DNA of 64,000 nucleotides, taken from NCBI GenBank assembly GCA_963422365.1, contig OY729426.1, forward strand, positions 1,120,001 through 1,184,000, read 5' to 3'. A program made the translations under genes and the position numbers. The DNA is from Nitrospirales bacterium (GTDB lineage: Bacteria > Nitrospirota > Nitrospiria > Nitrospirales > UBA8639). Shown here piece by piece: positions 1 to 64,000 of the stretch. The notes beneath the pieces are model-generated. The model did not search any database. It was not told where the DNA came from and was given only the letters and a program-made list of their open reading frames with translations. Numbering within the stretch: the stretch's first letter is position 1; the number at the start of each line of letters is the position of its first letter.

Positions 1-272
1 TGGAGGGAAAACAGTAATTTTTGGGTCCCATCGACGCTTTGGAAAAGAGTCGGAGACTCCAATCGTTCAATAATGGCCCCATTCCCAATCGCCTCCCGAT
101 CTTTCCATGACAGGTTACTCATCTGGGCGATGTCTCGAATCCGGTGTTGGTAAATCCACTGAAGGATTTGTTTGGTCCGATAGGATGGCCAACCCAACTG
201 TGTAACGAGGGAAGCCATTTTCTCAAAATCGAGAGCAATAAGATTAGTTGGTGTTGACGTGACAGTAGTCAT
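1..272 (-). CDS. rlmN: 23S rRNA (adenine-C2)-methyltransferase RlmN, N-terminal part (continues beyond window start)
   Basis: Manual translation from ATG at 272: MTTVTSTPTNLIALDFEKMASLVTQLGWPSYRTKQILQWIYQHRIRDIAQMSNLS...SVDGTQKLLFSL. This fits the RlmN N-terminal pattern (NL..L...R.KQI.QWIY...M.NL...DGT.K.LF). Not in the ORF track. Confidence 0.85.
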   Translation of the reverse strand, partial: MTTVTSTPTNLIALDFEKMASLVTQLGWPSYRTKQILQWIYQHRIRDIAQMSNLSWKDREAIGNGAIIERLESPTLFQSVDGTQKLLFSL

Positions 273-642
273 GGCAATGATGGGTGAAGAATTGAGAAAC
301 CCTATCATAGTTGAGAAATTCACCACAACAAATCCACAGCATACACAATTCACGAAGTCATCCCATGGCACCTTCGGATGGACCATGAGGCCATCGTTCT
401 TCATCATACATGATGGTTTCCATATTTTGTGGATGGGGAGAAATACTACAAAATCTAGGCTTAGAAATATTGTGTGACAATAAGTTCTTTATAGTATCAG
501 ATGCTAAAAAAAGTTTATTAAAATTAAAAAATACTAAGTTGTCTTAAAATTTTATTCATTTAAATCGATTCAAAAATCTAACAAGTTATGATTGACTTGC
601 TTTAGATGTCATGATAAAAGCAAGCAAGAATAAAGCTTGATT

Positions 643-1173
643 ATGGAAGAAATTAGAGATGAACTGAAGGATATTATTGTTGGCTTGGAGCAACGCATTA
701 CTGCGTATGAGACCAAGCTCAAAGACTTCAAGAAAAAAAAGGAGAGGCTCAATGAAGAAATTGCGACCATTGAGAAATACTTGGAGTTGGCAAAGACGTT
801 ATATCGAGTTGAAGCGGACAAAGCAAAATTGGCCAGTCTCTCCAGTCAAATCATTTCTGATGAAACAGGTGCACAGCCATTGCCGGTCATGGATGTCACA
901 GATCAATCCAGGGAAATTCTTCTGGGACGAAGCAAGTACGTGGGCATGAGTGTCCCTGATGCCGCGTTTATCATTTTGCGGGAAACGCGAGGGCCGATGC
1001 ATGCGAAAGAATTGTGTCATCGTCTCATTGAGGGAGGGATACAGATCCGAGGAAAAACGCCGGTAATTTCAATCGCCACGTCCCTTAAACGAGACCCTCG
1101 TTTTAAAAAAGTTGCACCAAATACATTTGAGAATGTTGAGCCAACTGAGAGACCTTTGACCCAGGCCGTATAA
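643..1173 (+). CDS. Coiled-coil plus HARE-HTH (HB1/ASXL-type winged helix) protein
   Basis: N-terminal heptad-rich helix; C-terminal SVPDAAFIILRETRGPMHAKEL...GKTPVISIATSL..DPRFKKVAPNTF resembles HARE-HTH. ATG at 643 preferred over TTG at 637. Confidence 0.65.
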   Translation: MEEIRDELKDIIVGLEQRITAYETKLKDFKKKKERLNEEIATIEKYLELAKTLYRVEADKAKLASLSSQIISDETGAQPLPVMDVTDQSREILLGRSKYVGMSVPDAAFIILRETRGPMHAKELCHRLIEGGIQIRGKTPVISIATSLKRDPRFKKVAPNTFENVEPTERPLTQAV

Positions 1174-1281
1174 AATCAAAGACTTGGTTTGGGGTTCTCC
1201 TGGCCGAGAGGTCGAGAGTGAATCGATGAACAAAAGCGTATCTAATGATCATTCCCTCAATACTGGAAGGAGGTGAGACAG

Positions 1282-1425
1282 TTGGCAACAGCAAAGAAGG
1301 CTCCGGCTAAGAAAAAAGCCGCCAAGAAGAAAGCACCGGCCCTCAAAAAAGCACCAGCCAAGAAAAAAGCACCAGCCAAGAAAAAAGCACCAGCCAAGAA
1401 AAAAGCACCAGCCAAGAAACGGTGA
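1282..1425 (+). CDS. Small Lys/Ala/Pro-rich histone H1-like protein (47 aa)
   Basis: Strong RBS AAGGAGGTGA, then TTG start: MATAKKAPAKKKAAKKKAPALKKAPAKKKAPAKKKAPAKKKAPAKKR*. Followed by a hairpin. Confidence 0.8.
   Translation: MATAKKAPAKKKAAKKKAPALKKAPAKKKAPAKKKAPAKKKAPAKKR
1360..1413 (+). repeat. Coding tandem repeat, 3 perfect copies of AAGAAAAAAGCACCAGCC (KKKAPA) plus degenerate copies upstream
   Basis: Read directly from the sequence. Confidence 0.95.
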
Positions 1426-1449
1426 TACCCCTCCTTTCATAACGACACT

Positions 1450-1491
1450 GCTGGGAGTAGACGGGTCTACTCCCAGCCAGCCTCACTTTTT
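1450..1491 (+). terminator. Probable intrinsic terminator
   Basis: Perfect inverted repeat GCTGGGAGTAGAC / GTCTACTCCCAGC with a T-run shortly after. Confidence 0.65.
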
Positions 1492-1568
1492 ATGTTCCCA
1501 AGAGAGAAGATCTCACCCGTTCTCAGGTTTTGCTTCCCGAAGGAGAATGGGCGTACAATCGTGCATGC

Positions 1569-2360
1569 ATGTCTCCTTCCTCGTTTCTAACGCTGCTGCA
1601 TCGGCAGTGTGCTTTTCCGAGGCGCCCTGGCGTGGTGGTCTCGATCCCACTGATGGAATATGAAGCAGCCCGTCAGTTCCAATGGCGTCTTCACGATGAA
1701 CGGATTGCGGATATTCGACCGGACACGTTGGTGTTGTTGGAACATGAGCCGGTGATGACGCTCGGCCGGACAACGAGGAAAGCGCATTGGAGCGGACAGC
1801 GTGCTGTGTTCAGGAATCAAGGCCTTCAGGTGATTGAAAGTGAGCGCGGCGGTTCCGTGACCTATCACGGACCAGGGCAGGTAGTGGGGTATCCGATTGT
1901 GATGCTCAGACGTTTTTGCTCAGGCCCGAAGGCATATGTGCGAATGTTGGAAGAGGTGATCATTCGAGTGTTGGCGGAATGGGGGATCAAAGGATACCGC
2001 GTGGGAAAGTTTGTCGGCGTGTGGGTGGAAGATCCTACGAATCCCGATGGGCCTTTAGCCAAAATTGCGGCGCTGGGTGTGAAGGTTGCTCGTGGGGTGA
2101 CCTTGCATGGCTTTGCGTTCAATGTCACGGTCAATCTTGAGCCATTTACCGGTATCGTGCCGTGCGGCATTGAAGGCTGCCGCGTGACATCGATGGCGGA
2201 AGTGTTGCGTCGGGAGGTTGAGCTTGCCAAGGTCCGTCACCAAATCGCACGGTCTTTTGGGGAAGTGTTTGGGCTGGAATGGAAGGAATCCTTGTTACAA
2301 GCCCCACCCGCCGCTGACGTGAATATTTGTTCCCGTCACATACCGAGCCTCATCGGATAA
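1569..2360 (+). CDS. lipB: Lipoyl(octanoyl) transferase LipB
   Basis: LLEHEPVMTLG, ERGGSVTYHGPGQ, KIAALG, TLHGFAFNV, IVPCG motifs. Start uncertain. Confidence 0.93.
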   Translation: MSPSSFLTLLHRQCAFPRRPGVVVSIPLMEYEAARQFQWRLHDERIADIRPDTLVLLEHEPVMTLGRTTRKAHWSGQRAVFRNQGLQVIESERGGSVTYHGPGQVVGYPIVMLRRFCSGPKAYVRMLEEVIIRVLAEWGIKGYRVGKFVGVWVEDPTNPDGPLAKIAALGVKVARGVTLHGFAFNVTVNLEPFTGIVPCGIEGCRVTSMAEVLRREVELAKVRHQIARSFGEVFGLEWKESLLQAPPAADVNICSRHIPSLIG

Positions 2361-3029
2361 CAAATACTTCACAGCCGAGACGGTATCTTTCACGTCGCCA
2401 ATGTACCCGGCCGGCACTTTTTGGGCCATACCATCGAGTTCTTCTGGTGGGGCACTCCCTGAATCAATAAAGCCTGGTGAAATCGCATTGACCGTAATCC
2501 CATCCGGGGCCAACATTTTCGCCAGGGTTCGCGTAAGGATCAGGATGCCTACCTTGGCGATATAGTGTGCCGTGACCATAGACTGGGCTTCTATCTTGTC
2601 CGCGTTGGCCATGCTGAACGAAATGATTCGGCCGGACTTTCGCTCTTTCATGCCAGGCGCAACTGCCTGGGCTAAATAAAAAATCGGGTGCAGGTTATTG
2701 GTGAACATGTCCGCCCAGCCTTCTGGTGTTTCGTTGAATAAATTGACCCGATGATACGGTCCCGCCCCATTCACCAGGACGTCAAGCTTTCCCCATTGCC
2801 CCTCAACCTGCTTGACCAAATCTTTGCAGGCCGTAGGATCAGAGACATCGCAGCGAACGGCGATCCCTTGGCCGCCTTGTGCGATGATGGCCTTTGTGGT
2901 GGTTTCAGCTTCTTGTGCGCTGGTTCGATAGCAAAGGGCAATAGCCCATCCCTGTGCTGCCAGATTGAGTGCAATCCCTTTTCCAATGCCGCGTGCGCCA
3001 CCGGTGATCAGTACGACGTTTGGTTTCAT
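2295..3029 (-). CDS. Short-chain dehydrogenase/reductase (FabG-like)
   Basis: TGGARGIG, VNGAG, YIAK, NAISPG; RBS GAAGGGGG before ATG at 3029. Confidence 0.9.
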   Translation of the reverse strand: MKPNVVLITGGARGIGKGIALNLAAQGWAIALCYRTSAQEAETTTKAIIAQGGQGIAVRCDVSDPTACKDLVKQVEGQWGKLDVLVNGAGPYHRVNLFNETPEGWADMFTNNLHPIFYLAQAVAPGMKERKSGRIISFSMANADKIEAQSMVTAHYIAKVGILILTRTLAKMLAPDGITVNAISPGFIDSGSAPPEELDGMAQKVPAGYIGDVKDTVSAVKYLLSDEARYVTGTNIHVSGGWGL

Positions 3030-3175
3030 CAACGTTCCCCCTTCAACGAACGGGTTGACTTGACAATCGAGCAGGCCCTGCACTCCGGCCTTTTGCCCAA
3101 CGGGAAGAGTCAGCAAATTGGCATTGAGAACCTCGTGAAGTCTTGAAGTAGGGCACTGGTTCCTCCAGTCGTCTG

Positions 3176-3943
3176 TTACGTGGCCGAAGGGTTCCCATGC
3201 CTTTGGATCAATGCGTGAAACACGTTGCCCGTTCGAGTCGACAAGGTCTTATTGCCGGATCCGGTTTCTTCGTGCAAAAAGGCCTGCATATCGTCAAAGG
3301 TATCGATATCGCGTTCGGGAGCCAATAGCTCGATAGCAAGCCCCACTTGTGCAGCACGTGCTTGGCTTTGGGTGAGGACGCTGTCGGTAGACCAAGAGAT
3401 AGTGGCAAAGAGTTCAGGGACGGGGTTTTTCGTTCCTACCAAATAGTAGCCTCCATCTTTCGTGGGACCCAACACCACATCTGTGGCTTGCAAGACCTCT
3501 TTTGCGTGGTGATAGTGTCGACTGGAAAGCGTGGGAATATCCGTTCCAACCAGCAAGGCGTACGCGTACCCACGGGTGAACATGGCGGTGAGGGCATGAT
3601 CCATGCGCTGTCCAAGACCCTCACCCATTTGGTCGCACAAGTGAATGCGATGCCTGGCCGCCAACGTTTGAAAAAACGGATGGTCCATGCTGGGCGTGCA
3701 GGCCAAGAAAATATCAAACCCCCGAAGCGACTGGGTCTGTTCCACGGTATCCATAACCATACTCCCGTGCAGACTCGCTGCCTCATCGGGGGCTAGGGGA
3801 GGACACATGCGCGTTTTCACTTCTCCGGGCACCGGCGCCTTGGCAAAAATAATGATCGCCCCCTCAGCAGGCCCTGAAGATGGCCTGTCTCTCCTTTTGC
3901 GGTGGTCTTGATGAGATGAAGCAGTGTTACCTGATCGAGACAT
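3176..3943 (-). CDS. TIGR04282-type (DUF2064) glycosyltransferase-like protein
   Basis: IIFAKAPVPGEVKTR, LG.RM, GTDIP, VLGPTKDGGYYLVG, WST, DIDT motifs. Confidence 0.85.
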   Translation of the reverse strand: MSRSGNTASSHQDHRKRRDRPSSGPAEGAIIIFAKAPVPGEVKTRMCPPLAPDEAASLHGSMVMDTVEQTQSLRGFDIFLACTPSMDHPFFQTLAARHRIHLCDQMGEGLGQRMDHALTAMFTRGYAYALLVGTDIPTLSSRHYHHAKEVLQATDVVLGPTKDGGYYLVGTKNPVPELFATISWSTDSVLTQSQARAAQVGLAIELLAPERDIDTFDDMQAFLHEETGSGNKTLSTRTGNVFHALIQRHGNPSAT

Positions 3944-4631
3944 ACAATTGATGCAAAAATTTGGGGTGTATGCCGATCCAGTACAAAAAGCGGAGGATCC
4001 ACATATGCAGAATGGTGCGGAGGGCACCCTGTTGCTCCCATCGTCGAAACGACGTGGTCACCTTGGTGCGTAAGGCTGCAACGGATCCTGCGCGCTTGAG
4101 GCGTTGCAGCAACTCGATGTCTTCCATCAAGGGCACGTCGGCAAACCCGCCTAGGTCGTCAAACACGGCGCGACGAACGAAAATCGCCTGATCCCCTGTG
4201 GCAATGCCGGACCAGCGTGATCGCCAATTCATCAGACGACTGATGAGCCAGGCCCACCCGCGGTCGTCTTCGAATCGTACGTCGAATCGTCCCCCCACAT
4301 ACTTGGGATTCTCCAAGACTCGGCCGATCTCATGTCGCGTCTCTGGTGGAAGAAGCGTGTCGGCATGCAGAAAAAGCAGAACGTCGGATCGAGTTTCCTC
4401 TACGCCGGCATTCATTTGTTTGGCACGCCCCTGCTCCGATGCAATAACCTTTGCGGGTTGCCGGCTGAGCCCATGCAACTGGTTCTGCGCAATGCAAACC
4501 GTCTGGTCCCGGCTGCCACCATCCACGAGGATCACTTCATTCAATCGAAGCTGTCGAAGAGCGAGGAGCGTCCGTGGCAGGGCTCGTTCTTCGTTCAAGG
4601 TTGGAATCACGACGGCGATTGAAGTGGGCAT
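3927..4631 (-). CDS. TIGR04283-type family 2 glycosyltransferase
   Basis: VVIPTLNEE, VDGGSRD, GRAKQMNAG, LFLHADT, TGDQAIF, PLMED, TSFRRW motifs. Confidence 0.88.
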   Translation of the reverse strand: MPTSIAVVIPTLNEERALPRTLLALRQLRLNEVILVDGGSRDQTVCIAQNQLHGLSRQPAKVIASEQGRAKQMNAGVEETRSDVLLFLHADTLLPPETRHEIGRVLENPKYVGGRFDVRFEDDRGWAWLISRLMNWRSRWSGIATGDQAIFVRRAVFDDLGGFADVPLMEDIELLQRLKRAGSVAALRTKVTTSFRRWEQQGALRTILHMWILRFLYWIGIHPKFLHQLYVSIR

Positions 4632-4741
4632 GTTGCGTTGCTGTCCGGCAGGATGAGTGAACAAGGAAGAGTCCTGGGCGATGAGAAAAAAACGGCCCTT
4701 CCTCACGGTTGCCCCATCACTCAATCTCTGGTTCAAATCCG

Positions 4742-5212
4742 CTACGACGGCTTGGATGGTTGCTTGGGATTCTGAAACATGAAATAGACCACCAAAGCAA
4801 TGGTGCCCCAGTAGATAACGTATTTATGCCAAAAGAGCACTTCGCCAAGTTGGATGAATGCCAAGATGCAGAGGAGGGAAAAGGCAATCACCCCGTACCG
4901 AACAGCGGGGATTGTCACGGAAGAATAGGCCCAAAGGGCCAGACCCGCAAAATACAAGATCATGGGAAAGATTGAAATCTCCGCGCCGATACCGACAGAC
5001 AGAAAAACCTGAATAAAACCGATGAACACCATAGCGGAGCCCACCATCTTCATGGCCACTTTCATTTGCAGGGCTTCGTGTGCTTCTTGGTCCACTTCCG
5101 ATTTCGCATGTGGCGGTCCCACGGGGATACCGGGCACCTGACGTCTGGATGGTTCAGGCGTCTCGGAAAGGTTGGGAGGGTCTGGGATTTGCTGTTTTGT
5201 CTCTTGTGCCAT
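4742..5212 (-). CDS. Hypothetical membrane protein (about 4 TM segments)
   Basis: Hydrophobic segments; starts 3 nt after the dcd stop. Confidence 0.7.
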   Translation of the reverse strand: MAQETKQQIPDPPNLSETPEPSRRQVPGIPVGPPHAKSEVDQEAHEALQMKVAMKMVGSAMVFIGFIQVFLSVGIGAEISIFPMILYFAGLALWAYSSVTIPAVRYGVIAFSLLCILAFIQLGEVLFWHKYVIYWGTIALVVYFMFQNPKQPSKPS

Positions 5213-5215
5213 GAG

Positions 5216-6385
5216 CTACCACTTAAAATGTTTACTGAGCGTGAGCCCTTGCTGATGATAGTTGGACCCAATGGAGGCCCCATACAGGTGTTCTGGTAGT
5301 TCTAACATTTTCTCATACACGACTTTGAAAAACGTCTGGCCGTCGTGAATCAGGAACGGCACATCATGAGGTCTGACTTCGAGCACAACCTGTGTCCCTT
5401 TTCGTGGCCCGCTGCCGACCCCAAAGCCTGGATCGAAGAACCCGGCATAGTGGGTGCGTAATTCACCACACGCAGCCTCATAGGCCACCATTTCAGTAGC
5501 ATAGCCTTCCGGCACTTTAATTCGTTCTTTTGAAGCAAGGATATAAAATTCCTGTGGTTCAAGTATGAGGGAATCACTCGTGCGTCGATAAATCGGTTCC
5601 CAAAAATCTTGAGCCGTGTAATGACCAATTTTCGAGAGATCAATGACTTGGCTGTTTTTTTTTGCCCGATAGCCAATCACGGAGTCGGGAGCCGAATGAC
5701 CTTGAAGATCAATTCGTAAAAATAGTCCATTGTCCACGCGAATCTGTCGTGAAGGTACCGGTCCATTGCCACTAGGAGGATCATCGTTGTGATAGAGCAA
5801 ATTTTCTTCTCGATATAGTTCTCGAAGTTTCTTGTCTGAAACTGTGGGACGCCGACGCCCAGTGATCAAACGCAGTTGATTCAAGGACAATCCTGTTTGA
5901 ACACGAACGGTAAAAGAGAGTGGCACAATTTCCAGATACAGGGGACCGTGGTATCCCGACCGTACTTCGTCAAACCCGACGTTCAAGTCGGTAATCATTC
6001 GAGTGAAGATATCCAGGCGTCCTGTCGAACTTTTTGGATTAGCTCGTCCTCGAATCGATTTGGGAAGGCGTAATTTTTCCAACAGCGGGACCAGATACAC
6101 ATGCCCTTTTTCCAAAATAGCCCCTTCTTCTAAGTCTAAGTCTATCTCATACATCACCAAGTTGTCTTTATAGAGATCGAGCACATTCAAACGAGTCGTG
6201 ATTTCTGATCGTTCGGGATGAAAGCTGCTCAAGAGGCGATACGCTTTTGTGCCTAGTCGTAAATCCAAGCTTGCGGGCTGAATTTGCTCATCGTCAATAG
6301 GACGGTCGGCAGGAATGGATCCTTCGACAATCAGTTGTTTGAGTTGGCGATCAGGCAGAATGCCTTGCTTACGAGGAGAAGCCAT
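5216..6385 (-). CDS. dcd: 2'-deoxycytidine 5'-triphosphate deaminase (long two-domain DCD family)
   Basis: QIQPASLDLRLG, ANPKSSTGRLD, HYAGFFDPGFG, VLEVRPHDVPF motifs. Confidence 0.88.
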   Translation of the reverse strand: MASPRKQGILPDRQLKQLIVEGSIPADRPIDDEQIQPASLDLRLGTKAYRLLSSFHPERSEITTRLNVLDLYKDNLVMYEIDLDLEEGAILEKGHVYLVPLLEKLRLPKSIRGRANPKSSTGRLDIFTRMITDLNVGFDEVRSGYHGPLYLEIVPLSFTVRVQTGLSLNQLRLITGRRRPTVSDKKLRELYREENLLYHNDDPPSGNGPVPSRQIRVDNGLFLRIDLQGHSAPDSVIGYRAKKNSQVIDLSKIGHYTAQDFWEPIYRRTSDSLILEPQEFYILASKERIKVPEGYATEMVAYEAACGELRTHYAGFFDPGFGVGSGPRKGTQVVLEVRPHDVPFLIHDGQTFFKVVYEKMLELPEHLYGASIGSNYHQQGLTLSKHFKW

Positions 6386-6387
6386 CG

Positions 6388-7515
6388 TTACCCGTCCATG
6401 GCCCCGTTGCTGCAAAGTCCCCCAAGCCTCGACGCGCCCACCATGGGCAGTTCACGCGTGCGGCCTTGGTCGGGCTGTGGGTAGTGATAGGTCTTGTTTT
6501 CGTAGTTTTTCAGCACGGCACCGTTTTCATCAAGGTTCAGCAAATAGTCATTGGGTAAAAGCGGAATTTTTCCTCCGCCTCCTGGGGCATCGATCACAAA
6601 ATGGGGAACGGCCATGCCGCTGGTATGCCCTTGGAGCGCCTGAATGATTTGTAGCCCCGTTTCCACGGTGGTGCGGAAATGGTTGGTCCCTTTGGTCAGG
6701 TCGGCCTGGTACAAATAATAGGGCTTCACGCGGGCCAGAAGGAGTTGATGCATGAGCTGTTTCATGATTTCCGGATCATCGTTCACCCCTTTCAGCAACA
6801 CCGTTTGGGCACCCAGCGGCACACCGGCGTCGGCCAAGCGCCCACAGGCTTCTTTGACTTCTGGGGTGAGTTCAGCAGGATGATTGAAATGCAAATTCAT
6901 ATAAATCGGATGATACCGTTTGACCAGCTCGCACAGTTGGGGGGTGATGCGTTGCGGGAGTGTCCCTGGTACGCGTGAACCGAATCGGATGAGTTCGAGA
7001 TGGGGGATCGTTCGGAGTGCCTTTAAAAGGCGTTCGATCAAGTGATCGGGCAACAACAAGGGATCGCCGCCCGAGAGGATGATATCCCGAACTTCGGTAT
7101 GTTCGCGGAGGTAGGCGACGGCTTGATCCAATTCGCCTTTCTTCAAAAACCCCGGTTTTCCGACTAACCGCTTGCGAGTACAAAATCGGCAATAGATCGG
7201 GCATTGATTCGTGACCATCAACAGCGCGCGGTCCGGATAGCGATGGACCAAGTGTGGGACGGGACTATCGGTGTCTTCTTCCAAGGGGTCGTCTGGTGCG
7301 TCAAAGTCCTCCATCTCAATGTCCTCTGGAACAACCTGTTTCCAAATGGCGTCCCCTTTTTCTTTGATCGTGGCGAGCACCGTGGGTGTGATGCGCATAG
7401 GATAAGGGCCCACGATCTGTTCCACTTCTTTGGGATCCACGCCGAGATGTTTCGCTAAATCTTTAGGTTTGGTGATGCTCTCGGCTAGGATACGTTTCCA
7501 ATCATCCATCTGCAT
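6388..7515 (-). CDS. KamA-family radical SAM aminomutase (lysine 2,3-aminomutase-like)
   Basis: LVHRYPDR, CPIYCRFC, SGGDPL, HFNHP, PYYLYQ, DAPGGGGK (PLP lysine). Confidence 0.92.
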   Translation of the reverse strand: MQMDDWKRILAESITKPKDLAKHLGVDPKEVEQIVGPYPMRITPTVLATIKEKGDAIWKQVVPEDIEMEDFDAPDDPLEEDTDSPVPHLVHRYPDRALLMVTNQCPIYCRFCTRKRLVGKPGFLKKGELDQAVAYLREHTEVRDIILSGGDPLLLPDHLIERLLKALRTIPHLELIRFGSRVPGTLPQRITPQLCELVKRYHPIYMNLHFNHPAELTPEVKEACGRLADAGVPLGAQTVLLKGVNDDPEIMKQLMHQLLLARVKPYYLYQADLTKGTNHFRTTVETGLQIIQALQGHTSGMAVPHFVIDAPGGGGKIPLLPNDYLLNLDENGAVLKNYENKTYHYPQPDQGRTRELPMVGASRLGGLCSNGAMDG

Positions 7516-7558
7516 TCCTCGTCAATAGGGGTGAACGTGTGGGTTGGGTGGTTCGACA

Positions 7559-7880
7559 TCAGACAGCGAGACCCCCCTCGTGGGCCGGGTTGCTCGATGA
7601 GGTCTCGATTGGGCTCTCGACGGGTTCCGGCCCATCCGGGGTGGGCCCCTTCAGGGTCGAAGCCAATGCGTCAAGGTGGTTGAGAATGTCTTGCGTTTCC
7701 TTCAGGACGGTGTCTCCATCAACCAAGACAGGAACATCATATGGTCCCGATAACTCAAATATTTGTTTTCTGAACGGACGGACCGTGGGAACCATAACAC
7801 TTTTAGACTCGATCTCCAACTCATCCAGTTGGTGACGAACCAGGGTGCATTCCGGGCACCATTCAGTATTACAACGTTAT
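7559..7880 (-). pseudogene. Glutaredoxin-like gene with disrupted 5' end
   Basis: In frame upstream of the TTG ORF is TEWCPECTLVRHQLDEL (CxxC at 7847-7858), followed by SGPYDVPVLVDG. A TAA and no start codon precede the CxxC; ITL lies in another frame, consistent with a small deletion. Confidence 0.6.
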
Positions 7881-7959
7881 TGAGTGCCTTTTCTCTTATG
7901 CGTTTCACGATCCATTCGGGCAGGCACGGGGATATGCCTTATGGCGCTTGACTTCTCTG

Positions 7960-8040
7960 GCGTTCCCGACGTTTTTAATCGGGAATCCATCCTTCTGTGT
8001 TCCTAAGAATCTTCTGGATTCCCGCTTCCGCGGGAATGAC
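7960..8040. repeat. REP-like palindromic element of the (GTC)ATTCCCG..CGGGAATCCA type, inverted pair
   Basis: TTCCCGAC...TCGGGAATCCA ... TGGATTCCCGCTTCCGCGGGAATGAC in the intergenic region. Confidence 0.75.
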
Positions 8041-8059
8041 AGAAGGGAAAGAGGCGGCT

Positions 8060-9541
8060 CTACGGAGCCTGTAGCGCGCATGGTGCCAGGATGGCATCGC
8101 GCATGCCATGAATCACCTTTTTCTCCTTAGGGCAAACGGTCGCCAAAATTCCGTGAAGGGTCACCTCATCTCCAGACACAAAATAATAGGGTGACAGTCG
8201 AGCCCGCCCCTCCATGGGTTCCAGTCGTCCGGTGTGCGCATTGAAATAGGTCATCCCGTACCGTCGGCCCTTGTGAAATGGTTGGAAGACATAGGGTGTC
8301 GAGGCAAAGGCATCCAGCGCGTGCTCCAATTTTTCCGCCCATGCGGACTGCGGAATATCATGCCCAACGATCACCCCACGGCTGCCCCAAGCCAGTTCCG
8401 AAAAGCCTGAAGGCTTCAACACGCAGTGTCGCTGCTTTTGTGTCGCATGGGTGAATTGTCGCCAATCTGACACGGCCTTTCCACCAAGCGTGAGATTCGG
8501 GATGACTGCTGATGGAGGAAGAGGACGAGGGTCGACGACCCAGGTTTTGGGCATGAGCCGTCCGAGACTATGAAAGACCTCCACCCCTAGCGCGTCGGAC
8601 CAAAACCCTTCCAGCATAGGGTGATGCAAGAGCGCGAAGGCCAACTTCTCTTCCATCCAGGGCTTATACGGTGGTGTCACGCTCACCTGCCCTCTTTGGG
8701 CCTTGGACATGAGTAATGCAGATTCTGGAATATTCTCGAGATCAAAGAGTTCAAAAAATCGATAGATGAACGAAACAGGCTGTTCCCCGAAAGGGGTAGA
8801 CGTGAACAACGTCTGTTCAGTGAACCGAAGATCGCGAGGATGGACACAATAGGTTTCCAGCCCAGCGGTTCGTAGCTGGCAAGCCACCCAGACCATTTCA
8901 TTCCGGTACTCCTCAGCCTCATCAGACACCACGATGGCGAGACAGCCCGCTCCCTCGCCGAGTCGGCCTTGGAACAGCTTTGCAAAGCCTTCAATTATGC
9001 CGTTACGACCGCCAATGAGAGAATCTCCTAAGGCGCCGTAGGCGGAGGATAAGCTTCCCGTGATCCCAATGCCGCCTGGGACAGCGTCCAGTTCCGTGAT
9101 CGTCATGCCCGCCTCAGTCGGAATCACATCAGGGCGAATAACCCGAGGAATTGCCTCACGAAATCGTTTCATGCGAGCATAGTCCAACAGGGCTTCCGGC
9201 TTGCCTTGGTCGAGATAGTGGTGAACCCAGCCTGGTTGAGTGCCTTTGAGACTATCGAGATACAGTCGATTGAGTGCTTTAGAGAACGACCATAGCTGGG
9301 GGCCTAGGTTCTCAAAGAAGGAAACTTCGCTTTCAGTCAATTGAAACGGGAAGGGTGAGAGCCGCCATGCAGGTGCTGACTGTAGGGAAAAGATCCCTGA
9401 CGCTTGAAGGGCCTGTTGGACAGAACGGCATCGCTGACTCTCTTTGCGGAGGGAAGCCGTTGGAGCAGGAGATAAGGCAGAAGGGGCCGATGCGTCCGAA
9501 CACCTCTGAATCATGGGGCATGTCGCCGAGAGGTGGGCCAT
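8060..9541 (-). CDS. Circularly permuted ATP-grasp / glutathionylspermidine synthase-like protein
   Basis: RPDVI...ITELD..PGGIG, IYRFFE, EEKLAFALL, VLKPSG..WGSRGV, YVFQPF. Start uncertain. Confidence 0.55.
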   Translation of the reverse strand: MAHLSATCPMIQRCSDASAPSALSPAPTASLRKESQRCRSVQQALQASGIFSLQSAPAWRLSPFPFQLTESEVSFFENLGPQLWSFSKALNRLYLDSLKGTQPGWVHHYLDQGKPEALLDYARMKRFREAIPRVIRPDVIPTEAGMTITELDAVPGGIGITGSLSSAYGALGDSLIGGRNGIIEGFAKLFQGRLGEGAGCLAIVVSDEAEEYRNEMVWVACQLRTAGLETYCVHPRDLRFTEQTLFTSTPFGEQPVSFIYRFFELFDLENIPESALLMSKAQRGQVSVTPPYKPWMEEKLAFALLHHPMLEGFWSDALGVEVFHSLGRLMPKTWVVDPRPLPPSAVIPNLTLGGKAVSDWRQFTHATQKQRHCVLKPSGFSELAWGSRGVIVGHDIPQSAWAEKLEHALDAFASTPYVFQPFHKGRRYGMTYFNAHTGRLEPMEGRARLSPYYFVSGDEVTLHGILATVCPKEKKVIHGMRDAILAPCALQAP

Positions 9542-9700
9542 GAGAAAGTGATACCGGGATAGATCGTAATAATGGAGTGTGCCTGAATGGAGGATGGATA
9601 TTGGCAGAGCTCGTAGGATGACAACAGACTCAAATGATACCATGACCTCTTTGAGCGAGACAAGCGACGATCCTCATGGCGTGCCTGGTCACGATTCCCT

Positions 9701-9783
9701 GTAGGGCGGCATCTTGAATGTATTTGTAGGGCCGCGCATCTCATGCGGCTCAGAAGAGGCCGGATGAGATCCCGCCCTACAAA
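9701..9783. repeat. GTAG-type REP pair (REPIN-like)
   Basis: GTAGGGCCGCGCATCTCATGCGGC facing inverted GGCCGGATGAGATCCCGCCCTAC. Confidence 0.75.
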
Positions 9784-9927
9784 GAGATCTTGTGCCGTAT
9801 CGAGAACGGTTCTTGTCCATCGTCGGGACCCCACGTATAATAGATCCTCACAGGCGAACCCTCCATCAAGTGGCCTCATCAATCGAAGCATGCCCTCGAC
9901 TCCGATCTGGAAGGAAGCAGACAACAC

Positions 9928-10740
9928 GTGAAAGGACACGAAATCGACATCGAACAATATTGGATCAACGAAGAGCCGTTTTATGAAGAGATCAACGGCG
10001 AAGTCGGTCTCGTCATTATTGCGGCTCAACGGCATCTGCCGGTGATGCTGAAAGGCCCGACGGGCTGTGGAAAGACCCGTTTTGTGCAACATCTGGCTTA
10101 CCGATTGAGGCGTCCGCTTATTACGGTCGCCTGCCATGAGGATTTGACCGCATCTGATTTGGTCGGCCGCTATCTCCTCAAAGGTGAAGAAACCGTGTGG
10201 ATTGACGGCCCCTTGACCCTTGGGGTGAAGCATGGGGCCATCGTCTACTTAGATGAAATCGTCGAAGCCAGAAAAGATACGACGGTGGTCGTGCACCCGC
10301 TCAGTGACGATCGTCGGTTTCTGCCGATCGAAAAACGTGGACAGGTTATCGAAGCAGTCGATGACTTTCTGCTTGTGATTTCCTACAACCCCGGCTATCA
10401 GAGTGTGCTCAAAGAATTAAAGCAAAGCACGAAACAGCGTTTTATGGCGATTGAATTTACGTATCCCCCTGCTGAGATTGAAACGAAAATTATCGAGCAT
10501 GAAGCCGGTGTCTCCAAAGACGTGGCCCAAAAGCTCGTCAAACTGGGTGGCAAGGTGAGGAATTTGCGCAACCATGGGCTCGAAGAAGGCGTCAGCACCC
10601 GACTGCTCATTTACGCCGGAACCTTGATACGGCAAGGTGTCGCCCCCGAGCGGGCTTGTCATGCTGCAGTGATTCAGCCGATCACGGACGATTTCGATAT
10701 GCATCGCAGTATTCAAGAGCTGGTGAGAGCAATTTTTTAA
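9928..10740 (+). CDS. CbbQ/NirQ/NorQ/GpvN-family MoxR AAA+ ATPase
   Basis: [49 protein letters not shown]. Confidence 0.92.
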
Positions 10741-10866
10741 AGGATGACATCGGGAATCCAGTCATCTGTCAGTACCGGAATCTGTCGCTCAACAACCGAA
10801 TGCCTTGAAAGCCGATTCTTTACTTCGTTCAGGATGACAATGTCGGCTCGTTGCTCAGGGTGACAA
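10741..10866. repeat. Degenerate intergenic repeats ending in CAGGATGACA / CAGGGTGACA
   Basis: AGGATGACA, GATTCTTTACTTCGTTCAGGATGACA, GCTCAGGGTGACA; related TGTCATCCTTCGCTCA near 46117. Confidence 0.5.
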
Positions 10867-10887
10867 AGAGGCGTTTCCAGATCCCTC

Positions 10888-11766
10888 ATGGCGGAACCAC
10901 AAAACATTATCGCGATCGTCTACGATTTTGATCTTACGTTAAGCCCGCATTACATGCAGAACCAAACGATTCTGCCCCATGCCAAGATTACGCCTCAAGA
11001 ATTCTGGGACAGCTGTACCGCGCTTATCAAACAAGAAGGGTATGATCAGGAGCTCGCCTATATGAAGCGGATGCTCGATTATAAGGCGATCCGATCCTTG
11101 TCGAACCACGATCTTCAACAGATGGGGACGAAACTCACATTTTTCCCTGGGGTGCCCGATTGTTTCGGCGAATTGAACACCATTGTCCAGCAACCTCACT
11201 ATGAGGAGTGGGACATCCATCTTGAGCATTATGTGGTCAGTTCAGGGCTGAAGGCGATACTGGCGGGCAGCGAGGTAGCCAAGTGTGTCAAAGCCATGTG
11301 GGGGTGTGAGTTTGCGGAAGCAGACGGTCACATTAGTTTTCCAAAGCGGACCATTAGTCATACCGAAAAAACCCAATATTTATTTCGGGTCAACAAAAAT
11401 CTCCTGAACGCGAATCAAAATGTGAATGACCACATGCCCGAAGAAGTCAGACGAGTGCCATTTCGTCATATGATTTACGTGGGTGATGGCCCGACTGATG
11501 TTCCGTGTTTTACCGTCATCAAAAATTACGGGGGGCTGGCCGTTGCGGTGTATAATCCGGACGATCCCGACGGACAGTCTTTTAAAAAATGTTACGACCT
11601 CATGCTGCATGCGAACCGGGTCCACATTATGGCCCCTGCCGATTATCGACAAGGCAGTCATCTTCGCTTAATCTTAGAACGGCATCTGACTGAAATCGCC
11701 GATCGTATCGTCGAACGCCGTCGACGAGGCATTGACGCCACTCGGGTGGCTGCTCCTCCGCCGTAG
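10888..11766 (+). CDS. HAD-superfamily hydrolase
   Basis: YDFDLTL (DxDxT), VVSSG, KT, YVGDGPTD. Confidence 0.85.
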   Translation: MAEPQNIIAIVYDFDLTLSPHYMQNQTILPHAKITPQEFWDSCTALIKQEGYDQELAYMKRMLDYKAIRSLSNHDLQQMGTKLTFFPGVPDCFGELNTIVQQPHYEEWDIHLEHYVVSSGLKAILAGSEVAKCVKAMWGCEFAEADGHISFPKRTISHTEKTQYLFRVNKNLLNANQNVNDHMPEEVRRVPFRHMIYVGDGPTDVPCFTVIKNYGGLAVAVYNPDDPDGQSFKKCYDLMLHANRVHIMAPADYRQGSHLRLILERHLTEIADRIVERRRRGIDATRVAAPPP

Positions 11767-11893
11767 GGGGGGCTCGCGCGACTCAACGGTCTTGATTCCT
11801 TCCTCTCTTGTCTCTTGGATCCTTCCGTTGCGGAAACGTCCCAAGAGGGATAAAGTAAATACAGAAAAATCCCTAGACTAGGGGAGGTGCCTC

Positions 11894-12544
11894 GTGAAAA
11901 AGCAATCATCTTTCCCAGATAGTCCAGACTCTCATCGTACCAATCGATACCTAAGCCTCATCAGCCGTTCGTTCCTCCTTTTCGCCTTGGTTGTTCCCTC
12001 AATCGTCTGGGGGGAAGAAACGAAAGGGTTGGCCCCCAAGGCTGCCACAAAGGAGAGTGAGGGAAGTGTGACGACACAGACCGAACTCATGGCGTTGGAT
12101 CAAAGAAATTGGCAGCGTCCGCAATCAGCCTTTAAATGGATTGCCATGGCTCGGGATATCAAAATTCCCTGGGATACGTTTGGACGACAGGGGTGGATGA
12201 CGGATGATGCCTATGTGGAACCAGTGGCTCCTGGGGTTTCCGAATTTTCTTCGGATACGGAAATATTTTATCTCGTCTTTGCCGTGTCGGCCCTGGATGC
12301 GCCGTCTCAGTATCGAGCGGCGTGGTATCACATGCCGGATGGACACATCCCTTCAAAAGAACTGACGGGAACCGATGCCCTGTTTATGGAAATGAACGAA
12401 AAAGCAGGGTACCTCGAAATCTTTCGCCCTGAAGGCGGCTGGAAAAAGGGGAAGTATTTGCTCAAGCTCTATTTCGAGAGTCCGGGGCAAGAACTTTACG
12501 ACCCCAACGTCATCGGCACCATGGAATTTACAATCACGGATTGA
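11894..12544 (+). CDS. Hypothetical exported protein
   Basis: RBS GGGGAGG before GTG; hydrophobic signal-like segment; beta-rich C-terminus. Confidence 0.65.
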   Translation: MKKQSSFPDSPDSHRTNRYLSLISRSFLLFALVVPSIVWGEETKGLAPKAATKESEGSVTTQTELMALDQRNWQRPQSAFKWIAMARDIKIPWDTFGRQGWMTDDAYVEPVAPGVSEFSSDTEIFYLVFAVSALDAPSQYRAAWYHMPDGHIPSKELTGTDALFMEMNEKAGYLEIFRPEGGWKKGKYLLKLYFESPGQELYDPNVIGTMEFTITD

Positions 12545-12604
12545 TCGGCGTGTCCGTCCCGTGAACGGCCGCGCGATCTTCGCTTGCCTTCTTCCCCTTC
12601 TTTT

Positions 12605-12692
12605 GTCGCGACGGCCATCTCATGGCGCTTGCCGCTAGCGGCAGAAGATAGTGTCCTACAGGGAAAGGCCGCATGAGATTCGGCCCTACAAA
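12605..12692. repeat. GTAG-type REP pair between convergent genes
   Basis: GTCGCGACGGCCATCTCATGGCGC ... GGCCGCATGAGATTCGGCCCTAC. Confidence 0.72.
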
Positions 12693-12729
12693 GACATTTG
12701 AGAACGACGGCGTCCTGAAGGGGAAGAGC

Positions 12730-14343
12730 TTACGGGGTGAGCGACGATTTCCTCCGCGTCGCCGTTCGTGACCGCAAAAGTTCTTCCAGTGTCAGCAACG
12801 CCTCCCGGCCCGAGTTGGCCTGAATGCCCTGGGAGAGACTTTCGTCGGCATAGGTGTGGCCGTGATCCTGCGTGGCGCTTTGACTGAGGCTCCCGGACCA
12901 GTGACGCGGGTCACGACTGCCGTGTTTCTTGTTCCACGCTGTGAGGCAAGCTTTCGCAATCAATGTGTTGAGCGGAGCGGGATTGTAAAGTAATTTTTTC
13001 ACGTTCCAGGGCGCGAGGCTGAGTGGATTGTAGCCTGCCGAAAGATAGCCATCCGACAAGAGCCGCTGTTCCAAATCCGTATTCGGTTGAATGCCAAGAA
13101 AGAACATCAAGGGGAACACGCGATCGTCTCCAAGAATCGACGCGACGACTTTATACGACTCAATGCTTTGCAGCAGCGTCTCTTCGGTTTCCTCTGGAGA
13201 GTTGAGCGAATAGTTGAGAATCACACGACCTGAAAAGCCTGCCTCTTGCAAATAGCGACAGCCGTCATACAGGTGCTCGAGTTTGAATCCCATGTGCAAG
13301 CTGTTGAGCACCTTCTGTGAGCCTGCGGTAATCGCGACCTCCAAATCACCCACCCCGGAGTTGACCATGAGCTTCGCCATCTCGGCTGAAATGAGCGACG
13401 TGCGCACGTAGCCCGACCATTCAATCTCCAAGCCTTCCCGAATAATCCGTTCTAAGATTTCCGTGCATTGCGGATACGCATCTTTTCCCGTAATGAATTG
13501 CGCATCGGTAAACCAAAAGCGACGCGCTCCCCATTGATGGTAGTACTGCGAAATATCATTCACGACGTTTTGGGCCGGTCGATAGCGAACGCGCTTTCCC
13601 TCGATATAGGGGTAGAGACAAAAGGCGCAGTCATAGGGACAGCCCCGTTTAGTTTGCACCCCGATACACTCATCCACGTATTCCGCGTACTGTGGAAAAA
13701 TCGAGGTCAGATAGGGAAGATCGACTGTCAACGAATCCAGCAGGGCCGGCGTATGTTTCGAGCCTTTGGTGACGTGTCCGTTTGTTTTGATGATGACACG
13801 TTCGTCGGTCAGGGGCTCATCGTTTAAGACTTTGAGGATCGCATCCTCCCCTTCGCCTAAAATGCCGAGTATGTCTTCAGGGAGTTTTTCAATCAGTTGA
13901 TCGGCAAACGCCGTGAAGGCGCCGCCTCCGATCATCAGGCGGGCATTCGGGAACTCTTGATGAATGAGCCACGGGTACGAAAGGTTCGAACGGATGTCCT
14001 GGTAGTACCGATAGAGATTCTTGAGGCCGTGAAAGGAGGCCGCGATACGCTTGAAGGGATTGCCGGCATAGTAGAAGTTAAATGCCTGCTCCAACGACGC
14101 ATCGCCTTCGTGGGGTGAAAAAATCTGAATATCGCGCCACGAAAAACATACCAGGTCGGGCTTGAATCGTTGTACCGTCTCCCGCAACGCGCGAGACCGC
14201 GCAGCACGGGGAAACAACGAGAGATCCAAAATATGCTGACGAACGTCCGGACGGCGTCGGTGAATGAAGTCGGCTAAATACGTAATGCCGGTCGGGTAGA
14301 CCTTTTTACACGGCAGAAACACGTAGAGGAGGGAATTTATCAC
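12730..14343 (-). CDS. Cobalamin-binding (class B) radical SAM protein, likely methyltransferase
   Basis: N-terminal B12-binding-like domain (YPTGITYLA, IGGGAF, GEGE), then QTKRGCPYDCAFC and WFTD. Starts 3 nt after the ubiE-like stop. Confidence 0.88.
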   Translation of the reverse strand: MINSLLYVFLPCKKVYPTGITYLADFIHRRRPDVRQHILDLSLFPRAARSRALRETVQRFKPDLVCFSWRDIQIFSPHEGDASLEQAFNFYYAGNPFKRIAASFHGLKNLYRYYQDIRSNLSYPWLIHQEFPNARLMIGGGAFTAFADQLIEKLPEDILGILGEGEDAILKVLNDEPLTDERVIIKTNGHVTKGSKHTPALLDSLTVDLPYLTSIFPQYAEYVDECIGVQTKRGCPYDCAFCLYPYIEGKRVRYRPAQNVVNDISQYYHQWGARRFWFTDAQFITGKDAYPQCTEILERIIREGLEIEWSGYVRTSLISAEMAKLMVNSGVGDLEVAITAGSQKVLNSLHMGFKLEHLYDGCRYLQEAGFSGRVILNYSLNSPEETEETLLQSIESYKVVASILGDDRVFPLMFFLGIQPNTDLEQRLLSDGYLSAGYNPLSLAPWNVKKLLYNPAPLNTLIAKACLTAWNKKHGSRDPRHWSGSLSQSATQDHGHTYADESLSQGIQANSGREALLTLEELLRSRTATRRKSSLTP

Positions 14344-14346
14344 CCC

Positions 14347-15114
14347 TTACTTTACAGCCACGTGAATGGCCACGATCCCACCGCTCAGATTGTGATAGTC
14401 CACCTGCGCAAAGCCGGCTTCTCGAAGCATGGCGGCCAAGTGTTCTTGATGGGGAAAGGTTCGAATGGATTCAGGCAGATAGTGGTACACAGCCGTGTGA
14501 TCCTTAGCGACCCAGGTGCCGATTGTGGGAAGGAGGTGAAAGGAGTACCAGTCATAGACTGGCCGAAGCCAGGCCAAAACCGGCCGAGAAAATTCAAGAC
14601 ACACAAAACGGCCTCCTGGTTTGAGCACGCGGTAAATTTCGTGAAAGGCCAGTGCCCGGTCTCCGACGTTACGAATGCAAAAGCCGGCGGTGACCGCATC
14701 AAAGGTGTCATCGTGAAACACGATCCGTTCGGCGTTCCCTTGCAAACAGGCGATGTGGCCGGCTAATCTGCGCCGAGTGATCTTCTCCGCACCGACTTGT
14801 AACATAGCCTCATTTAAGTCCATCGCCACGACCCTGCCGTGCTTCCCCATCCGGCGGTTCAGCAACAAGGCAAGATCTCCCGTTCCCGAGCCTAGGTCCA
14901 AGGCTCGCCCCTGCGTGCAGACCGGCACATGGCGTACGGCCAGCACTTTCCATCGATAATGCAGTCCGAAACTCAGCAGGGAATTGTTGAGGTCATACCG
15001 CTTGGCAATTGCGGTAAACATGCGCTGCACGGCCTGTTCCCGAGGCGCACCAACCCATTGGGACACCGTCTTCCCCGCTGAGGCGCCAACAGAATTGTCC
15101 ACGGCTGGTAACAT
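14347..15114 (-). CDS. ubiE: UbiE/MenG-family quinone C-methyltransferase
   Basis: MF..IA.RYD..N.LLSFGLH..WK, LDLGSGTGD, F.IRNV, RVLKPGG, Y.YLPESI..FP. Confidence 0.9.
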   Translation of the reverse strand: MLPAVDNSVGASAGKTVSQWVGAPREQAVQRMFTAIAKRYDLNNSLLSFGLHYRWKVLAVRHVPVCTQGRALDLGSGTGDLALLLNRRMGKHGRVVAMDLNEAMLQVGAEKITRRRLAGHIACLQGNAERIVFHDDTFDAVTAGFCIRNVGDRALAFHEIYRVLKPGGRFVCLEFSRPVLAWLRPVYDWYSFHLLPTIGTWVAKDHTAVYHYLPESIRTFPHQEHLAAMLREAGFAQVDYHNLSGGIVAIHVAVK

Positions 15115-15420
15115 GGGCAGGAGGTAGCACCGCCCAGCGGGTTTGTCAAGGCGAGTGGGGACATCATCGTCCGCGAAATGACGTGTGGAGTGGCCCCGCT
15201 CATGTTGCTCCCTATTTGTCGCTACCGCATCCCCCTGTCGGAGCAGGAGACAAACTCATGCTGCCAAAACAGGCAGTGTAAGATGCCGCCAAAGAATAGA
15301 TAACGCCGGAGCGGCTCGTGCATCACTCGTCATTCGCTGCAAAAAAGACTTGAATACCCCCCCCTAAAATCCAGCGACCTTTTTACCCGTTCAGTGCAAT
15401 CTACAACACCGGAAGGATGA

Positions 15421-16885
15421 GTGATGAACAAGAAAAAACCATGCCTGTGCTTCGCCCTGATCGCCACTGTGGCCGTGACCGGTGGCGGGGGGAGTAGGAG
15501 TACACCCCTTGAGAGTGGATCTGGCGGGGTCGTCAAGTCACGCCTGGCCTCCACGTCAATACCCGAAGTGGCTAAAGAAAATTCATCCGTTGCCCGGGGA
15601 GCGGAGGCCGGCATTAGAATCGTGGCTACAGCCCAACCTGTAGAAGGCAGCATCATGCAGGTATCAAATACGGACAAGAAGGTCGCGGCTACTAAGGATG
15701 GAAAGCTGTTTTTCAACAACAAGCCGGTTTACTCGGCGAAGGACCTCGACTTGGTAGAACTGATCTTAGAAAATCTTGATGCTAAAAAAGCATATCTCGA
15801 ACACGGGGGATGTGTTCACTGATGGATGGAGAGGCACAAGAGCTTTTCGGTCGAAACCAATGCAGGAACGATGTATTTGCGTCAGTATGGTGCCAATGTT
15901 TCCAGAGATGAGAATGGCCCTGGCTATTCCAGCGAGGAAGCGTGGATAAAATCGGAGTTGCCAGAAGAGTGGAAAGCATGGTGGGACAAACCACATCCTA
16001 CTAAAGATATTTGGGAAAGCACCCTCAACATTGAGTGAGAAAAGCTGCCGGACCGGACTGGAACATACGTGGCATGGGACATAGGCCAGAGTATACAAGG
16101 AGAGAAGGATGGCACGCTTGGGCAATTTTATTGTGGCGACGTCGGAATTCCCAGCGTAGGTTGTGGCCTCTACCTTGAAAATGGTCGTGTTGTGAACATG
16201 ATTATGCATGAAGTCGTTTTTGTTCCCGACGGTTTTGTTCCCACCACAAACGGAGCAGACGAATCCATGCAATCAGGACAAGCACGGGCCAAACGGGACA
16301 TCGGAAAAATAGCCGAAAGACTAAGGCACACTTGGAAAAAATGTATAACACCAGCTATCTATCCCTGGCCAGTTGGCTGTTCGTTCCGAAGAATGTCGAC
16401 AGCGTCAAGGACTATGAAGTCGTCGTCTACGCCAATGGCGAAGACCCGTTTGATCAGAACACCCTCAAGGGGCTGACCGGCTCTGCCATCTACAGTGGGG
16501 ATGCGATGGGTCTTCGTATGCACCGGCCCTCCGACGCTGCCGATCCGGTGATCAAGGAGTCACTGCGGCCGTCAACCTGACGGCCGACTTCGATGAAGGC
16601 CCGCTTGGGACTGTGAACGGGAAGGTGGACGACTTCAAGGTGGAGAACGAGCCGTGGAACATGACGCTGAAGCTGGAGGAAGCCAGCATCACGGATACCG
16701 AGGGGGGGCGCTTCACAGGAGGAACCAGCGCGGACGGCGGGTTCACAGGCAAATGGGGTGGCTAGTTCTTCGGCAACGGGGAAGCTGCGACTGACCAGCC
16801 TGGCTCCGCCGCCGGTATCTTCTGGGCTGCCAGGGACGATAGGAGTGAATGGTGTATCGGGTGCTTTGGGACGTGGAAGGAATAG
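15421..16885 (+). pseudogene. Degraded TbpB-like surface lipoprotein (Slam substrate type)
   Basis: Signal-like start ending TGGGG. In-frame TGA at 15820 and 16036, frameshifts near 16330 and 16560, TAG at 16763. C-terminal barrel motifs GSAIYSGDAMG, AVNLTADF, GKWGG*FFG, PGSAAGIF, IGCFG. Confidence 0.7.
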
Positions 16886-16952
16886 ACGGAATAAGACGGC
16901 CTCTAACCTGCCTGCGTGTTGGCTATGGGTGCTGCCCGTCTCGTCCATCCGA

Positions 16953-18341
16953 ATGGCCTCCCCTTTCCTCTTCACCGTGCTGCCCAGGCTGCTGGGCGTA
17001 CTGGTCCTGGTCGCCGGTTTCTCCGTCTCGGGCTGGACCGAGCCCGCCCCACGGGCCGAGGCGTTGGCTGGAGCCAACGAGGAACCCAAGCCCTTGTCAG
17101 CGGTTGACCGGTCCCACCTCTCGGCCGACCCCCTGGTTCGCCATGCCTGGGCCTTGGTGGACACCGGGCGCTTTGCCACTGCCCTCGCCATCCTGCGCCC
17201 GCTCCTCGCCACGCACCCGGCTCAGACCGAGGTGCGGTTTCTCCTCGGCCTGGTGGCGATAGAGGCGGCTCAACAGCCGGAGACCACGGATGAAGCCACG
17301 CCCGCTCTCTTAGCCGAAGCCATTCGCGGCCCTGCGCGCCATCCTCATCGACCGGCCTGAACTCGTGCGCGTGCGTCTGGAACTGGCGAGCGCCTTCTTC
17401 CTCCAGCAAGAGGACGACTTGGCCCGCGACCAGTTTGAGCGGGTCCTAGCCAGCCAGCCCCCAGCCGCCGTGGTGTCTAATGTCCAGCGGTTTTTGTCGG
17501 CGATGCGGGCCCGACGCCGCTGGAGCGGCTACGTGAGCGTTGCCCTGGCCCAGGATACCAACATCAACGCCGCCTCGGACGCAGAAGTCATCTATCTCAA
17601 CGGCCTGCCGTTCCGCCGGAATGCAGCGGACCGGGCCAGTTCCGGCATCGGCGTGGTGGGCTGGGCCGGCGTGGACTATCAATATCCCCTGATGGCCCGC
17701 CTGCGGCTGCGCACAGGGCTTGATCTCGCCCATCGGGAATACAGTGGCACCGCGTTCGATCAGACTTTTGTCTCGGGCTACCTCGGGCCACGCTGGCTGC
17801 TACCCGGGCCACCGACCTTAGCTGCTTCGCCTCTCTGAATCGGGCCTGGTTGGCCGGTGCGGGCTTCAGCTACGCTCTCGGCACTCGCCTCGAACTCGCC
17901 CACTGGTTCACGGCCTGTCTCAGGGCGACAGGCCGCTCCTCGCGCTCTCCCTCGGGGGGACCTACATCCTCACGCCGACCGTGCGAACCGAGGCCTTGGT
18001 GGGCTATACCCGCCAACGCTCGCAAGCGAAGGTCTGGCGCAATACAGGGGTCTGGACGCGGCTGTGGGCCTTCGTGGCGTTGCCCTGGGGCTTCACACCC
18101 TGGCAGGGAGCGGGGAACTGCGCTGGACGACCTTCGAGGGCCGCTGGGCACCGTTCACGCCCAATGGCGCATCGCGCGCAGACCGTACCCGAATCCTGCG
18201 AGCCTCCGTGCTGAATCGTGCCATGACCCTGTGGGGCTTCAGCCTCCAACTCGTGCTGGTGCATGAGGCGCGCGCCTCCAACGCGCGGTTGTACGACTAG
18301 ACGCGCAACCCGCCGAAGTGCGTTTCGTGCGGCAGTTTTAG
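16953..18341 (+). pseudogene. Degraded surface lipoprotein assembly modulator (Slam, TPR + DUF560 barrel)
   Basis: Pieces in shifting frames: EVRFLLG, RAILIDRPELVRVRLELA.AFF...DDLAR..FERVLA, WSGYVSVALAQDTNIN, SNARLYD*, and terminal AEVRFVRQF*. Confidence 0.8.
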
Positions 18342-18428
18342 GCCACCCTGGACATCCACTCCCCCTTTTTCCTGTAAAGCGGTATCCTGGTTTATGGCCA
18401 CGGGGACATGTCTTATGCCATTGTATGT

Positions 18429-18549
18429 GTAGGGCCGCATCTCATGCGGCTCAGAAAAAGGCGCGATGAGATGGCGCTGCGACAAAAGAGAGGGAAGAAG
18501 GCGCCATGAGGTATGTCCCTGCCTGTGAACAGGGATCTCGACCTACAAA
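18429..18549. repeat. GTAG-type REP cluster between convergent genes
   Basis: GTAGGGCCGCATCTCATGCGGC, inverted GGCGCGATGAGATGGCGCTGCGAC, and further degenerate copies ending CCTAC. Confidence 0.75.
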
Positions 18550-18553
18550 AAGC

Positions 18554-19564
18554 TTACCCGAACAAATCTTGATCTTTACTCTTGCCGAAGTGCTGGTAGG
18601 CTTTGGCCGTGAGTTGGCGGCCACGGGCGGTGCGGTCTAGGTACCCGGCTTGGAGGAGAAAGGGTTCATACACGTCTTCGAGTGTGGCTTTTTCTTCTTG
18701 GACCGCAGTGGCTAGGGTGTCCGCCCCGACTGGCCCACCGTTAAATTTTTCCAAGAGGGTTAACAAGATTTTGCGATCCATTTCGTCAAACCCTGCGCCA
18801 TCCACACCCAGCCAGTGCAGCGCCTCTTGGGCCACCTTCTGGGTAATGGTGCCTTCGGCTTTGACTTCAGCAAAGTCTCTGACCCGCTTGATCAGCCTGT
18901 TGGCGATGCGTGGTGTCCCACGTGCGCGCCTGCTGATTTCCATCGCGCCTTCGGATTCGATGGCCACGTTCAACAGGCCTGCCGAGCGGTTGACGATAAT
19001 TTCCAATTCCTCAGGCGTATAGAAGTCGAGCCGATACACCAATCCGAACCGTTCACGAAGCGGGGAGGTCAGGGCGCCGGCTTTTGTGGTGGCGCCGACT
19101 AGGGTAAACGGGGGAAGATCCAGCTTCATGGTGCGGGTGGCTGGTCCTTGGCCGATGACGAGATCAATTTGACAATCCTCCATGGCGGGATACAACGCTT
19201 CTTCGACGGCCGCCGGCAGGCGGTGAATTTCATCGATAAACAAGACGTCGTGGGCTTGGAGATTCGCTAAAATCGCGGCGAGGTCTCCGGCATGGTTGAG
19301 GACGAGCCCGGAGGTCGAGCGAATGCCGCCCCCCATTTCTTTGGCAATGATATGCGCGATAGTCGTCTTGCCCAGTCCAGGTGGGCCGTAGAAAATGGCG
19401 TGGTCTAGCGGTTCGCCTCGACGGTGTGCGGCTTGGATGCAGACCCGAAGCGATTCCTTCATGCGCGCCTGGCCGATATAGTCTTCCAGTGTTTGTGGGC
19501 GCAGAGAGCTTTCGGTATTTTGCTCTTCTTCGAGTCTGTGGTTGGTGACGACACGATCTCCCAT
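18554..19564 (-). CDS. ruvB: Holliday junction branch migration helicase RuvB
   Basis: [44 protein letters not shown]. Confidence 0.97.
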
Positions 19565-19648
19565 GAAAGCCACTCGGAAGCCGTCTGGTTGGACAATGGG
19601 CTGTGGGCAAGAAGAGCCTCCCACCCAAGATCGATGCATGAGAGGCGT

Positions 19649-20176
19649 TTACGGAAATTGAAATTCGACGTTAATGTCCCGCCCCAGGTAGTTCACAAGA
19701 AATCCTTGGTTTTGGTAGTGCAACATTGCCCCCATGACGTTTTCATCTCCAATGTCTTCGGGCCCCAACAGTTCACGGATTTCTTGCGCACTTTGGGCTG
19801 TGAGCACCCGCCGGAAAATCCCCCGGATTTTATGGGCAAAGCGATTATTGATGAAAATCAAGTCGACGCGGCCATCCATGATCCGGACACCAGCCATGGC
19901 CCCGGTGGGGTTCGATTGATCCCACAACAACACGAAGACACCTTCTTGCTCAGCTCGGACTCCAGAAATTTTTTCATTGATCAGCATTTCCACGGCATCG
20001 ATTTCAGAGTCTCCCAATCGTACGCCATACAGAGAAACGGTCGTGCTGTCGACATCTGCGGGTTTTTGAACGTTATTCCTTGTGAGTTCGTATTTCTTGG
20101 CCAAGACTTCAGTGGAGACCAACGGCCCTCCCACTCCCACCAAAAAGGCCAATCCAATCAATGACAGTATGTGCAT
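19649..20176 (-). CDS. Hypothetical exported protein
   Basis: RBS GGGGAGGAG; signal peptide ending VLA. Confidence 0.7.
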   Translation of the reverse strand: MHILSLIGLAFLVGVGGPLVSTEVLAKKYELTRNNVQKPADVDSTTVSLYGVRLGDSEIDAVEMLINEKISGVRAEQEGVFVLLWDQSNPTGAMAGVRIMDGRVDLIFINNRFAHKIRGIFRRVLTAQSAQEIRELLGPEDIGDENVMGAMLHYQNQGFLVNYLGRDINVEFQFP

Positions 20177-20407
20177 GGAATGCTCCTCCCCCAGCCTGGT
20201 AAAAAACCCTCTCTTGCATTACGAAACTGGAATACCAACCAGATGACTCTGTCAGTGTAACGAACGGTCTGTGCAGAATCAAATAGACGAAAAGCCTGAG
20301 ATGAGAAGCAGAAGAGCCAGCCGCTTCCCGTAAGGCGATGATGGGCTATGGTATAGTATACTCCAACTTTTTCGACCCTTTTTTGACCGGGTGTCTTCAC
20401 CAAGTTT

Positions 20408-22918
20408 ATGAGCCGACATATTCATATTAAAGGGGCCCGCGAGCATAATCTCAAAAACCTCGATGTGGTGATCCCGCGCGATCAATTGGTCGTGGTGACA
20501 GGGTTGAGCGGGTCTGGCAAGTCGTCACTCAACTTTGACACGATTTACGCCGAGGGGCAGCGGCGGTACGTCGAGTCGTTATCAGCCTACGCGCGCCAAT
20601 TTTTAGAACAAATGGGCAAGCCCGATGTCGATTCGATTGAAGGCCTCTCTCCCGCCATTTCCATTGAGCAAAAAAATACCAGCCATAATCCCCGGTCTAC
20701 GGTCGGGACCGTCACGGACATTTATGATTATCTTCGCTTGCTCTTTGCCAGAGTGGGGCAACCCTTTTGCGTTCAGTGCGGGCAGCCGATCGCGGCCCAG
20801 ACCGTTCAGCAGATGGTTGATGCTATTGGCGCGTTGCCGGCCGGGTCGAAGTTTCAAGTCGTCGCCCCGATCGTACGGGGGCGGAAAGGGGAATATCGAA
20901 AGGAATTAGCCGAAGCTCGGCGTGCCGGCTACGTGCGAGCCAGGATTGATGATAAACTTGTCGGCCTTGATGAGGCGATCACGCTGGATAAACAGCGGAA
21001 ACATACGATTGAGATTATCGTGGATCGACTGATCATGAAAGACGAGGAATCGCTGCGGCGGCGGTTGGCGGATTCGGTCGAGACGGCCTTGAAATTGACC
21101 CAAGGCTTGGTGGGGATTCTGACTGACGAGCATGGGGTTGTGCTGTATAGCGAACGGTTGGCCTGTATTCATTGCGGCGTCAGTTATCCGGAAATGGCGC
21201 CACGGGTCTTTTCGTTTAACAGCCCTCATGGAGCGTGTCCCGCGTGTGATGGGATCGGCTATGAGGTGTCCGTTTGTCCGGAGGGGCAGGAGTATTCCGA
21301 TAGGACTGTATGCCCGGTGTGTCAGGGGGCTCGACTGAAGGCGGAAAGTTTAGCCGTCAGAGTTGGCGGGAAATCCATAGCCGAAGTCACGCGGCTTTCG
21401 ATTCGTGAGGCCGAGACGTTTTTCGAATGTTTGGCCTTCACCGAACGGGATCAATTGATCGGTCAGCCCATCTTAAAAGAAATTCGAGAACGGTTGGAGT
21501 TTTTACTCAACGTGGGGTTGGATTATCTCACGTTGAATCGAGCCGCCGCGACCCTGTCGGGTGGGGAAGGACAACGCATTCGACTGGCCACTCAAATCGG
21601 GTCGGGGCTGGTGGGGGTGTTGTACATCCTCGATGAGCCAAGTATCGGCCTGCATCAACGGGATCAGCATCGGTTGCTTCAAACCTTGCTTCGGCTCCGC
21701 GACCTGGGCAATACCGTGTTGGTGGTGGAGCATGATGCCGCAACCATGCGTGCGGCCGATCATCTTGTCGATATGGGCCCCGGTGCTGGAGTGCATGGCG
21801 GGTATGTCGTGGCGCAAGGCTCGCCTGCAGAGGTGATGAACCATCCCGACTCGCTGACCGGGCACTATTTGCGTGGGGGCAAACAGGTCGCGTTGCCGGA
21901 ACGAACCCGCCAACCCAAAGGGTCGCTCACCATCGTCGGAGCCAACAAGCACAATTTGAAATCGGTGAATGCCCGGATTCCGCTTGGGCTGTTGACTTGC
22001 GTCACCGGCGTCTCCGGGTCCGGTAAGAGCACCCTGGTGCTGGAAGTCTTGTTCCCCTCGCTTTCGCAATTGCTGTATCAGAAAAACCCTAAGATGGAAG
22101 GCTGTCGGGCGCTGAAGGGGGCTGATGCCTTGGATAAGGTGATCGATATCGATCAATCACCGATCGGCCGTACGCCGCGGTCCAATCCCGCCACGTACAC
22201 GGGGGTCTTCACCTTTATTCGAGATGTGTTCGCCGGGTTGCCGGAGTCGCGTGTCCGTGGCTATCGGCCCGGGCGCTATAGCTTCAATGTCAAAGGTGGT
22301 CGGTGCGAAGCGTGCCAGGGTGAGGGCCTTCTCAAAATCGAAATGCATTTTTTGCCCGATGTGTATGTCACCTGCGAAGCGTGTAAGGGACGGCGATATA
22401 ATCGGGAAACCCTGGATGTCCGACACAAAGGAAACACGATTGCGGACATTTTAGAGATGACCGTGACAGAAGCCTTGGAATTTTTTGCTCACATCCCGCC
22501 GATCGCGAGAAAACTGCAGACGTTGGCCGATGTCGGGTTGCACTATATCAAGCTCGGGCAATCGGCTACGACGTTATCGGGTGGCGAGGCGCAACGCGTG
22601 AAACTCAGTCGTGAGCTCTCCAAGCGGGCCACGGGACGAACCTTGTACATTTTAGATGAGCCGACGACGGGGTTGCATTTTGCGGATGTGCAACGTCTTC
22701 TCGACGTCTTGAATCGGTTAGTCGAACATGGGAATACCGTGCTCGTGATTGAACATAATTTGGATGTGATTCGAAATGCGGACTGGATCGTCGATTTAGG
22801 CCCGGATGGGGGAGATGGCGGGGGGGAGATTGTGGAAGAAGGCCCTCCTCCCGCTTTGATTCAATCCGGGACTTCCTGGACGGCGCAAGTGTTACGAGAA
22901 GAAGGCCGAGTCGCCTGA
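20408..22918 (+). CDS. uvrA: Excinuclease ABC subunit UvrA (short form)
   Basis: GAREHNLKN, two GxSGSGKS Walker A motifs, two LSGGE signatures, Zn-finger Cys pairs. Confidence 0.97.
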
Positions 22919-23009
22919 TGCAGGGTCATGAATGTTTTTCTTCTGTGTTCCTGCAAAGACTCTGGATTTCTACCCCGCTCGGGGGCGAGGACATGCCAGA
23001 AGCGCTCTT

Positions 23010-23345
23010 TTAGCTGAAATTGATCAGGGCCAATAGGGTCAAGATGCCCAGTATATATGGAATCATGCAAGCATAACAGACCACTTTCAGCGGCGCGATG
23101 CCCGTGAGAGCGGTATGCCGGGTTTGATGCTCTTTGTAAATAAATTCATAGACCAGAATGATGACTGCGAAGGTGAGGGTCATGACTCGACTGGAACGGG
23201 GCCACGTATAGGCCCCGCTGAGTATGAAGTCCATCGTAAAAAAGCCGCTCCAGGCTGAGAGAAGGATGGCTAGCGCGAGGTTGACGAAGGCAGAAAGGGG
23301 CAATTTCCCGAGTCTTGTTTCTTGTGAGTCTGGGATGGCGTTCAT
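23010..23345 (-). CDS. Hypothetical membrane protein (3 TM segments)
   Basis: Three hydrophobic stretches from MNAIPDS. Confidence 0.6.
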   Translation of the reverse strand: MNAIPDSQETRLGKLPLSAFVNLALAILLSAWSGFFTMDFILSGAYTWPRSSRVMTLTFAVIILVYEFIYKEHQTRHTALTGIAPLKVVCYACMIPYILGILTLLALINFS

Positions 23346-23362
23346 GCCCCGATGGTCAAGGT

Positions 23363-23623
23363 CTACGGCTGCTCGATGGGTGCAGCTTTTACGAGAGTGT
23401 GCTCGCAGTTGAGGCACACGCGGGGCTGTCGTTTGAGGAATTTCACCTTTCCGCTGACGAGACACGCATAGTGCACGAACCGATGGCACACTGAACAGCG
23501 TTCCCATCCCCCCTTGAGCATGGTGGTGTTTCGATACAGCCCTTGATGGCACACCCCACAGTTCTCAGGCTCAATGCCCAAAAGAAGGGATTTCCATTCG
23601 CCGGCACCTTTCCGAATACTCAT
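23363..23623 (-). CDS. Small Cys/His-rich zinc-finger-like protein
   Basis: CGVC..CSVC..HYAC..CLNC spacing. Confidence 0.65.
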   Translation of the reverse strand: MSIRKGAGEWKSLLLGIEPENCGVCHQGLYRNTTMLKGGWERCSVCHRFVHYACLVSGKVKFLKRQPRVCLNCEHTLVKAAPIEQP

Positions 23624-23777
23624 AGAGTATGAAGTATAGCCCGAGGATCAGGGTCATGACAAATGTCTTGTCATGACCCGCCCAGGCCCTTCCCGCTCTT
23701 TTGTCGCGGCGCGATCCCCGCTCGGGGGGCATGCTTCATCGTGTCTTCTGGCGGCATACGATGCCACCCTCCATTGT

Positions 23778-23806
23778 TTGACACCCCCCTGGGCCTTTGT
23801 TACGTT
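23778..23806 (+). promoter_or_regulatory. Putative sigma70 promoter for ispA
   Basis: TTGACA-17 nt-TACGTT with an extended -10 TG, about 36 nt before the ATG at 23843. Confidence 0.5.
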
Positions 23807-23842
23807 CTCGAATCCGCGAAAATCTTTTCGGAAAGGCATTCC

Positions 23843-24739
23843 ATGTCCGTGGATATTGGGAAATACCTTGGCCAAAAACGGGATATTGTTGATCGATATT
23901 TAGAAGCCCACCTTCCTGATCCGCGAACCCAGCCGGCTATCTTGCACGAGGCCATTCGGTACAGTCTGCTGGCTGGGGGAAAACGTATTCGGCCTGCCTT
24001 GGCGATTGCCACGGCGGAGGCGATCGGGCCTCCGCCTGCCTCATTGCTTCCTGTGGCCTGCGCGTTTGAGTTTATTCATACGTATTCGCTGATTCATGAC
24101 GATTTGCCGGCGATGGATAACGACGATTTTCGCCGTGGGCGAGCCACGAATCACAAAGTCTATGGAGAAGGACTCGCGATTTTGGCAGGAGACGGGTTGC
24201 AAGCCATGGCGTTTGAATGGTGTAGCCGTGCCGATCTCGTGACGGATTTAGACCCGCGGTGTCAGGTTCAGGTTATCGCAGAGCTTGCAATGGGGTCTGG
24301 TCATGCAGGAATGGTGGGTGGACAAGTGCTGGACATTCAAGCTGAAAATCGGAAGGTTGAATTAGCGGAATTGCACATGATTCATGTGCAGAAAACGGGA
24401 AAACTGATTCGTGCCGCGGTGCGAGCCGGTGCGCTCCTGTCCGGGGGCAACATGACGCAGCTTGAGCATCTGACCGGCTATGCCGAAGATATTGGCTTGG
24501 CTTTTCAGATTGCGGATGATGTGTTGAATGTGACGGGCACGCGGGAGGAATTGGGCAAAGATGCCAAGACGGATAGCGAACGGGGCAAGCAGACGTATCC
24601 CTCGATTTATGGTCTTGAGGGTGCCCAAACCCTTGCCCAGGAATGTGCCGATCGCGCCATTGGTCGACTTCGCGGCTTTGATGAGAAGGCCGATCCGTTA
24701 AGAGCAATGGCACAATATATCGTCAGCCGCAGAAATTAA
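23843..24739 (+). CDS. ispA: Polyprenyl (farnesyl/geranylgeranyl) diphosphate synthase
   Basis: GGKRIRP, SLIHDDLPAMDNDDFRRG, GQVLD, KTG, FQIADD. Confidence 0.92.
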   Translation: MSVDIGKYLGQKRDIVDRYLEAHLPDPRTQPAILHEAIRYSLLAGGKRIRPALAIATAEAIGPPPASLLPVACAFEFIHTYSLIHDDLPAMDNDDFRRGRATNHKVYGEGLAILAGDGLQAMAFEWCSRADLVTDLDPRCQVQVIAELAMGSGHAGMVGGQVLDIQAENRKVELAELHMIHVQKTGKLIRAAVRAGALLSGGNMTQLEHLTGYAEDIGLAFQIADDVLNVTGTREELGKDAKTDSERGKQTYPSIYGLEGAQTLAQECADRAIGRLRGFDEKADPLRAMAQYIVSRRN

Positions 24740-25157
24740 CGGTCACCTCATTCGGAATAGGACGAAGATCTTTCCTGCAAAGAAGGTGGAAGTGGCCGGC
24801 TTGATCGGATGTTCAAAGAGCCAGCCGATAGGCGAGCAGAATCTTTGCCCCGGATCACAAGGAACTCCAAAATCTATTTTGCCGTCTTCTAGGCGTCTAA
24901 TCAAACCAAGTGCAAGGTTATCTCCGAACTCGCTCCTAACGTTGTGGTTGCCGAAACGGAGCGTCAACAGGATAGCAGCGAGAAATGCGATTTCTCATGT
25001 TGGGTTTTCCATTGACTGGGCTCGCAAGAACGGGCGAACCGTGTATGAAGATCAATCTTAAACGCACATGGTGTTGTCCCTGCCCGTTATTTCCCCGTGC
25101 GACGTGGTCTCTGGCGGTCTTGGTTGGGCATCAGACTGAGAGGAGAAATCACAAACA

Positions 25158-25937
25158 ATGCTTGCTCATGATCGAATTTACCACGCGGATGCACAAATCG
25201 ATGACGAATCCGTCGATCTGATTATTTGCGATGGTCCCTATGGGGTGACCACCAACAACTGGGACAGAATCGGCAATAGACAGGAGTTTGACCTGAAGAC
25301 GATCAGGAATTTTGCTCCTAAACTCAAAGAAGGCGGCGCGCTCTATCTGTTTGGAAAACCAAACTGCCTTGACTTCATCGACTACCGCCCGTTCCTCAAT
25401 CTTCGATCTAGAATCGTGTGGTATCAGCCGAGCCGGTTGGCTCAGGGACGGATCAATTATACGAACTATGACGTGATCTGCTACTTTATCAAAGGGAGCC
25501 GACCGGCGATGTTTAATCTTGACGCAATCCGGGTCGCTCAACTTGTCGACATGGAACACCGACTGCGATGTGAACGAGTCCCTTCCGTCACGAACGGGCG
25601 ATTTGGTAAAACGAAATTGCACGGTCAGGGCAAAAATCCCGGCGACGTCTGGGGTAACATCAAGCAATTGACCTACAAGTCAAAAAAGCTGGTCAGCAGG
25701 GAAACACTCAGCACGGTTTAAAAACCGGAAAAACTGATGGAGAGATTGATCAAAGCAAGCTCTGTCGAAGGTAATCTTGTTCTTGATCCATTGATCGGGG
25801 TTGGGACGTGTCCTGCTGTATGCCGAAGGTTCGGCAGGCACTTCATTGGGTTCGAGAAGAACAAGCATTACGTTGAAGCGGCAAACGCTAGGCTGAGAGA
25901 AGTGGAGAACGACTTGGTAAAAAACCTGTTTTTTTAA
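25158..25937 (+). pseudogene. Site-specific DNA methyltransferase (N4/N6, beta-class order) with internal stop
   Basis: VDLIICDGPYG near the N-terminus; in-frame TAA at 25719-25721 within TV*KPEKLMERLI; then VLDPLIGVGT and IGFEK. Confidence 0.85.
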
Positions 25938-25947
25938 TTTCCTCATC

Positions 25948-26934
25948 ATGAAAGCACTCGTCACCGGAGCAACGGGTTTTATCGGATCGGCCGTGTCTCG
26001 TGCGTTGATTCAGGCCGGCACGGAGGTCAGGGGGTTGGTCCGGCCTGGAACCGACCGGAAGGCCCTGGATGGGCTGGCAATTGAAACCGTGTCCGGTGAT
26101 TTAGGCGATGCGGCTTCCCTTCGGTCGGCTCTTCATGGCTGCCGGCAGTTGTATCATGTAGCAGCGCATTATGCTTTGTGGGCTCGTGATCCCTCCGTCT
26201 TCTACAAAGTGAACGTCGAGGGCACCAAGGCCTTACTCACTGCGGCGAGAGGGGCAGGGATTGAACGTATTGTGTATACAAGTACGATCGGCGCGATTGG
26301 GTTGCCCCAAGGTGGGGGATTAGGCACTGAAGAGACTGCGGTCTCCTTGGCCCAGATGGCAGGGGATTATAAACGCTCCAAGTATTTTGCTGAGCAAGCA
26401 GTCATGAAGTTGGCAAAGGCGGGATTGCCCGTTGTGATTGTGAATCCTTCGGCTCCGGTGGGGGTGTACGACGTGAAGCCGACTCCGACGGGGCAAATCA
26501 TTGTTGATTTTATGAAAGGGCGAATGGTGGCTTATCTTGAAACCGGCATGAATCTCATCGATGTGGAAGACGTGGCCATGGGCCACATCCGAGCCATGGA
26601 GCGTGGACGGGTGGGTGAACGGTACATCCTCGGTTGTCGCAATCTGATGCTGAAAGACGTGTTTGAGCTATTGAGCAGGTTGACGGGAGTCAAGTCGCCG
26701 AAGCTGAAGCTTCCTCGCAGGTTGATCCTGCCCTTGGCCCATGTCAACAAGTGGATTGCGGATTATGTGACGCATCACACCCCGCGCATTCCGCTTGAGG
26801 GAGTCCGCATGGCTCGGTACGTGATGCATTATGATTGCTCCAAGGCTATTCGAGACCTGGGGTTACCCCAGACTCCGGTGGAGGTGGCCTTGGAAAAGGC
26901 GGTCAAATGGTTTCGGGATCATCGTTATGCGTAA
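25948..26934 (+). CDS. hpnA: Hopanoid-associated NAD-dependent sugar epimerase HpnA
   Basis: TGATGFIG, HVAAHYALW, YKRSK, VNPSAPVG..DVKPTPTG, GERYILG. Confidence 0.85.
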   Translation: MKALVTGATGFIGSAVSRALIQAGTEVRGLVRPGTDRKALDGLAIETVSGDLGDAASLRSALHGCRQLYHVAAHYALWARDPSVFYKVNVEGTKALLTAARGAGIERIVYTSTIGAIGLPQGGGLGTEETAVSLAQMAGDYKRSKYFAEQAVMKLAKAGLPVVIVNPSAPVGVYDVKPTPTGQIIVDFMKGRMVAYLETGMNLIDVEDVAMGHIRAMERGRVGERYILGCRNLMLKDVFELLSRLTGVKSPKLKLPRRLILPLAHVNKWIADYVTHHTPRIPLEGVRMARYVMHYDCSKAIRDLGLPQTPVEVALEKAVKWFRDHRYA

Positions 26935-27000
26935 CGGGTACTGCGACAAGAAAACTCCGTCTTCAGATCCTTTCCTGCTTGTGAATGAGCGAACCTACCC

Positions 27001-27795
27001 GTGGACATTCCCCTTCTCTTCTTGAAGACTCTTCTGCTTCGGCCCTATGTCTTTTTCTTTTTGGGCGTATCGTTGGTCGCAGCACTACGGTTGTTGGGAT
27101 GGAAACGCACCGGGGTGCTGTTTGGTCTGACGTGGGTCACTGCGTTTGTCTGTGAATTTTTGTCAACCCGTCTTGGATTCCCGTTTGGCGACTACTATTA
27201 CACGGCTTCGACCGTGGACGAAGAGTTGTATATTGCCAATATTCCGTTCATGGATTCGTTGTCGTTTACGTTTTTATTGTATGCGAGTTATTGCTTGGCC
27301 CTCTGGTTTGTCTTGCCTTCTCAATCCTCTTCGCCACCGCCGGGTCGGCGGTGGCTTGCGCGCGAAACGCTCTCCTGGCCAGTGATCGCCCTGACCTGCT
27401 TGTTTTTTATGTTTATCGATATTGTGATCGATCCTGTGGCGCTTCAAGGGGAACGATGGTTTTTAGGACAAATTTATGGGTATCCTGATCCCGGTGTGTA
27501 TTTTGGCGTCCCGCTGGCCAACTTTGCCGGGTGGTTTGTGGTGGGATGGGTTGCGATGTTGGGATACCGATTGGTGGACCGGCGCACAGAGATATTGCCC
27601 GAGCTTCCCCACACAATCCCGGCCAAAGAGGTATTGCTTGGATGCGGATTGTATTATGGGGTGCTGCTCTTTAATTTGTTTGTGACGTTCTGGATCGGCG
27701 AATATTTGTTAGGCATCGTGGGGTGCGTGATCTATCTTCCTCTTACCGCCTTGGCGATGCTGAAAATCTGTCCACGACGCTTGTCCCCGACCTGA
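27001..27795 (+). CDS. CruF/DUF422-like carotenoid biosynthesis membrane protein
   Basis: Polytopic; GFPFGDYYY, DIVIDP, FGVPLANFAGW. Confidence 0.8.
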   Translation: MDIPLLFLKTLLLRPYVFFFLGVSLVAALRLLGWKRTGVLFGLTWVTAFVCEFLSTRLGFPFGDYYYTASTVDEELYIANIPFMDSLSFTFLLYASYCLALWFVLPSQSSSPPPGRRWLARETLSWPVIALTCLFFMFIDIVIDPVALQGERWFLGQIYGYPDPGVYFGVPLANFAGWFVVGWVAMLGYRLVDRRTEILPELPHTIPAKEVLLGCGLYYGVLLFNLFVTFWIGEYLLGIVGCVIYLPLTALAMLKICPRRLSPT

Positions 27796-28047
27796 TCGGG
27801 TATCTAATCGGGGATTCGATTATTGCTTCCTCCTTCTTCTTCCTCAACAATGTCAGTGAAACGGCGTGCGTGCATGGAATCAATGCTTGTATGAAGTTAG
27901 TAGCCTGGGTAAGATAGTATTGGATGTCCTTTCAAGGCTTGCCTATTCCCCTGAACGATCAACCAGGAGCGCTGTCCCCCCCTCCCTTCTGAGATGAGGG
28001 ACAGCGGCGTATGAGCATGATGGCCATTAGCTCTCCAGGGTCATAGT

Positions 28048-29118
28048 ATGAAAACAATCAGCGTGGCAGCCGTGTTTGCGCTTGCGGCCTGGTTTGGGAG
28101 CGGAGCCCTTGGCTTTCCTCACGTATTCCAGGTGATGTTTGTGGCCTATGTGGCGTTAGGCCTTGTGGTGTTTCTGCTTCTCGATGCCCCTCCCATGAGG
28201 AGGTTGTCGGGGTGGGTTGCTGGTGTGGTACTGGTTGGTTTTTACCTTGTGCTTTCAGCGATTTATATCATGGGGGCGTCGGCTTGGCCCCAATATAATC
28301 CTGAGGTGGAAAAGGGGAAAATCGAAAAAATTCTCAAACGCAAGCGTGAAAAGGCGTTGGCTGAGAGTGACCACGTGGAACAGTTGCTCCAACAGGTACA
28401 GGCGCTCCAAGATAATTCGCAGACGGTGGTGGCGCGGCTCCGCCGGTTTGCCCCAGTGGTAGAGGGGGTGGAAGCACCTCAAGACCAAGGCGGGGCCCTC
28501 ACAGTGGTGGAACGAGGGGCCGAGGTCTATGATTTGTATGAGTGTTATAACTGTCACAAAATCGGGGGTAAAGGGAGCGTGAAAAAACGGGGCCCCATTT
28601 TGGACAACATTGGCAGTTTGTTGACGATCAATGATATCAAGCAAAAAATCTTCGATCCCACGTATCTCTATGCAGAGGGATTTGAGGAACAGCATAAGAA
28701 GGGTCGGATGCCGGATACATATAAAGATTTGATGACGGAGGAAGAAGTGCTGGCTCTTGCGACCTATTTGTCCACGCTCAAAGATCCCACGGCGAAGACC
28801 CCGAACCCTGTTTTTGTGAAGTCCAACGTGGAACATGGCTTTACGGTGTTTGGGTATGCCCGTGATCCATCGGGCCAGGGGGTAGCCGGTGTCACGATTC
28901 ATGCTAGGCCCAAGGTCAAGGGAGGGCATGGGGCTTCAGGCAAGACGAATGAGGCCGGGTATTACGAAATTTTCCTGCATATGCATAATAACAATGCCGG
29001 ATCGACGGTCGAAGTTTCGGCTCAAGGCGTTAAGAAAACATTTGTGGCCAATTATGATCCCAATGATACAGTGACCAGGCGGCAACAGTCTCTGGATTTA
29101 ACGGTGGCTGTGCAGTAA
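28048..29118 (+). CDS. Membrane-anchored monoheme c-type cytochrome with C-terminal beta-sandwich
   Basis: N-terminal TM segments, CYNCH, GPILD, GRMP (axial Met candidate), LATYLSTL. Confidence 0.8.
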   Translation: MKTISVAAVFALAAWFGSGALGFPHVFQVMFVAYVALGLVVFLLLDAPPMRRLSGWVAGVVLVGFYLVLSAIYIMGASAWPQYNPEVEKGKIEKILKRKREKALAESDHVEQLLQQVQALQDNSQTVVARLRRFAPVVEGVEAPQDQGGALTVVERGAEVYDLYECYNCHKIGGKGSVKKRGPILDNIGSLLTINDIKQKIFDPTYLYAEGFEEQHKKGRMPDTYKDLMTEEEVLALATYLSTLKDPTAKTPNPVFVKSNVEHGFTVFGYARDPSGQGVAGVTIHARPKVKGGHGASGKTNEAGYYEIFLHMHNNNAGSTVEVSAQGVKKTFVANYDPNDTVTRRQQSLDLTVAVQ

Positions 29119-29140
29119 AGAGCATGCTCAGGATATTTCT

Positions 29141-29542
29141 ATGAGGGGGTTTATTCTTCGCTTCATTGTCACGGGTGCCGCGGTTCTTGTTGCGACCCAA
29201 ATAATTCAAGGCCTGACCATCGATTCGTTTGCCGCGGGGGCAGTCGGTGTGCTGGTCTTAGCGGTGTTGAATGCCGTGGTCCGTCCGATTTTGTATTTGT
29301 TCTCAGCTCCCTTCATCGTCGTGACGCTTGGCTTATTTATGATCATGATTAATGCCTTTTTGCTGGGTGTGGTCTCCGTCTTAGTCAAAGGGTTTCATGT
29401 GCATGGATTTTGGTCGGCAGTAGGAGGGGCTATTTTGATTAGCCTCGTCAGTGGGATGATGAATCTGATGATCTCTGAGCGGGGCCATGTGGAGATGGGC
29501 ATGGCTCAATCTCGATCACGAAAGATTCGGCATATTAATTGA
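29141..29542 (+). CDS. 4-TM membrane protein of the YvlD/DUF360 ('phage holin') family
   Basis: LNAVVRPIL..P..TLGLF..INAFLL..GF.V.GFWSA. Confidence 0.85.
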   Translation: MRGFILRFIVTGAAVLVATQIIQGLTIDSFAAGAVGVLVLAVLNAVVRPILYLFSAPFIVVTLGLFMIMINAFLLGVVSVLVKGFHVHGFWSAVGGAILISLVSGMMNLMISERGHVEMGMAQSRSRKIRHIN

Positions 29543-29590
29543 GGGTACCTCTGCTCCTCATGACAATCACGACATTCTTCTTCCACGGTT

Positions 29591-31393
29591 ATGACGATGA
29601 ATAGAAAGAAAGCTATGGACTCGGTTCGGACCTCGAAGCAGACGACGCTTCAGCGCATTTTAACCATGACGGTCAATGATTTGGGTATGGATGCGGCGGT
29701 GGCCATTATGAACCAACCCAAGGGTCCATTGGTGTCTCAGGTGACAAAAGGGTTTTCAGCCCGTGAGGTCCGCGCCATACTTCGAACTCTTTCAGGAGGA
29801 GAAGGACAGCGAAATAGTCGCCCCTGGAGTCCCGAGGGGGCGGATGGGAATGTGGCCATCGAGTTTCGAATGGTGACCCCTGGTTCGAAGAATCTTTTAG
29901 CGATGCCCCTTCAGGATCGCAAAGCGGTCTATGGGGCGTTGGTTGTGGGAAAACAGGGGAGGCCCTTTACGAAGCGGGAAAAAATCACGATCGACTCGGT
30001 CAGTCGTCGGATCACTGATCAAGTACGAGAAGCGAATCTTTTTGATCATTCCGTGCTCTTAGCACGCCCCTGGGTCTTGCAAGAACCAGGAGCTGAGGAA
30101 CCCCTTTCTGAGGCTGTCGAATCGATGATGCGAACCTATACCTCGCCTCAGATTCAGGAGCGAGTTGCCAGAAGTTTGACCGAGGCGCAGGTCTTGGTGC
30201 CGTGTGATCGGGGATGGGTCACATTGTATGATCCGTTAGCCGCAGTCTTGGAAGTCTTAGGCTGTCTGGCTGGGCATAAAAAAGAGCTTCTCCCTGGTCA
30301 GCGATTGTCTTTGAACGAATCCGCTTCGGGTTGGGCTGTGCGGCATCGCAAGCCTCGTGTTGATCAAAACCTGGCATCCACGCAAGGGCGCTTCCAAGAT
30401 TATAAACAGTTGTACCGTGACCGATTCCGGTGCACGTTCGTGCTTCCCTTTTTTGTCCGGGGGCGTGTGGCCGGCACGATCACCTTGGCGTCTAAGACAG
30501 CCGCCCAATATGAATCAGCGGAAGCTGAATCAGGCAAGCTCGAACCGATTACGACCCAATTAGTCCAACTCTTTGAAGAACCTTTCCATAAGCTCTCGGT
30601 CTTTGCTTCGCCCGATGGGGTTGCCACCCCTACGCTGGAGTCGTCGGTATCCAGTGCATCAGAGCCGGCTATTCGGCGTCAGGAACGGCAATCGGCCTTG
30701 AATGAAGTCAGCTCATTTCTCGCAACCGAGATTCGGGAACCCATGGGATATATTCGTGCTCAATTGGAGGAAGTGACGGGTGAAGGCACACTCGACTTTG
30801 AATCCCAAACCTGCATCGAAGCGGCCATGCGAGATCTGATGCGGATGGAAAGTCTGCTCAATGACATTTTGGATTTTGCCAAACCTCTCGAATTGGACCG
30901 GCGTCCTTGCCATGTCATCGATTTGATCGAAGAAGCGCTCGCGTTGCTTGCCACGGACCTGAAAGTGAACCGGATTGAGGTCACAAAGGAATTCCCCTCG
31001 CGGTTAGAGCAAGTTCGGTGGGATAAAGAGAAAATACAACATGCGTTCCTCAGTATTTTCACGAATGCCTTAGAGGCGATGTCACCAAGTGGGAATTTGC
31101 AAATCTCCGTGTCTCAGAAACGGGGGAGCCAGCCTGAAATGATCATACGTATTCACAACGATGGCGCCACAATTCCCGAAGAATTGGGCGAAAAAATTTT
31201 TGAACCCTATTTCACAACAAAACGGTCGGGAACGGGATTGGGCTTAGCGATGGTGAAAAAGATTGTCGAGGAACATGAAGGGCACATTGCGATCCATAGT
31301 CGTCCACAGGAAGGGACGTTGGTCACCATTAAATTACCGGCCATGCGCCAGAGAGCCCTCTATCGGCGGAGAGGTCGGTCGCCAAGGCGGTGA
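29591..31393 (+). CDS. GAF-containing sensor histidine kinase-like protein (H-box His replaced by Thr)
   Basis: GAF-like regions; LATEIREPM H-box; NALEAM, FEPYFTTK, GTGLGL ATP-binding motifs. Confidence 0.82.
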   Translation: MTMNRKKAMDSVRTSKQTTLQRILTMTVNDLGMDAAVAIMNQPKGPLVSQVTKGFSAREVRAILRTLSGGEGQRNSRPWSPEGADGNVAIEFRMVTPGSKNLLAMPLQDRKAVYGALVVGKQGRPFTKREKITIDSVSRRITDQVREANLFDHSVLLARPWVLQEPGAEEPLSEAVESMMRTYTSPQIQERVARSLTEAQVLVPCDRGWVTLYDPLAAVLEVLGCLAGHKKELLPGQRLSLNESASGWAVRHRKPRVDQNLASTQGRFQDYKQLYRDRFRCTFVLPFFVRGRVAGTITLASKTAAQYESAEAESGKLEPITTQLVQLFEEPFHKLSVFASPDGVATPTLESSVSSASEPAIRRQERQSALNEVSSFLATEIREPMGYIRAQLEEVTGEGTLDFESQTCIEAAMRDLMRMESLLNDILDFAKPLELDRRPCHVIDLIEEALALLATDLKVNRIEVTKEFPSRLEQVRWDKEKIQHAFLSIFTNALEAMSPSGNLQISVSQKRGSQPEMIIRIHNDGATIPEELGEKIFEPYFTTKRSGTGLGLAMVKKIVEEHEGHIAIHSRPQEGTLVTIKLPAMRQRALYRRRGRSPRR

Positions 31394-31458
31394 TAACGAA
31401 CGGAGACCTGCTGGCCTAGAGGCTTATGCGGATCCCCTGACCTCCCGTGTACTCAGGC

Positions 31459-31488
31459 TTGACACCTCCTGGTGAAAACGAATAAAAT
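31459..31488 (+). promoter_or_regulatory. Putative sigma70 promoter
   Basis: TTGACA-18 nt-TAAAAT upstream of the gene at 31575. Confidence 0.55.
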
Positions 31489-31574
31489 TTGTCTCTCTTT
31501 CTTAAAAGTCAAATGTCAAATTTTAAATTCACGTCTTTATCGTCCATAACCTGTCTTAACAAAGGAGCGGAATT

Positions 31575-31931
31575 ATGAAAAGTATTCACCTTTTTCTTAT
31601 TGCAGTAGCGGGTACTGCCTTGATGGCTTCATTGGCGTTTGCAAATCCAGGCATGCTTCCTTCACATCCTGGTTATCCTACGGCAGAAACCTCTTCTCCC
31701 GCTGATGGGACGCGGACAAGCCATGATGCCGGTCAAGCTAATGCAGTTGGTTCCGAAGCATTGATGGCAGGTGCTTCCACTGCTGATGCTGCTTCCATGA
31801 ATAGTACGGCCGACTCCAATCGTATGCGGATCAAAGCTTCTCAGGGTGCCGGAGTCTTGCCGGAGGTTGAAGGAGCATTGAACCGGGTAAACGTCAATCC
31901 TGCTGGTGCCATGTCGACAGTCATTCAGTAA
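31575..31931 (+). CDS. Small exported protein
   Basis: RBS AAGGAG; signal peptide ending AFA-N. Confidence 0.8.
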   Translation: MKSIHLFLIAVAGTALMASLAFANPGMLPSHPGYPTAETSSPADGTRTSHDAGQANAVGSEALMAGASTADAASMNSTADSNRMRIKASQGAGVLPEVEGALNRVNVNPAGAMSTVIQ

Positions 31932-31957
31932 CCTTTTTTCAATTTATTGATCGTGTG

Positions 31958-31996
31958 AAATGGGGGCTTTTCTCTCTTGAGAGCCCCCATTTTTTT
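31958..31996 (+). terminator. Intrinsic terminator
   Basis: AAATGGGGGCT ... AGCCCCCATTT followed by a T-run. Confidence 0.8.
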
Positions 31997-32074
31997 GTCT
32001 GCAGCGTCTAGAAGGGTAACCTCTACGTCTCGATAGGGGGGCGGTCTCATAACGAAGAGGGAAAGGGGAGTCGT

Positions 32075-33124
32075 GTGGAAACCGAGCTCTGCCGGATCTT
32101 AAAAACATCCATACGCACTGAAGGGCCTCTGTCTTTTCGGGAGTTTATGCAGCAGGCCTTATTTCATCCTGAGTTCGGTTTTTATACGAAGGGTCCCCAT
32201 ATCGGCTCCCCTAGGGGCACCTTTAATACGAATGCCATGTATAGGCCCTTTGCCTTTTGTCTCGCCAGAGCCATCGAGCGCGCCGAGGCGTTGGTCGGAG
32301 AGTCCTTACGGATTGTCGAGTTTGGAGGAGGAACAGGGGAATTAGCAAGCCGAATGGGTTTGTTTTTTCAGTGTCCTCATGAATATGTCGTGGTGGAACC
32401 GAGTCCGGGACTTCGGAAAAAGCAACGGGCCGTGGGGTTGCACTCGGTGCCACACCCTTCCGAATTGAACCCGCGTCCTTCGTTCCTTCTAGCCAATGAG
32501 GTGCTTGATGCTTTTCCCGTGCATCGGGTGATGGGGGATGGACGTGGTGGGATCCAAGAAATGTACGTGGGTTTGGATGGCCAAGGAGAGCTTGTGGAAT
32601 GTTTTGATGCTCCCTCGACGCCGTTGCTAGCCGCGAGACTTGCTGCAGAAGGGATTAGGCTGGGCCGTGGACAGATCGGAGACATTAACCTAGATCTGGA
32701 CTCATTTATGAGGGACGCGCGTTCCGTCTTGTCGGCCGGGTATTTCCTGGTGATTGATTATGGCATGATGTGTTCAGATCTGTACCACTACTCCCGAAGA
32801 AATGGAGCCCTCCGTTGTTATTATCAGCAACAGCGAGTCCATGACCCATTCGATTTAGTCGGCGAGCAAGATCTGACAGCGGATCTCGATTTTACAGCGG
32901 TCGAAAGAGCTGCTACGCAGGCCGGTCTTGAACCTGCCGGACGCCAATGGCAAGGAACGTGGCTCCAGGCTGTGGGGATTGATCGCTATCGGGAACAGAG
33001 CGTGGGTCCAGACGATTCAGAGCATGAGATTGAAAGAGTCACGAGTCTTTCCCAATTAGGAAGTACCTTTGACGTGCTGGGGTTCCAAACTCCGGGGCTT
33101 CCGACGGTTCCGGGGTTTTCGTAA
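32075..33124 (+). CDS. SAM-dependent methyltransferase, MidA/NDUFAF7 family
   Basis: GPLSFREFM..LFHP..GFY, VEFGGGTG, ANEVLDAFP, IDYG, QDLTADLDF. Confidence 0.88.
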   Translation: METELCRILKTSIRTEGPLSFREFMQQALFHPEFGFYTKGPHIGSPRGTFNTNAMYRPFAFCLARAIERAEALVGESLRIVEFGGGTGELASRMGLFFQCPHEYVVVEPSPGLRKKQRAVGLHSVPHPSELNPRPSFLLANEVLDAFPVHRVMGDGRGGIQEMYVGLDGQGELVECFDAPSTPLLAARLAAEGIRLGRGQIGDINLDLDSFMRDARSVLSAGYFLVIDYGMMCSDLYHYSRRNGALRCYYQQQRVHDPFDLVGEQDLTADLDFTAVERAATQAGLEPAGRQWQGTWLQAVGIDRYREQSVGPDDSEHEIERVTSLSQLGSTFDVLGFQTPGLPTVPGFS

Positions 33125-33209
33125 CCTTCCGTATCGATTGTCTTGTTCGAATTCGGAAGACATCCCCGCAGCCTTTTCTTACGATTGAGCACGATGAAAA
33201 CAAGTAAAG

Positions 33210-33600
33210 TTCCTAACCATTCCATCCATTTGGACAGTAAAAAATGCCGCTCGTTCTTGGTGTGAGGCAGTACGCTCAACCGTATTCTGGTTGTGTCAGA
33301 TACCGAGTGTAAGGAGCGTAGCAATATTGTTATTGTCAGTGTTCGGGTCGCGTCATCAAAGGAGCGGAGGCAATATGAATCAGGAAGGTGAACAAGCCAC
33401 TATGCGTGTTTTCAGGTCCCGTTCGGTGGTAAGCACTACGAAGCCTATCGTCAAGGGACAAATTTAGTCCTGTTGGAACCTGATGTCGCCGAAGTTTTCA
33501 AGGACTTCGCAACGGTCAACTCTGCGCTAAGAACGCTGGTCAAAATTGCCAGGGATCACGTGTCAAAACAAAACGCTAGCTGGCAACCTGGTGAAGTGGA
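33210..33600 (+). pseudogene. Decayed BrnT-like toxin and downstream antitoxin
   Basis: Remnant NRILVVSDTE...IVSVRVASSKERRQYE (BrnT C-terminus) preceded by an in-frame TGA; then GKHYEAYRQGTNLVLLEPDVAEVF...VNSALRTL. Boundaries approximate. Confidence 0.65.
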
Positions 33601-33631
33601 CGTCGCCCGACAACTACCGGTCTTGTCAAAA

Positions 33632-33961
33632 CTAGGCTTCGGTCTGAAAGGCCTGTTCCAAGAGAGGCTTCAGTTCTCCTTTCGACTGCATAGGCCCCAA
33701 GACGTCGGTATCACCATAGAACTGGCCATTGATGAAGACTTTGGGCAGGGTTGGCCAATTGGTCATTTGCGTTAAGGCTTCTCGTTTTGCTGGATTTTCC
33801 AACACGTTAATCATTTCATAGGGATATCCGAATTGATCAAAAAACTCCATGGTTTCGACGGTGAAGCCGCATTGAGGAGCGGTTTTGGTCCCTTTCCCGT
33901 AAATGAGTATTCTGTGTTGTTTTAATTCCTGTTGAATTTCTTCTTCGATTGGAGGTGCCAT
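33632..33961 (-). CDS. grxD: Monothiol glutaredoxin
   Basis: KGT..PQCGFT, WPTLPKVFINGQFYGD; adjacent to BolA. Confidence 0.88.
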   Translation of the reverse strand: MAPPIEEEIQQELKQHRILIYGKGTKTAPQCGFTVETMEFFDQFGYPYEMINVLENPAKREALTQMTNWPTLPKVFINGQFYGDTDVLGPMQSKGELKPLLEQAFQTEA

Positions 33962-33975
33962 ACGGTGTTTCCTTC

Positions 33976-34215
33976 CTATGAGCCATCCGTTGTTTCAGTC
34001 GTCAGTTCAAGCGCATGGATCCGTCCATCTTTCAACGGCTTATCCAAGGCTTGATAAATGAGACGGTGGCGATCTAATAAGTTTTTCCCTTTGAACGTAT
34101 CTGAAATCACCCTGACGTTTAGGTGATCCATGGTTCCCGTTCGATCCGTGACGGTGACCCGAGCATCGGCTAAGACTTGCTGGACATATTCCGTTAAGAT
34201 TTGAGGAGTAATCAT
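33976..34215 (-). CDS. bolA: BolA family protein
   Basis: DH..VIS..F.GK.LL.RHRLIY.AL...IHAL. Confidence 0.92.
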   Translation of the reverse strand: MITPQILTEYVQQVLADARVTVTDRTGTMDHLNVRVISDTFKGKNLLDRHRLIYQALDKPLKDGRIHALELTTETTDGS

Positions 34216-34233
34216 GACGCAACGTACCTCTTG

Positions 34234-34434
34234 TCAAGGATGAAGATGATGGGCCTCTAGCTTGGGAGCATGATACTGAAGACAACGAGTTTCTGCAATT
34301 ATTGATGGCAGTACGGGAATCCCACAGGCATACACCCCATCTCTTCCCTTTTCCCAGAGGCGTTTCTCGCCAAAATAGGGTTTTGTCACGGCATGGTGTC
34401 GGGAGACGCAATCCTTGAGCGGATGGTTGTCCAT
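34234..34434 (-). CDS. Hypothetical small protein
   Basis: Fills the gap between two co-directional genes; no recognised motif. Confidence 0.4.
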   Translation of the reverse strand: MDNHPLKDCVSRHHAVTKPYFGEKRLWEKGRDGVYACGIPVLPSIIAETRCLQYHAPKLEAHHLHP

Positions 34435-34454
34435 GGTGAATCAGGCATTCTTCT

Positions 34455-35165
34455 TCAATTTGAACCGCTAGGGTTGCTGAGAAACGGGCCAAGGCGGTCT
34501 AGAACCGACAAGGGAATTTCATGCCCCCCTCGAAATTCATGCCAGGTCACGGGGAGCCCATGCCGGAGTAAGGAGTCCTTAAGTTGGGTGGCCGTTTCAT
34601 GAGGGAGTAAAGGGTCGTCCGTTCCATGACTCTGAAAAACAGGAAGGCCTTTTCGAGCAGGCCATCGTTCTTCCCATTCCTGTTTCGCAAGAATGCTCCC
34701 CGACAGAATGATGAGCCCTGCAAATGCGCGAGTGCTTCGAACCATCGTATCGCAGGCTAACATGGCTCCTTGAGAAAACCCACCGAGAAAGACGTGATCC
34801 GGAGGAAGACCCTCATGCCGGTCGAGATCATTCAGCATCGCGAGAAGTTGTTCGCGGGCCGCTGCTAACCCGTCAGGAACGACGTGCAGATCACGCCCAC
34901 GCGCCATATGCTGAGCGATTTGGTCCATGTCGAGCATCCACCACGCTCTTCCATCTGGAAGGCCATCCTCCAGCTTCAGAGGGGCAACAGGGAACACGAA
35001 CCGCACCGTGTCCGGTACCCGTAACATCCTCCACAGGGAGACCAGATCATAACCGGGCGCTCCAAACCCATGAAGGAGAATGACCACGGGTCCGTTCCCG
35101 CCGCCTTCACGATCCGGCCCTCCCACCATTTGGACATCGAGCCCCCCATACGTGTGTACGCGCAT
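34455..35165 (-). CDS. Phospholipase/carboxylesterase (alpha/beta hydrolase)
   Basis: LHGFGA, GFSQG, HGTDDP, GGHEI. Confidence 0.9.
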   Translation of the reverse strand: MRVHTYGGLDVQMVGGPDREGGGNGPVVILLHGFGAPGYDLVSLWRMLRVPDTVRFVFPVAPLKLEDGLPDGRAWWMLDMDQIAQHMARGRDLHVVPDGLAAAREQLLAMLNDLDRHEGLPPDHVFLGGFSQGAMLACDTMVRSTRAFAGLIILSGSILAKQEWEERWPARKGLPVFQSHGTDDPLLPHETATQLKDSLLRHGLPVTWHEFRGGHEIPLSVLDRLGPFLSNPSGSN

Positions 35166-35200
35166 CAGAATCAACTCTTCAGCAATGTGAGAGGGACGTC

Positions 35201-35383
35201 TTAATGCCCCATCTTAGGAGCGCCGGCATTGGCGCCTTCGGTCACAAGCGGGATTCGCAGAATTTGCTGGCAGTGATTACAGGTGATCCGCAGGGTATTC
35301 CGATCTGCATAGTCGATGTCTTGTTCTTTGATCCAAAAGAGTTTTTCACATTTCGGACATTTTCTGACAAGCATGGGCATCAA
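35201..35383 (-). CDS. Small zinc-ribbon protein
   Basis: CPKC ... CNHC. Confidence 0.6.
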   Translation of the reverse strand: MMPMLVRKCPKCEKLFWIKEQDIDYADRNTLRITCNHCQQILRIPLVTEGANAGAPKMGH

Positions 35384-35550
35384 GGCTTTCCTGGCTAGTA
35401 ATTACGATTGATTTAGTGTAATACAAATGAACGGCCAGTCTCTAGCAGAATGTTGAAAAAGCCTGTCCTGCGAGCTATTCCGAAGCAGCCACTGCTCTTC
35501 TGGTGCGTGGGGCGATGGTGGCACAATGGGTTTTTACAGCCTACTCGCAT

Positions 35551-35982
35551 ATGATCACCTATACGGACCGTAAGGATTTTGATCCCGCCGTCTTGTTACC
35601 CCTGTTTGAACGAGCGCCTTGGGCTTGTGGGAGGACCCTGACCGAGACGACACAAATGGTTCTTCATACCGATCTGTTTGTCACAGCGTGGGACGATCGT
35701 TGGGTAATTGGGTGCGGGCGGGTCTTGACGGATTATGTGTATCGAGCCTCTATCTGGGATGTCATTGTGGATTCGGCTTACCAGGGACAAGATATCGGGA
35801 CGGAAATCATTCATCGGATTTTGACCCATCCGACCCTCCAACGCGTCGAACTCTTCTGGCTCTGTACTCGTGACAAACACACATTCTATGAAAATCTTGG
35901 CTTTAGTGCCAAGGAACAAACTGGCATGGTTTGGGATCGACAGAAACAGTCTTCCTCCCCCTGCCGAGACGAAACCTTGTGA
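35551..35982 (+). CDS. GNAT-family N-acetyltransferase
   Basis: IWDVIVDSAYQGQDIG, FYENLGF. Confidence 0.88.
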   Translation: MITYTDRKDFDPAVLLPLFERAPWACGRTLTETTQMVLHTDLFVTAWDDRWVIGCGRVLTDYVYRASIWDVIVDSAYQGQDIGTEIIHRILTHPTLQRVELFWLCTRDKHTFYENLGFSAKEQTGMVWDRQKQSSSPCRDETL

Positions 35983-36056
35983 AGCGCAAGTTTACCACGT
36001 TGGCTCTATGAAGAAAAACGCGGCTCCCCAGTCTTTGGAAGGAGGCGACGCCATTC

Positions 36057-37232
36057 ATGAAATGCCTTGGATTAATGTCGGGGACCTCAATAGATGGCGT
36101 GGATTGTGCCATAATCGACATCAGGCCTAGTCGCTCCACATTCCACATCACGCTCCTCGCCCACCGGACTCGTCCTTACCCGCCAACGATTCGAGAACAC
36201 ATCCTGTCGCTCAGCCAAACCGTCACGATGGAAGCGGTGTGCCGGCTTCATGTCGCCGTTGGGGAGATGTTCGCCCGTACGGCAAGCCAGACCATCAAGC
36301 AGGCGAAACTATCGGCCAAGGATATCGCCGTTATTGGCTCTCATGGACAAACCGTGTGGCACAGCCCCAAGAGGGTGTTGATGCCAGGAGTTGGACCAAT
36401 CCGATCCTCACTTCAGATTGGAGATCCTTCAGTCATTGCTGAGCGAACGGGTATCATGACGGTCGCGGATTTCCGTGCCAGAGATTTGGCTGCAGGTGGG
36501 GAAGGCGCTCCGTTGACTCCCTATGTCCATCATCACTTGTTTCAGTCTCGGAAACAGTCTCGGCTGATCGTCAATCTTGGCGGGATTGCCAATGTGACCT
36601 ATTTGCCACGCGGAGGAGACCTGAAGGACCTTGTGGCCTTTGATACGGGTCCCTGTAATCTTCTGTTGGATGGGCTGATGGCAAAAGCCACGCAAGGACA
36701 ATGGCCGATTGATCGCAATGGGGCCTTGGCCTCTCACGGTTGCAAACGGGACTCTCTCACGAATGAACTCTTGCAACATTCGTTCTTTGCACGGCTACCC
36801 CCGAAATCCACGGGGCGTGAAGAATTCGGTGAACGCTATATCCAACGTGTTTGGCAAGCTGCGACGGAACACAACCTGTCTTTAGAAGATACATTGGCGT
36901 CGAGTTGTGCAAGTATTGCGCAAACGATTCGTCAGTCCGGGCAATGGGTCCCCTGGCCGGTTGATGAGGTGATCGTCGGGGGCGGCGGTGTGCGAAATCG
37001 AGGACTTCTGAGTGCCCTGAAACAGGCATTCTGGCCGAGTCCCGTCAAGTCCATGGATCAAATTGGTGTCAATAGTAAGGCGGTGGAAGCCCTGGCCTTT
37101 GCGGTGTTTGCCTATCAGACCATCAGGGGTGTGCCGACCAATCTGCCTTCGGTTACCGGCGCAAAGTCTCCCGTCGTGCTTGGCACGATTACTCCGGGAC
37201 GGAACCGGTCTCCATTCGCTGCTAAAAGATAG
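36057..37232 (+). CDS. anmK: Anhydro-N-acetylmuramic acid kinase
   Basis: GLMSGTSIDGVD, GSHGQT, DFR..D.AAGGEGAPL, NLGGIAN, FDTGP, PKSTGRE, EALAFA. Confidence 0.96.
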   Translation: MKCLGLMSGTSIDGVDCAIIDIRPSRSTFHITLLAHRTRPYPPTIREHILSLSQTVTMEAVCRLHVAVGEMFARTASQTIKQAKLSAKDIAVIGSHGQTVWHSPKRVLMPGVGPIRSSLQIGDPSVIAERTGIMTVADFRARDLAAGGEGAPLTPYVHHHLFQSRKQSRLIVNLGGIANVTYLPRGGDLKDLVAFDTGPCNLLLDGLMAKATQGQWPIDRNGALASHGCKRDSLTNELLQHSFFARLPPKSTGREEFGERYIQRVWQAATEHNLSLEDTLASSCASIAQTIRQSGQWVPWPVDEVIVGGGGVRNRGLLSALKQAFWPSPVKSMDQIGVNSKAVEALAFAVFAYQTIRGVPTNLPSVTGAKSPVVLGTITPGRNRSPFAAKR

Positions 37233-37248
37233 GAGGTTCAGAGAGATC

Positions 37249-37827
37249 ATGGATTTTCCCAAGAGGCTTCTTGATTGGCTCCCCATTGCATCTCACCCCT
37301 CGCTCTCTCAGATGCTCGTGGTGGGGCTGATTATTGTGACAGGGATTGTGATGATCCGGTTGGTACGGCCACGGAGACCCCAACCTGTGCCGGCTTGTGG
37401 CGTGTGGGCTGACGGGCTCTCGGAGAACGTCGCGGTGCAGGCTCGACCACTCATGAATGGCTCGGAAGTCGCGATGTTCAACCTCCTGCTGTTCGCCCTA
37501 CGCGACCATTTTTTATTGCTGGCGAAAATTCCCTTGAGGAGCCTTGTGCGCCTACGCATCAATGGGGATGTTTATAAACGTATTTTGGGTCACGCCATTC
37601 GAAATATGACGGTTGATTTTGTTGTGGTGCATCCAGGAACCCAACTGCCCGTCAAAGCCATTTTCGTCAGAAAACCAGGCGACGATGTGCCTGCTTCGAG
37701 TTCGCAGAACCAATTGATAGATGCACTGTTGCAGACGGCTGAGATCGAAGTGATCCGCCTTGATCAGGAGGACCGGTATGGCGTGAAACAATTAACCGCG
37801 TTGTTGGGACTTCAAGAAGAGGCGTGA
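37249..37827 (+). CDS. DUF2726-domain protein with N-terminal TM segment
   Basis: PLMNGSE..F..L, KIPL.SLV, VDFVVV; RBS AGGAGG. Confidence 0.65.
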   Translation: MDFPKRLLDWLPIASHPSLSQMLVVGLIIVTGIVMIRLVRPRRPQPVPACGVWADGLSENVAVQARPLMNGSEVAMFNLLLFALRDHFLLLAKIPLRSLVRLRINGDVYKRILGHAIRNMTVDFVVVHPGTQLPVKAIFVRKPGDDVPASSSQNQLIDALLQTAEIEVIRLDQEDRYGVKQLTALLGLQEEA

Positions 37828-37852
37828 AGTGAGGGGCTCGAACAAAGAACGT

Positions 37853-38461
37853 CTATTCGGTAATCACAGGGAGCATGGCGCGAAGCGCTTGATGGGCAAG
37901 GCGGTGAACGTCGCCACTCTGGACGGAGGGGTCGGTAAACGGAACAAATCGAGCCAACTTAAAAAAAGACCGATGCGAGAGGACGGCCGCTACTTCAGAG
38001 TGTCGTCCCCGGGTGAGTTCCAGTGTGTAGCCGGGGCCCTGTTTCCACTCCCATAACGAATGGCTCAAACAGAGGCAGATATCACGGTCTGCGACGGAGG
38101 GAAAGCGGTTGATGAGGTTTTCTTTGTAACGCCGGAGGTGACCACCTTCGAGAATCAGGGCAAAGACCATATGGTGGCCCCACCAGACGAGTGAACGAAA
38201 GGAAAATTTGACGTCTCTGGTAAAAAAGCGGGGGTAATCCAGATATTGATAAGGGAAATCTTCTAAATGTTCTCCTTTGACGAATTGACGGGCGTCCGGG
38301 TCGAAGGGTTCCGGAGCCAGCAGTTGATGTGCCTTGAGTTCGTGTTGAAATGATTCAAGGGTCTGTTCCAACAGGTGACGGATTTTTTTGGAGATCTGTG
38401 CCTTGGCTGCAAAGAAGTCGGTGTCGGAAAGAAAGGAAATTTCTTGGGAGGTAAAATGCAT
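37853..38461 (-). CDS. Hypothetical protein
   Basis: About 200-aa ORF with KGEHLEDFPYQYLDYPR and FRSLVWWGH. Confidence 0.7.
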   Translation of the reverse strand: MHFTSQEISFLSDTDFFAAKAQISKKIRHLLEQTLESFQHELKAHQLLAPEPFDPDARQFVKGEHLEDFPYQYLDYPRFFTRDVKFSFRSLVWWGHHMVFALILEGGHLRRYKENLINRFPSVADRDICLCLSHSLWEWKQGPGYTLELTRGRHSEVAAVLSHRSFFKLARFVPFTDPSVQSGDVHRLAHQALRAMLPVITE

Positions 38462-38550
38462 GAATCGCAATGTCACGCGGATGACGGTGAAACACAAACG
38501 CGGGCATCCTGACATGGTCTGGGAAAAGGCTGCAAGCTCGGAGATGTTTC

Positions 38551-39324
38551 ATGAAACTGGCAACATTTAATGTGAATTCAATTCGGAAGCGGTTACCCGT
38601 AGTGAAACGGTGGTTGAAAAACCACGCGCCGGATGTGCTCTGTCTTCAAGAAACGAAGGTGCAAGATTCAGAGTTCCCTGTCAAAGAACTTGCCGCCACG
38701 GGATATCATGTGAGGTTTTGTGGGATGAAAGGGTATAACGGGGTGGCCCTTTGCATCCGACGTGAGCCTGAATGGGTCTCGTATGGGTTGGGCAAGGGTC
38801 CCGGTGGAGAGGGGCCTCGTTTGATGCACGCCGTTGTAGACGGTATTTCCATCGTCAATACGTATATTCCGCAAGGTTTTAAGATCGACCATCCGAAGTA
38901 TCAATACAAATTAGATTGGTTGAAACGGTTACGCCGGTATTTTACTCGTCACCTGTCTCCCGATGAGCCCGCTATTTGGTGTGGGGACATGAACGTGGCT
39001 CCAGAACCTCTTGATGTGCATCACCCGGAAAAACATGAGACCCACGTCTGTTTTCATTATGAGGCTCGGAAAGCCTACCAGCATGCTGTCGATTGGGGGT
39101 TCGGAGATGTATTTCGGCGTCTCTATCCAGATCGGCAACAGTTTACCTTTTGGGATTACCGGCAACCCAATGCCCTCAGGGCAAACCGTGGCTGGCGAGT
39201 GGATCACATTCTCGCGACCGAATCATTGGCTCGGCGATGTACGTCCGTGGAAGTTGATATCAAGCCCAGGAAGGGAAAAACTCCGTCAGACCATACCGTG
39301 CTCTGGGCTGAATTCTCTGCGTAA
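38551..39324 (+). CDS. xth: Exodeoxyribonuclease III
   Basis: ATFNVNSIR, LCLQETK, GYNGVA, GDMNVA, GWRVDH, SDH. Confidence 0.95.
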   Translation: MKLATFNVNSIRKRLPVVKRWLKNHAPDVLCLQETKVQDSEFPVKELAATGYHVRFCGMKGYNGVALCIRREPEWVSYGLGKGPGGEGPRLMHAVVDGISIVNTYIPQGFKIDHPKYQYKLDWLKRLRRYFTRHLSPDEPAIWCGDMNVAPEPLDVHHPEKHETHVCFHYEARKAYQHAVDWGFGDVFRRLYPDRQQFTFWDYRQPNALRANRGWRVDHILATESLARRCTSVEVDIKPRKGKTPSDHTVLWAEFSA

Positions 39325-39387
39325 AAAAGTGGTGGTCTGATTCGACAAGGAACCGGTTGCGTCCTAGGCGAGGCGTTTGATGTTCAG

Positions 39388-39975
39388 CTACTTGCGGGTT
39401 CGTCGTTTTCTTGTGGGGTTGGGAATGTTTTCAGGTGGGATAAAGACCGCGAGAGCCACGACGGTGGTCCACACGCCGGGTTTGCCAATAGCCGACTGGG
39501 TGATGTTTTGCGTACGAACAATTTCTCCGCCCATTTTAAAGACTTGTTCTCGTTCCTTCCATGCGACATCAGGATTAAAATCAATCCCTAAGGTCGTGGC
39601 CAGCATTTGGGCGGCAAGATCTTCCGTGTACTCGCCGGCTTCTTCGTCGGTTTCCCCATACGCGTGATGTTCAGAGAGATAGCCATAGGTCTTATGTCGG
39701 CCCTGGGGGATTGCCACACCAATCGATGCAGAAATTAACCGATTGCGTTCATTCGTTTCACTCCTGGCCATGACGCAGTAGGTGATCTCACCGGGATTCA
39801 AAAGGCTTTCACCTCGCTTCCGTGGGATAATTTTGCAATTGGGCGGCAGAATAGATGAAACACTCACTAAATTGCAGTAGGCCACACCGGCGCCCCGCAA
39901 GGCTTCTTCAAACGAGGCCAGTTTTTCTCGATGAATGCCAACCCCTCGTGTCAGAAAAATATGCGTAGGAACCAT
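39388..39975 (-). CDS. pdaD: Pyruvoyl-dependent arginine decarboxylase
   Basis: SFEEALR.AG...NLVSVSSILP (Ser-Ser cleavage site), YGYLSEHH, LAAQMLATTLG. Confidence 0.9.
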   Translation of the reverse strand: MVPTHIFLTRGVGIHREKLASFEEALRGAGVAYCNLVSVSSILPPNCKIIPRKRGESLLNPGEITYCVMARSETNERNRLISASIGVAIPQGRHKTYGYLSEHHAYGETDEEAGEYTEDLAAQMLATTLGIDFNPDVAWKEREQVFKMGGEIVRTQNITQSAIGKPGVWTTVVALAVFIPPENIPNPTRKRRTRK

Positions 39976-40227
39976 GTCCCCCCCCGTTCTCAAGGTAGGA
40001 CGCGCCACCATGGGCAGGCGGCACTTGAGGTTTACAACATTGCGTAGATTCTCAAGATTCTCTGAACCGACTTTGGCTCTCTCTTCGTCATGCGTGGAAG
40101 GATACAATGAGCGCTATAGTGACAAACTTTTGCAGGAAACCGCAAGACGAGTTTGTCAATCGTATGCTGGGTCTCACGAGATCAGGAGACGGCGTTGAAA
40201 AAAAACGTTGACGAACAGGGAAAAGAG

Positions 40228-41661
40228 TTATTGCGGTAGGTGTAAGACTAACAGCTTTTGTTCCGAGAGTTCTTGGACCGCATATTTGACGCCTTCACGT
40301 CCTAGTCCAGAATCTTTCATCCCGCCATATGGCATGTGATCGGCTCGAAACGTTGGAATTTCATTAGCCAACACCGTCCCGACGTCAAGGGTGTGATAGG
40401 CACGGAAAATCGAATTGACATCGCGTGTGAAAATGCCAGCCTGGAGTCCATAGGGGGAGTCATTCACCATATCGAAGGCCTGCTCAAGATGCTGATATCG
40501 AGAGAGGGTGATGACCGGACCAAAAACTTCTTCGCAAGAAATTTTCATGCGTTGGTCAACATCGGTCAAGACTGTGGGGTGCATCAAAGACCGATGACGA
40601 GTCCCGCCTGTCATGACTTGTGCCCCTTGCTGGACGGCTTCCTGGATCCAAGTCTCTACTCTGATGGCCGCGTGTTCATGAATCAAAGGACCAACGACCG
40701 TGGAATTGTCTGCCGGGTTCCCGATCGGGAGGGTCTCAACAAGAGGAAGTAACCGGTCGAGAAAGGCGTCATACACCTCGTCATGGATGTAAATGCGTTG
40801 GACGGAAATACAGGTCTGCCCGGAATACGAAAATCCACCCGTGACGCACCGTTGGGCGGCCATGTGAAGGTCGGCATCAGGTTCAATGATGACCGCCGCA
40901 TTTCCCCCCAGCTCAAGCAGGACACGTTTTTTTCCTGTTTTGCCTTTTAAGCTCCAGCCGACGCTGGCACTACCTGTAAAACTTAAGGCTTGAATTCTTG
41001 CATCGCGGACCATGGATTCTGCCAGGGAGTTTTCGCACGGCAGAATACTTAAGGTTCCTTCCGGGAGATCGAGTTCTTGAAAGAGCCGCCCTAACCGTAA
41101 CGCGGTTAACGGGGTTTGCGGAGCAGGCTTCAGCAGAATGGGATTGCCGACGGCCAGGCAAGGTGCAACTTTATGCGCAACTAAATTCAGGGGGAAATTA
41201 AAGGGCGTAATACACAGGACCGGTCCGATCGGCACTCGTTGCCACAGGCCCAGATGGCGTTCCATGCCGGGGCCGATATCCATCGGGATGACTTCTCCCG
41301 GTATCCGTTTGGCTTCCTCGCACGCGATCGAAAAGGTTTGAATCGCCCGGTCCACTTCACGTCGGGCATCGGTGATGGGCTTGCCCGCTTCCAGGCAGAT
41401 GGTTTGGGCAAAGGCTTCCTTTTGTTCTTTCAGCCTGCTGGCGAGGAGGTGAAGTGCTGTGGCACGGGTATGGGAAGAGGAGCGGGCAAGACGGGAAAAG
41501 GCTTTCAGGCTGAGGGTTACGGCCTCCTCGGTGTCTGCCGGTTGGGCAAGGCAAACATCTGCTATCGGGCTTTCGGTAAACGGGTTGCCCACGGCTTGAC
41601 GTGTCGGGGTTTCACGCCATTCAGAACCAACAAGGATAGGAGCAATGGTTTCCACAGACAC
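40228..41661 (-). CDS. Aldehyde dehydrogenase family protein
   Basis: ITPFNFP, FTGS, LELGGN, GQTCIS, EEVFGP, YGG.K.SG.GREG. Confidence 0.93.
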   Translation of the reverse strand: MSVETIAPILVGSEWRETPTRQAVGNPFTESPIADVCLAQPADTEEAVTLSLKAFSRLARSSSHTRATALHLLASRLKEQKEAFAQTICLEAGKPITDARREVDRAIQTFSIACEEAKRIPGEVIPMDIGPGMERHLGLWQRVPIGPVLCITPFNFPLNLVAHKVAPCLAVGNPILLKPAPQTPLTALRLGRLFQELDLPEGTLSILPCENSLAESMVRDARIQALSFTGSASVGWSLKGKTGKKRVLLELGGNAAVIIEPDADLHMAAQRCVTGGFSYSGQTCISVQRIYIHDEVYDAFLDRLLPLVETLPIGNPADNSTVVGPLIHEHAAIRVETWIQEAVQQGAQVMTGGTRHRSLMHPTVLTDVDQRMKISCEEVFGPVITLSRYQHLEQAFDMVNDSPYGLQAGIFTRDVNSIFRAYHTLDVGTVLANEIPTFRADHMPYGGMKDSGLGREGVKYAVQELSEQKLLVLHLPQ

Positions 41662-41766
41662 TGGGATGGGAGGAACGTAGACAGAGAAATGAGAAGCTCA
41701 TTTATACCATAATATCTCTTCTGGAGAGCGTGCGACGAAGAACCTCAATCCTTCCTGCCGAGATCC

Positions 41767-41819
41767 GGAGGGCCGCATCTCATGCGGTCTAAAAAGGCGC
41801 GATACGATCGCGCGGCTAC
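41767..41819. repeat. GTAG-type REP pair
   Basis: AGGGCCGCATCTCATGCGGTC ... GGCGCGATACGATCGCGCGGCTAC. Confidence 0.7.
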
Positions 41820-41874
41820 TTCTAGTTTGACCCGTGCAGCCAGACTTGTATGATCAAGAGGTTTCCCGCGCATC

Positions 41875-42579
41875 TTATAAGGGCTCGGAAGAAAGTTTGG
41901 GGGAAGATACCGTTTGGAGCAGCTTGTCGATCTCTTCCTTGAACACTTCGTAGGGAAATGCGCCGGGGATGGCGATAGCTTCTTGAGGACGATCCGTGAC
42001 ATACAAAATAAAATGAGGGGTACCTCGGATACCCAGTTGTCCTCCCTTCCTTCGATCTTCAAAAATGTCTTGTGTATATCGTGATTCCTCAAGGCATGAG
42101 GCAAATTGTCGGGCGTCGATCTGAAGCTCTTCAGCCTGCTGCTGAAGTTGTGTCGGCGAAAAGTTGTTGCGGCTTGAAAATAAACGGTCGTGCATCGCCC
42201 AATACTGTCCCTGTTCACCTGCGCATCGTGCAGCCAAGGCGGTATCCACACTCGGACCGCTGGGGGCCCGTGGGAAATCACGATACACTAGGCGCATCTT
42301 GCCGGTGTCAATGTATTCGGAAAACAGACTGGGCCAGGTTTCCCGGAAAAATTTTTCGCAATACCCGCACGTAAAATCTGAATATTCCAAAAGGGTGAGC
42401 GAAGCCTGAGGATTACCCCTGACCCGGTCATCTTCCTGGGTAAACATATTGTCGGCTTGGGTACTGGCAGAAAACATGAGCCCAAGGCTTAAAACCGCAA
42501 TCGTCAGCCACCCGACGATTTTCGAACGCCAGGATGGCGTTGGGGAAGGCCTATACGCCGATGGTGAAGAGGTATTCAT
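41875..42579 (-). CDS. DsbA/thioredoxin-fold protein
   Basis: EYSDFTCGYC, YRDFP, GIRGTP; N-terminal signal or TM segment. Confidence 0.88.
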   Translation of the reverse strand: MNTSSPSAYRPSPTPSWRSKIVGWLTIAVLSLGLMFSASTQADNMFTQEDDRVRGNPQASLTLLEYSDFTCGYCEKFFRETWPSLFSEYIDTGKMRLVYRDFPRAPSGPSVDTALAARCAGEQGQYWAMHDRLFSSRNNFSPTQLQQQAEELQIDARQFASCLEESRYTQDIFEDRRKGGQLGIRGTPHFILYVTDRPQEAIAIPGAFPYEVFKEEIDKLLQTVSSPKLSSEPL

Positions 42580-42784
42580 CGTGTTTCCCTTCTCATGAAG
42601 AAAACCATTTTTCATAGTGTGGGTTGACGGAAGCCATCTGTCAACCCGTGTGTCAGGTGCTGCCAGGAGTCGCTTCGTCAAAACTCTGTTGTCATGAGTC
42701 GTCCGACTCTTATTGTACATGAAAATGGGGTGGCTCTGCGAGAAAGACCAGAAGCCGGGGTGTTTACAACGCACTCGTGCGCTG

Positions 42785-43897
42785 TTATGGCTTGGCAGAT
42801 CCTGATTGAGAAGAGGAGGGCCCTTCAAGTAAGGCCATGAGCAAAAGCGGCCAGACCACTGTCGCGTCACTCAACACTTCTGCGAATCGTCCTCCTTCTT
42901 CAGGTGGAACAAATTTCCCCCAAGAGATGCCCTCCTGATAGGTGCAGCCACTGAGACCTCCCCAATAATCAGGCTCCGGGCAAATGCGGACGCCATAGTG
43001 GAATCGGGGCGGGGTGAGGGTGGTGCCTACCCGCATATTCAAAATTTCGATGTACGGAGGAACTTGTTGAGCCCAATTGCGGGGAACGCCGCCACCAATG
43101 GTAAAGATTCCCAGTCGCTTGGCGCCCAAGAGGTGGTGCGTATAACTATTGAGATCGAGAAACGGATTAAAGGCCGGGCGACGTTGTTGTAAGCGTTCCC
43201 AAGTCGCCTGGTCATCGTCCGGTTTGGGTTCTGCGCTCGATTGAGTCGGCCCCTGATCTTTCATGGACCAGATGGAAGTATCAAGGCCTAATTCGGAATC
43301 CGTAAATGCGGGAATGTAAACCGGGACCTGTTGCAGGAATGCACTTTTGAGGATACCCTGACCGGGAAATTGTTCCGTCAGCGTCCGACCCAGTTCCCGA
43401 GTCAGAAGTTCTGAAGAGAGCGGTTCGTCGGGATGGAGTCGATTCAGGGTGACAGCGGCCACTTGCTCGACGTGGTTCAGATTCAATTCCATTTCGAGTG
43501 TGTCATAGACCCGATTATACCCCTTTTCAAAGAGTTCAACGTCATTCATCGACGGCTGATATTTATAATGAGTTTGTCCAACGGCTTCGCTCATGCCATG
43601 GGCCATCAACGCACCGGTAGAGACGATGGCTTGGACCATCCCTCGATCAAGCATGGCACAGATCATTTTCCCCATTTTGGCAATGGTCATGGCACCTGAA
43701 AGCGTCATGACCACAAAACAGTCGGGATCCTGAATCATGGCTTTGAGAACTTCAAAGGCTTCCCCGAGCCGTCGGCCCCCAAAGGCGGTTTTTTTCATCG
43801 CGGTCAGAAGATCGGAGAAAGAATGAACGTGTGCAGGATCGAGGGCTTCCAACGCCTCGAGCCCATCGTCATCCCCATCATGAAAGGTTCGCATCAT
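42785..43897 (-). CDS. Deoxyhypusine synthase-like protein
   Basis: TLSGAM, STGALMAH, RVYD, PAFTDSELG, IGGGVPRNW, GGLSG.T..EGISWGKF (catalytic Lys). Confidence 0.9.
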   Translation of the reverse strand: MMRTFHDGDDDGLEALEALDPAHVHSFSDLLTAMKKTAFGGRRLGEAFEVLKAMIQDPDCFVVMTLSGAMTIAKMGKMICAMLDRGMVQAIVSTGALMAHGMSEAVGQTHYKYQPSMNDVELFEKGYNRVYDTLEMELNLNHVEQVAAVTLNRLHPDEPLSSELLTRELGRTLTEQFPGQGILKSAFLQQVPVYIPAFTDSELGLDTSIWSMKDQGPTQSSAEPKPDDDQATWERLQQRRPAFNPFLDLNSYTHHLLGAKRLGIFTIGGGVPRNWAQQVPPYIEILNMRVGTTLTPPRFHYGVRICPEPDYWGGLSGCTYQEGISWGKFVPPEEGGRFAEVLSDATVVWPLLLMALLEGPSSSQSGSAKP

Positions 43898-44055
43898 CAG
43901 GTTCCCTGATTGTGACCGTGGCCAACACGAGTTGGGGCGTTGTGAAAAAAGACGAGATGGGATCAACAGGGGATCTTGCCCACCCTAAAAGACCCGACTG
44001 GCCGAAGAGATATTTCGTCATGAGGTAATGACTGATAAACGTTTGGGATGAGAAA

Positions 44056-44133
44056 TGGTGGTCCCAACGGGATTTGAACCCGTGTCTGCACCTTGAGAGG
44101 GTGCCGTCCTGGGCCAAGCTAGACGATGGGACC
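44056..44133 (-). tRNA. tRNA-Glu (anticodon CTC), CCA encoded
   Basis: Reverse complement GGTCCCATCGTCTAG...GCACC-CTCTCAA-GGTGC...GGTTCAAATCCCGTTGGGACCACCA folds into a cloverleaf. Confidence 0.96.
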
Positions 44134-44302
44134 GCCTATAGGGTTACGGTGTGTATGCTCGGTACGTCCTGAAAAACCTGTAAGCCCATCAATCAAGCAT
44201 GATCGATGCGTTGAAACCACAAAACTCTACCATTACCGAAACGCGCCGTGCAATCGAAGAGAGCAGATTCCGGTGGATGGGAGGTGAGAGGGGTTGGCTG
44301 TT

Positions 44303-45040
44303 TCAGGAATCTTGCAACGTTGAAGACGGTGAGGAAGAAGCATGGTGTTTGATGTGAACGCCGTCTGGCGATCCAATGATTAACGTCGAGGTCCGGTTGA
44401 CAAAGAGCCCGTTTTCCACGACTCCCGGTATGAGATTGAGACGCGCTTCGAGTTGAACGGGGTTCTTGATTGAGTCCACCAGAAAATCAAGAATATAATG
44501 GCCTCCGTCAGTCTGAAACGCCCTTCCCTGTTTTTTCCTAAGCATCGGGACACCTCCCAAGGTTTGAAGCTGTTTGGCGGACTGTGGCCATCCGAACGGG
44601 GTCACTTCCACGGGAACAGGTATGGGCTTGCCCAACACCGGGGCGCATTTCGTGTGATCGACCAGGACAATAAACGTGCGCGCGGCGGCAGCCACGATTT
44701 TTTCTCGTAGCAAGGCCCCTCCACCACCCTTAATCAAGTGAAACTGGGAATCAACTTGATCCGCCCCATCAACCACCACGTCTAAGTCCCATTCTCCTTC
44801 TTCGGGAAGTAGAGGAATGTGTAATTGTTTCGCCAATGCAGCGGTTTCGGGCGATGTGGGTACGCCTTGAATCCGTAGTCCGGCTTGCACTCGTGTGCCG
44901 AGGGCCAGAAGAAAATATTTCACAGTGGAGCCGGTGCCTAGACCCACGAGAGCACCCTCGTGGATCAAGTCCACGGCGGCTTCGCCCGCGGCGCGTTTCC
45001 CGGTTTCTTGCGGATCGGGAGATGGTGGGGAAACCATCAT
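44303..45040 (-). CDS. rpiA: Ribose-5-phosphate isomerase A
   Basis: GLGTGST, DGADQVD, IKGGGGALLREKIVA, PGVVENGLF. Confidence 0.96.
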   Translation of the reverse strand: MMVSPPSPDPQETGKRAAGEAAVDLIHEGALVGLGTGSTVKYFLLALGTRVQAGLRIQGVPTSPETAALAKQLHIPLLPEEGEWDLDVVVDGADQVDSQFHLIKGGGGALLREKIVAAAARTFIVLVDHTKCAPVLGKPIPVPVEVTPFGWPQSAKQLQTLGGVPMLRKKQGRAFQTDGGHYILDFLVDSIKNPVQLEARLNLIPGVVENGLFVNRTSTLIIGSPDGVHIKHHASSSPSSTLQDS

Positions 45041-45047
45041 GGATGGC

Positions 45048-46103
45048 TTACGAATCCGTGCCCATGCTCGCGGCCACAGAAGCCGCGCCGAGAAGGGCGG
45101 CTTTGTCGTTCATGATGACGTGGATTGGAATCGATGAGAGCAGCCGTTTATACCGTCCTTTGTTGACGAAGGCTTGCGCAAAGCGCTGCTCGCGGATCTT
45201 ATCGAGAATTTGGGGAACAATACCGCCGCCAAGATACACTCCGCCCTGTGCCAACGTTTTCAGGGCGCAATTCCCGGCTTCCCCAGCCAGAATGGAAACG
45301 AAGACCTCCAAAGCCTGTACGCAAATATCAGGCTTGCCGGCGAGCCCGGCTTCAGCGATCAGAGCCGGGGGGTCTCCGGTGGGAAGGCGTTCGGCAAACC
45401 AGGTCGGCTCATTTTTCTTGGTATCACGGAGAAACTGATAGATGGCATGCAGGCCATTTCCAGATAAAACCCGTTCGAAACTGATGTGCAGAAAACTCGT
45501 GCGAAGGTACCGAAGGAGGTCGATCTCAAGATCGCTTGTCGGGGCAAAGCTGGCATGTCCGCCTTCGGACGGCAACACATGATAACGCTTCCCATCCCAA
45601 TAAAGAATGGCCTCTCCCAATCCGGTCCCCGGAGCGATCAGGACTTTTGTGCCGCCTTCCTGCCTTTCGCCGTGGACCACTTCGGTTTCTTCCGGTTCAA
45701 GGGCCAGCACGCCGTAGGCCATGGCTTCGACGTCATTAAGTAAGCGCACGCATGAGGTATTTAAGGTGTCGGTCAAGGCGTGACCATCGATCGTCCACGG
45801 GAGATTTGTGGTGCGGCAGCGGTTGTCGACGATTGGGCCGGCCACGCCGAAACAGGCCGCTTGAAGAGGCAGAGTCGGGGAAATCCGGACGGGTTCCTCC
45901 TCAACGTCCGTGTCTTCTGATCCTTCTTCATCGTCTTTCTCAGGGGGGGCGGGGGGCTGTAAAAATTCTTCGAGGATTTCCTCAAAAGATTCGAAGTCTG
46001 CATTCCAGAACTTCTCCTCCCGAATAGGGGCTACGCGCGTCTCTTGCCAATCAAACAATCCAAGGTAGGTTTTGGTTCCGCCAATGTCTCCCGCTACAAT
46101 CAT
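45048..46103 (-). CDS. glk: Glucokinase
   Basis: GDIGGT, AGP, TNLPW, LNDVEA, PGTGLG, SEGGH, ERVLSG, GVYLGGG. Confidence 0.94.
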   Translation of the reverse strand: MIVAGDIGGTKTYLGLFDWQETRVAPIREEKFWNADFESFEEILEEFLQPPAPPEKDDEEGSEDTDVEEEPVRISPTLPLQAACFGVAGPIVDNRCRTTNLPWTIDGHALTDTLNTSCVRLLNDVEAMAYGVLALEPEETEVVHGERQEGGTKVLIAPGTGLGEAILYWDGKRYHVLPSEGGHASFAPTSDLEIDLLRYLRTSFLHISFERVLSGNGLHAIYQFLRDTKKNEPTWFAERLPTGDPPALIAEAGLAGKPDICVQALEVFVSILAGEAGNCALKTLAQGGVYLGGGIVPQILDKIREQRFAQAFVNKGRYKRLLSSIPIHVIMNDKAALLGAASVAASMGTDS

Positions 46104-46151
46104 GATGCTCCTTTTTTGTCATCCTTCGCTCAAGGCAGGTTCTCTGTATTT

Positions 46152-46190
46152 GTAGCGGCTTCAAAAGGCGCCATACGCTGGCGCAGCTAC
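46152..46190. repeat. Degenerate GTAG-type REP
   Basis: GTAGCGGC ... GGCGCCATACGCTGGCGCAGCTAC. Confidence 0.55.
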
Positions 46191-46349
46191 AGATATTGGG
46201 AAACCGGCTCCGATACGGGGGATGGTTCCACGACCATTTGATTTTTTCGGTAGCCTGAAACTCGATGGATCAATCACCATGTTCGACAACAGCCACCATA
46301 AAAGAAGCATATGACGGTTTGCAACGAGGTGGGACTCGGGTGATAACTG

Positions 46350-46832
46350 TTAACCCTGAATGAGCGGCGTCCATCGTGAAAAACGGGCGGCTTGTCCTTG
46401 TGTGGTCCCGTGATCGTCCAGGATAGTCCATACCGTGGCCTGTTTCACGAGAAAACGTCGGCCCGTTCGTGAAATGCGTACCCCCTGGTAATCGGTGAGA
46501 CATCCGTGCGTGGCTGTCTGCTCGAGCATTCGAGCCCGCTCAGTTTGATTCACGGGTTCCGCGGTGAATCGTGAAGGGGTTGCGATAAATTCCTGCCAAG
46601 TCATTTCCCACAAGGCGAGCGCCTGTTGATTGCCGTAATTGAGGATGGGGTCTTCCGCATTGGTGTGAGAGGCCACCACAAAAGGGGAAAAATAGAGCCG
46701 TTTGCTTTGTTCCTCCATCGTGCCCATTCGGTCGATGAGTTCGTGTTTCAACCAGAACGCATAGCTCTCCAGGAGCCAGCGAATCCAGGTGAGGTCGAAA
46801 GGAGGCAATGTCTCAGAGAAACCTGGATTCAT
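46350..46832 (-). CDS. MEKHLA-domain protein
   Basis: PFVVASH...DPILNYGN..AL.LWE, PSRFTAE, YQGVRISRTGRRF. Confidence 0.88.
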   Translation of the reverse strand: MNPGFSETLPPFDLTWIRWLLESYAFWLKHELIDRMGTMEEQSKRLYFSPFVVASHTNAEDPILNYGNQQALALWEMTWQEFIATPSRFTAEPVNQTERARMLEQTATHGCLTDYQGVRISRTGRRFLVKQATVWTILDDHGTTQGQAARFSRWTPLIQG

Positions 46833-47347
46833 GGGTCACCAATCCGGTGGCACGTGGTCAAAATCTGAGAGGCGATGTCCTCTGGTGAAGCGTGATCGGT
46901 CGCAATGACGTGATCGGTCGCAGCCTGATATTTCGGAGTTCGTTCGGTCAGGACGTCTTGAATTTCCTCGAGAAACGTCTTCCCTGTGGTGAGCGAAGGG
47001 CGTTGCGTATCCTCTGAGATGCGCTGCGCAATCGTCGCAACCGTCGCGGTCAGCCAAAACACCAGGCCATTGGGCTTGAGGATATCCATATTGTTCGTTC
47101 TGAGAATAATCCCGCCGCCGGTATCAATGACCAAATGATCCTGTTCTTTGAGTGCTGAGCATACCTCGGTTTCGAGGTCTCGAAAATGGTCCCAGCCTTC
47201 TTGTGCGACAATGTCCGGAATGGTCTTCTGCGCCTGCTCGACAACGTGGGCATCCGTGGAAACCATCTGCCACCCGAGTTCTGCGGCGAGGATCTTGGCG
47301 ACGGTGCTTTTCCCAGTTCCTCGATAACCAATCAGCACGAGATTCAT
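46829..47347 (-). CDS. aroK: Shikimate kinase
   Basis: LIGYRGTGKST, FRDLE, DTGGG, RPSL, ERTPKY. Confidence 0.92.
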   Translation of the reverse strand: MNLVLIGYRGTGKSTVAKILAAELGWQMVSTDAHVVEQAQKTIPDIVAQEGWDHFRDLETEVCSALKEQDHLVIDTGGGIILRTNNMDILKPNGLVFWLTATVATIAQRISEDTQRPSLTTGKTFLEEIQDVLTERTPKYQAATDHVIATDHASPEDIASQILTTCHRIGDP

Positions 47348-48198
47348 GAAAAGGAAGACTCCAAGACCCGTCGCATGACGGTGATCGGCGCCTGTTGGCC
47401 CGTCCACAACTCGAATTGTGCAACGGCCTGATGCAGGAACATTTCTAATCCGCGAATGGTCCGGCATCCGGCTTCCCGAGCGTCCTTCAGCAATCGCGTG
47501 TCTAATGGGTTGTAGACAATGTCCATGACCGTCAGATTTGGATTCAAAAGGTGCGTGGGTACACAGGTATTGTCAATGTGGGGGGTCATGCCCACGGGCG
47601 TGCAGTGGATCATGAGTTGAGATTGAGCCAAGAGCGGCTCCAAGGTTTCCGCAGTAAGCGGTCGGTCGTCAATGGGAAGCCTCGTGCCTTCACGAAGATC
47701 GTTGGCCAGCAGTTGGCGTTCCTCTTCTTCCACCCCTAGGATGGTGAGTTGCCTGATGGGCGTGTTCAGGGCCAGTCCGAACGCAATGGCCCGGGCAGCT
47801 CCGCCGGATCCAAGAATGACCGCCTGTGTCTCCGCGAGTTCGACCCCAGCATGGTGCAAGGCCTGGAGAGCCCCGGAGGCGTCGGTATTACATCCCGACA
47901 GCGTGTGCCCCGATTTGACGATGGTATTCATGGCGCCGATGTGTTGCGCCGTGGGGTCAATGGTATCAAGCAGCGGCATGACCGAGACTTTATGAGGAAT
48001 CGTCACGCTGAACCCTCTCAGGTTCCCCAAGGCGCGGATGCCTTGAATGGCCTGAGGGAGGTCTTCCACGGGAAACGCCATGTACACGTAGTTCAGTCCC
48101 AAGTGTTGAAACGCCGCATTATGAATGGCTGGCGAAAGCGAATGCTTCACCGGATGGCCAAGAACTCCACACAATTGCGTGTCGGTATCGATGTCCAT
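47344..48198 (-). CDS. aroE: Shikimate dehydrogenase
   Basis: HSLSPAIHN, VTIPHK, GAMNT, NTD, GSGGAARA, DIVYNP, GLEMFLHQA. Confidence 0.96.
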   Translation of the reverse strand: MDIDTDTQLCGVLGHPVKHSLSPAIHNAAFQHLGLNYVYMAFPVEDLPQAIQGIRALGNLRGFSVTIPHKVSVMPLLDTIDPTAQHIGAMNTIVKSGHTLSGCNTDASGALQALHHAGVELAETQAVILGSGGAARAIAFGLALNTPIRQLTILGVEEEERQLLANDLREGTRLPIDDRPLTAETLEPLLAQSQLMIHCTPVGMTPHIDNTCVPTHLLNPNLTVMDIVYNPLDTRLLKDAREAGCRTIRGLEMFLHQAVAQFELWTGQQAPITVMRRVLESSFS

Positions 48199-48421
48199 GA
48201 AGGCTCCTGCGTGTGAATTTGGAGTAACCCCACGATTGGGGTCAACAGGTTCCGGAAGTGGTAATTATCACACAATGATTGTCACAAACTCAACGCCCCC
48301 AAATGGCTGAGAAGATCGCTGATACCCCTGTTCAACATTTCGATGGCAAGCAAACAATGGAGTTCATGAAACAGGGAAGAGAAAGCTGGAACCAAGAGGA
48401 AAGGAGAAACGAGAAGAGAAG

Positions 48422-49852
48422 TCAGAATGACCGAGGGACGTCGAAATTCACGCGGAGATTCAGTGACCCCACATGGATAGTGGTATCCCATACTCCATGG
48501 ACCCGAGGATTCTCATTGTTAAAAATTCCACGGGATTGGTAGAAAATGCCCTGATAGGCCACATCGAATCCTATGGCGGTCACACCCAGACCATCCTGAC
48601 GGGTCCCGCAAGGGATCACGCCCAGAAAGACTCCGCCGCGCTGACATAGAAACCCGATTCCGGCAGAGTACGAATGAGAATTGGACCCGGGAATGTCCGG
48701 CCTGAACGTTCGTTCCGGCACCGGGCTGTCGGCAAATACGTAACCGCCCCGAATGGCCACGTCCCAAGACGGCAACAGGGCAGGCTTGACGAATTTGTAT
48801 TCGGTGCCGACCATCACGACATACGAACTTTGCCAGTTTCGTGGGCTGGGAATAACTAGGCCATTGGCCAGGGTCACATCAAGGTGGTCGAACGAGGTCC
48901 AATCCACGTAATCCAAATCAATTTCCACCTTCCACTCGCGTTGGGCATCCCGTATGGGCCACACCGCAAGACCGGCAGTGACAACTTGTGGCAGATTCAG
49001 TTCAGTTTTCGCTCCCAACACAACCCCTTGACTCTTGTTCAAAAACTGTCCGGTCAAGTTCAATGTCGCCCGGCTTCGAAAGACAAACGCGAAATTGACC
49101 AGGGGTTGCTCTTGCTCATTACGAAAAGGCGTAAACAGAAGACCAACGTGATACCCAACGGCCGTATCCCGGCCATTCAGTTCGAGTTCGTCGTCGGGGC
49201 CAACAGGGAAACCGGCTTGAGCGAGGTCTGCACCGGTTTGTTGCATCTCTATGTGGCCCTCGCCGAATAAGTCGGAGAACGTATAAAGATCCAACCCGGC
49301 TCCAAGCGCGAACAAAGGATGCACCCTGAACGCCACGGTCGGGGTAATGTCTACAATCGGGGCAGCCGAGCTTGTGAGGACGGGAGCGAGGCTTGAATCA
49401 CGGGGATAGTGCGTGAGATTGCCAAAGGCCGAATAGACCCCCAGTCCCAGCGTCAAAGAATCGAACGAAGGAACACCCAAATCACTGAGCCTGGCGGTTA
49501 CGAAGAAACTGCTCGGCGGAGGGTTGGCAAAGGGACTGCCAACGTCACCTTCAATGGGCGGTCCTGAGGGGGGGCTGACATCAATGTCCCCATTCACGAG
49601 AAGCGTCCCAGCCGTCATTTGAAGGCCCCGTAGGTCTGTCATGGCTGCCGGGTTGAAATGCACGGCTGACGGGTCATCGGCTTGGGCGGCAAAGGCTCCG
49701 CCTTGAGCCGTGGCCGCTGCGCTTTGGTCTAGAATTCTGAAGCCTTCGCCAAGGGCCGGGAAAGAAGAGCCTGCTGCCAGGATAAGTGCCAACAGTGCCC
49801 CAAGAAGCGTGGCCAACAAAGAAGGGCAGGGATGGGTTCTCTGCTGAATCAT
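48422..49852 (-). CDS. FadL/OmpP1-family outer membrane transport protein
   Basis: Signal peptide, GFRILDQSA...ADDPSAVHFNPA, alternating beta-strands, terminal Phe. Start uncertain. Confidence 0.85.
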   Translation of the reverse strand: MIQQRTHPCPSLLATLLGALLALILAAGSSFPALGEGFRILDQSAAATAQGGAFAAQADDPSAVHFNPAAMTDLRGLQMTAGTLLVNGDIDVSPPSGPPIEGDVGSPFANPPPSSFFVTARLSDLGVPSFDSLTLGLGVYSAFGNLTHYPRDSSLAPVLTSSAAPIVDITPTVAFRVHPLFALGAGLDLYTFSDLFGEGHIEMQQTGADLAQAGFPVGPDDELELNGRDTAVGYHVGLLFTPFRNEQEQPLVNFAFVFRSRATLNLTGQFLNKSQGVVLGAKTELNLPQVVTAGLAVWPIRDAQREWKVEIDLDYVDWTSFDHLDVTLANGLVIPSPRNWQSSYVVMVGTEYKFVKPALLPSWDVAIRGGYVFADSPVPERTFRPDIPGSNSHSYSAGIGFLCQRGGVFLGVIPCGTRQDGLGVTAIGFDVAYQGIFYQSRGIFNNENPRVHGVWDTTIHVGSLNLRVNFDVPRSF

Positions 49853-50002
49853 GGTGAATGGTGGCGAGCTGATCACTCGGGAGGAACATTTTACTCTACG
49901 TCAATGGGGTAGGGAAGGCAAGACAAGACAAGATGCTGAAATCGAAATCGACGGAAGGCAAAAAACACGGCTGTATTGTTGGAAGATGTGGGGTTCAGTA
50001 CA

Positions 50003-50437
50003 ATGAGGGTAACCCTTTGTGGGGAGGACTCCTACGATAATCGTCAAAAATTGCTGCACACACGAGTGCGCGCCGCCAGTGATATGGAGACAACCATCGC
50101 GTTTTATCGAGACGTGCTGGGACTGGAAGTGTTGGAACGAAAGGTCCTGCCATGTGGTTCGCATTTAGCCTTTCTGGCGGTTCCTCACAGCGATGAACTC
50201 ATTGAACGGTGTCGTTTCCCGGCGAGTGGTCTCGTCAGCGTGCAGGACGATCTGATTCATCTCGTGTTTGAAATCGAAGACCTTGATCAGGCGATGGATC
50301 AGTTGAAGGCCAAGCATGGCCCCATCACGGATGGCCCGACTCGAACGTCTTCTGGCAGCTGGTTTATTTTTATCGATGCTCAGGATGGCTACGAAGTGGA
50401 GTTGATTGAACGAGCGCCAGGTACGGTGATTGCGTAG
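50003..50437 (+). CDS. VOC/glyoxalase family protein (5' end possibly degraded)
   Basis: LLHTRV, FYRDVLGL, HLVFEIEDL, FIDAQDGYEVELIE. Confidence 0.75.
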   Translation: MRVTLCGEDSYDNRQKLLHTRVRAASDMETTIAFYRDVLGLEVLERKVLPCGSHLAFLAVPHSDELIERCRFPASGLVSVQDDLIHLVFEIEDLDQAMDQLKAKHGPITDGPTRTSSGSWFIFIDAQDGYEVELIERAPGTVIA

Positions 50438-50457
50438 CAGGCTTCGGATTACACCAC

Positions 50458-52158
50458 ATGACTCATCCGACTTCTTTACTTGAATCGACGTTGGCGCATC
50501 TACCCAACCAGCCCGGCGTGTACCTGATGAAAAGCAAGGGTGGCGAAATGCTCTACATCGGGAAAGCCCGGGTGTTAGCGGACCGGGTTCGTTCGTATTT
50601 TCAAAAAGGAAGCGACCTGAGCCCCAAAACTCGCGTCTTAACGGCGTTGATTCATGACATTGAGACGATCATCACCAAATCTGAATTAGAGGCCCTCTTG
50701 CTCGAAAGCAATCTGGTGAAACGCCATCGTCCTCGGTTCAACGTGGTGCTCCGCGACGATAAGCACTATCCTTACCTCCGTCTGCCGGTGAAGGAACAGT
50801 TTCCCCGTCTCTCGATTGTGCGTCGCGTGAAGAACGATGGGGCGCTGTATTTTGGTCCCTATGTGCCGGCAGGAGCGCTTCGAGCAACCCTCAAAGTCAT
50901 CAAAAAAGTTTTTCCGCTGGCGACATGCACGATCGACATTGATGGGACAGCCGACCGGGCCTGTTTGGAATTTGAAATCAAGCGCTGCATGGCGCCCTGT
51001 ACCGGCAATCAATCGAAGGAAGACTATCATCGCATCGTCAAACAGGTTCGATGTTTTTTGGAGGGGCGGGATAAGGAATTGCTGGATGGATTACGAAAGG
51101 ATATGGAAACGGCTTCTGACCACCAAGCATTTGAAGAAGCGGCCCGACTGCGGGATCGTATGGTGAGCATCTCCAAGACGTTGGAAAAACAGCGTGTGGC
51201 TCAAATCGGGCCAGTGGATCAAGATGTTCTGGGCTTGGCCAGAATGGGACCGGCGGCGGATTTGCAACTGTTGTTTGTGCGCGGCGGCTTATTGATCGGC
51301 CGCAAGGATTTTTTTTGGGCTGATACGAAGGAGGCTTCCGATGAGGAGTTGATTCGATCGGCCATTGAACAATTTTATAATAGAGAAACGAAGCCCCCCA
51401 AGGAACTGTTAGTGTCCGAAGTGCTGTCCGACCGGGAATTGATTCAACGCTGGCTCAGTCAAAAGAAAGGCCGGCGGGTACGGATACGGATTCCCGAACG
51501 AGGAACAAAATGTCAACTGCTCCAATTGGCCCAAGAAAATGCCGCCGCGGCCCTTGGAGAGCATGTGCATAACACTGCGGTGGAACACAAGGAAGCCGAA
51601 GACCTGCAGTGCTTGCTTAGGCTGCCGAAGCTGCCGAGTCGGGTGGAGGGATTTGATATTTCCAATACCATGGGTACCCATTCCGTGGCCTCGATGGTGG
51701 TGTGGGAAGATGGAAAAATGAAGAAATCGGATTACCGGCGGTTTCGTATCAAGACAGTCGAGGGGGCAAATGACTTCGCGAGTATGCAAGAAGTCGTCAA
51801 ACGCCGGTATGGCCGAGGAACCCTCGGCACCCGGAACGAGAAGGCGTTGCCTCTTCCCGATCTCATCCTGATCGACGGGGGAATGGGACAATTGGGTGCG
51901 GCGGTGGAGGCCTTACGGTCTCTCGGTCTTGGCCACCTTCCCCTGATCGGATTAGCCAAAGCCAAAGGCGAGAAAGAAGAACGAATATATGCACTCGGGC
52001 ATCGCGACCCGCTCATTCTGTCTCCCATGTCGCACGTTTCTCGATTACTCCAGCGCATCCGGGACGAAGCGCATCGCTTTGCCATCACCTACCATCGAAA
52101 ACTTCGAGGCCAAGCCTTTGTCGTGCCTTCCTCGAAATTAGCCAAAACGCGCAAATAA
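50458..52158 (+). CDS. uvrC: Excinuclease ABC subunit UvrC (no C-terminal HhH visible)
   Basis: PGVYLM..YIGKA (GIY-YIG), EGFDISN, DFASM, PDLILIDGG.GQ, RDEAHRFA. Confidence 0.95.
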   Translation: MTHPTSLLESTLAHLPNQPGVYLMKSKGGEMLYIGKARVLADRVRSYFQKGSDLSPKTRVLTALIHDIETIITKSELEALLLESNLVKRHRPRFNVVLRDDKHYPYLRLPVKEQFPRLSIVRRVKNDGALYFGPYVPAGALRATLKVIKKVFPLATCTIDIDGTADRACLEFEIKRCMAPCTGNQSKEDYHRIVKQVRCFLEGRDKELLDGLRKDMETASDHQAFEEAARLRDRMVSISKTLEKQRVAQIGPVDQDVLGLARMGPAADLQLLFVRGGLLIGRKDFFWADTKEASDEELIRSAIEQFYNRETKPPKELLVSEVLSDRELIQRWLSQKKGRRVRIRIPERGTKCQLLQLAQENAAAALGEHVHNTAVEHKEAEDLQCLLRLPKLPSRVEGFDISNTMGTHSVASMVVWEDGKMKKSDYRRFRIKTVEGANDFASMQEVVKRRYGRGTLGTRNEKALPLPDLILIDGGMGQLGAAVEALRSLGLGHLPLIGLAKAKGEKEERIYALGHRDPLILSPMSHVSRLLQRIRDEAHRFAITYHRKLRGQAFVVPSSKLAKTRK

Positions 52159-52369
52159 GTCGAAGGTTCTCCCGTACTTTTTGGTCTTTTGACTGAAAGA
52201 GCCTTTCTCACTGTCTCTTGTTGAATTGCCAAATTGGTAACGGCTTATTTGAAGCCGTATGCACCAACCAAGGTCGTCAGCCGTGCCTTTCGTTCCGGCG
52301 GGAACGTTCCGGTGCGTGGGTACGAAGTCGGTTGAGTGCTGAAGCTGTCAATGATGGCATAATGCATTC

Positions 52370-52606
52370 ATGGCCATACAGATCACAATCAGAGGTGTGT
52401 CCGAAGAAGTCCGTGATGAACTCGCGGTGCGCGTGGCACTTCAACGCCAGTCCATGCAGGAATTCCTCCGCTGCGAATTGGAGCGTATCGCGTCATGGCC
52501 CTCCGTTGGCGCGTGGCTGCAAGAAGTTCGCAACCGCAAGGCAGAAACAGAAACGCGGGTCCCACCGTCCCGTATCCTGCGTGCCCGTGCCCCGGATCGG
52601 CCGTGA
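52370..52606 (+). CDS. FitA/VapB-like ribbon-helix-helix antitoxin
   Basis: ITIRGV.EEVRDEL...SMQEFLR; stop overlaps the toxin start (GTGA). Confidence 0.8.
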   Translation: MAIQITIRGVSEEVRDELAVRVALQRQSMQEFLRCELERIASWPSVGAWLQEVRNRKAETETRVPPSRILRARAPDRP

Positions 52607-53007
52607 CGACCGTCGTCGACGGATCCGTGCTGGTTGCGGCCTTGGTCGACTCAGGGCGTGAAGGGAGGTGGGCGGAATCCGTGCTTGCCGAAGGCTTGCT
52701 GGCCAGTCCGGAAGAGGCCTTGGCTGCGGCCAGCAACATCCTGCGTCGGGTGGAACGGATTGTCCGGATCTCACGCATAGAGTCCGAAAGCGCGCACGTT
52801 GACCTGCTGCGACTCGATGTGGAGTGGTTCCCCTTCGCGCGGCCCTTCGCCGAGCGGGTATGGGCATTGCGCGGCAACCTGACCAGCTACGATGCCTGGT
52901 ACGTGGCGCTGGCCGAGGCACTTGATTGCCCGCCGGTGACACTTGACCGGAAGCTCAGCCGTGCCATCGGCCCCATGTGCAAGGTCATCACTCTGCCCCG
53001 TTCGTAG
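52603..53007 (+). CDS. vapC: VapC PIN-domain toxin
   Basis: VVDGSVLV, NLTSYDAWYVALAE, VTLDRKL. Confidence 0.85.
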   Translation: MTTVVDGSVLVAALVDSGREGRWAESVLAEGLLASPEEALAAASNILRRVERIVRISRIESESAHVDLLRLDVEWFPFARPFAERVWALRGNLTSYDAWYVALAEALDCPPVTLDRKLSRAIGPMCKVITLPRS

Positions 53008-53074
53008 ACAAGAAAGAAGAACGAATAATTCCCAAAGAATGCAAGCGGCTGGCTGAGGATGACTTCTCGGTGGC

Positions 53075-53250
53075 CGAAGTCTTGAAGCACAAGGAAAGTG
53101 GAAAGGGTTCCATTCCATCAGGATGAATGACCAGTGGCGATTGGTGTTTCGATGGAGTGGGGGTCATGCCTATGGCGTGCAAATCATCGACTATCACGAA
53201 AGGAGGCAAAACGCAGTGAATAAACAACCGAAGAATCCTTTTCATCCCTA
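53075..53250 (+). pseudogene. HigB-like toxin 3' remnant plus first codons of a HigA-like antitoxin
   Basis: GKWKGFHSIRMNDQWRLVFRW...VQIIDYH, then AGGAGG and GTG-NKQPKNPFHP, truncated. Boundaries approximate. Confidence 0.72.
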
Positions 53251-53415
53251 CCTGCTCGACAGCTTGGGTCACTGGAACGCGACGAAACTCCTACGTGAAT
53301 GTGTTTCGCGGTGTTACCCTCTGCCATGGGTTAAACGGGAACCATGGCAGGCTGCCGATCCGGATTTCGCCTCCAAGCCCGATGGAATGGAACCACCGGT
53401 GAGGTGTAATCGTGC

Positions 53416-53538
53416 GGCGACCGTGACTTCCATGTCCGCGCCGCCGTGGTCCTAGCCAAGTTCGTGAATGAACAAGGGTTGGAAATCGAAGTTCTCCAGA
53501 TAGTTTCTGATCTTATCTCTGCCGAGGATCGTCGGCAT
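53416..53538 (-). pseudogene. 5' remnant of a paralogue of the methyltransferase at 57719-61034
   Basis: MPTILGRDKIRNYLENFDFQPLFIHELG*DHGGADMEVTVA versus MPSNLDRNRVRNHLENFDLRLLFIEELGWDHGGTDTEATVA. Confidence 0.8.
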
Positions 53539-53656
53539 TCGGAATGTCCTGGGTTGGTTGTCAGTTTTTTTTCGTTCTCAATCCACAATCTTCAGTCCAC
53601 AATCCTTTGCCTACAGATGCCACACATCGGACAAGGCGGCCATCTTACGGCAAAAA

Positions 53657-53696
53657 CAAATAGTATACTATATTTGCAATAATACACTATTTTTGC
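53657..53696 (+). promoter_or_regulatory. Palindromic operator-like sites upstream of abiEi
   Basis: CAAATAGTATACTATATTTG (perfect core ATAGTATACTAT) followed by the related AATAATACACTATTTTTGC, in an AT-rich tract. Confidence 0.45.
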
Positions 53697-53789
53697 GAAT
53701 TATCATATTTATTATATAGAGATCAGTTGACTCCTTCTGGAGGTAAAATTAAAATTATATTTTAAATAATTCTCGTAAATAGTGAAATT

Positions 53790-54617
53790 ATGAATATAGA
53801 ATATACTTATTCGGCAGATAGCTCACTACCAATCGGCCGGCGCAAACTTGCAGCCGTGATACGGGCCGCCAACGACGTCATCGAAATTGATGATGTCGTA
53901 GCAACGCTTACTACCGGCAGAATTGAAGCCTCCAAGCTGCTGTCCCGATGGGCCGGTCAGGGCTGGTTGCGGCGTGTTGGTGGAGGTGCCTATGTCCCTG
54001 TGCCTCTGGATTCGCTTGACAGCCAACATGTGCTTGAAGACCCCTGGGTGCTTGTTCCTGCCCTTTATACCCCGGCCTATATTGGAGGCTGGACGGCAGG
54101 GGAATACTGGGATCTTACGGAGCAGTTATTCCGCGACGTCATCATCATGACGGCACAGCCGGTTCGCGAAAAGAGTCAGGTCCGTCACGGGGCACGGTTT
54201 AGGCTATACCACATTCAGGAACGTAAAATCTTCGGCATGAGGCCCGTCTGGCGCGGTTGTTCCAAAGTGCTGCTGTCGGATGTTCACCGGACCGTGATCG
54301 ACATGTTGGACAATCCTGCCCTGGGCGGCGGGATTCAACACGTATCCGATTGCCTGGGTGCTTATCTGAAACGCTCCGATCGTAGCGATGATACGCTCAT
54401 TGCCTATGCCGAGAGGCTTGGTAACGGAGCAGTATTCAAGCGCCTCGGCTTTTTGGCCGACCAACGTTCTGACACTTCCCATTTGACTGATGTTTGCCTG
54501 GCACATCTGACGGCAGGCAACGCCAAGCTCGATACCACCCTCAGATGCTCCCGCCTGATTTCCAAATGGCGCCTCTGGATCCCGCCAACTTGGATGGGAG
54601 AAATGCCGCATGATTGA
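53790..54617 (+). CDS. abiEi: Type IV TA AbiEi-family antitoxin / transcriptional regulator
   Basis: N-terminal wHTH (LSRW..QGWLRRV..GAY), YIGGWTA.EYWDLTEQ, SD..RT.IDML..P..GGG, KRLGFL; overlaps the toxin. Confidence 0.85.
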   Translation: MNIEYTYSADSSLPIGRRKLAAVIRAANDVIEIDDVVATLTTGRIEASKLLSRWAGQGWLRRVGGGAYVPVPLDSLDSQHVLEDPWVLVPALYTPAYIGGWTAGEYWDLTEQLFRDVIIMTAQPVREKSQVRHGARFRLYHIQERKIFGMRPVWRGCSKVLLSDVHRTVIDMLDNPALGGGIQHVSDCLGAYLKRSDRSDDTLIAYAERLGNGAVFKRLGFLADQRSDTSHLTDVCLAHLTAGNAKLDTTLRCSRLISKWRLWIPPTWMGEMPHD

Positions 54618-55995
54618 CCAGCGCGAGATTATCGACGCTGCGACTGAGCTTGGTCTCAATCCCCATGTGATTGAGAAGGACTACGTCCTGGGTTGGGTAC
54701 TCTGGGGTATCTACGGTCACGACAAGTTGGCCGGAAGCTGGATATTCAAAGGCGGCACCTGCCTGAAGAAGTGCTTTTTTGAAACCTATCAATTTTCGGA
54801 AGACCTGGATTTTACGCTCACCGATTCTTCACATGTAGATGCCATGTTTCTCAAAACGGTATTCGCCGAAATCGGCGAACGCATATACGAAGAGACTGGT
54901 ATCGAGGTGCCGACAGACTTTCAGCAATTTGAAATCTACGCAAATCCGCGTGGCTTGGAATCCTGCCAGGGGCGGATCGGCTATCAGGGGCCAATATCGC
55001 CGCCGCGTGGCAAGAACATGCCACGGATCAAAGTTGACCTGACCGCGGATGAATGCGTCGTCTTGCCTCCGGTTCGGGCTCTTGTCTTTCATCCATACGG
55101 CGATATCCCAGCCAGCGGGATCGTCGTACAGTCCTATGCCTATGAGGAGGCTTTCGCCGAAAAAATCCGTGCGCTTGCTGAGCGAGCGCGGCCCCGTGAC
55201 CTTTACGATGTCATTAACCTGTTCCGGAACGCTGAAGCACGGCCAGCTGCCTCTGTGCTTCTCGACGTGCTTCGTCAGAAATGTGATTTCAAGGGCATCG
55301 GTCTCCCTGTTCTCAACGCACTTGAGTTGCACAAGTCCGATTTAGAGGGTGCTTGGGGCACGATGCTCGCCCATCAACTCCCCGCTCTGCCGCCTTTCGA
55401 GTGGTTCTGGCATAAGTTGTTGGAATTCTTTGCGTGGCTTGAGGGCGGGGCGGCACCGGCCATCCCTGCTGCCTACAAGAGAGCTATCGGCGAAGAGCTT
55501 ATCAGAGAACGTACTTTACGTCTGCCGGTCTCAAGGGCCGTCCGATCCTATCTGGAGATCACCCGATTCGCTGCTTCCAACCGGCTTTGCGTTGAACTCG
55601 ACTACCGGAGTTCGACCAGGCTGATCGAACCGTATTCGCTACGCCGCACCAAAGAAGGTAACATTATTCTTCATGCTCACAACGTGGATAGGAATGAACA
55701 CAGGAGCTATCGCGTAGACCGCATTCAGGGGGCTCGAGTGACCGACAAGATTTTTACACCACGTTTTGAGATCGAACTGACACCAACTGGCCCGGTTGTC
55801 ATAGCGCCGACAGCCGCATGTGAAACCTCAGGCTCCTTGCGAAGCGCCAGCGGTCCAACCTACGTTTATGAGTGTTCGTTTTGCGGAAAACATTTCAACC
55901 GCGGACAGCAAACAACGTTCCTCAATCCACACAAGGACACGAGTGGTTATCCTTGTCCTGGCAGATATGCCCAGTGGATAGATGCACGGTATTAG
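54610..55995 (+). CDS. abiEii: AbiEii/AbiGii nucleotidyltransferase toxin fused to a C-terminal WYL domain and Cys/His tail
   Basis: IEKDYVL, FKGGT, FSEDLDF, AEKIRAL.ER.RPRDLYD; WYL-like ELDY..STRLIEPYSL...RSYRVDRI; tail CSFC...H...C. Confidence 0.87.
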   Translation: MIDQREIIDAATELGLNPHVIEKDYVLGWVLWGIYGHDKLAGSWIFKGGTCLKKCFFETYQFSEDLDFTLTDSSHVDAMFLKTVFAEIGERIYEETGIEVPTDFQQFEIYANPRGLESCQGRIGYQGPISPPRGKNMPRIKVDLTADECVVLPPVRALVFHPYGDIPASGIVVQSYAYEEAFAEKIRALAERARPRDLYDVINLFRNAEARPAASVLLDVLRQKCDFKGIGLPVLNALELHKSDLEGAWGTMLAHQLPALPPFEWFWHKLLEFFAWLEGGAAPAIPAAYKRAIGEELIRERTLRLPVSRAVRSYLEITRFAASNRLCVELDYRSSTRLIEPYSLRRTKEGNIILHAHNVDRNEHRSYRVDRIQGARVTDKIFTPRFEIELTPTGPVVIAPTAACETSGSLRSASGPTYVYECSFCGKHFNRGQQTTFLNPHKDTSGYPCPGRYAQWIDARY

Positions 55996-56199
55996 AGGTA
56001 GTGGGCGATTACTTTGATGTACCGGAAAAACTAAAAATCCTGATGAGAACGGACGTGTCAATCCCGAAGTGTCGGGTCATAGGGCTGATCAAAGAAGCAA
56101 GGTCAAGCTTAGAGCAACCGGACCCTTCTGGCAGGGTGTTGTGAAGTAAGGATTGTCGTAATATGCCTACATTCGCGAGAAGAAACGGAGGCCCAGCGT

Positions 56200-56470
56200 A
56201 TGGGTATCACAGTCGTTACCAGCAGAGCGTTTAATCAAGATGTGAGTACAGCCAAGAGGGACGCTTTGAAGGGGCCGGTTTTATCACTGATCACGGCGGT
56301 ACGGCGTATGTCTTATTGACCATTGAGGACCATCAAAAGATCACGGAGAAGGAAGCAAGCATCGTTGAATTGTTGGCCATGCCGGAAGCCACCGATGTTG
56401 ATTTTGAGCCACTCCGCTTGAACCGCGAAATGCATAGAACGGCAGACCTGTCCTGATGTATCTGCTTGAT
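56200..56470 (+). pseudogene. Frameshifted Phd/YefM antitoxin plus MYLLD stub of its VapC toxin
   Basis: MGITVVTSRAFNQDVSTAKR..GPV / ITDHG..YVLLTIE...ADLS*, with one base missing near 56280; TGATG overlap with MYLLD. Confidence 0.8.
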
Positions 56471-56707
56471 GTCTTTTCTATGACTGACAGCAACAATTAT
56501 CACGTCTTCTCCGGTGACTTCATAGACAATGCGATAGTCGCCAACACGGATACGATACAGCCGTTCGTATCCCTTCAACTTTTCAACTCCTTGCGAAGAA
56601 GGCAACGCAGCCAGTTCGAGTATCGAGAGTGCGGCATGCCTCTGAATATCTTTCGGCAGCGAACGCAAGTCTTTCAAAACACTGCGTTTAATCGTCAGCT
56701 TCGACAT
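56333..56707 (-). CDS. relE: RelE/ParE-family toxin (native 3' end appears lost; reads into neighbouring remnant)
   Basis: KDLRSL, KLKGYERLYRIRVGDYRIVYEV...VSHRKDI. Confidence 0.78.
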   Translation of the reverse strand: MSKLTIKRSVLKDLRSLPKDIQRHAALSILELAALPSSQGVEKLKGYERLYRIRVGDYRIVYEVTGEDVIIVAVSHRKDIKQIHQDRSAVLCISRFKRSGSKSTSVASGMANNSTMLASFSVIF

Positions 56708-56884
56708 AGGCTAGAAGGTCCCTCAAGGAGGAAATGGGAATGCTCGGCTCGTTTTTTCGCTCTTCGATGATCCGGAGGTCTTCCAACTCTTCCAAACGCT
56801 CGACCAAGGCCAGGAAGTCTTGAAGCGGCAAAACACGGCGGTCCTTTGCCCGTTCGCATCAACAAGAAATTGTGTGGTCATCAT
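56688..56884 (-). pseudogene. Frameshifted antitoxin of the RelE toxin
   Basis: MMTTQFLVDANGQRTAV / PLQDFLALVERLEELEDLRIIEERKNEP...*, with a frameshift near 56830. Confidence 0.7.
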
Positions 56885-57015
56885 AGTTCCTTACGATTTT
56901 TGCTTATACACCGATCACTGGCTGTCAGCCTCACCCCGTAGCCTACAGAGCCCCACTGTGCGTCAACCGGAGACAGATGAGATGAGGCTATCGACTTGCA
57001 CTCCGCTCATTCAAC

Positions 57016-57711
57016 CTACGACCTGTTAGCTGCAAAGACTGGACGGTCTATTCTGTCCACAATCAACGGCGACGGGTCTTGAGCCGAAACCGGCACAACG
57101 CCAAGCTCTACGAGGTGCGCGTTGTCCGGAGAGTCCAGGGTAAACACTGGTTTTTCGTGGGTGAGGGTGGCCTTGCAGAGTTGTTCGATCTTGCCGCCTT
57201 TTTCGGCGTGGGTGATGAGGAGGCGGTCGGCGAGAGAGGCGACGTAGGCGTTGCGTCTGGCTGCCATGGCTGTGGTTGGGCGATGGATGTTGTCGTCGAA
57301 AAAGGAGAGGAGCAGCAGGCGGCCTTCGGCTAAGGGCTTCTTCCAGCCTTTTGGAATCCGCATGTGGCCGAGTCCCAGTGCCGGGCAGACCACGATGGAT
57401 GCCCTGCCACGCAACAGGAGATTCAGGCACTCCTTTTCCATCGGTGATTGGAAACCGCCGATGATCGTCATATCCACGTCTCGGAGCGCCCGTGCGAGAT
57501 CATAGGTCTTGAGAATCGTGTCGCCGGGAGAGCGAACGGAACAGAAAACGGCAATCGGCGCAGTATCGAGGATGCCGAGGTCGCCTTTCGTCGTAACTGT
57601 CAACGGACAGCCGTCATCAGAGCAGCGTCGCAACGCTGATGGATAGTCAATTGCGTCCGGCGATCGCCGACAAAGGTCAGCAGTCACAACTGTGCCGTGG
57701 TTACGTAGCAT
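57016..57711 (-). CDS. Short DprA/Smf (SLOG-fold) protein
   Basis: GDLGILD..IAVFCS, IIGGFQSPME, RLLLLS, RRNAYVASLAD..I.HAEKGG; starts 7 nt after the methyltransferase stop. Confidence 0.7.
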   Translation of the reverse strand: MLRNHGTVVTADLCRRSPDAIDYPSALRRCSDDGCPLTVTTKGDLGILDTAPIAVFCSVRSPGDTILKTYDLARALRDVDMTIIGGFQSPMEKECLNLLLRGRASIVVCPALGLGHMRIPKGWKKPLAEGRLLLLSFFDDNIHRPTTAMAARRNAYVASLADRLLITHAEKGGKIEQLCKATLTHEKPVFTLDSPDNAHLVELGVVPVSAQDPSPLIVDRIDRPVFAANRS

Positions 57712-57718
57712 TCCGCTG

Positions 57719-60700
57719 TCATGTTTTACTCAATCCTACGCGGTACTTGATGTCGTAGTTGACGATGAAATCCAGTTCCTCGTCGGTGAAGCCGTAGTGT
57801 TCGTCCAACACGCGGTCGATCTCGTCGATGATTCCTTTAGATTTCCGAGGATAAAATTCATCGTACTTGACCTTGCCTGTTGTCTTGTAACTTGCGATCT
57901 TTTGTTTACATCGCAGTTTGTAATCGTTCATTAGTCGATTTGCTAGGACCTCAAGGTTTCTACAAATCTCGGTTTTCATCTCACCAATGCTAATTGGAAA
58001 AGAGAAAATCTCGTGACGACCGCAGTGGTATCCTTCGAACAGCGAATACCACCACCAGAAGAAAAGATTCGAATTGAGCACGGCTAACAAAGAACCATTC
58101 GCTTCCGATGGTTCCAACTGATAGGCCTTATAGTCCTCAGATTTTTTCTGGCCGTCAACTTCACTCCAAAAGTAAGGTATGAAATTAAACGCTTTAATGT
58201 AGTTATATGGAATACGATGAACGTAGAATGAGGGAGAAGTCGGACGTTGTTTATATGATGCCGGACTAAATCGACTAAGTTTTCGCAGGATCTGCTCGGC
58301 AATCCTGTCTCCGAGTTTGGGAACCAGACAAAGATCTTGGTCGAGATATGACTTGTGATAACGAAGGTTCGAAAATAAATCGCTTCTTTCTTCCGGTTTC
58401 CAACGATTATAGAACGTAGCGCAAAATCTCGATTTATTGATACGTTCGGATAGTATCAGTAGACAGAGTCTCTGTTTTGCGCCCTCGAACAGCTTGCTGG
58501 GATAGACGTCGAACGTGCTTAGATAAGTATGTCGTTTCTCATCAACAAGAAGCCGTTGCAGGGTGTTCATTCTGGCTGTTGTTTGCAAGCTGAGGGGAAT
58601 GATAAAACTAAATCTAGCCCGTGGGTGTAACAACGTAAGTGCGCGCTCGGTACAAAAAGCGTAGATATTTCCACACTGCTCGGTTTTTAGGCCATTCAAT
58701 TGATAGATTGATTTGATCTGAGAATACTCCACATACGGCGGGTTGCCGATTGCCACGTCGAAGCCGCCCTTGTGCATAATGCCCTTGTGCATAATGCCGT
58801 AGAACTCGACGAACCAGTGGAAGGGCTGGTGGCTGCCCCGCCATTTTTGGTATGCCTTTCCGTCATCGGTTTTGACGCCGTAATCACCGGCTAAATACTC
58901 ATCTAATTCGTCGCGCAGGTCATTGAGTCGTTCCCGCAATTCCACCTTGGTGCTGGCAAACTTGCTGGCATCCATGCCGTGCTCGGTCTGCATTTCGCGA
59001 AATGTACGAAAAGCGCGGTCGGCGATTTCGGCGCGTTCCTCTATCTGAGGAAGCGACAATTGCTTTATCAGGTCGGCGCGCAGCACCCTTTTTACTTCGT
59101 CCAGCGACGTGAAACCGACAAGTGTGTTGCCGGCGCGGATGTTGAAGTCGATGTCCGGCAACGGCTCGATCTGGTCGTAGGATTCGAGCTGGGCCACCAG
59201 TTTCAAGAAGAGTCGCAGCTTACAGATTTCGACGGCCTCTTCCATGATGTCCACGCCGTAAAGGTTGTCGACGACGATGGACTTGAGAATGAAGTAGCGC
59301 TCGCTCGCGTGCTTGTCCACGTTTGCCAGCGCCTTACGGAAGTCGCTCAGATACTCCGGGCGGCGGCGCTGCGAACGCTCCAGGTCGTCGAGGAAGCCGC
59401 GCATGGCTTCCAGACAGGCCGTGTACAGCGGCCTCCAGAATATTGAGCGCCGCGAACAGGAACGCCCCTGAGCCGCACGTTGGGTCAAGGACGGAAACCG
59501 CGTTGAGCGCCTTCCAGAAGGCACGCACCGGCTCCGGCCCTTCGCTGCCGGCGATGACATCCAGAGCGAATTTCTCAATGTCCAGATTGTAGGTGATGAG
59601 GTCGTTGATTGACGTCACCTCGCCGGCGGTAAGTTTGGCGCGGACTTGCTCGTAACGCCGGCGGCGGGCGACGTGCTCGCGCCATGTCTCGGTCGGCAGG
59701 GCAAAATCGCGCGGAGCGGGTTTGTTCCAGCTGCTGCGTTTGGATACGTCGTTCAGACCGGCGGCTATCTCAGCCGGCAGTTCGCATTTTTCCGCCAACC
59801 GTTCTTTTTTGTGGATGTCATACGTGATGCCGTGGCGGACCGCCTCGTAAAAATAGCGGTCAGGGTTGTCCGAGAGCAGCCGCCACACCCCGCCGTCGGG
59901 CTTGAAGGCAATGGCATACGCCTGTTTCGCCCGGTCGAACAGGAACGGGATGACCGTGTTGCGGGCGATGTAGCCGGTGATATCCTCCTTGGTGTAGTAG
60001 GCGCCTATCTGCTTCTGGTTGATGTACTTCTCGAAGATGCAGCCCAGAATGTCGGGGTTGATCTCGTTGTCGCCGCGCAGCGGCCGGTCGTCGAGATGCC
60101 ATTGGTAGGCGTCGAAAAAATCGAAAATCTTCGCAAACGCTTCATCGGGAATCTCGATCTGCGGGTTGTTCCGCTCCAGGTCGTGCTTCTCGAACAAGCC
60201 GCCGTTGAGGTACGGCACCTTGCCCAGCAGTTTCGCCAAGTCGGGATCGCGTTTGGTCTCGGGCAGTCCCAGCCCCTCGTGGAACAGCCGCAAGAGGAAC
60301 AGCCGGTAGAAACTGAGGAAGTTGCCGTCTCCCCGCTGCTGTCGCACGCTTTTCAGACGGTTGTGCAGGTAGTCCGTGTTGTTGTCCAGGAAGCCGCGCT
60401 TCTGGATGAAGTAGATGAACATCATCCGGTTCAGCATCAGCGAGGCGTACCATTCCCGGTCGGCCACGTTCTCGATACCCTCGATGAATCCCAGAAAGGC
60501 GTGATGCTCCTTCTTGAAACGGTCGTAGAACCGCTTGGTGACTCTCTCGATATCAAAGGCCTCGTGTACCCGGCCAGACACGTCAACAATGGTGAGATCG
60601 TCTTCCTCGTCCAGCGTGAAGACAAGCTGCTCCAGCTTCTGGATCAGCGCTTCGCCTGATTGTTGCAGGTGGTAGATGTGCTGACGCGGCCTGTCGGGCT

Positions 60701-61034
60701 GGCCGGGCTCGCGTTTCACCCATTGCCAATAGTGGGTACTCCGGTCGGGCGGGGCGTACACGATGATGTGTTCGCGGACGGACTTGGCGACGGCTTTCTC
60801 GATCTTCTGGCGGACGGGATGAGCGGGAAACGCTTTGTCCGTCTCTGCAACGCATTGATAGGCAACCATGCCGCGCTTGTGGGCGATGGCTTCGAGAACG
60901 AACGTCGTGCCTGCGACTGTAGCCTCCGTGTCCGTGCCCCCGTGGTCCCAGCCAAGTTCCTCGATGAACAGCAAGCGGAGGTCGAAGTTCTCCAGATGGT
61001 TTCGGACTCTATTTCTGTCAAGATTACTTGGCAT
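57719..61034 (-). pseudogene. Large N6-adenine DNA methyltransferase (Eco57I/type IIG-like), split by one +1 frameshift at about 59432
   Basis: Upstream frame: YLNGGLF, GAYYT, VLDPTCGSGAF. Downstream frame: LYGVD, NIRAGNTL, FHWFVEF, GNPPY, YDIKYR. CTG GAG G CCG CTG TAC shows an extra G; may be a sequencing error. Confidence 0.88.
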
Positions 61035-61047
61035 TTCATCTGCCGTC

Positions 61048-64000
61048 CTATCCAATCAAACCCATTGAGCAGATGATACTTGGTTCCTGACGTTCGTCTT
61101 CTTCATGTACGATGCAAAGCCGGTCTTCATCTCTAAGCGCGACGACCAACCCGGCAAGGGCCTGGTCGGAGATGCCGCTACGCAATTGCCGGTTCAGCGT
61201 ATCCACCGCGGCCTGACTCAACGGATAGCGATAGATGTCGTCAATTGCGCGGCGTAGCGGCGTACTGTCGAACAGTGTGCCCTTGACGCTTTCGGCATAG
61301 CTCTTCAGCTGCTCGTAGGTACGAAACCGCGCCCCAGAGGGGCGACCGAGCTGTCCTCCGACCTGTTTTTCCTCGCCGGCAATGCGCTCCGCAGCTCTGC
61401 TTACCAAATCGTGATGGGTCTCATGACGCGGCAAGGCCGGCGTGTCGGGCGGGCATTCCGCAGCCCGCAAAATCTCGAACTGGCTCTTGGTCACACTTTT
61501 GCCGTCGCGGTCAATCCAGGCTAGCGCATCGTATCCCTGGGCGGTCCGCATGTACACCAGCGCTCCTGCCGGTCGCTCCGGTCGTTCATGGTAGGCTTTT
61601 GAGGAATAGACCACAGACGGCAAGTCCTCGATCTTCTTCCTGAGCGTCGGATTATCCGCAGTTGCGTTCCGCCAAATCTGATACGCGTATGAGGACAGGT
61701 CGACGTCCGTCTCGTCGTCGTTGTCGAGAATCCCTGCCTTTTCGTTATAGAGGTCAAGCACGGTCTGTTTGGCCTCGTCCTCGAAGAACGCCTCGTCGGT
61801 CCCGACCACTTCTGCGTTCTCGTGGAGGCGTGTCCGCACGCAGGCGCGAAGCCGGATCAGACGTTCAACCCCCTCGGCTGGAAGAAAGGAATAGCACAGG
61901 ATGTCGTGCGCCTGTTGGCCGATGCGGTCAATACGGCCAGCCCGTTGAATCAGGCGCATGATGGCCCATGGCAGGTCGTAGTTCACCACAACGGCACAGT
62001 CCTGCAAATTCTGTCCTTCGCTGAGCACGTCTGTGGCGATCAGCGCGCGCAGTTCCTCGTCCGTGGGGATGCGCCCCTCTCTGCCGTTGCTCTTTGGGCT
62101 GAAGCGCCAAGCTATTGCCGTGGGATCGGGAGAGTCCCCCGTGACGGCGGCCATGTTTGTCACGCCGCGTGCGGCCAATTGCTCGTACAGGTAACGCGCC
62201 GTATCCGCGAACTGAGTAAAAACGAGCGCTTTTTGGCCGGAATGCTTTTCCGTGAGCAGCCGTTGCAGAGCGTCGAGCTTAGCGTCGGCTCCGGGTTTCC
62301 AGCCGCCGCCGCGAATCAGCAGCCCGCGTAGGGCAGCGGCATCCGCCTGCAGGTCTTTACGCAGTTGCGCAACGAAAAGATGCGCGCCCAGCCAGCGGAA
62401 CCGCCGCTTGTATTTTTCGACGTACAGCTTGTAAACCTCGGCGGCGCGGGTGCGGAAATCCTCCTCCGTGCGCAGCGGTACGGATACGGGCGCGGCCGGC
62501 TGCTCGGCGTTTTCCGCGTCTTCGTCGTCAAACGCGCTGCCGCCGGCGTCTTCCGCGTCCTCATCGAAGGACCCCGCGTCCAGCAGTCCCGCGTCGAGCG
62601 TCCCGATCGGCAGCGGCAGGCCGTGCTCGATGGCGTGGAGAAAGACGAAGTTCCTGAGCGCGTGCCGCTCGACCGACAGCAGGAAGACATGGCCGCTGCT
62701 TTCCAGGCGCTTGAACAAATTGGTGCGGCAGAAGCCCATCAGCCGTTTGCCCGCGTGCGACAAGTCTTTCAGGATCTTCGCCTCGGCCTGCGTGGGCGGT
62801 GCGGGTAGCGACTCTATGACGTAATTGCCAAGACCGTAACGCGGGAGTTCCAACCCGTTTATGGCGTCAACCATGTTGTCCGCGAACAGCCGGGCATACT
62901 GACCGTCGATGTCGAACCGGAGCGTCTTCGGGACCCGCGTCGGGAAATAGGAGCGCGTACCGTCTTCGAACGTGAGATATTTGCGACCGTTGGCCGAGTC
63001 CGTAGCGGCGTAGTTATCTTGAACGAAGCTGCGCGTGCGGCGGACAAGATACAGGCGCATCAATTCTCGCCAGTCGTCGGCGTGCTCGGATTTCTCAAAC
63101 GCGGCCAGGGAACGAACAGGAGCCTGATGTTGCCGGATGAACTCGGTCTCGCCGATCTCGCGCAACAGCCGCTTGGGCCGAATCCCCAGATCTTCGTCCT
63201 CGGGCACGAACAGCAGAAGTTGGCCGGCAAGATCCGCATAGGTCTTGTTGTAGGGCGTCGCCGACAGCAGGATGCATTTGCTGTCATTTTTCTGGATATA
63301 TTCCCGGATGGCCCGATACCGCTTCCCTTCGCGGTTCCTCAGATTATGGCTTTCGTCTATGATGACGAGCCGGTAGCGGCGCATGTCGGATAACTCCCCG
63401 ATGACGCGGCTGATCGACAGCACCCGCGCCCGCAGGCGGTACTGTTCGCGATGGTCCTCCCACATGGGAACGAGATTTTTCGGACAAACGATCAGCGTTT
63501 CCAGACCGTGATCGTCCTCGAACACGCGCGCCAGCGCCGTTGCCATGAGCGTCTTGCCCAGTCCGACCACGTCGCCGATGATGACGCCGCCCCGCCGGTT
63601 CAGATGATGCGCCGCGATCCGGACGGCGGCGGTCTGGAAATCGAGGAGCTTGTTTCCGAAATCCGTCGGGATACGAAATTCGGTCAGGCCGGCCCGTGCT
63701 TCCTGCGACAGGTGGTACGCGATTTTGATGTAGATATGGTGCGGCGAGATCAGTTCTTCTCGCGCCCAGCTCTCATCGATGATGCGGGCCAATTCGTCGG
63801 AAATATCGATGCACCGGTGGTCGCTCCAGCGATCATTGAACCACGCCGCGAGCTTTCGGCAGGCATCATGATCCAGCACGTCGACGTTCAATTCTCCCTG
63901 CAGGGAAAGGCCGGACAGCGTGAGATTGCTGCTGCCCAGGTAGGCAGTGCAGGGATTGATCGGGTCAGGGCGGAATAGCAGGTAGAGCTTGGCGTGCAGC
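61048..64000 (-). CDS. Phospholipase D-nuclease / SNF2-like helicase fusion (5' end beyond window)
   Basis: The open frame extends to the window end: LHAKLYL...GSSNLT (PLD). Then DVVGLGKT, IIDESH, LSATP, FTQFADTA, SEGQNLQ, QRAGRIDR. Confidence 0.9.
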   Translation of the reverse strand, partial: LHAKLYLLFRPDPINPCTAYLGSSNLTLSGLSLQGELNVDVLDHDACRKLAAWFNDRWSDHRCIDISDELARIIDESWAREELISPHHIYIKIAYHLSQEARAGLTEFRIPTDFGNKLLDFQTAAVRIAAHHLNRRGGVIIGDVVGLGKTLMATALARVFEDDHGLETLIVCPKNLVPMWEDHREQYRLRARVLSISRVIGELSDMRRYRLVIIDESHNLRNREGKRYRAIREYIQKNDSKCILLSATPYNKTYADLAGQLLLFVPEDEDLGIRPKRLLREIGETEFIRQHQAPVRSLAAFEKSEHADDWRELMRLYLVRRTRSFVQDNYAATDSANGRKYLTFEDGTRSYFPTRVPKTLRFDIDGQYARLFADNMVDAINGLELPRYGLGNYVIESLPAPPTQAEAKILKDLSHAGKRLMGFCRTNLFKRLESSGHVFLLSVERHALRNFVFLHAIEHGLPLPIGTLDAGLLDAGSFDEDAEDAGGSAFDDEDAENAEQPAAPVSVPLRTEEDFRTRAAEVYKLYVEKYKRRFRWLGAHLFVAQLRKDLQADAAALRGLLIRGGGWKPGADAKLDALQRLLTEKHSGQKALVFTQFADTARYLYEQLAARGVTNMAAVTGDSPDPTAIAWRFSPKSNGREGRIPTDEELRALIATDVLSEGQNLQDCAVVVNYDLPWAIMRLIQRAGRIDRIGQQAHDILCYSFLPAEGVERLIRLRACVRTRLHENAEVVGTDEAFFEDEAKQTVLDLYNEKAGILDNDDETDVDLSSYAYQIWRNATADNPTLRKKIEDLPSVVYSSKAYHERPERPAGALVYMRTAQGYDALAWIDRDGKSVTKSQFEILRAAECPPDTPALPRHETHHDLVSRAAERIAGEEKQVGGQLGRPSGARFRTYEQLKSYAESVKGTLFDSTPLRRAIDDIYRYPLSQAAVDTLNRQLRSGISDQALAGLVVALRDEDRLCIVHEEDERQEPSIICSMGLIG

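Follow-up and report, generated by a model that had tools for sequence, protein, structure and literature searches.

What switches on an AbiE toxin, and could such a toxin carry its own switch? AbiE is the fourth most abundant defence system according to the introduction of a 2026 preprint on the S. agalactiae system, and its activation trigger is called unknown in the Discussion of the same work (bioRxiv 10.64898/2026.01.19.700257). The question is raised anew by a locus in a 64,000-nucleotide stretch of a Nitrospirales genome (contig OY729426.1, positions 1,120,001 to 1,184,000; hereafter the window), where a sequence-only reading had noticed an AbiEii toxin running on into a WYL-like domain and a putative zinc-binding tail, and had proposed that phage nucleic acid might gate the toxin directly. 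The features of the locus, numbered from the first letter of the window, are the following.

53640..53810, no strand assigned: candidate (weak) AbiEi operator, 77% AT with imperfect inverted repeats
53790..54617, forward strand: abiEi antitoxin gene, 275 aa (PADLOC AbiEi model PDLC02271, E 3.5e-121)
54610..55995, forward strand: open reading frame of the three-domain toxin, 461 aa, overlapping abiEi by 8 nt
54610..55455, forward strand: AbiEii/DUF1814 nucleotidyltransferase (NTase) domain, residues 1-282, from PF08843, the MenT3 fold and conservation
54790..54792, forward strand: codon of Gln61, Arg in relatives, in the motif Y-Q61-F-S63-E-D65-L-D67
55522..55779, forward strand: WYL (Sm/SH3-barrel) domain, about residues 305-390, from PF13280 and fold matches
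55780..55851, forward strand: disordered linker, pLDDT below 50 at residues 395-414
55852..55995, forward strand: C-x2-C-x15-H-x7-C tail, a predicted zinc knuckle (C422, C425, H441, C449)

Judged by homology, the two genes are an AbiE/DUF1814 NTase toxin-antitoxin module by descent. They resemble the AbiE systems of S. agalactiae and L. lactis in the order and overlap of abiEi and abiEii and in the R-x-S/T-x-D-x-D motif of the toxin, with the phosphoacceptor at S63 in the window and T65 in AbiE, but WYL, linker and zinc tail add about 180 aa to the window toxin, which has Gln at the position equivalent to R63 of S. agalactiae AbiEii. The antitoxin gave no Pfam match despite the strong PADLOC match, and its profile returned no alignment against the PDB. 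Its T110-E111-Q112 loop is invariant in 48 of 48 sequences and, by motif position alone, may be the counterpart of the conserved D85-E86-I87 loop of AbiE. In S. agalactiae, AbiEi binds AbiEii and induces phosphorylation of T65, the D85-E86-I87 loop enters the toxin site and is needed, and R63 of the toxin is essential for toxicity (bioRxiv 10.64898/2026.01.19.700257). The same preprint moves that system from type IV to type VII, so the "type IV" label given earlier is outdated for S. agalactiae AbiE. Contigs from three public runs (two studies, possibly the source of this DNA itself) are identical to the stretch, with 0 mismatches and 0 gaps; on this ground an assembly artefact was ruled out as the origin of the fusion.

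The NTase domain is readily recognized. Pfam AbiEii (PF08843) matches toxin residues 35-267 above the cut-off (E 3.4e-33), and in an AlphaFold2 model built from a 46-sequence alignment (pLDDT 84.3, pTM 0.77) residues 1-282 superpose on MenT3/TglT with Z 19.5 and rmsd 3.4-3.5 over about 260 aligned residues and on MenT4 with Z 17.9, the Foldseek match to the MenT/AbiEii fold having an E of 4e-7. The likeness to these enzymes extends, by motif, to the catalytic aspartates and the phosphoacceptor serine, but the identity is 12-18%, they have no WYL domain, and their nucleotide or tRNA preference is not transferable to the window family. The motifs K47-G-G-T, S63, D65, D67, E184-K185 and R196-D197 are present, with K47-G49, S63, D65, D67, E184, K185, R196 and D197 each conserved in at least 99% of relatives. 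The domain had been described as complete, but position 61 in its R-F-S-x-D-x-D motif is Gln in the window toxin; of 234 other sequences, 232 have Arg there and none has Gln. The codon reads the same in the contigs of all three runs.

By motif position, residue 61 is the equivalent of AbiEii R63 and of MenT3 R76, which binds the gamma-phosphate, S78 being the MenT3 phosphoacceptor (PMC11162799). Because Gln stands in the place of a near-invariant Arg, and the corresponding Arg of AbiEii is essential, the window copy is probably attenuated, and with its shortened linker (see below) we consider it, with some confidence, a weakened member of its family. General decay is not borne out, since its three departures from conserved columns equal the family median, most close relatives being lower (0-3). 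Gln61 bears on the activity of this copy and leaves the descent of the gene unaffected; it makes the copy a poor choice for toxicity or phage assays, and, being probably attenuated, the window's own copy is of little importance in itself.

Beyond the NTase the frame does continue into a WYL domain, as had been read from the strings RLIEPYSL and RSYRVDRI, both of which are present in the translation. PF13280 matches residues 315-377 with an E of 1e-7 and 32.3 bits against a cut-off of 21.8, and in the predicted model residues from about 300 to 387 form the CapW/PafBC barrel, aligning with PafBC (Z 11.1, rmsd 2.2, 86 residues), CapW-ssDNA (Z 10.2, rmsd 1.7, 78 residues), BrxR and DriD (Z 9.5-11.1 and rmsd 1.7-3.1 for the four regulators), which bears out the expectation that the C-terminus would model as WYL. 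By sequence, the WYL part gave only weak or spurious matches in the PDB. Mean column conservation, measured on a 238-sequence alignment, is 0.755 for the WYL domain, 0.748 for the NTase and 0.669 for the tail; that is, the WYL domain is conserved to the same degree as the NTase.

CapW, BrxR, DriD and PafBC share with the toxin the barrel and the basic groove residues, but the toxin has no Pfam match to an HTH or WCX domain (after the WYL domain the model continues as a disordered linker and ends in a small beta tail), its WYL Tyr is replaced, and where their output is transcription that of the window family would be an enzyme. A weak alignment with M. smegmatis PafB (E 0.65), whose residue mapping agrees with the fold match, places PafB R181, R208, R211 and R214 at toxin R337, R365, R368 and R371, kept respectively in 217, 212, 208 and 195 of 231 relatives (84-94%), and the WYL Tyr of PafB, Y196, at I353, which is I, V or L in 223 of the 231. 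In PafB the four arginines (as single or combined mutants) and Y196 are required for ssDNA binding, and in PafBC, as in CapW, the ssDNA crevice is formed by the WCX domain (PafBC: PMC11804915); the middle WYL position is Tyr in PafB (Y196) and His in CapW. The pocket predicted for the toxin is canonical only in part, with WCX absent and the WYL Tyr lost. The residues that are invariant specifically in this family, E340, Y342-S-L-R345 and E389, lie away from the canonical groove.

How firmly are the two domains joined in other genomes? The best 120 protein matches to the toxin are 395-496 aa long, most with both Pfam labels. When residues 1-278 alone were used for ranking, so that fusions were not favoured, the best 120 (the query counted among them) comprised 90 proteins with WYL and tail, 25 with WYL only, 1 with the tail only and 4 with neither (273-327 aa); the domain-architecture search proposed earlier, run in this way, finds WYL in 115 of 120 relatives. 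NTase sequence is still present in 78 of the best 150 matches to the C-terminal part, among which no other N-terminal partner recurs. The best 80 of 598 GTDB loci, picked by whole-protein score and biased to full-length genes, have WYL in frame in 79 cases and AbiEi upstream in 78, the remaining two being interrupted by a contig end; their titles name Proteobacteria, Acidobacteria, Dadabacteria, Latescibacteria and others. Across these sequences the fusion is widespread, with NTase and WYL tightly coupled. Close unfused relatives with AbiEi also exist (loci L176, L181 and L183).

The paired clade is nevertheless scattered. A close copy was found in 1 of 36 same-genus genomes, where the toxin is split over two frames; a near full-length gene lies on 7 of 44 matching plasmids. 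Phage carriage was considered and rejected: 50,697 phage records gave 0 matches and IMG/VR contigs 4 and 1 loci. No third gene is conserved, the commonest neighbour family occurring in 7 of 80 loci. Among 142 nearest neighbours scanned, 69 had a Pfam match, 20 of them belonging to mobile elements (integrases, transposases, conjugation genes) and 14 to defence or toxin-antitoxin systems (our own classification, raw counts). The mobile neighbours and the patchy distribution are in line with a reading in which the pair serves as a plain mobile addiction module, its appendage having no defence role; related toxins lacking an adjacent antitoxin, described below, would then be non-toxic RNA- or nucleotide-modifying enzymes or be neutralised in trans.

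The tail had been read as CSFC..H..C, and its four candidate ligands C422, C425, H441 and C449 are indeed in the translation, conserved in 186/192, 185/186, 182/186 and 183/186 sequences (at least 97% where the tail is present), the match to Pfam Zn_ribbon_8 scoring 15.4 bits, below the cut-off of 34.4. The motif is found in 59 of the 80 loci and is gone or broken in about a quarter. Tail remnants lie beyond differing stops or frame changes in 6 of the 21 motif-less loci and none in 15, which suggests that the tail decayed repeatedly. A programmed frameshift or readthrough ahead of the tail was considered and rejected, the stops and frame changes differing between loci. Most relatives have a longer and more basic linker than the one predicted in the window toxin, where the first Cys is reached after 30 aa and the part following WYL has a net charge of +2; in 104 relatives the medians are 48 aa and about +12.

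A strongly basic region after the WYL domain (median net charge about +12 to +13) would suit a role in which WYL, linker and zinc tail recruit tRNA or another RNA substrate and set specificity or efficiency, control resting with AbiEi alone or, in the clade without adjacent antitoxin, with low expression. The WYL fold is Sm/Hfq-like and WYL1 prefers ssRNA (PMC6547453), MenT3 uses a positively charged surface to recognise tRNA (PMC11162799), and the WYL domain of T. elfii Pif1 is an accessory ssDNA-binding module that stimulates its helicase (PMC6789036), which fits substrate binding and counts against gating. Pif1 WYL and Cas13d WYL1 resemble the window family in that a WYL domain would tune an enzyme through ssDNA or ssRNA binding; they differ in that other enzymes are concerned, that WYL1 is a dimeric protein on its own, and that in neither case is the toxin of a toxin-antitoxin system involved. 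The absence of WCX also favours recruitment. Unfused AbiEii/MenT enzymes, however, modify tRNA without any WYL-type module (PMC11162799; bioRxiv 10.64898/2026.01.19.700257), and recruitment leaves unexplained an intact toxin without adjacent antitoxin in 63 independent groups. We regard it as possible but rather doubtful.

The architecture itself and the idea of sensing have been in print since 2014. Makarova et al. 2014 (PMC4012209) catalogued an "AbiGII-like-nucleotidyltransferase+WYL+C2H2" class, proposed ligand sensing, and assigned five proteins to the class in their supplement (DataSheet6), e.g. one of 486 aa from Afipia sp. 1NLS2. By its description this class shares with the window family the order NTase (DUF1814 = PF08843 family)-WYL-zinc tail and a length of about 470-490 aa, but it is labelled C2H2 while the tail ligands of the window family are C-C-H-C, and the parts of that paper cited here mention neither AbiEi pairing nor an antitoxin-less clade. 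The PADLOC AbiEii model PDLC02317 (396 positions) also spans NTase and WYL, matching toxin residues 1-398 with an E of 5e-195, so the earlier guess that such fusions might already be in databases was correct. For DUF1814 with WYL, the literature search turned up Makarova 2014 alone; by title and start of abstract it found no functional study of an AbiEii/DUF1814-WYL fusion, most subscription journals and bioRxiv supplements lying outside its scope, and the cited sections of the 2026 AbiE preprint make no mention of WYL (bioRxiv 10.64898/2026.01.19.700257).

What is new here is a sister clade (clade B, or solo clade) that shares the architecture and has its active site intact, yet lacks an adjacent AbiEi gene, and it is this clade that makes the trigger question testable. 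Intact homologues include, for the paired clade, WP_051336852.1 with its upstream gene on a Rhizobium sullae plasmid and, for the solo clade, WP_347092308.1 of Sphingomonas and WP_180941829.1 of Sinorhizobium. It includes three distant plasmid matches at 26-27% identity that lack abiEi upstream. From the family, taken as the best 120 of 885 matches, 54 sequences were aligned; in hhalign, clade B and the window family align from end to end (probability 100, E 1e-57), and the clade-B model has the same layout (pLDDT 86), matching MenT4, MenT3 and, weakly, PafBC, CapW and DriD. K47, G48, G49, R61, S63, D65, D67, K185 and D195 are invariant in 54 of 54, as are all four zinc ligands in the 54 aligned. 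NTase trees separate the two clades with support of 80 and 100. The stem of clade B is long, at 1.21. In FastTree an unfused haloarchaeal protein joins clade B, but IQ-TREE (25 rows) does not settle the deep branches, and unfused proteins score nearer the paired clade than clade B does, so that either one or two fusion events are possible. Clade B is also rare, with 0 occurrences in 401 sampled genomes from the class of genome G061, in which the paired fusion occurs in about 6.

We searched for the missing antitoxin in 83 clade-B loci (the best 80 of 504 metagenome matches and the 3 plasmids), which form 63 groups below 90% identity; 62 loci have more than 1 kb of sequence upstream, and 32 groups more than 1 kb on both sides. 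An AbiEi model matched none of their 3017 open reading frames (best E 0.57; 0.16 with a broader model), whereas the same profile, as a positive control, matched every one of the 19 control loci, whether fused or not, with E 8e-8 or better. The Pfam AbiEi families were found in 0 of 148 clade-B neighbours scanned, and the AbiEi profile had no match on the three whole plasmids in a search that lacked the positive control. No neighbour is conserved either, no family occurring in more than 5 of the 63 independent groups. A small antitoxin was considered and rejected, short upstream open reading frames recurring in at most 4 groups; of nine such frames scanned, two matched DUF2158 or DUF2188 and seven nothing.

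The clade-B flanks hold 139 genes, 58 of them annotated, with 22 defence or toxin-antitoxin families (Shedu, Piwi, SMODS, BrxC/D, Mrr, KAP and others) and 11 mobile genes (our own classification, raw counts). These neighbours argue against an addiction module whose solo relatives are harmless or neutralised in trans, as does the search of the whole plasmids; the long clade-B stem would fit it, but overall we find it very unlikely.

The pocket differs between the clades. In clade B the equivalent of R181 is kept in 53 of 54 sequences, that of R208 (as K or R) in 54 and the WYL Tyr in 54, but the R211/R214 pair, kept in the paired clade, is absent. With the Tyr kept and this pair gone, the two clades may differ in ligand. 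The EPYxL motif is common to both, and this sharing of a motif between clades whose groove residues differ, like the family-specific invariant residues off the groove, could mean that the WYL-zinc module is a switch with a protein input (a phage protein or an oligomer contact) instead of a nucleic-acid one. Set against this are the four groove arginines retained in the paired clade and the binding of ssDNA or ssRNA by the characterised WYL domains (CapW, PafBC, Pif1 and WYL1), and a protein input seems improbable to us. Inter-domain mutual information was uninformative, being gap-dominated in clade A (the paired clade) and giving weak NTase-tail pairs in clade B.

The explanation we prefer, tentatively and a little short of even confidence, is gating: nucleic acid bound to the WYL-zinc module would control the toxin. 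The toxin would add nucleotides to tRNA 3' ends, the tRNA target and growth arrest being carried over from homologues, and phosphorylation of Ser63 induced by AbiEi would, again by homology, silence it. Binding of single-stranded nucleic acid to the WYL domain and the predicted zinc tail would switch the enzyme on, the ligand being one that would arise when phages or mobile elements replicate or when DNA is damaged. In the paired clade a ligand at the WYL domain would release an inhibited state, in addition to control by AbiEi; in the solo clade, control by the WYL ligand would replace it. Where a DUF1814 toxin is intact and no antitoxin gene lies next to it, the enzyme needs some other off-state; the conserved C-terminal module suggests itself most readily, and for this reason we favour gating by nucleic acid over tRNA recruitment. 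We also count in favour of gating the tight coupling of NTase and WYL, their equal conservation, the groove arginines kept in the paired clade and the frequent mobile or defence genes nearby. In the lineage without a neighbouring antitoxin gene, then, the toxin may be switched by its own extra domains.

Several observations weigh against gating. The paired clade keeps a full AbiEi, so that an extra off-switch is unneeded there, and the unfused relatives with AbiEi indicate that WYL is dispensable for the pair. We also counted against it the lack of WCX, the aliphatic residue at the WYL Tyr position, the loss of the zinc motif from 21 of 80 loci, and the zero protection of S. agalactiae AbiE against 32 coliphages (bioRxiv 10.64898/2026.01.19.700257). 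A bolder version holds that AbiEii with WYL and zinc tail is a self-gated one-protein immune effector, kept off until bound by ssDNA or ssRNA that arises when phages replicate or DNA is damaged, and that one clade has shed its antitoxin, yielding a single-gene defence likely missed by AbiE models that expect AbiEi; this is conceivable, although we would not bet on it.

With the fused toxin, and above all the clade without adjacent antitoxin, the trigger question can be addressed in one purified enzyme. If gating is true, direct control of a toxin would join transcription control among the uses of WYL sensing; if all that the module does is hold tRNA, the fusion is a modest variant in enzymology.

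Two features of the window lie beside the pair. In AbiE systems, inverted repeats in the promoter serve autorepression, and the candidate operator upstream of abiEi contains inverted-repeat arms at 53662-53703 and 53766-53807 that are 74% complementary; the top 20-mer repeat of this region matches at 16 of 20 positions, which was equalled in 2 of 60 mononucleotide shuffles. The type IIG restriction-modification gene adjoining the pair is split across two frames.

The AbiEi/AbiEii-WYL pair lies within an island of about 12 kb (52370-63891 of the window), which is flanked on one side by what we take to be a uvrC-like gene (50458-52158) and on the other, just past the end of the window, by a presumably leuS-like gene. 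The island also contains the following:

52370-63891: FitA/PIN pair; ParE-like toxin; DprA-like gene; type IIG restriction-modification gene; SNF2 helicase
57719-61055, minus strand: the type IIG restriction-modification gene, split into two overlapping frames

The two frames of the type IIG gene match the respective halves of the PADLOC model PDLC03628.

Among 36 genomes of the genus, one close copy was found:

G014:C2:867903-869122: L082, the one copy among these genomes

This copy shares 85% DNA identity with that of the window and sits close to the same PIN-pair and presumed uvrC-like sequences, and its toxin is broken into two frames near residue 232.

Three copies from Thermodesulfobacteriota/Dadabacteria MAGs (L008, L009, and L014), with housekeeping genes as neighbours, lack both the predicted C-terminal zinc-knuckle tail and the RxxRxDR basic motif of WYL; their WYL domain is a predicted natural variant with a dead pocket.

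The same AbiEii-WYL-zinc architecture recurs in a distant solo clade, where AbiEi is not adjacent:

L087:2501-3898, L088:2501-3739, and L089:2501-3895: plasmid loci
L095-L174 and L193: further solo-clade loci

Pfam missed the WYL domain in the 2 solo-clade proteins tested. Two tandem SMODS-domain genes (L164:2333-3992) lie immediately upstream of one solo-clade gene. Upstream of the Sinorhizobium copy, a gene annotated as 'neuraminidase-like' (L089:106-1896) encodes a product that may be similar to a Tc-type toxin component.
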